A stretch of DNA of 20,229 nt from Sulfurihydrogenibium sp. (lineage in GTDB: Bacteria; Aquificota; Aquificia; Aquificales; Hydrogenothermaceae), in NCBI GenBank assembly GCA_037442825.1, contig JBBIPN010000017.1, positions 1-20,229 of the forward strand, in the 5' to 3' direction. Under the pieces are notes generated by a model. The model made no database searches and was not told the DNA's origin. It saw only the letters and a list, made by a program, of their open reading frames with translations. The position numbers were made by a program, and so were the translations under genes. Within the stretch, counting starts at the first letter, position 1, and each line of letters starts with the position of its first letter. Of the stretch, positions 1-20,229 are shown piece by piece.

Positions 1-704
1 CTAAACTTATAAAAGACCTAAAGATAGACTTTATTGTTTTAAACGGTGAAAATTTAGCCCATGGAAATGGAATAACAAAATCTGTTTTTGAAGAGATGTT
101 AAATACTGGCATAGATGTGATAACATCTGGAAATCATATATTCGATAAAAGAGAAGTTTTAGAGATAATAGACAACGATAGACTACTTAGACCTGCAAAT
201 TTGCCACCTACATCATCTGGAAAAGGTTTTAATATTTACGAAAAAAATGGTAAAAAGATAGCTGTTATAAACTTAATGGGAAGAGTTTTTATGGGATTAC
301 CTTTAGACTGTCCCTTTAGAACCTTTGATAATATATATAACCAAATAAAGGAATATGTAGATTATATAATTGTTGATTTTCATAGTGAAGCTACTTCTGA
401 AAAACAAGCATTTGCTAGCTATGTAGACTCAAGAGCCACTTTAGTTTTTGGAACCCATACCCATGTCCCAACAGCAGATGAAAGATTTTTACCAAAAGGT
501 ACTGGATATATAACAGATGTTGGTATGACGGGAGCTATAGACTCTGTTATTGGCATAAGAAAAGAAGAAATAGTAAAAAAATTTCTTAACGGAATGCCAG
601 AAAAGTATGAGCCAGCAGAAGGAGATTTTGTTTTTAATGGAATATTTTTAAATACTGAAGAGAAAATCTTAAAAAGAATTCAGATAAAGGAAAATGAACT
701 ATGA
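1..704 (+). CDS. YmdB-family (TIGR00282-type) metallophosphoesterase, 5'-truncated by the window edge
   Basis: The frame of ORF 96..704 is open back to base 3 (KLIKDLKIDFIVLNGENLAHGNGIT...), so the ATG at 96 is internal. Motifs NGEN, TSGNH, LRPAN, DFHSEATSEK, GTHTH and YITDVGMTG are typical of YmdB-like calcineurin-fold phosphoesterases. Confidence 0.9.
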   Translation, partial: KLIKDLKIDFIVLNGENLAHGNGITKSVFEEMLNTGIDVITSGNHIFDKREVLEIIDNDRLLRPANLPPTSSGKGFNIYEKNGKKIAVINLMGRVFMGLPLDCPFRTFDNIYNQIKEYVDYIIVDFHSEATSEKQAFASYVDSRATLVFGTHTHVPTADERFLPKGTGYITDVGMTGAIDSVIGIRKEEIVKKFLNGMPEKYEPAEGDFVFNGIFLNTEEKILKRIQIKENEL

Positions 705-1714
705 ATTACAAAAATTTTTTAGATTTAAAACTATCTGAGATTGGTATAGGGACATACCTGGGAAATTTAGACGAAGAAACAAATAAAAATTATAAAGAGA
801 CAATTAAAAAAGGTATTGAACTTGGTATAAACGTTATAGATACAGCTATAAACTATAGAGATATGGAAAGTGAAAGAGTTATAGCTGAAGTTTTATCTAA
901 TATTAATAGAAAAGATGTAATATTATCAACAAAAGGTGGCTATTTTCCAAAAGATAGCAGGGTCAAAATAAATGATATAACACGATATTTAAAAGAAAAT
1001 TTTATAGATAAAAATATTGTAAAACCTGAAGATATCACACCTTATGGAAATATTCTTTCTCCGACATACATAGATTGGTCTTTTGAAAAAAGTTTAGAAA
1101 ATTTAAATACAGATTATATAGATGTATACTTTTTACATAATCCAGAAGATCAATTAACAATAGTTAGTAAAGAAAAATTTTATAGAAAGTTATGGACAGT
1201 TTTTAGGCTTCTTGAAGGAAAAGTAGCAGAAGGTAAATTAAGATACTATGGACTTGCAACCTGGAACGGTTTTAGAGTTTTACCAGATCATACTCAATAT
1301 TTAAATCTGTTAGATATTTACAATATTGCTAACGAAGTTGGTGGAGATAATCATCATTTTAGATTTATTCAACTTCCCTACAATATAGCAATGCTTGAAG
1401 CTTACAAACTAAAGAATCAAAACTACAACAATCAATCTCTTTCAACTTTAGAACTTGCAGAAAAATTAGGAATTTATACATATATAAGCGCTCCACTATT
1501 TCAAAAAAGAATTTTAAGACAGTTTCCAGATAGGACAAAATCATTACTTAAAGTAGAAAGAGATGTTCATGTCCCAATTCAGATAGTTAGAAGTACTCCA
1601 GGTGTTGGAACAGTTCTTATAGGAATGGGTAAAATCTTACATTTAAAGGAAAATATAGAGATTGAAAATTACCAAAAATTAGATAATAATGATTTAGAAA
1701 ATATCTTAAACTAA
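701..1714 (+). CDS. Aldo/keto reductase family oxidoreductase
   Basis: SEIGIGT, VIDTAINY, STKGG, SLENLNTDYIDVYFLHNP and GKLRYYGL match the AKR fold with the D-Y-K-H tetrad. ATGA overlap with the upstream stop. Confidence 0.88.
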   Translation: MNYKNFLDLKLSEIGIGTYLGNLDEETNKNYKETIKKGIELGINVIDTAINYRDMESERVIAEVLSNINRKDVILSTKGGYFPKDSRVKINDITRYLKENFIDKNIVKPEDITPYGNILSPTYIDWSFEKSLENLNTDYIDVYFLHNPEDQLTIVSKEKFYRKLWTVFRLLEGKVAEGKLRYYGLATWNGFRVLPDHTQYLNLLDIYNIANEVGGDNHHFRFIQLPYNIAMLEAYKLKNQNYNNQSLSTLELAEKLGIYTYISAPLFQKRILRQFPDRTKSLLKVERDVHVPIQIVRSTPGVGTVLIGMGKILHLKENIEIENYQKLDNNDLENILN

Positions 1715-1725
1715 AAGGAGCAAAG

Positions 1726-2952
1726 ATGAAAAGCAAAATTTCCATGGTTATTGGAATTATGTTAATCTTTATTGCTGGTATGAGCTTTGGAGTAAGCTCA
1801 AAAGGTAAAACAGATTACACAGAAGAAATAGAAATTATTAAAACTTATACAGATATCCTTAAAATTGTTGAAGATAACTACGTTGAAAAACCTAAATCTA
1901 AAGATTTATTGTACGGTTCGTTAAGAGGATTACTTTCATCTTTAGATCCATACTCTACATTTTTTACTCCAGAAGAATTTAAAGAATTTACTTCAGAAAC
2001 ACAGGGAGAGTTTGGTGGACTTGGTATAGAGATAACCATGGAGAATAATAAACTTTTAGTTGTTTCGCCTATTGAAGATACACCCGCATACAAAGCAGGA
2101 TTAAAACCTGGGGACTGGATTGTGGAAATAAATGGAGAACCTACAGATAAAATGACTCTTTTTCAAGCTATTAAAAAAATGAGAGGAGAACCAGGAACAA
2201 AAGTAACACTTACAATATTTAGAAAAGGTATAGAAAAACCATTTAAAGTTGAAATTGTTAGAGATATGATTAAGGTAAAAAGTGTAAAAACAAAAGAGTT
2301 AGAGAATGGTAAAATTGGATACATAAGATTGACCCAGTTCCAAGAGAATTCTGCAGACGATTTTGAAAAAGCTTTAAAACAATTTAATAATAAAGAAGGA
2401 ATTATCATAGACTTAAGGAATAACCCTGGTGGTTTACTTACATCTGCTATATCAATATCAAGTATGATATTACCAAAAGGGAAACTTATCGTCTATACAC
2501 AAGGAAGGAGCTCAGATAGTAAAGAAGAGTACTACTCTGAAAGAGACCCGGTTATACCTAATGAAATTCCCATTGCTGTAATAGTAAATAAAGGTTCTGC
2601 TTCTGCATCAGAGATTTTAACAGGTTCCCTAAAAGATAACAAGAGAGCAATCATCGTAGGAGATACTACCTTTGGGAAAGCTTCCGTTCAAACATTAATA
2701 CCATTACAAGATGGCTCAGGAGTAAAACTTACCATTGCACATTACTATACACCTAGCGGTAATCTTATAATGAATAAAGGTATAACACCAGATATTATTG
2801 TAAAAATGACAGAAGAAGAAGAAATAGAAAAAGCTAAAGCAGAGAGAGAAGCAAAAATAAATGGAAAAGATGAAACATATATAAAAGATCCTCAGTTAGA
2901 AGCTGCTATAAATGCTGTAAAAATACTAAACTTTTCCAAGAAAATGAACTAA
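1726..2952 (+). CDS. ctpA: S41-family carboxyl-terminal processing protease (signal peptide, PDZ, S41 domain)
   Basis: LDPYS, FGGLGI, PDZ segment PAYKAGLKPGD, DLRNNPGGLL, SASASEI, TFGKASVQ and GITPD. RBS AAGGAG upstream. Confidence 0.9.
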   Translation: MKSKISMVIGIMLIFIAGMSFGVSSKGKTDYTEEIEIIKTYTDILKIVEDNYVEKPKSKDLLYGSLRGLLSSLDPYSTFFTPEEFKEFTSETQGEFGGLGIEITMENNKLLVVSPIEDTPAYKAGLKPGDWIVEINGEPTDKMTLFQAIKKMRGEPGTKVTLTIFRKGIEKPFKVEIVRDMIKVKSVKTKELENGKIGYIRLTQFQENSADDFEKALKQFNNKEGIIIDLRNNPGGLLTSAISISSMILPKGKLIVYTQGRSSDSKEEYYSERDPVIPNEIPIAVIVNKGSASASEILTGSLKDNKRAIIVGDTTFGKASVQTLIPLQDGSGVKLTIAHYYTPSGNLIMNKGITPDIIVKMTEEEEIEKAKAEREAKINGKDETYIKDPQLEAAINAVKILNFSKKMN

Positions 2953-3969
2953 ATGATAATAGTCGGAATAGAAAGTTCTTGTGATGATACCTCTGTAGCT
3001 ATATTTGACAGTGAAAGAGGTATCCTTTCAAATATAGTATCATCTCAAAAGATACATTCAGAATTTGGTGGAGTTTTTCCAGAACTTGCAGCAAGGGAAC
3101 ATACTAAAAACTTTATACCAGTTTTAGAAAAAGCTCTAAAAGATGCAAATATATCATTAAATCAAATAGATGCAATAGCAACAACATTTATGCCTGGTTT
3201 AATCGTCTCTCTTGTTATAGGCGTATCTGGTGCAAAAGCTTTAGCTTTTTCTCTGAAAAAACCATTAATTCCTGTTCACCATATAGAAGCTCATATATTT
3301 GCAAACTTCGTTAATAAAGAAATAAAATATCCATTCTTAGCTTTAGTTGTATCTGGTGGCCATACGGAGTTAATTTTGGTTAAAGATTTTGAAGATTACG
3401 TTTATCTTGGTGGAACCCTAGACGATGCGGTAGGAGAAGTTTATGATAAAGTAGCAAGAGCTTTAGAACTAGGTTTTCCTGGTGGACCAGTAATAGATAA
3501 GTTAGCAAGAGAAGGAAAAGAAACTATAAAATTTCCAAGACCTTTAATAAATGAGAAAGGAGAAAATAAATATAACTTTTCATTTAGTGGTTTAAAAACA
3601 GCAGTTATAAAAGAAATAAAAAAAGAAATATATAAAAAAGAAGATATAGCAGCATCTTTTCAAAATGCTGTAATAGATGTTTTAATCAAAAAAACATTAA
3701 ATGCTGCTTATGAGTTTAAAGTAAAAAATATTGTCATAGCAGGTGGTGTATCAGCAAATTCAAAACTAAGAGAAGAATTCCAAAAAGTAAAAGATATTGA
3801 TATAAGTTTTCCACCATTATATTTATGTACTGACAATGGTGCTATGGTAGCTTTTACAGGGTATAAACGACTTAAAGAAAAAGGTACAACCGTTCCTTTA
3901 GATTTTGAAGCAAAAGCGAGATGCAGAATAGATCAATTTTCAAAATTATTTAGAAATCTTCATTCCTAA
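2953..3969 (+). CDS. tsaD: tRNA N6-threonylcarbamoyladenosine transferase subunit TsaD
   Basis: GIESSCDDT, GGVFPELAAREH, metal motif HHIEAH, VSGGHT, DDAVGE.YDK, FSFSGLKT, AGGVSAN and CTDNGAM. Confidence 0.96.
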   Translation: MIIVGIESSCDDTSVAIFDSERGILSNIVSSQKIHSEFGGVFPELAAREHTKNFIPVLEKALKDANISLNQIDAIATTFMPGLIVSLVIGVSGAKALAFSLKKPLIPVHHIEAHIFANFVNKEIKYPFLALVVSGGHTELILVKDFEDYVYLGGTLDDAVGEVYDKVARALELGFPGGPVIDKLAREGKETIKFPRPLINEKGENKYNFSFSGLKTAVIKEIKKEIYKKEDIAASFQNAVIDVLIKKTLNAAYEFKVKNIVIAGGVSANSKLREEFQKVKDIDISFPPLYLCTDNGAMVAFTGYKRLKEKGTTVPLDFEAKARCRIDQFSKLFRNLHS

Positions 3970-4029
3970 AATTCCAGCAAATACAACAACCAAGAAAAAC
4001 ACAAACATAACTAATAAAACGTTTTCCAT
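3946..4029 (-). CDS. Putative 27-aa single-pass membrane protein (MENVLLVMFVFFLVVVFAGILGMKISK), not in the ORF track
   Basis: Read manually: ATG at 4029-4027, TAA at 3948-3946, SD-like AAGGTGA 5 nt upstream. About 20 uncharged, mostly hydrophobic residues followed by a basic tail. Overlaps the tsaD 3' end by 24 nt. Confidence 0.55.
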   Translation of the reverse strand: MENVLLVMFVFFLVVVFAGILGMKISK

Positions 4030-4041
4030 AGATATCACCTT

Positions 4042-4074
4042 ATGATAAAGCCCACCAGATTATCTCTGGTGAGC
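4042..4074 (-). terminator. Probable intrinsic terminator or stabilising hairpin after atpD
   Basis: Minus strand GCTCACCAGA-GATAA-TCTGGTGGGC (10-bp stem with one U.G pair) followed by a weak U-tract TTTATCAT, 13 nt after the atpD stop. Confidence 0.7.
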
Positions 4075-4087
4075 ATAACTATTAAAT

Positions 4088-5512
<1,425 letters not shown>

Positions 5513-5533
5513 TTATAATTCCTCCTTAAATAT

Positions 5534-6409
5534 TTACTTAATTGCTTCAGCAGCGTTAATTATATCTATAAGTTCTGTTGTAATAGCTTCTTGTCTTGCT
5601 TTGTTAAAAATAATTGTCCATTTTCTAATCGCTTCACCAGCATTTTTAGTAGCATTATCCATAGCAAGCATTCTTGCAGAATGTTCTGCAGTAGAAGACT
5701 CTATTAAGGCTCTGTATAACTGGAAGTTAATATATCTCTGTAGTAATGAATTTAAAACATCTTCTTTTGATGGCTCAATATTATAAACAGATACTTCTTC
5801 TAATTTTTTAGAAGAAACTGTAGGTTCAAGGGGGAGAAGTTTTCTAATTTTTGTTTCATAAGTAGCAGATGTAATAAGTTCATTGTTAATTAAAAGTACT
5901 GAATCTGATTTTTCTTCTATAAATCTTGAAGAGAGAATTCCTCCTAATTTTGATGTAAAATTTAGATTCATATGATCTCTATATATATCTTCATGAGCTT
6001 CAACTATATTAAAACCTTTATTTTTAAAGAAATTAACACCTTTTCTACCTATAAGGATTAAATTTACATTCTGGCCTTGAGATTTTAGTTCTTGTATTTC
6101 TCGTAAAGCTGTTTTAATTACGTTTGAGTTGAAAGCTCCAGCTAGACCTCTATCAGCAGTAATAATTACAATATCCACATTCTTTTCTTCTCTTTTAGCT
6201 AATAAAGGATGGGATTCTCTATGTATGTAGATAGATAGATCTTCAATAAGTTCATAAAGTTTATTAGAGTAAGGTCTTGTTGCATAAAGTAGAGCTTGTG
6301 CCTTTCTTAATTTAGCAGCAGACACAGCTTTCATTGCTTTTGTTATTCTTTGAGTATTTTTTATACCATTTATTTTTCTTTTAATGTCCCTTGGGGATAA
6401 TTTAGCCAT
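5534..6409 (-). CDS. atpG: F0F1 ATP synthase subunit gamma
   Basis: ITKAMKAVSAAK, ADRGLAGAFN, EHSARMLAMDNAT.NA and NKARQEAITTEL. Lies between alpha and beta. Confidence 0.97.
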   Translation of the reverse strand: MAKLSPRDIKRKINGIKNTQRITKAMKAVSAAKLRKAQALLYATRPYSNKLYELIEDLSIYIHRESHPLLAKREEKNVDIVIITADRGLAGAFNSNVIKTALREIQELKSQGQNVNLILIGRKGVNFFKNKGFNIVEAHEDIYRDHMNLNFTSKLGGILSSRFIEEKSDSVLLINNELITSATYETKIRKLLPLEPTVSSKKLEEVSVYNIEPSKEDVLNSLLQRYINFQLYRALIESSTAEHSARMLAMDNATKNAGEAIRKWTIIFNKARQEAITTELIDIINAAEAIK

Positions 6410-6420
6410 CTTTTATCTCC

Positions 6421-7935
6421 TTAGAATACTACCTTTTGTTTAAACTCTTTAACTGCAGCATCCAGTTTTGCTTTTATATCATCTGTTAAAGCTTTTTCTC
6501 TTCTGATAGCTTCTAAAATATCTGGTTTCTCAATATCTAAGAATGTATAAAACTCTTTTTCAAATTTTTGTATTGCATTAACAGGTACATCATCTAAATA
6601 ACCTTGACCTGCTATATAAATTATGGCAACTTGTTTTTCTACTGGAACTGGTTGATTTGGTGGTTGCTTTAGAAGTTCGACCATTCTCTGTCCTCTTGCA
6701 ATCTGCATCTGGGTAGCTTTATCTAACTCTGAAGCAAATTGAACAAAAGCTTCAAGCTCTCTATACTGAGCTAAATCAAGTCTTAAAGTACCTGCAACTT
6801 GTTTCATTGCTTTTATTTGTGCAGCACCACCAACCCTTGAAACTGATATACCTACGTTAATTGCAGGTCTTATACCTTTATAGAATAAGTCTGCTTCAAG
6901 GAATATCTGACCATCAGTAATAGAGATAACGTTTGTTGGAATGTATGCTGCAACGTCACCAGCTTGTGTTTCAATTATAGGTAAAGCTGTTAATGAACCT
7001 GCGCCAAGCTCATCGTTTAATTTAGCAGCTCTCTCTAATAATCTTGAATGTAAGTAGAATACATCACCTGGGTAAGCTTCTCTACCAGGTGGTCTTCTAA
7101 GTAATAATGACAACTGTCTGTATGCATACGCATGTTTTGTTAAATCATCATATATAACTAATGCATGCATTCCATTATCTCTAAAGTACTCTCCAATAGT
7201 ACATCCAACAAATGGAGCTATGTATTGCATAGTTGCAGGGTCAGAAGATGTAGCAGCAACTACTGTTGTATATTCCATTGCACCATATTTTTGAAGTGTT
7301 TCAACAATGTGAACTACGTTTGCTCTTTTTTGTCCTATTGCAACATAGATACAGTAAACACCTTGTCCTTTTTGATTTAAAATTGTATCTATAGCAATAG
7401 TGGTTTTACCTGTAGCTCTATCACCAATAATAAGCTCCCTCTGACCCCTACCTATTGGTATCATTGCGTCAATAGCTTTTATACCTGTTTGAAGTGGTTC
7501 ATGTACAGATTTTCTTTTTACAACACCAGGAGCTATTTTTTCAACTGGAGAGTAGTAAGCTATATCTGTTAATGGACCTTTTCCATCTATTGGATTTCCA
7601 AGTCCATCTACCACTCTACCTAAAAGTCCTTTTCCTACTGGAATAGATAAAATTCTACCTGTTCTCTTTACTATACTACCTTCTTTAACGTTCACATCAG
7701 AACCAAGTAAAACAGCACCAACGTTATCTTCTTCAAGGTTAAACACAACACCAACAATTCCACTTTCAAACTCAAGCATTTCACCCATCATTGCTTTTTC
7801 AAGGCCGTATATACGAGCAACACCATCACCAACTTGGATAACAGTTCCTATTTCTTCAAGATTAGCACTTACTTGAAACTCCTCTAATTGTTTGTTTAAA
7901 TTTTCTAAAACCTCATCAGCTCTAATTACAGACAT
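6421..7935 (-). CDS. atpA: F0F1 ATP synthase subunit alpha
   Basis: [62 protein letters not shown] and SVSRVGG. Confidence 0.99.
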
Positions 7936-7957
7936 TTACTTTTAACCTCCTATTATA

Positions 7958-8506
7958 TTAAAATCTTGATAAAGTTTTTTCTAACTTGTTTAAATAAGAT
8001 TTAATAGAAGTATCTACGATATAGCTACCAGCTTTTATAATAGCACCACCTATTAAACTCTTATCTTCTCTTACTTTAAATTCAACTTTTTTACCGATTC
8101 TGGATTCCATTATTGTTTTAATTTGATTTAACATTTCTTCGTCTATTTTGTAAGCTGAAATAATTTCACCTTGAACTGTTCCAAAGAATTTTTCAACTTC
8201 AAATTTAAAAACTTTATTAATTTCTTTTAAAATAGAACCTTTTTTATCTTTTATAACATTAAAAATAATTTCTGTCAGTTCTTGCGGAGCATTTAAACTA
8301 GACATTAGTTTTATTATAGCCTTTTCTTTATCTTCAACTGGCAATTTTGGATTTAATACAATATTTCTGAAAATTAAATTCTCTTTGAAAAGTTTATGTA
8401 AAACATCAAGAATTGAAGAGATCTCTAAAAGATTTTCTTCTGATTTATCTGTTTTAGAGAGAATTTCTTTTATAGTTTTCTTTAAATACTTTTTGTCTAC
8501 CTTCAA
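7958..8506 (-). CDS. atpH: F0F1 ATP synthase subunit delta
   Basis: Lies directly upstream of atpA. C-terminal DKSLIGG...GSYIVDTSI is a delta/OSCP signature. TTG start with GGAGG 6 nt upstream, inside the atpF 3' end. Confidence 0.88.
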   Translation of the reverse strand: MKVDKKYLKKTIKEILSKTDKSEENLLEISSILDVLHKLFKENLIFRNIVLNPKLPVEDKEKAIIKLMSSLNAPQELTEIIFNVIKDKKGSILKEINKVFKFEVEKFFGTVQGEIISAYKIDEEMLNQIKTIMESRIGKKVEFKVREDKSLIGGAIIKAGSYIVDTSIKSYLNKLEKTLSRF

Positions 8507-8507
8507 T

Positions 8508-9044
8508 TTACGCCTCCAAATTCTTTAATGTTTTCTTTATAATAGCTTTATCTACTTCTTCATTAACAGAATCTTCTATTATATGTTTTGAAATCTCTAT
8601 TGCTTTTTCAGCAGCATACTTTTTAAGTTTTAACTCAGCTCTTTTTATTTCTATATTTATAGATTCTTTAGCTTGTGATTTTATCCTTTCAGCCATTTCA
8701 TTAGCTTTAGATATAGCATAATTTCTTTCTGTCTCTCCCATTTCTTTTGCGATTTTTATACTTTCTTCTAATTTATATTTAGCTTCCTCTAACTTTCTTT
8801 TTGCTTCTTCTAAAGCTTTTTCACTGTCTTCTTTAGCTTTTTGTGCTTGAAGAATCATATCGGCTACATTATCTCTTCTATCATTTAGAAATTTCTTAAT
8901 ATACTTTCCACCAAAAAATGCAATTATTCCAAGAAGAACAACTGTATTAATAGCTTTCCATAGTAAAATTGAACTTTCTCCAGAAGATTCAGAAGCAAAA
9001 GAAAATCCAGCAATAACTAAACTAAAAAATAAAATTTTATTCAT
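8508..9044 (-). CDS. atpF: F0F1 ATP synthase subunit b (with N-terminal signal-like extension)
   Basis: Hydrophobic N-terminus (W..IN..VLLGII), then RRDNV and a long Ala/Glu/Lys coiled coil. Operon position supports the call. Confidence 0.85.
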   Translation of the reverse strand: MNKILFFSLVIAGFSFASESSGESSILLWKAINTVVLLGIIAFFGGKYIKKFLNDRRDNVADMILQAQKAKEDSEKALEEAKRKLEEAKYKLEESIKIAKEMGETERNYAISKANEMAERIKSQAKESINIEIKRAELKLKKYAAEKAIEISKHIIEDSVNEEVDKAIIKKTLKNLEA

Positions 9045-9481
9045 GCTGCTTTCTCCTTTAGTGTTATCTTTTCTACTATTTTTTCTGCTATCTTTTTAAC
9101 TGCAACATCAAGAGCTTTCTTCTCTATATCTAAAACTCTATCTATATCTACTTTAGCGGATTGTATTTCTTTCTCAGCATCTTCTTGAGCTTTTCTAAGG
9201 ATTTCAGCAACTATTTGATTTGTTTCATGATGTGCTTGATTTAAGATTTTATCACTTTCTACCTTTCCTCTATTTAAAATTTCTTCAACTTCTTTTAAGA
9301 TTTCTTGAACCAATGAATTATTTTTCTCTGCTACTTCTAATAAATTTTTAACTGTTTCTTCTCTTTCTGTTAAACTTTGCAAGTAAGGTTGAAGATAGAT
9401 TTTATTCATTATGAGCATAAATACAAAGAAAATACCAAGTTGAATAAAAAGTGTATAGTCTAAAGATATCCCTACGTGCAT
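9041..9481 (-). CDS. F0F1 ATP synthase subunit b' (second b-type subunit)
   Basis: DYTLFIQLGIFFVFMLIMNKIYLQP...ERE is a b/b' signature followed by a coiled coil. AGGAGG RBS and ATGA overlap with the next gene. Confidence 0.85.
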   Translation of the reverse strand: MHVGISLDYTLFIQLGIFFVFMLIMNKIYLQPYLQSLTEREETVKNLLEVAEKNNSLVQEILKEVEEILNRGKVESDKILNQAHHETNQIVAEILRKAQEDAEKEIQSAKVDIDRVLDIEKKALDVAVKKIAEKIVEKITLKEKAA

Positions 9482-9522
9482 AAAATCCTCCTATTTTTCT
9501 TGCTTTGTAATTTCAATATATT

Positions 9523-9551
9523 ATAATAACAGAAAATTTTATATATTTCAA
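9523..9551 (-). promoter_or_regulatory. Putative sigma70 promoter of the atp operon
   Basis: Minus strand TTGAAA (9551-9546), 17-bp spacer, TATTAT (9528-9523), with a TG extension (TGtTATTAT). AT-rich background limits certainty. Confidence 0.5.
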
Positions 9552-9554
9552 ATA

Positions 9555-9563
9555 TGCTAAAAT
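9555..9563 (+). promoter_or_regulatory. Putative extended -10 promoter of the K+ channel-hemD unit
   Basis: TGcTAAAAT, 26 nt upstream of the GTG at 9590. Confidence 0.4.
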
Positions 9564-9589
9564 TATAAATAAAAAAAAGAGAAAGTAGT

Positions 9590-11125
9590 GTGTTAAAAGT
9601 AAAAAATAAAAAGTACAAATCTACATTAAAACGAATAAAAATAGATATTTATAACATATTAGAAAATGAAAGAAGTCCTCTTAACCATATATACAGTATA
9701 ATTGCTATAATATTAGTAATAGCATCTTCAATGACTATACTTTTTCTCTTTACACCACAAAGGGAAAATTTACCTCCTGATTTATATACTTTTTTAAAAA
9801 ATTTCGAAGAGATTAGCTTAATATTTTTCTTAGTAGAATACATCCTTAGATGGTGGGTAATATCAGACTTTTTAGATGACTTTAAAAGCTACGTTAATCA
9901 ACATGAAACAAAAAATACAAAAGTTTATATTAAAGGGATTTTAAAAGCGTTAGAAGTTAAGTTTAGATGGATGATAAAACCATATTCAATAATAGATTTT
10001 CTTGCAATTTTACCTATAATTAGACCTTTAAGGTTGTTAAGAATATTTCAGATTATTAGAATTTTTAAATTAATCAGATATTCTAATGTGTTTAAAAACA
10101 TAATTAAAGCTTTTAAAGAGCAGTGGTTTATTTTCTTATTTTCTTTTCTGATGATATTTCTTAATATATTTGTTCTTTCATTGATTACGTATGTATATGA
10201 ATACAATGAAAATAACAAAGAATTTTCTTCTCTATGGATTGCTATCTACTGGGGTATTATTACATCTTTTACTGTTGGCTATGGAGATATTGTTCCTATA
10301 TCAGAAGTAGGTAGGATGTGTGCCTCTATAATGACTATATTAAATATTATATTTATCTCTATTCTTACTGCTGGATTTTCAGCATCTTTTATAAATAAAC
10401 TATTAGAATTAAAGGAAGGAGGGATAAAAATGAAAGATTTAAAAGATCATATAGTAATCTGTGGTTACAATGAAACATCAGAAGAGATTCTTAAAAAGAT
10501 TATGGAAAACAATATAGACAAAGAAAAGCCAGTAGTTTTAATTACAAATGTAAACAAAAAAGATCTTGGAATAGAATTATCTAAATACATAATCTACAAA
10601 AGAGGAGATTTCATAATAGAGAATAATCTTTTAGACATAGCTATAGAGAAAGCTTCTGATGTTATCATAGTAGGTGAAAAGCTTGCAAATTTAAATGAAA
10701 GGGATACAGATGCACGAACAGCTTTAGCTGGGATGTTAATAAAAACATTAAATCCAAATTGTAAATTGTATGTAGAAGTTTTACTTGATGAAGATGCTGA
10801 AATATTTAAAAAACGTATAAAAGCAAGAGAAGTTTTAATACATGGTCAAATTTTAGGTAAAATACTATTTTCAAGTATACTAAATCCAGGAAATACAAAC
10901 TTAATAGAAACATTAATAAATATAGAAACAGGAATAAGGAAGATAAAAGTTAAAGAGTTGGGGAATGTTAAAAATTTTAAAGAAGTTTTTTTTGATGCAA
11001 GAAAATTAGGATTTTTGCCTATTGCTTTAGAAAGAAATAGAAAGATAATATTAAATCCACCTGATGATTTTGAGATTCTTGAAAATGATTATATATTCCT
11101 TATTCCAAAAGGTGATATTTCATGA
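9590..11125 (+). CDS. 6TM (voltage-sensor-type) potassium channel with C-terminal RCK/TrkA-N domain
   Basis: S2 EYILRWW, S3 IIDFLAILP, S4 RPLRLLRIFQIIRIFKLIR, selectivity filter TVGYGD and RCK start DHIVICGYN. The GTG start has a weak RBS, so the exact start is uncertain. Confidence 0.92.
   Translation: MLKVKNKKYKSTLKRIKIDIYNILENERSPLNHIYSIIAIILVIASSMTILFLFTPQRENLPPDLYTFLKNFEEISLIFFLVEYILRWWVISDFLDDFKSYVNQHETKNTKVYIKGILKALEVKFRWMIKPYSIIDFLAILPIIRPLRLLRIFQIIRIFKLIRYSNVFKNIIKAFKEQWFIFLFSFLMIFLNIFVLSLITYVYEYNENNKEFSSLWIAIYWGIITSFTVGYGDIVPISEVGRMCASIMTILNIIFISILTAGFSASFINKLLELKEGGIKMKDLKDHIVICGYNETSEEILKKIMENNIDKEKPVVLITNVNKKDLGIELSKYIIYKRGDFIIENNLLDIAIEKASDVIIVGEKLANLNERDTDARTALAGMLIKTLNPNCKLYVEVLLDEDAEIFKKRIKAREVLIHGQILGKILFSSILNPGNTNLIETLINIETGIRKIKVKELGNVKNFKEVFFDARKLGFLPIALERNRKIILNPPDDFEILENDYIFLIPKGDIS
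10417..10432 (+). promoter_or_regulatory. Internal ribosome-binding site and in-frame ATG (Met281) at the start of the RCK domain
   Basis: AGGAGG at 10417-10422, 7-nt spacer, ATG at 10430, in frame with 9590. Confidence 0.65.
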
Positions 11126-11838
11126 AAAATATTTTAATTACAAGAGAAAAAAATCAGTTTGAAGAAATAAAGAAACTATTTGAAAAAGAAGGTTTTAATC
11201 CTATCCCTTTTCCAACAATAAAGTTCGAAGAAGTTGAAAATAATATTAATGTTAATGAGTATGATTGTTTAATATTTACTAGCAAAAACGCAGTTATTTT
11301 CTTTTTAAAGAAAAATCAAAATATAAATAATAAAAAAATAGTAGCTGTAGGTGAAAAAACAGCTCAATTATTGGAAAACTATGGTTTTAAAGATATTCTC
11401 TTTCCAGAAAATTTCAGTGGAGAAAGTTTGCTAGAGTTTTTAAAGAGTAATAAACATGAATTTATAAATAAAAAAATTGGTTTAGTTAGAGCTTTAGAAG
11501 GTAGCGATGTACTTCTTAATCAAAAAGAGTTTAAAGTTGACCTTATAACTGTATACAAAACTGATTTTAACATACCAGAAAATGTAAATACAGTTAAAGA
11601 TATGTTTAAAAATGGATTGATATATGCAGTAATTTTTTCAAGTCCTTCTACATTTGAAGGTTTCTTAAGAATATTTAAAGAAGAGACTAAAAATCTTTTA
11701 TCAAAAACAAAAGTTATAGCCATTGGAAAAACAACAGAAAAGTTCATCATTTCAAAAGGTTTTAATGTAAATTTTACTCCTAAAAAGTATACATTTGAAG
11801 AAATTGCAAAAAACTTAAAAACTCTCAACAACACCTAA
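11122..11838 (+). CDS. hemD: Uroporphyrinogen-III synthase
   Basis: ILITRE, IFTSKNAV, AVGEKTA, P..FSGESL, VYKT, FSSPST and AIGKTT. RBS AAGGTGA and ATGA overlap. Confidence 0.9.
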   Translation: MKNILITREKNQFEEIKKLFEKEGFNPIPFPTIKFEEVENNINVNEYDCLIFTSKNAVIFFLKKNQNINNKKIVAVGEKTAQLLENYGFKDILFPENFSGESLLEFLKSNKHEFINKKIGLVRALEGSDVLLNQKEFKVDLITVYKTDFNIPENVNTVKDMFKNGLIYAVIFSSPSTFEGFLRIFKEETKNLLSKTKVIAIGKTTEKFIISKGFNVNFTPKKYTFEEIAKNLKTLNNT

Positions 11839-12597
11839 AATTATACCGACTAAAAATCCAATAATAGCTCCGTTTAATCTAATCCATTGAAGTTCTTGCC
11901 ATGTTAGCTTTTTAACAGTGTTTAAAAACTCTTTATCAGATATAGATTTTATTTTATTCTCTATAGATAAAACTATACTATTGTAGTTATCTAAAATAAG
12001 TTTTGATATCTTTTCTTTTAATGTTTTATTTATATTCTCTTTAATATTTTCATCACCATCTAGCTTTTCAAAAACTTTTTCAATAATATCTGGAACAGCT
12101 TCTTTAAAATACTTTAAGAGAATATTGATTAAAATATCTTTAACAGAAATTTTTATAAATGATCCAAAAGGAAGCTCTTTGTATAAATCTTTAAATTCTT
12201 TTTTATCTGAGATACTTTTACTTATAATTTCTAGCAAAAACTCTGCAAATCTTTCCTTTGTTTTTTCATTTTTTAAGTTATCTAAAATATTTGTTAAATC
12301 TATTTTCTCAAGTTCTTTTTCTAAAAACTCTTTACTTATTAAAAACTCAGAAGCAAACTTTATTATCCTTTCTTCAATACTTTTTCTTTTATTTAAGATT
12401 AAATTTGTATGGGGACCTATTTTATAAAAAAGTCCATAAACAGCATAAGAATCCGCTATAAAACCTATTAAAGATGCTTCTAATCCATACTTTAAAACTT
12501 TAAAAAATATATAACTATCTAAATTTAGATAGCAAATTAAGATTACTAAAATTAAAACAACACAAAAAGATAAGTTTAGTATTTTCTCTAAATACAT
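11815..12597 (-). CDS. DUF445-family membrane-anchored protein
   Basis: N-terminal EASLIGFIADSYAVYGLF and C-terminal ELQWIRLNGAIIGFLVG resemble the conserved termini of DUF445. Confidence 0.75.
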   Translation of the reverse strand: MYLEKILNLSFCVVLILVILICYLNLDSYIFFKVLKYGLEASLIGFIADSYAVYGLFYKIGPHTNLILNKRKSIEERIIKFASEFLISKEFLEKELEKIDLTNILDNLKNEKTKERFAEFLLEIISKSISDKKEFKDLYKELPFGSFIKISVKDILINILLKYFKEAVPDIIEKVFEKLDGDENIKENINKTLKEKISKLILDNYNSIVLSIENKIKSISDKEFLNTVKKLTWQELQWIRLNGAIIGFLVGIILGVVESF

Positions 12598-13334
12598 AGA
12601 TAGTAAAAGCCTTTCATAGGTAGAAATGGTTCTAATATATGTTTGAAACTAAGATTTTCACTAATTAATCTACCATGTCCCCCTGTTATAATTACTTTGA
12701 AAGATTGATTAAACTCTTTCTCTAACCTATCTTTAACACCTTCAACTAAAGAAACATAACCATAGTATAATCCTGATTTTATACTATTTACTGTATTTTT
12801 CCCTACTACGCTGTTTGGTTTTCCAAAATCTACTTTTGGAAGCTTTGCAGTTTTTGAGAATAGACAGCTTAAAGATGATTCTATCCCTGGGAATATAAGA
12901 CCACCTTCATATTCACCATTTTTATTTACTATATCAAAGGTAATCGCTGTTCCAAAGTCTATTACTAAAATTGGTGGTTCAACTACCTTTAAAGATGCAA
13001 AAGCATTTAAAACTCTATCTGTCCCTACTTCCGATGGATTATCATAGTTTATTTTTATAGGTAGTTTAATATCTTTTCCAATAACTAATGGTTTAATAGA
13101 AAAAGATTTTATAATAGCATCTACGATTTTATTTTCTATCTGGGGCACTACAGAAGAGATAAGGACTTTTTCTAACTTTTTTTTTATATGTTTTTTTATA
13201 AAATCTAAATTTATCAACCAATCGTCTGGTGTTTTTTCTATATCTGTTTTAAACTTGAAGGTTTTTATGTTTGATAAATTTTCTACTGTTCCTATCTCTA
13301 CAGTTGTATTACCTATATCAATACCAATTATCAA
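12588..13334 (-). CDS. coaX: Type III pantothenate kinase
   Basis: IDIGNT, ISSVVP, NYDNPSEVGTDR, VIDFGTAITFD, GGLIFPG, TAKLP and TGG. TTG start overlaps the amidase stop. Confidence 0.95.
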   Translation of the reverse strand: MIIGIDIGNTTVEIGTVENLSNIKTFKFKTDIEKTPDDWLINLDFIKKHIKKKLEKVLISSVVPQIENKIVDAIIKSFSIKPLVIGKDIKLPIKINYDNPSEVGTDRVLNAFASLKVVEPPILVIDFGTAITFDIVNKNGEYEGGLIFPGIESSLSCLFSKTAKLPKVDFGKPNSVVGKNTVNSIKSGLYYGYVSLVEGVKDRLEKEFNQSFKVIITGGHGRLISENLSFKHILEPFLPMKGFYYLCI

Positions 13335-14527
13335 GAACTTTTTTCTCCTTCTTTAAAAACAAGATTCCTATACTTAAAGAAATAATCTACTGTAGATTTA
13401 TACAACTTTTTAGCAAAATCGTTAAGAAATTTATTATCTGCTAATAGTTTTGCATCGTTTTCATTTGTTATGAATGCTATCTCAACTAAAACTGCTGGTA
13501 TAGAAGGTGTTTTTAATACTGCAAAGTTTGCAGACTCAACTCTTTTAAACTCTGTTTGAGATTTAGTAAGAGTAAAATTTTTTTCTATAAATTTTGCAAA
13601 GTTTAAACCTTCTGTCATTGTATGACTTATTGCCATATCTGCAACGATCTTGTTTACACTTGGGTTTGCACTTACTTTTATTACCTTCAAAACTGTTTTA
13701 TTTTCTCTCTCTTCTACCATCCTTGCAAGTTTAGAAGTTGCACCTCTTAAATTAAGTGTGTATAGATAGGTCCCTGAAAGATTTGGGTTTTCTGATGCGT
13801 TTGTATGTATACTAATAAATAAATCTGCCTTCTTTTCTAATGCAACTAATGTTCTATCATAGAGCGGTATAAATGTATCGTTGTCTCTTGTAAGGTATAC
13901 TTTAAATCTTGGGTCTTTTGCAAGGTAAGATTTTAAACTTAGAGCAACTTTTAGATTTATATCTTTTTCTTTAAGTCCATTTGCTATAGCACCTGGGTCA
14001 TGTCCACCATGTCCTGGATCTATAACGATAACACGTTTTTTACCAGCATAAAATGATGGTACCTCTATAAATTCTGAATCTTTATCTAAGCTTTCTAAAT
14101 TTTTTAATATCTTATCTAAGATGTCTTGATTGTTGTTTTTTTCAACAATTTTTTTATGCTCTGGGTATTTTGCTACATTTACTGTTCTTATAAAATCAAT
14201 TACATATCTATCTGGACCTTTCAGAGCAAATGTTTTTATCGATAGGTTATCTTTAAAATCTATAAAAATTACCGTCTTTTTTCTTTCACTATCTTTTGTT
14301 ATCTCTAAGGAGTTTATAAATCTCGGATCTAATTTTAGATTTGGTGTCTTAATTTCATCATTAATTTTTAGAATAACGGTATTGCTTATCGGATAAATTT
14401 CAACTTCCTTAACACCATCAAAAACTATTCTATAACCATAGTCTTTTACACCTGTTCTTATCTCAAAAGCATTAAGATTTGCAACCCATATAACTAAACT
14501 AAAAAAAACAAAGAAGAATCTATTCAT
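13331..14527 (-). CDS. N-acetylmuramoyl-L-alanine amidase (AmiC-like: signal peptide, AMIN-like domain, Amidase_3)
   Basis: IDPGHGGHDPGA, EKDINL, LTRDND, FISIHTNA, FAVLK.PSIPAVLVEIAFITN, and AMIN-like PDRYVIDF. Confidence 0.92.
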   Translation of the reverse strand: MNRFFFVFFSLVIWVANLNAFEIRTGVKDYGYRIVFDGVKEVEIYPISNTVILKINDEIKTPNLKLDPRFINSLEITKDSERKKTVIFIDFKDNLSIKTFALKGPDRYVIDFIRTVNVAKYPEHKKIVEKNNNQDILDKILKNLESLDKDSEFIEVPSFYAGKKRVIVIDPGHGGHDPGAIANGLKEKDINLKVALSLKSYLAKDPRFKVYLTRDNDTFIPLYDRTLVALEKKADLFISIHTNASENPNLSGTYLYTLNLRGATSKLARMVEERENKTVLKVIKVSANPSVNKIVADMAISHTMTEGLNFAKFIEKNFTLTKSQTEFKRVESANFAVLKTPSIPAVLVEIAFITNENDAKLLADNKFLNDFAKKLYKSTVDYFFKYRNLVFKEGEKSS

Positions 14528-14586
14528 AATTACTTTTTCGCCTGTAAATAAAAAAAGTTAAATATATTATACATAAGTCAAATTAT

Positions 14587-14617
14587 ATCTCCCACCAAAA
14601 AAGATGGGAGATTTTTT
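14587..14617. terminator. Stem-loop directly after metE, probable terminator (possibly bidirectional)
   Basis: Minus strand ATCTCCCATC-TTTTTT-GGTGGGAGAT (10-bp stem, one U.G pair), 9 nt after the metE stop. The clear T-tract follows the stem on the + strand. Confidence 0.65.
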
Positions 14618-14621
14618 ATAT

Positions 14622-16904
14622 TTAGAAAGATTCTCTTAATCTTTTAGCTACCTTTACCATGTTTTTTAATGCTGGTATAGTCTCTTTCCAATCTCTTGTT
14701 TTTAACCCACAATCTGGATTAACCCATATTAGATTTTTATCTATATATTTTAAAGAACGTTTTACTATTTCTTCTATTTCTTCTTCTTTTGGTATCCTTG
14801 GAGAATGTATATCATAAACACCTATACCTATTCCATGGTCATATTTAAATTTTTCAAATGCCAAAAGTATTTCTCCTTTACTTCTTGAAGCTTCAATAGA
14901 TATAACATCTGCATCCATTTTATGTATATACTCTATAATATCATTAAAATCTGAGTAACACATATGTGTGTGTATCTGTGTTTCTTCCTTCACCGTATTA
15001 TGGGTAAGTTTAAATGATTTAACTGCCCAGTTTAAATAATAAGCTTGTTTAGATTTTTTAAGTGGTAAACCTTCTCTAAATGCTGGTTCATCTATCTGAA
15101 TAATTTTAATTCCAGCTTTTTCTAAATCTAAAACCTCTTCTCTTAAGGCTAAAGCTATCTGGTATGCTATGTATTCTTTTTGTATGTCTTTTCTATAAAA
15201 AGACCAGTTTAATATGGTTACTGGTCCTGTTAACATTCCTTTAACTGGTTTGTTGGTTAAACTTTGGGCAAAAGTTATCTCTTTTAATGTCATTGGTTCT
15301 GGTCTTGATACATCACCATAAATTATTGGTGGTCTTACACATCTTGAGCCATAAGATTGTACCCACCCATTTTTTGTAAATGCAAAACCTTTAAGTTTTT
15401 CACCAAAAAATTCAACCATATCTGTTCTTTCAAATTCTCCATGAACTAAAACATCTAAACCTATTTCTTCTTGTATTTTTATAACATTTCTTATCTGTTC
15501 TTTTATAAACGAGTCATACTCTTGTTTTGATATTCTACCTGCTTTAAAATCTGCTCTTTTCTTTCTAATTTCTTGAGTCTGTGGAAAACTTCCTATTGTA
15601 GTTGTAGGTAAAATTGGAAGTTTGAGAATTTCCATCTGTTTTTTATACCTTGTTTGAAAATCAAAACTTCTAGAAATATCTATATTTTTATATTCTTCTA
15701 CCAATTTTCTAACATTATCATCTTTCTTAGATTCAAAGAATCTATCAAGATTATAGTTAGGTAAAATAAAATCTTTCTCAAAGAAATCTTTTAACTGCTT
15801 TAATTCATCAAGTCTCTCATCTGCAAAAGAAAGAACATTAATTAAATCTTCTGGTAAATGCTCTTTTTCAAACTTTACTGTTATTGGAAGATGAAAAAGT
15901 GGAGAAGCATTTGAAAGTATTATATTTTCTTCTTTTGTATACTTTGTTAGGTCTTTAATAAGATTTACTGTCTGTTTTAAATCAGTTTTCCAAGGGTCTC
16001 TTCCAGATACAACACCAGCAAATAAAACCTTATCTGAAGGAAAACCATACCTTTTGATATTCTCAAAGTTTTCATTGTTAGATACAAAATCTAAACCTAT
16101 CCCATAAACAGGAAGGTTTACTAAACTATCATAAGCCGATAAACTTTCATAATAAGTTTGAACTATTACCTTTAGACTTTTCAATCCATCTACAACTTTT
16201 TTATAAATTTGATTTATAAGGTCTATTTCCTTTTCTCTTAAATCTAATACAAAAGCTGGTTCATCTAACTGGACATACTCTACTCCTTCTTTCTCAAGTT
16301 CTAATAAAACTTGATTGTAAAGTTTAGCAAATATGTCTAAAAATCCTTCAAACTTTTCACTTTCATTAGCTTTTACCATTTCCATTAAGAAAGTATTACT
16401 TTGTTTTTGATAAACTTTTGAAATATAAACAAATGTAAAAGGTCCTACTAAAACAGGTTTAGATTTTATATTAAAGTTTTCCTTAACATATCTAAAAGAT
16501 TCTAATGGTCTATTTTTAACAAGTTTAATATCTCCTGAAAGTTCTGGCACTATGTAATGGTAGTTTGTATCAAACCATTTTGTCATCTCACAAGCAATAG
16601 CTTCATCTGTACCTCTTGCCATAGCAAAATACTGACCTAAACTATCTTGAATATTTTTAAATCTTTCTGGTATTACATTAAACATAGTAGCCACATCTAA
16701 AACAAAATCATAAAGTGAAAAATCATTTGAAGGAACAATATCAACACCTTTTTCTATCATCTTTTTTATTCGCTCATCATTTATTGCTCTAACTTGATTT
16801 AAAAACTCTTCTTTTGTAACAGCTTTTTTCCAGTAAGATTCTAAAGCTTTTTTTAACTCTCTGTTTGGCCCTATTTTTGGATAGCCATAAACTGTTGTTT
16901 TCAT
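14622..16904 (-). CDS. metE: Cobalamin-independent methionine synthase
   Basis: Full double-barrel MetE: GYPKIGPNRELK, EMTKWFDTNYHY, PTTTIGSFPQT, HGEFERTDMVEFF, WVQSYGSRCVRPP, and Zn ligands in HTHMC, IE and NPDCGLKTR. Confidence 0.98.
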   Translation of the reverse strand: MKTTVYGYPKIGPNRELKKALESYWKKAVTKEEFLNQVRAINDERIKKMIEKGVDIVPSNDFSLYDFVLDVATMFNVIPERFKNIQDSLGQYFAMARGTDEAIACEMTKWFDTNYHYIVPELSGDIKLVKNRPLESFRYVKENFNIKSKPVLVGPFTFVYISKVYQKQSNTFLMEMVKANESEKFEGFLDIFAKLYNQVLLELEKEGVEYVQLDEPAFVLDLREKEIDLINQIYKKVVDGLKSLKVIVQTYYESLSAYDSLVNLPVYGIGLDFVSNNENFENIKRYGFPSDKVLFAGVVSGRDPWKTDLKQTVNLIKDLTKYTKEENIILSNASPLFHLPITVKFEKEHLPEDLINVLSFADERLDELKQLKDFFEKDFILPNYNLDRFFESKKDDNVRKLVEEYKNIDISRSFDFQTRYKKQMEILKLPILPTTTIGSFPQTQEIRKKRADFKAGRISKQEYDSFIKEQIRNVIKIQEEIGLDVLVHGEFERTDMVEFFGEKLKGFAFTKNGWVQSYGSRCVRPPIIYGDVSRPEPMTLKEITFAQSLTNKPVKGMLTGPVTILNWSFYRKDIQKEYIAYQIALALREEVLDLEKAGIKIIQIDEPAFREGLPLKKSKQAYYLNWAVKSFKLTHNTVKEETQIHTHMCYSDFNDIIEYIHKMDADVISIEASRSKGEILLAFEKFKYDHGIGIGVYDIHSPRIPKEEEIEEIVKRSLKYIDKNLIWVNPDCGLKTRDWKETIPALKNMVKVAKRLRESF

Positions 16905-16916
16905 ACAAAAACCTCC

Positions 16917-16951
16917 TGCAAATGAAAATTATTTGCAATTATATTAACATA
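16917..16951 (-). promoter_or_regulatory. Promoter/operator cassette copy 1 (metE): extended -10 TGtTAATAT plus palindromic operator between the -10 and the RBS
   Basis: tgcaaatgaaaattatttgcaattatattaacata is 33/35 identical to 19835-19869 and abuts the AGGAGG RBS of metE. Confidence 0.85.
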
Positions 16952-16961
16952 TAAAAATTTC

Positions 16962-16982
16962 AAATGCAAACTATTTGCATTT
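16962..16982. promoter_or_regulatory. Perfect 9-3-9 palindromic operator AAATGCAAA-CTA-TTTGCATTT (Fur-family-type box)
   Basis: Exact inverted repeat in the metE/regulator divergent intergenic region. Shares the TGCAAA/TTTGCA half-sites with both 35-bp cassettes. Confidence 0.8.
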
Positions 16983-17009
16983 ATAGAAAAATGGGAAATA
17001 TTATACCTA

Positions 17010-17018
17010 TGCTATAAT
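17010..17018 (+). promoter_or_regulatory. Putative extended -10 promoter of the Fur-family gene
   Basis: TGcTATAAT (consensus), 25 nt upstream of the ATG at 17044. AAGGAG RBS at 17037-17042. Confidence 0.55.
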
Positions 17019-17043
17019 AGTTGTTATCAAAAGGATAAGGAGA

Positions 17044-17457
17044 ATGATGGAAAGTTTAAAAATACCTGAAGGTTATAAAATTACAAAACAGAGAAAAGCT
17101 ATTTTAGAAGTTTTAGAGTATTTTGAAACACCGGTCCATGCAGAGGATATATTTTTAAAACTTAAAGACCTTGGAATGGATATAAGTTTATCTACAATAT
17201 ATAGAAATCTTGATATGCTTCAGAAACAAGGTTTAGTAGTTAAAGCTTATATGTTAAATGAAGATAAAGCACGTTTTGGTTTAAGTTCTAAAAAAAATTA
17301 TCTTGTTTGTCAAGAGTGTAAAAAGATAGTAATCATTGATAACTGTCCTTTTGAAAAATTTAAAGAAGAACTTATAGAAGTTCACGGTTTTGACATTTTA
17401 GGTCATAGTATTGAAGTTTATGGGATATGCCCAGATTGTAAAAACAAATTAAAATAA
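17044..17457 (+). CDS. Fur-family transcriptional regulator, atypical (Zur-like scaffold lacking the His cluster)
   Basis: KITKQRKAIL, AEDI, ISLSTIYRNL, CxxC (C89/C92) and GHSIEVYGICPDC. The true start may be the second ATG (17047), given RBS spacing. Confidence 0.92.
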   Translation: MMESLKIPEGYKITKQRKAILEVLEYFETPVHAEDIFLKLKDLGMDISLSTIYRNLDMLQKQGLVVKAYMLNEDKARFGLSSKKNYLVCQECKKIVIIDNCPFEKFKEELIEVHGFDILGHSIEVYGICPDCKNKLK

Positions 17458-18024
17458 TCTAAATCTTTCCCTTTTATTAAAAGCTAGCATAAGAAATGTT
17501 ATAACAGTTATTTGAATAAAAAATAGTAAAAAGTGTATATAAAAAACTTTAAGTTGATTAGATGTGATATAAAAAATTATCTCTATTAATTTATAAAATC
17601 CATAAGATAAAACTAAACCAATTAAATAACCAGCTTGTTTGACTATATCAAGTACTGAGAGAAGTTTTTTGTATCTCAATATTATTGTTTCTGTTCTAAC
17701 AAGGTAAGAGCCAAATAAAAATGTAATCTGATAACCACTGTATATACATAATGCTGTAGTGTATGAAAAAGGTTTTAAAAGAAAAAAAACTACTATAAAT
17801 AACATAATCATCTCAACAAATAAAGATATCCTAAAAAACATTTTTCTATTCATTATCTTTTCATAAAACTTTGCTATCACCATACTACCTAAAGCCAACA
17901 AAATACCACCAACAGAAAAAATAGAGGGACTTAAAGGTTGGTATAATGTAAAAACAGAACCTATAGAAAGCCCTGCAAAAATCGAGTTAAAAAATTTATA
18001 ACTAAAGTAGTATTTAACCTTCAT
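17449..18024 (-). CDS. Uncharacterised integral membrane protein (about 6 hydrophobic segments), coupled to the TonB-dependent receptor gene
   Basis: 191-aa hydrophobic ORF starting 2 nt after the receptor stop codon. No family recognised with confidence. Confidence 0.8.
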   Translation of the reverse strand: MKVKYYFSYKFFNSIFAGLSIGSVFTLYQPLSPSIFSVGGILLALGSMVIAKFYEKIMNRKMFFRISLFVEMIMLFIVVFFLLKPFSYTTALCIYSGYQITFLFGSYLVRTETIILRYKKLLSVLDIVKQAGYLIGLVLSYGFYKLIEIIFYITSNQLKVFYIHFLLFFIQITVITFLMLAFNKRERFRLF

Positions 18025-18026
18025 AA

Positions 18027-19823
18027 CTAAAACTTTCCAGTAATACCAGCATATACAGACCTACCAAAAGAAGCATAACCATAAACAGTTTGATAGTATT
18101 TATTTGTTAAATTATCAACTTTTAAATAACCAGAAATATATTTACTTAAATCAATATTAAAAATAACATTTAGTAAAGTATAAAATCCTGTTTGTTTATT
18201 ATTTGAATCTTTTTTATTTCCGATATATTCACCGTTTAAAACTATATTTAAATTATCAACTGGAAAAAGAGAAATATTAAAATCTATCTTCTCTTTAGGT
18301 CTCCTTGGTAAATCTTTATCGTCTTTATCTTTTGCTGAAAGATTTGTATAACTTAAATAGATACTTGATTTTAATGATTTTAAATCTTTTTTATAAGAAA
18401 GTTCTATACCTTTTATAGTTGAGGTCCCCACAATGTTAGCATAACGGAATGTTAATAAATCAAAATCTATCAAATTATTAATTTTATATTTAAAAAATGT
18501 TAAATTAAAACCAAATAAATTTACTCCAATATCATAGTTTTTAGAATCTTCAGGGTTTAAATTTTTATTCCCAAAAATACTATAAAGTTGGTACATTGTT
18601 GGAATGTTATAGGATGTTCCATAGTTTGCATACAGATCTATATCTTCTTTTATGATATACTTCCCACCAATTTTGTATGTAGATTTATCTGAGAAACTAC
18701 TGTAGTTATCATATCTTACTGTCTGAGATAATATGATACTGCTAAATTTATTTACATTTGTAAAGTAGTAACCTGTATCATGGTACCTTCCAGTCACATT
18801 ACTATCAGACTCTTTAAAATCTTGTCTAACCAATCCATAAACGATAAATGAATCTTTAAGGTAGTTCCAGTTACCTCTAAATCCAAACTCAGTTAAATTT
18901 CCTTTATAACTATAATTTGGATTCCATCCTGTTGGTTCATAGTATGACCTATCAAAATCAGAAAGGTTACTATAAAGTTGTAATTCATGTTTACCTATGG
19001 TCTTTTTATATTGAAAGTTGTAAAATTTTTGATTTATATGTGCCTTATTATTTGCATCTGCAGGTTGCCATGTAATACTATCAAAACCATCATAATTAAC
19101 AATAGCATCAATAAACTTCATTGAAGTTTCAAATCTATCCCTTTCTGTAATATTTAAACCAATTTTTAAATTCACAGTATCATTTTTATATTTATCAGAC
19201 TCCATGTTTAAATCTTTCCATCTTTTACCATAAGGTTCAGCAGCAGATATAGAATAACTATCAAATCTGTGTAATCCAAATAATAAATCTATTTTATCAT
19301 TAGCTAAAGTAATTGTAGTACCGTACTTTTTTGTAGTATAACTTCCATATTCAAAATAAGCGTTTAAATGGATACCTTTTTTTGGTTTTTTAGTGATTAT
19401 ATTGATAACACCAGCAGAAGCATCTGGACCCCAAACACCAGATTGACTACCTTTAATAACTTCTATTTGTTCAATATCTGAAATTAATATATGCTCCAAC
19501 ATAGCTCCATTTAAACCAGTTATATCGTTTAACCTTATTCCATCTAACATAATTAAAGTTCTTTTAGGATCCATACCTCTTAAATAAACAGATGTTGGTT
19601 GACCATATCCACCATTTGATGAAAAAGATACACTTGAAAGTTTATTTATAACATCTATCAATATAGTAGCTTTTAGATCTTTTATCTCATCTTCTTTAAT
19701 AATATTTACAGAAGATGTTGAGTATTTAATTTCTGTTGACGTGTTATAAACAGAAAATAGTTTTAAAGACTCTTCTGCAGATGCAAAGCCAACAACTAAA
19801 CCTACAACAGCTAACCTTTTCAT
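18027..19823 (-). CDS. btuB: TonB-dependent outer-membrane receptor, BtuB (cobalamin transporter)-like
   Basis: Signal peptide; plug NGGYGQPTSVYLRG...LIMLDGIRLN...IEVIKG..S.VWG.DA..GVINIIT; barrel YGTSY..PT..QLY...GN.NL.PE.S, LPRRPK, NL..K.YQTVYGY...GR and terminal Phe. These segments and the ~600-aa size resemble E. coli BtuB as I recall it. The substrate is an inference. Confidence 0.75.
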   Translation of the reverse strand: MKRLAVVGLVVGFASAEESLKLFSVYNTSTEIKYSTSSVNIIKEDEIKDLKATILIDVINKLSSVSFSSNGGYGQPTSVYLRGMDPKRTLIMLDGIRLNDITGLNGAMLEHILISDIEQIEVIKGSQSGVWGPDASAGVINIITKKPKKGIHLNAYFEYGSYTTKKYGTTITLANDKIDLLFGLHRFDSYSISAAEPYGKRWKDLNMESDKYKNDTVNLKIGLNITERDRFETSMKFIDAIVNYDGFDSITWQPADANNKAHINQKFYNFQYKKTIGKHELQLYSNLSDFDRSYYEPTGWNPNYSYKGNLTEFGFRGNWNYLKDSFIVYGLVRQDFKESDSNVTGRYHDTGYYFTNVNKFSSIILSQTVRYDNYSSFSDKSTYKIGGKYIIKEDIDLYANYGTSYNIPTMYQLYSIFGNKNLNPEDSKNYDIGVNLFGFNLTFFKYKINNLIDFDLLTFRYANIVGTSTIKGIELSYKKDLKSLKSSIYLSYTNLSAKDKDDKDLPRRPKEKIDFNISLFPVDNLNIVLNGEYIGNKKDSNNKQTGFYTLLNVIFNIDLSKYISGYLKVDNLTNKYYQTVYGYASFGRSVYAGITGKF

Positions 19824-19834
19824 TTATCCTCCAA

Positions 19835-19869
19835 TGCAAATAAAAATTATTTGCAATTATTTTAACATA
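19835..19869 (-). promoter_or_regulatory. Promoter/operator cassette copy 2 (btuB-like operon): extended -10 TGtTAAAAT plus perfect palindrome TGCAAATAA-AAA-TTATTTGCA
   Basis: tgcaaataaaaattatttgcaattattttaacata is 33/35 identical to 16917-16951 and lies 2 nt from the GGAGG RBS. Confidence 0.85.
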
Positions 19870-19902
19870 AGATTAAGTTTATAAATTTATTAAAAATTTA
19901 AC

Positions 19903-19932
19903 TTGATTTTATTATAATTTTTTTGTTAAAAT
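19903..19932 (+). promoter_or_regulatory. Putative sigma70 promoter for the divergent, truncated receptor gene
   Basis: TTGATT (19903-19908), 18-bp spacer, TAAAAT (19927-19932) with a TG extension. Confidence 0.4.
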
Positions 19933-19972
19933 AACATTAAATATAATAATCATTAACAAAAGGAGGATGCTG

Positions 19973-20107
19973 ATGAAAAAAGCACTTTTTTTGGCAGCAA
20001 TTCTATCGTTGAATCTCTTAGCTAGTGGAGAGGAGGTTTTAAAGTTAGAAAAAATTCAGTTTACTGCTACAAAGTCAGAAAGACCAGAGAAAGAAACGCC
20101 AGTTTAG
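19973..20107 (+). pseudogene. Truncated TonB-dependent receptor N-terminus (44 aa: signal peptide plus TonB-box region)
   Basis: AGGAGG RBS at 19961-19966. Translation MKKALFLAAILSLNLLASGEEVLKLEKIQFTATKSERPEKETPV*. LEKIQFTATKSE...ETP matches the usual L-E-x-I-x-V-T-A-T-R/K-x-E...P pattern at the start of TBDRs. Confidence 0.7.
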
Positions 20108-20229
20108 CTATAGTTGTTTCTTTTATTTTTAGAAATGGTGATTACTGTAAATATATTTGTCCTATCGGAGCTATTAACACAGCTTTTAACAGAGTAGGTT
20201 TTACTTGGTTATCTACAAATCAAGAAGAT
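20101..20229 (+). pseudogene. Start-less internal fragment of a membrane-bound 4Fe-4S-binding protein (NapH/MauN/CcoG-type CxxxCP motif), running off the window
   Basis: Translation SLAIVVSFIFRNGDYCKYICPIGAINTAFNRVGFTWLSTNQED. In-frame TAG at 20023-20025 and no ATG/GTG/TTG before the motif. Confidence 0.65.

Follow-up and report, generated by a model that had tools for sequence, protein, structure and literature searches.

A DNA operator shared by metE and a likely B12 import operon in Sulfurihydrogenibium, with a neighboring Fur-family protein as its probable binder

Introduction

Operators of the 7-1-7 type and arrays of hexamers are characteristic of the Fur family, as work in B. subtilis has established, and the heptamers of that organism are TGATAAT for Fur, TTATAAT for PerR, and TCGTAAT for Zur. 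SAM-dependent MetJ is reported to repress btuB in about one third of the gammaproteobacteria studied, with verification in Yersinia (PMC3228920), and in E. coli B12 is described as reducing metE expression indirectly, through MetH and homocysteine/MetR (PMC3274233).

Herein we analyze a window, meaning the whole 20,229-nt stretch of DNA under study, from the hot-spring bacterium Sulfurihydrogenibium sp. (Bacteria; Aquificota; Aquificia; Aquificales; Hydrogenothermaceae), which has a 1.35-Mb genome (GCA_037442825.1, contig JBBIPN010000017.1, positions 1-20,229, forward strand). Judged from sequence comparison, metE and a likely B12 import system share a single DNA operator here, with a neighboring Fur-family protein as its probable binder. 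Literature searches found no description of a Fur-paralog/metE/BtuB-like regulon. The comparison set comprises 31 genomes of the family Hydrogenothermaceae (coded G000 and so on), which are kin, so that counts across them are not independent.

Results

Operator cassettes and promoters

The gene for the methionine synthase that works without cobalamin, metE (14622..16904, minus strand; 760 aa), matches TIGR01371 at 1037.7 bits (cut-off 929.95) together with PF01717 and PF08267. It is followed by a gene for a Fur-family paralog and candidate repressor of 137 aa (P0001; 17044..17457, plus strand; PF01475, 88.4 bits) and by the minus-strand genes of a six-TM-helix membrane protein of 191 aa, here MEM (17449..18024), and of a 598-aa BtuB-like TonB-dependent receptor (18027..19823). 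At 19973..20108 (plus strand), outside the proposed regulon, a second and divergent TonB-dependent receptor is represented by a stub of 44 codons.

A repeat search of the window returned one family with three 35-nt copies. With the metE copy (16917-16951) as reference, that of the receptor operon (19835-19869) is identical at 33 of 35 positions (94%), which bears out an earlier note that had described a 35-bp cassette common to the two. The third copy, which that note had not listed, lies between metE and the Fur gene (16959-16993) and, at 77% identity to the reference, is a better operator than the other two. The 21-nt core of the cassette, with up to three mismatches allowed, occurs at only three places in the 20.2-kb window (four matches, since one of the sites counts once per strand); the chance expectation is 0.02, and none of 100 shuffles gave at least four matches. 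A weight matrix trained solely on sites of relatives ranks the three window sites above all others in the whole genome, with 27.0 bits for the distal metE site, 24.8 for the proximal one, and 17.4 for the receptor operon; the fourth match (16.1 bits) falls inside a RecJ-like ORF, and only the three window sites score in the weight-matrix scan of G000. Relatives have as their consensus the 7-1-7 palindrome TGCAAATnATTTGCA, which a further TTTGCA hexamer usually follows.

Each cassette reads as an apparent fusion of an extended -10 element to a Fur-box-like operator. The proximal metE operator (16917..16937, TGCAAAT-N7-ATTTGCA) combines a 7-1-7 box at 16923-16937, mismatched at a single position, with an additional TGCAAA hexamer; it sits with the inferred -10 on one side and the RBS on the other, across the likely +1. 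The distal operator (16959..16985), the best site in the genome, has the 7-1-7 core TGCAAACTATTTGCA at 16965-16979 and shares positions with a -35-like TTGCAT hexamer of metE (16964-16969, minus strand). The inferred -10 of the regulator gene follows about 30 nt downstream, so that this operator is also the likely autoregulatory site. The operator of the receptor operon (19835..19855, TGCAAAT-N7-ATTTGCA) is directly upstream of the RBS, and at the orthologous position a box is found in all 13 receptor upstream regions of relatives compared.

The extended -10 elements proposed are TG-T-TAATAT for metE (16941..16949, minus strand, within the 35-nt cassette), TG-T-TAAAAT for the receptor operon (19859..19867, minus strand), and TGcTATAAT, read from the sequence, for the regulator gene (17010..17018, plus strand). 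The earlier placement of the -10 at some 35 nt ahead of the start codon stands in so far as the TGn-TAnAAT element of the metE and receptor cassettes keeps a fixed distance and is conserved in relatives, but a generic promoter scan was not above chance in this AT-rich window and lent the metE -10 no support, so that the positions of the -10 elements and the leaders of about 30 nt are to be taken as predicted.

The riboswitch searches were negative. Scanning the window from end to end against Rfam at a permissive threshold (E up to 10) gave five weak, unrelated matches, none of them a riboswitch and none in the upstream regions of metE or the receptor operon. The cobalamin riboswitch (RF00174) was found neither in the window nor in the genome nor in any family genome (0/31), and the SAM-I riboswitch was likewise found in 0/31. 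The proposal of a riboswitch-free regulon, with metE and the BtuB-like operon under one DNA operator, is supported.

A likely B12 importer

The best models for the receptor are those of BtuB (TIGR01779 at 228.9 bits, short of the 599.7 cut-off), and E. coli BtuB is its only full-length PDB match (1e-41), in agreement with the receptor's earlier description as BtuB-like. MEM matches nothing in Pfam or NCBIfam and, by sequence, no PDB chain at E up to 10; its structure model (pLDDT 94) resembles half an MFS transporter and not an ECF S-component. MEM is present in 17 of 18 metH-positive genomes and in none of the 13 metH-negative ones, and from this co-occurrence the receptor and MEM, a candidate inner-membrane B12 transporter, likely form an importer of B12. 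No BtuC/FecCD-type permease was found in the genome. The organism has MetH, NrdJ, and BtuR, the two B12-synthesis families searched (CobS and CbiD) have no match in its genome, and it is likely a B12 auxotroph.

The candidate regulator and its ligand positions

The paralog is restricted to Hydrogenothermaceae and was found in 24 of the 31 genomes. It scores below every NCBIfam cut-off for Fur, PerR, and Zur, retains the structural Cys4 site (C89, C92, C129, and C132), and has an invariant C100 and H121 in the alignment, with H114 also listed as invariant. Aligned to V. cholerae Fur (2w57), it has Pro for H33, Gly for E81, Lys or a gap for H87/H88, Asn for D89, and Tyr for H90, so that five of the six canonical ligand positions readable from the alignment are lost. 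The signal is therefore probably not a metal ion.

A sensor of Zn, Fe, Mn, Co, or Ni would have to use non-canonical ligands, for example C100, H114, and H121 or the Cys4 site, and we regard this as improbable. The protein does belong to the Fur family and has the additional conserved Cys and two His, and MetE is a zinc enzyme, going by the title of reference 85 in PMC3274233. However, box scans found no box at metal transporter, siderophore, or zinc-uptake genes, and two other, canonical-looking Fur paralogs, encoded in this genome as well, retain HHDH or HxH. Ordinary Zur logic, counter-intuitive according to the earlier note, is rejected, given a BtuB-like receptor, the co-occurrence of its partner MEM with metH, and the unboxed zinc-uptake genes. 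Sensing of cobalt, which that note had allowed, is rejected: with CobS and CbiD unmatched in the genome it would serve no purpose.

MetE of E. coli is sensitive to oxidation, and a thiol or redox sensor, in which the repressor lets go once C100 or the Cys4 site is oxidized, so that the sensitive MetE is replaced, is slightly less probable again. Its merits are the invariant C100 and the fact that the best NCBIfam match is a PerR model, although at 74 bits against a cut-off of 180; the PerR-type His/Asp ligands are absent, the peroxide-defense genes are unboxed in the scans, and neither metF nor B12 import fits such a response.

Boxes across the family

In relatives the 7-1-7 box adjoins the regulator, and 27 of the 31 genomes have 1 to 8 boxes each (the reversed control pattern gives at most one per strand). 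Across genera the boxes precede metE, the BtuB-like receptor with its membrane protein of about 190 aa, the regulator itself, metF (8 genomes), and, once, metH (G020). At thresholds used, no boxes were found at metK, homoserine acyltransferase, sulfhydrylase, or ahcY. Seven genomes have no detected regulator. Four of these (G012, G016, G024, and G046) have no box at up to one mismatch, G017 and G048 have one box each, both of these boxes unannotated and neither upstream of metE, and G047 has eight, but this genome is only 83% complete and its regulator gene is probably unassembled. The metE upstream regions of G012, G016, G017, and G024 carry no box.

That the boxes are bound by another factor, the Fur paralog being merely a neighbor, is the least probable of the readings weighed here. 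It could appeal to G022, where the regulator is away from metE and the search gave no strict box at its side, and to the status of the paralog as a candidate binder assigned from sequence. Against it, 7-1-7 boxes with hexamer arrays are the typical operator design of the Fur family, box presence follows the regulator across the 31 genomes, and the regulator has a box upstream of its own gene also when metH and not metE is the neighbor. Of the candidate binders, the adjacent atypical Fur homologue, as first suggested, is thus by far the strongest. Both remaining Fur paralogs are ruled out as binders, since they are present also in genomes lacking the regulator.

Discussion

A hypothetical mechanism and its signal

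Sequence comparison shows the sites and how they are conserved, the makeup of the regulon, the phyletic patterns, and the ligand loss; binding, repression, and effector we infer. Most likely, the Fur paralog would bind the 7-1-7 sites as a dimer or as two dimers and block RNA polymerase at the +1 of metE and of the BtuB-like receptor/MEM operon, as well as at the metE -35 and its own promoter; other genera would add the -35 of metF and, in a single case, that of metH. Since the regulon covers the homocysteine-to-methionine step and B12 import, we propose a methionine-cycle metabolite as the signal, with SAM or methionine as a co-repressor or homocysteine or SAH as an inducer. When methionine synthesis falls short, more MetE and MetF would be made and more B12 imported for MetH. 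A Fur-paralog repressor sensing such a signal is our best explanation, if still a tentative one, and among the cobalamin, cobalt, and methionine-cycle signals offered earlier it fits best.

The competing view is of a B12-sensing Fur paralog, in which cobalamin as co-repressor shuts metE (and metF) and B12 uptake and MetH takes over, equivalent to a cobalamin riboswitch. This we consider possible but disfavored, and rather unlikely. Its appeal is clear: the core of the regulon is metE and the BtuB-like/MEM importer, no cobalamin riboswitch is found in the family genomes, and CobS and CbiD are unmatched, yet MetH, NrdJ, and BtuR are present. The invariant C100, H114, and H121 are possible corrin ligands, and C100 and H121 could coordinate corrin cobalt or a metal. 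The proximal metE operator occurs in 14 of 15 metH-positive genomes examined and in none of seven metH-negative ones, and the regulator went undetected in 6 of the 13 metH-negative genomes as against only 1 of 18 metH-positive ones. These links to MetH and B12 are strong and count against the methionine-cycle signal, as does the breadth of the regulon, which falls short of what is usual for MetJ, S-box, or SahR. The effect of B12 on E. coli metE also points this way, indirect as it is described to be (PMC3274233).

Nevertheless, the regulator is intact in 7 of the 13 metH-negative genomes, all seven also lacking MEM, and there the distal metE box persists as well. In these genomes B12 would be neither imported by the receptor/MEM system nor used by MetH, and BtuR is absent in all four tested. 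Between these genomes the regulator has a dN of 0.09-0.13 with dS saturated, a sign of strong purifying selection, and it is this selection in genomes without metH, importer, or BtuR that leads us to favor a methionine-cycle signal over B12. Moreover, metF and one metH are boxed whereas the B12-dependent nrdJ-btuR locus is not; in G020 a perfect box overlaps a -35-like hexamer of metH, and silencing of metH by a B12 co-repressor would be illogical. Finally, the domain search recognized no B12-binding domain in the regulator.

Comparison with known systems

The putative importer resembles BtuB with BtuCDF or BtuM in its full-length BtuB-like receptor, with the small membrane protein encoded directly downstream, but no BtuC/FecCD-type permease was found in the genome. 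CarH/LitR and other B12-binding transcription factors are a precedent for protein regulators that use cobalamin; those, however, combine a MerR-type DNA-binding domain with a canonical B12-binding domain of the kind not seen here.

With Fur, Zur, and PerR the regulator shares the PF01475 domain and the Cys4 structural site, a 15-bp 7-1-7 inverted repeat, often with a third hexamer, over the -35 or +1, and likely autoregulation, and the extra TTTGCA hexamer recalls the three-hexamer classical Fur box. It differs in its heptamer, TGCAAAT, in lacking the canonical regulatory metal ligands and scoring below all equivalog cut-offs, and in a regulon of methionine synthesis and B12 import rather than metal homeostasis or peroxide defense.

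The cobalamin riboswitch has the same targets, metE and btuB, and would serve the same physiological choice of MetE or MetH in what is likely a B12 auxotroph, but control here would be at the DNA level, with apparently short leaders, no RF00174 match, and metF boxes upstream of the -10 and outside the transcript. The targets of MetJ overlap in metE, metF, sometimes metH, and, in about a third of species, btuB (PMC3228920), and in both systems operators lie at promoters and the repressor is autoregulated, here probably so; MetJ, however, is a ribbon-helix-helix protein with 8-bp metboxes, unrelated in sequence to the Fur paralog, and it has a far wider regulon that takes in metA, B, C, K, and NIQ. 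In the MetR-homocysteine circuit of E. coli and Salmonella, B12 status is read indirectly via a methionine-cycle metabolite (PMC3274233), which is the logic we favor here, although MetR is a LysR-type activator and the Fur-type protein a presumed repressor. The Fur paralog would work functionally like MetJ, SahR, or an S-box riboswitch, in genomes without a detected cobalamin or SAM-I riboswitch.

Genes of the window and a Fur-family protein that lacks the canonical regulatory metal ligands

The window, which is the entire contig C17 of the G000 assembly (1.35 Mb, 29% G+C, 137 contigs, 99% completeness), encodes proteins whose named relatives come from Sulfurihydrogenibium, Persephonella and other Hydrogenothermaceae. 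Four of its genes are central here: metE (14622-16904, minus strand; TIGR01371, 1037.7 bits, above the cut-off), a gene on the plus strand for a 137-aa Fur-family protein (17044-17457, hereafter the regulator), a 191-aa membrane ORF without a family match (17449-18024, minus strand, hereafter MEM) and a 598-aa TonB-dependent receptor (18027-19823, minus strand) for which two BtuB equivalogs are the best models. A second TonB-dependent receptor, divergent from the first and 691 aa long in genome G007, is represented at 19973-20229 by a stub of 44 codons. Past base 20102 the sequence corresponds to a stretch about 2.4 kb further on in G007, and the final 127 bases are also the start of contig C32; a deletion or an assembly join would account for the break near 20102.

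Textbooks present Fur-family regulators as sensors of metals or peroxide, and the public names of the protein and its orthologs are merely 'Fur family transcriptional regulator' or 'transcriptional repressor'. PF01475 matches residues 9-126 with 88.4 bits (cut-off 23.1), which places the protein clearly in the family, and its top-ranking relatives in the PDB are structures of Fur, PerR and Zur. The earlier note had called the regulator atypical, and this description holds. It falls under every NCBIfam cut-off for Fur (71.2 vs 220, 65.9 vs 146 and 58.9 vs 200 bits), PerR (74.2 vs 180), Zur (NF008646, 37.5 vs 167) and Irr, and when the ligands of V. cholerae Fur (2w57) are mapped onto it through HMMER alignments with Fur and PerR proteins of known structure, H33 becomes Pro, E81 Gly, H87/H88 Lys or a gap, D89 Asn and H90 Tyr, leaving H125, kept as H121, as the sole retained ligand. 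The regulatory site of His, Glu and Asp ligands, with HHDH or HxH before the first CxxC, is thus absent; the regulator has SKKNYLVC at this position versus EHHDHLLC and EKHFHLKC in the paralogs of the same genome. The structural Cys4 zinc site is kept, with C89/C92 and C129/C132 invariant in 23 orthologs, as are C100 (motif DNCPF) and H121, while H114 is usually kept and H32 is not conserved. The retained residues could form a non-canonical metal site, but given the lost ligands we consider a metal sensor quite unlikely.

A shared operator before metE and the receptor operon

A repeat search of the window returned one 35-nt family with three copies, at 16917-16951, 19835-19869 (33 of 35 positions identical) and 16959-16993 (77%). 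With up to three mismatches the 21-nt core occurs only at these three places, where 0.02 would be expected by chance, and none of 100 shuffled sequences reached four matches, so that the shared cassette claimed for metE and the receptor operon is real. Read on the minus (coding) strand, the two near-identical cassettes consist of a TG-n-TAnAAT extended -10, three bases and a palindrome that abuts the GGAGG RBS, the palindromes lying at 16917-16937 (proximal metE box) and 19835-19855 (receptor-operon box). The leaders of metE and the receptor operon would accordingly be about 30 nt. These promoter elements are our own reading of the sequence and of its conservation in relatives, and the claim of a -10 close to the start codon with a short leader stands on that conservation; a generic sigma-70 scan lends it nothing, being no better than chance in such AT-rich DNA (2 found vs 1.6 expected, and 4 vs 1.5).

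At orthologous loci of relatives the consensus operator is TGCAAATnATTTGCA, a 7-1-7 inverted repeat that is often embedded in the longer palindrome tTCAAATGCAAATnATTTGCATTTGAa. Promoter-proximal sites carry an extra TTTGCA hexamer after TGCAAATnATTTGCA, a layout shared with the classical Fur box of three hexamers; the heptamers of Fur, PerR and Zur used in this comparison come from B. subtilis work. The proximal sites of the window are slightly degenerate in that the middle hexamer has decayed, so that they read TGCAAAT-N7-ATTTGCA, and it is the third, distal metE site (core 16965-16979) that scores best in the G000 genome. Scanning that genome with a weight matrix trained on 55 distinct sites, all from relatives, gave exactly the three window sites (27.0, 24.8 and 17.4 bits); the fourth-ranked match (16.1 bits) lies within a RecJ-like ORF on contig C41 and was set aside. 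As a 7-1-7 repeat with a hexamer array at a promoter, the operator is a predicted site of the Fur type.

Two kinds of control at the RNA level were considered and rejected. The Rfam scan of the window, which covered the SAM and SAH riboswitch classes besides SAM-I, found no riboswitch of any family at E up to 10, the cobalamin riboswitch RF00174 included. The RF00174 aptamer was also absent from G000 and from all 31 family genomes of our sample, as was the SAM-I aptamer RF00162 from those 31, in agreement with the proposal that no cobalamin riboswitch is at work here and against any other leader RNA controlling metE or the receptor. A role of the palindrome itself as RNA was rejected because the boxes of metF in relatives and the distal boxes of metE precede the -10 and so fall outside the transcript. 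No RNA dataset was listed for the window region.

The regulator, the box and the regulon across Hydrogenothermaceae

Orthologs of the regulator, at 65-99% identity, occur only in Hydrogenothermaceae, and the next relatives are generic Fur proteins of other phyla at 40%. A 41-genome search detected it in 21 of 25 family genomes (one copy partial at a contig end) and found nothing above 35% identity in the 16 genomes of two sister families. Conservation of motif and synteny, which the earlier note had suggested following, was examined in an even sample of 31 Hydrogenothermaceae genomes: the regulator is present in 24, and the box, with at most one mismatch, in 27, against a reversed control pattern found at most once per strand.

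The genomes in which no regulator was detected bear on what binds the box. Four of them (G012, G016, G024 and G046) have no box at all, and two (G017 and G048) have one each, unannotated and not upstream of metE; the metE genes of G012, G016, G017 and G024 have a short upstream region with no box. The seventh, G047, has eight boxes including two at metE, and since this assembly is only 83% complete and keeps both metE boxes, the regulator gene was probably missed by the assembly. G000's two remaining Fur paralogs (on C20 and C79) are excluded as binders because they also occur in genomes that lack the regulator. In G020 a box lies upstream of the regulator even though the divergent neighbor is metH rather than metE. 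We consider it highly unlikely that a factor other than the regulator binds the boxes.

ORFs adjoining boxes were annotated in 40 regions; box-like matches inside ORFs (G000 C41, G020 C25, G045 C1) were set aside, as were two similar sites that G050 carries on a second replicon close to an actin-like gene. In 15 genomes metE has a pair of boxes at a spacing of about 42 bp, the distal one over a TTGCAT -35-like hexamer and the proximal one straight after the -10, and in nine genomes it has the distal box alone. The receptor and its partner of about 190 aa have a box (at most two mismatches) just before the RBS in 13 of the 13 upstream regions shown from relatives, including those of operons with no linkage to the regulator, and in three genera this box is the variant TGCAAAATATTTGCA. 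The regulator's own upstream region is boxed as well. The remaining targets are metF (MTHFR), in eight genomes of three genera, and metH, in G020 only. The metF box is at the -35 position of an apparently leaderless promoter: in six upstream regions (L052, L053, L055, L057, L072 and L077) only 6-7 nt separate a TATACT -10 from the ATG and an RBS is absent, and on these grounds the metF mRNAs of the three genera look leaderless. G000's own metF has no box. The targets thus belong to methionine synthesis and the methyl cycle (metE in all), plus B12 import. In the annotated regions none of the genes identified beside a box relates to zinc, iron, siderophores or peroxide defence, and a thiol or redox sensor, which the invariant C100 might bring to mind, is one that we hold to be very unlikely.

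Several further observations were made on boxed regions. The metE operon of G004 is headed by an ORF of 558 aa without a family (L082:7034-8707), itself preceded by two boxes, and a 263-273-aa ORF, also without a family, lies 3' of metE in G004 (L082:11029-11847) and G008 (L098:2476-3264). Five identical variant sites, TGCAAATTAATTGCAtttgca, occur in G047 and were set aside; the three inspected (L089:3984, L090:3966 and L091:3991) lie within copies of a dispersed repeat that is 160 nt or longer, with no methionine genes adjoining and no CRISPR array nearby.

The receptor operon and probable B12 import

The receptor is BtuB-like rather than siderophore-type, as its name in the earlier note implied. 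It scores below the cut-offs of both BtuB equivalogs (TIGR01779, 228.9 vs 599.7 bits; NF007926, 224.5 vs 836), well above its 135 bits with a siderophore model, and its only full-length PDB match is E. coli BtuB (1e-41, residues 40-589), the further matches, at 3e-13 or weaker, being partial and nearly all to the plug domain alone. MEM is found in 17 of the 31 family genomes and metH in 18, and the two sets coincide save for G047 (17 of 18 metH-positive versus 0 of 13 metH-negative genomes). Its homologs outside the family come from Campylobacterota and Flavobacteriales. A receptor homolog is directly upstream of MEM in 32 of 65 loci and metH lies within 3 kb of it in nine; in Campylobacterota both metH and btuR are neighbors, and one Hydrogenimonas locus has the gene order metH, DUF4139, btuR, MEM. 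Among 40 loci scanned with Rfam, four, all of Flavobacteriales, show a cobalamin riboswitch that follows MEM on the same strand at a distance of 200-285 nt. In the one of these that is annotated (L163) it heads two genes (3828-6362) for T9SS-sorted proteins of unknown function, which may be surface B12-binding proteins.

G000 has metH, a class II ribonucleotide reductase (NrdJ model, 707 bits; C51:4986-7696) and, directly beside it, btuR, and searches for CobS, CbiD and a FecCD/BtuC-type permease found none of these. Its metH is spread over three contigs (C13, C102 and C136) as one 991-aa copy at a contig end and two fragments, which points to a second copy or to strain heterogeneity of the assembly. 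Judged from this context, the organism appears to scavenge B12, the receptor operon probably imports it, and MEM is a candidate for a novel type of B12 transporter in the inner membrane. The structural model of MEM (pLDDT 94) has six helices and weakly resembles half an MFS transporter (best Foldseek E 0.05); a profile of seven orthologs found no PDB chain at E up to 10, and a protein atlas search returned unnamed clusters only. L070:5932-6444 was left out of the MEM alignment as not homologous, and L164 was set aside for an in-frame stop. MEM could also have been BtuM, the solitary ECF-type B12 S-component, and this was ruled out by the absence of a sequence match and the half-MFS-like fold. 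MEM is an unannotated family common to Hydrogenothermaceae, Campylobacterota and Flavobacteriales, with a predicted six-helix, half-MFS-like fold.

The signal sensed by the regulator

The earlier note had doubted ordinary Zur logic and had put forward cobalamin, cobalt or a methionine-cycle signal. The doubt was justified: the regulator scores far under the cut-off of the Zur equivalog, no zinc gene is boxed (boxes precede metE, metF, the BtuB-like receptor with MEM, the regulator and metH only) and the receptor operon is probably tied to B12, so that zinc logic fails. Cobalt fares no better as a signal because G000 has no match to CobS and CbiD, two markers of B12 synthesis. Two serious candidates are left, B12 itself and a methionine-cycle metabolite.

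That the regulator senses B12 would fit its core targets, metE and B12 import, and a family in which the cobalamin riboswitch is found in none of 31 genomes. It would also fit the proximal metE operator being present in 14 of 15 metH-positive versus 0 of 7 metH-negative genomes examined, and the regulator being undetected in 6 of 13 metH-negative versus 1 of 18 metH-positive genomes. Against B12 stand seven genomes of four genera (G003, G005, G013, G021, G042, G043 and G049) that have neither metH nor MEM but in which the regulator is still intact and metE retains its distal box; BtuR is absent from all four of the seven that were tested. Between regulators of such genomes dN is 0.09-0.13 with synonymous sites saturated, and in the sole pair with an estimable dS the dN/dS is 0.05. 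Selection of this kind cannot be upheld by a co-repressor that the cell never takes up. Moreover, metF is boxed, and the motif scan proposed for metH and ribonucleotide reductase genes found metH boxed in G020 and no box at the B12-dependent nrdJ-btuR locus of G000. We therefore regard B12 as an unlikely signal. We favor, tentatively and from genomic patterns, a metabolite of the methionine cycle, which would explain all of the observations counted for and against B12: SAM or Met could serve as co-repressor, or homocysteine or SAH as inducer. The genomes compared are kin, and counts taken over them overstate independence, which weakens this reading.

Significance and relation to known systems

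We think it about as likely as not that in Hydrogenothermaceae a Fur-family protein gave up metal sensing, binds an organic ligand (SAM, homocysteine or SAH, or cobalamin) and acts as a DNA-level stand-in for cobalamin and SAM riboswitches and MetJ, with a regulon that also points to a new six-helix, half-MFS-like family of inner-membrane B12 transporters. Neither the fold nor the style of operator is novel; what is new is the regulon, the lost sensor site and a signal that is probably not a metal. In the open-access literature searched, no paper dealt with Hydrogenothermaceae regulons or with control of metE, metF or btuB by a Fur-family protein. If true, a Fur member without its sensor site, wired to the choice of methionine synthase and to B12 import, would widen what this fold is known to sense, and would explain how a whole family manages without cobalamin and SAM-I riboswitches. 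The regulon is small and easily tested, with three operators and one 137-aa protein in cultivable thermophiles, and the MEM family is flagged as a candidate for the missing inner-membrane B12 transporter in bacteria without BtuCD.

Among known regulators, CarH/LitR have a canonical B12-binding domain, whereas the regulator has none (PF02310/PF02607), FUR and a sub-threshold PadR being its only matches. Its methionine targets are functionally like those of MetJ and SahR, to which it is not homologous. The MetJ, S-box and SahR regulons are all much broader, and this narrowness counts against a methionine-cycle signal. That signal has precedents: btuB is under repression by MetJ-SAM in roughly one third of the gammaproteobacteria examined, with verification in Yersinia (PMC3228920), and B12 represses metE of E. 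coli and Salmonella indirectly, via lowered homocysteine (PMC3274233).
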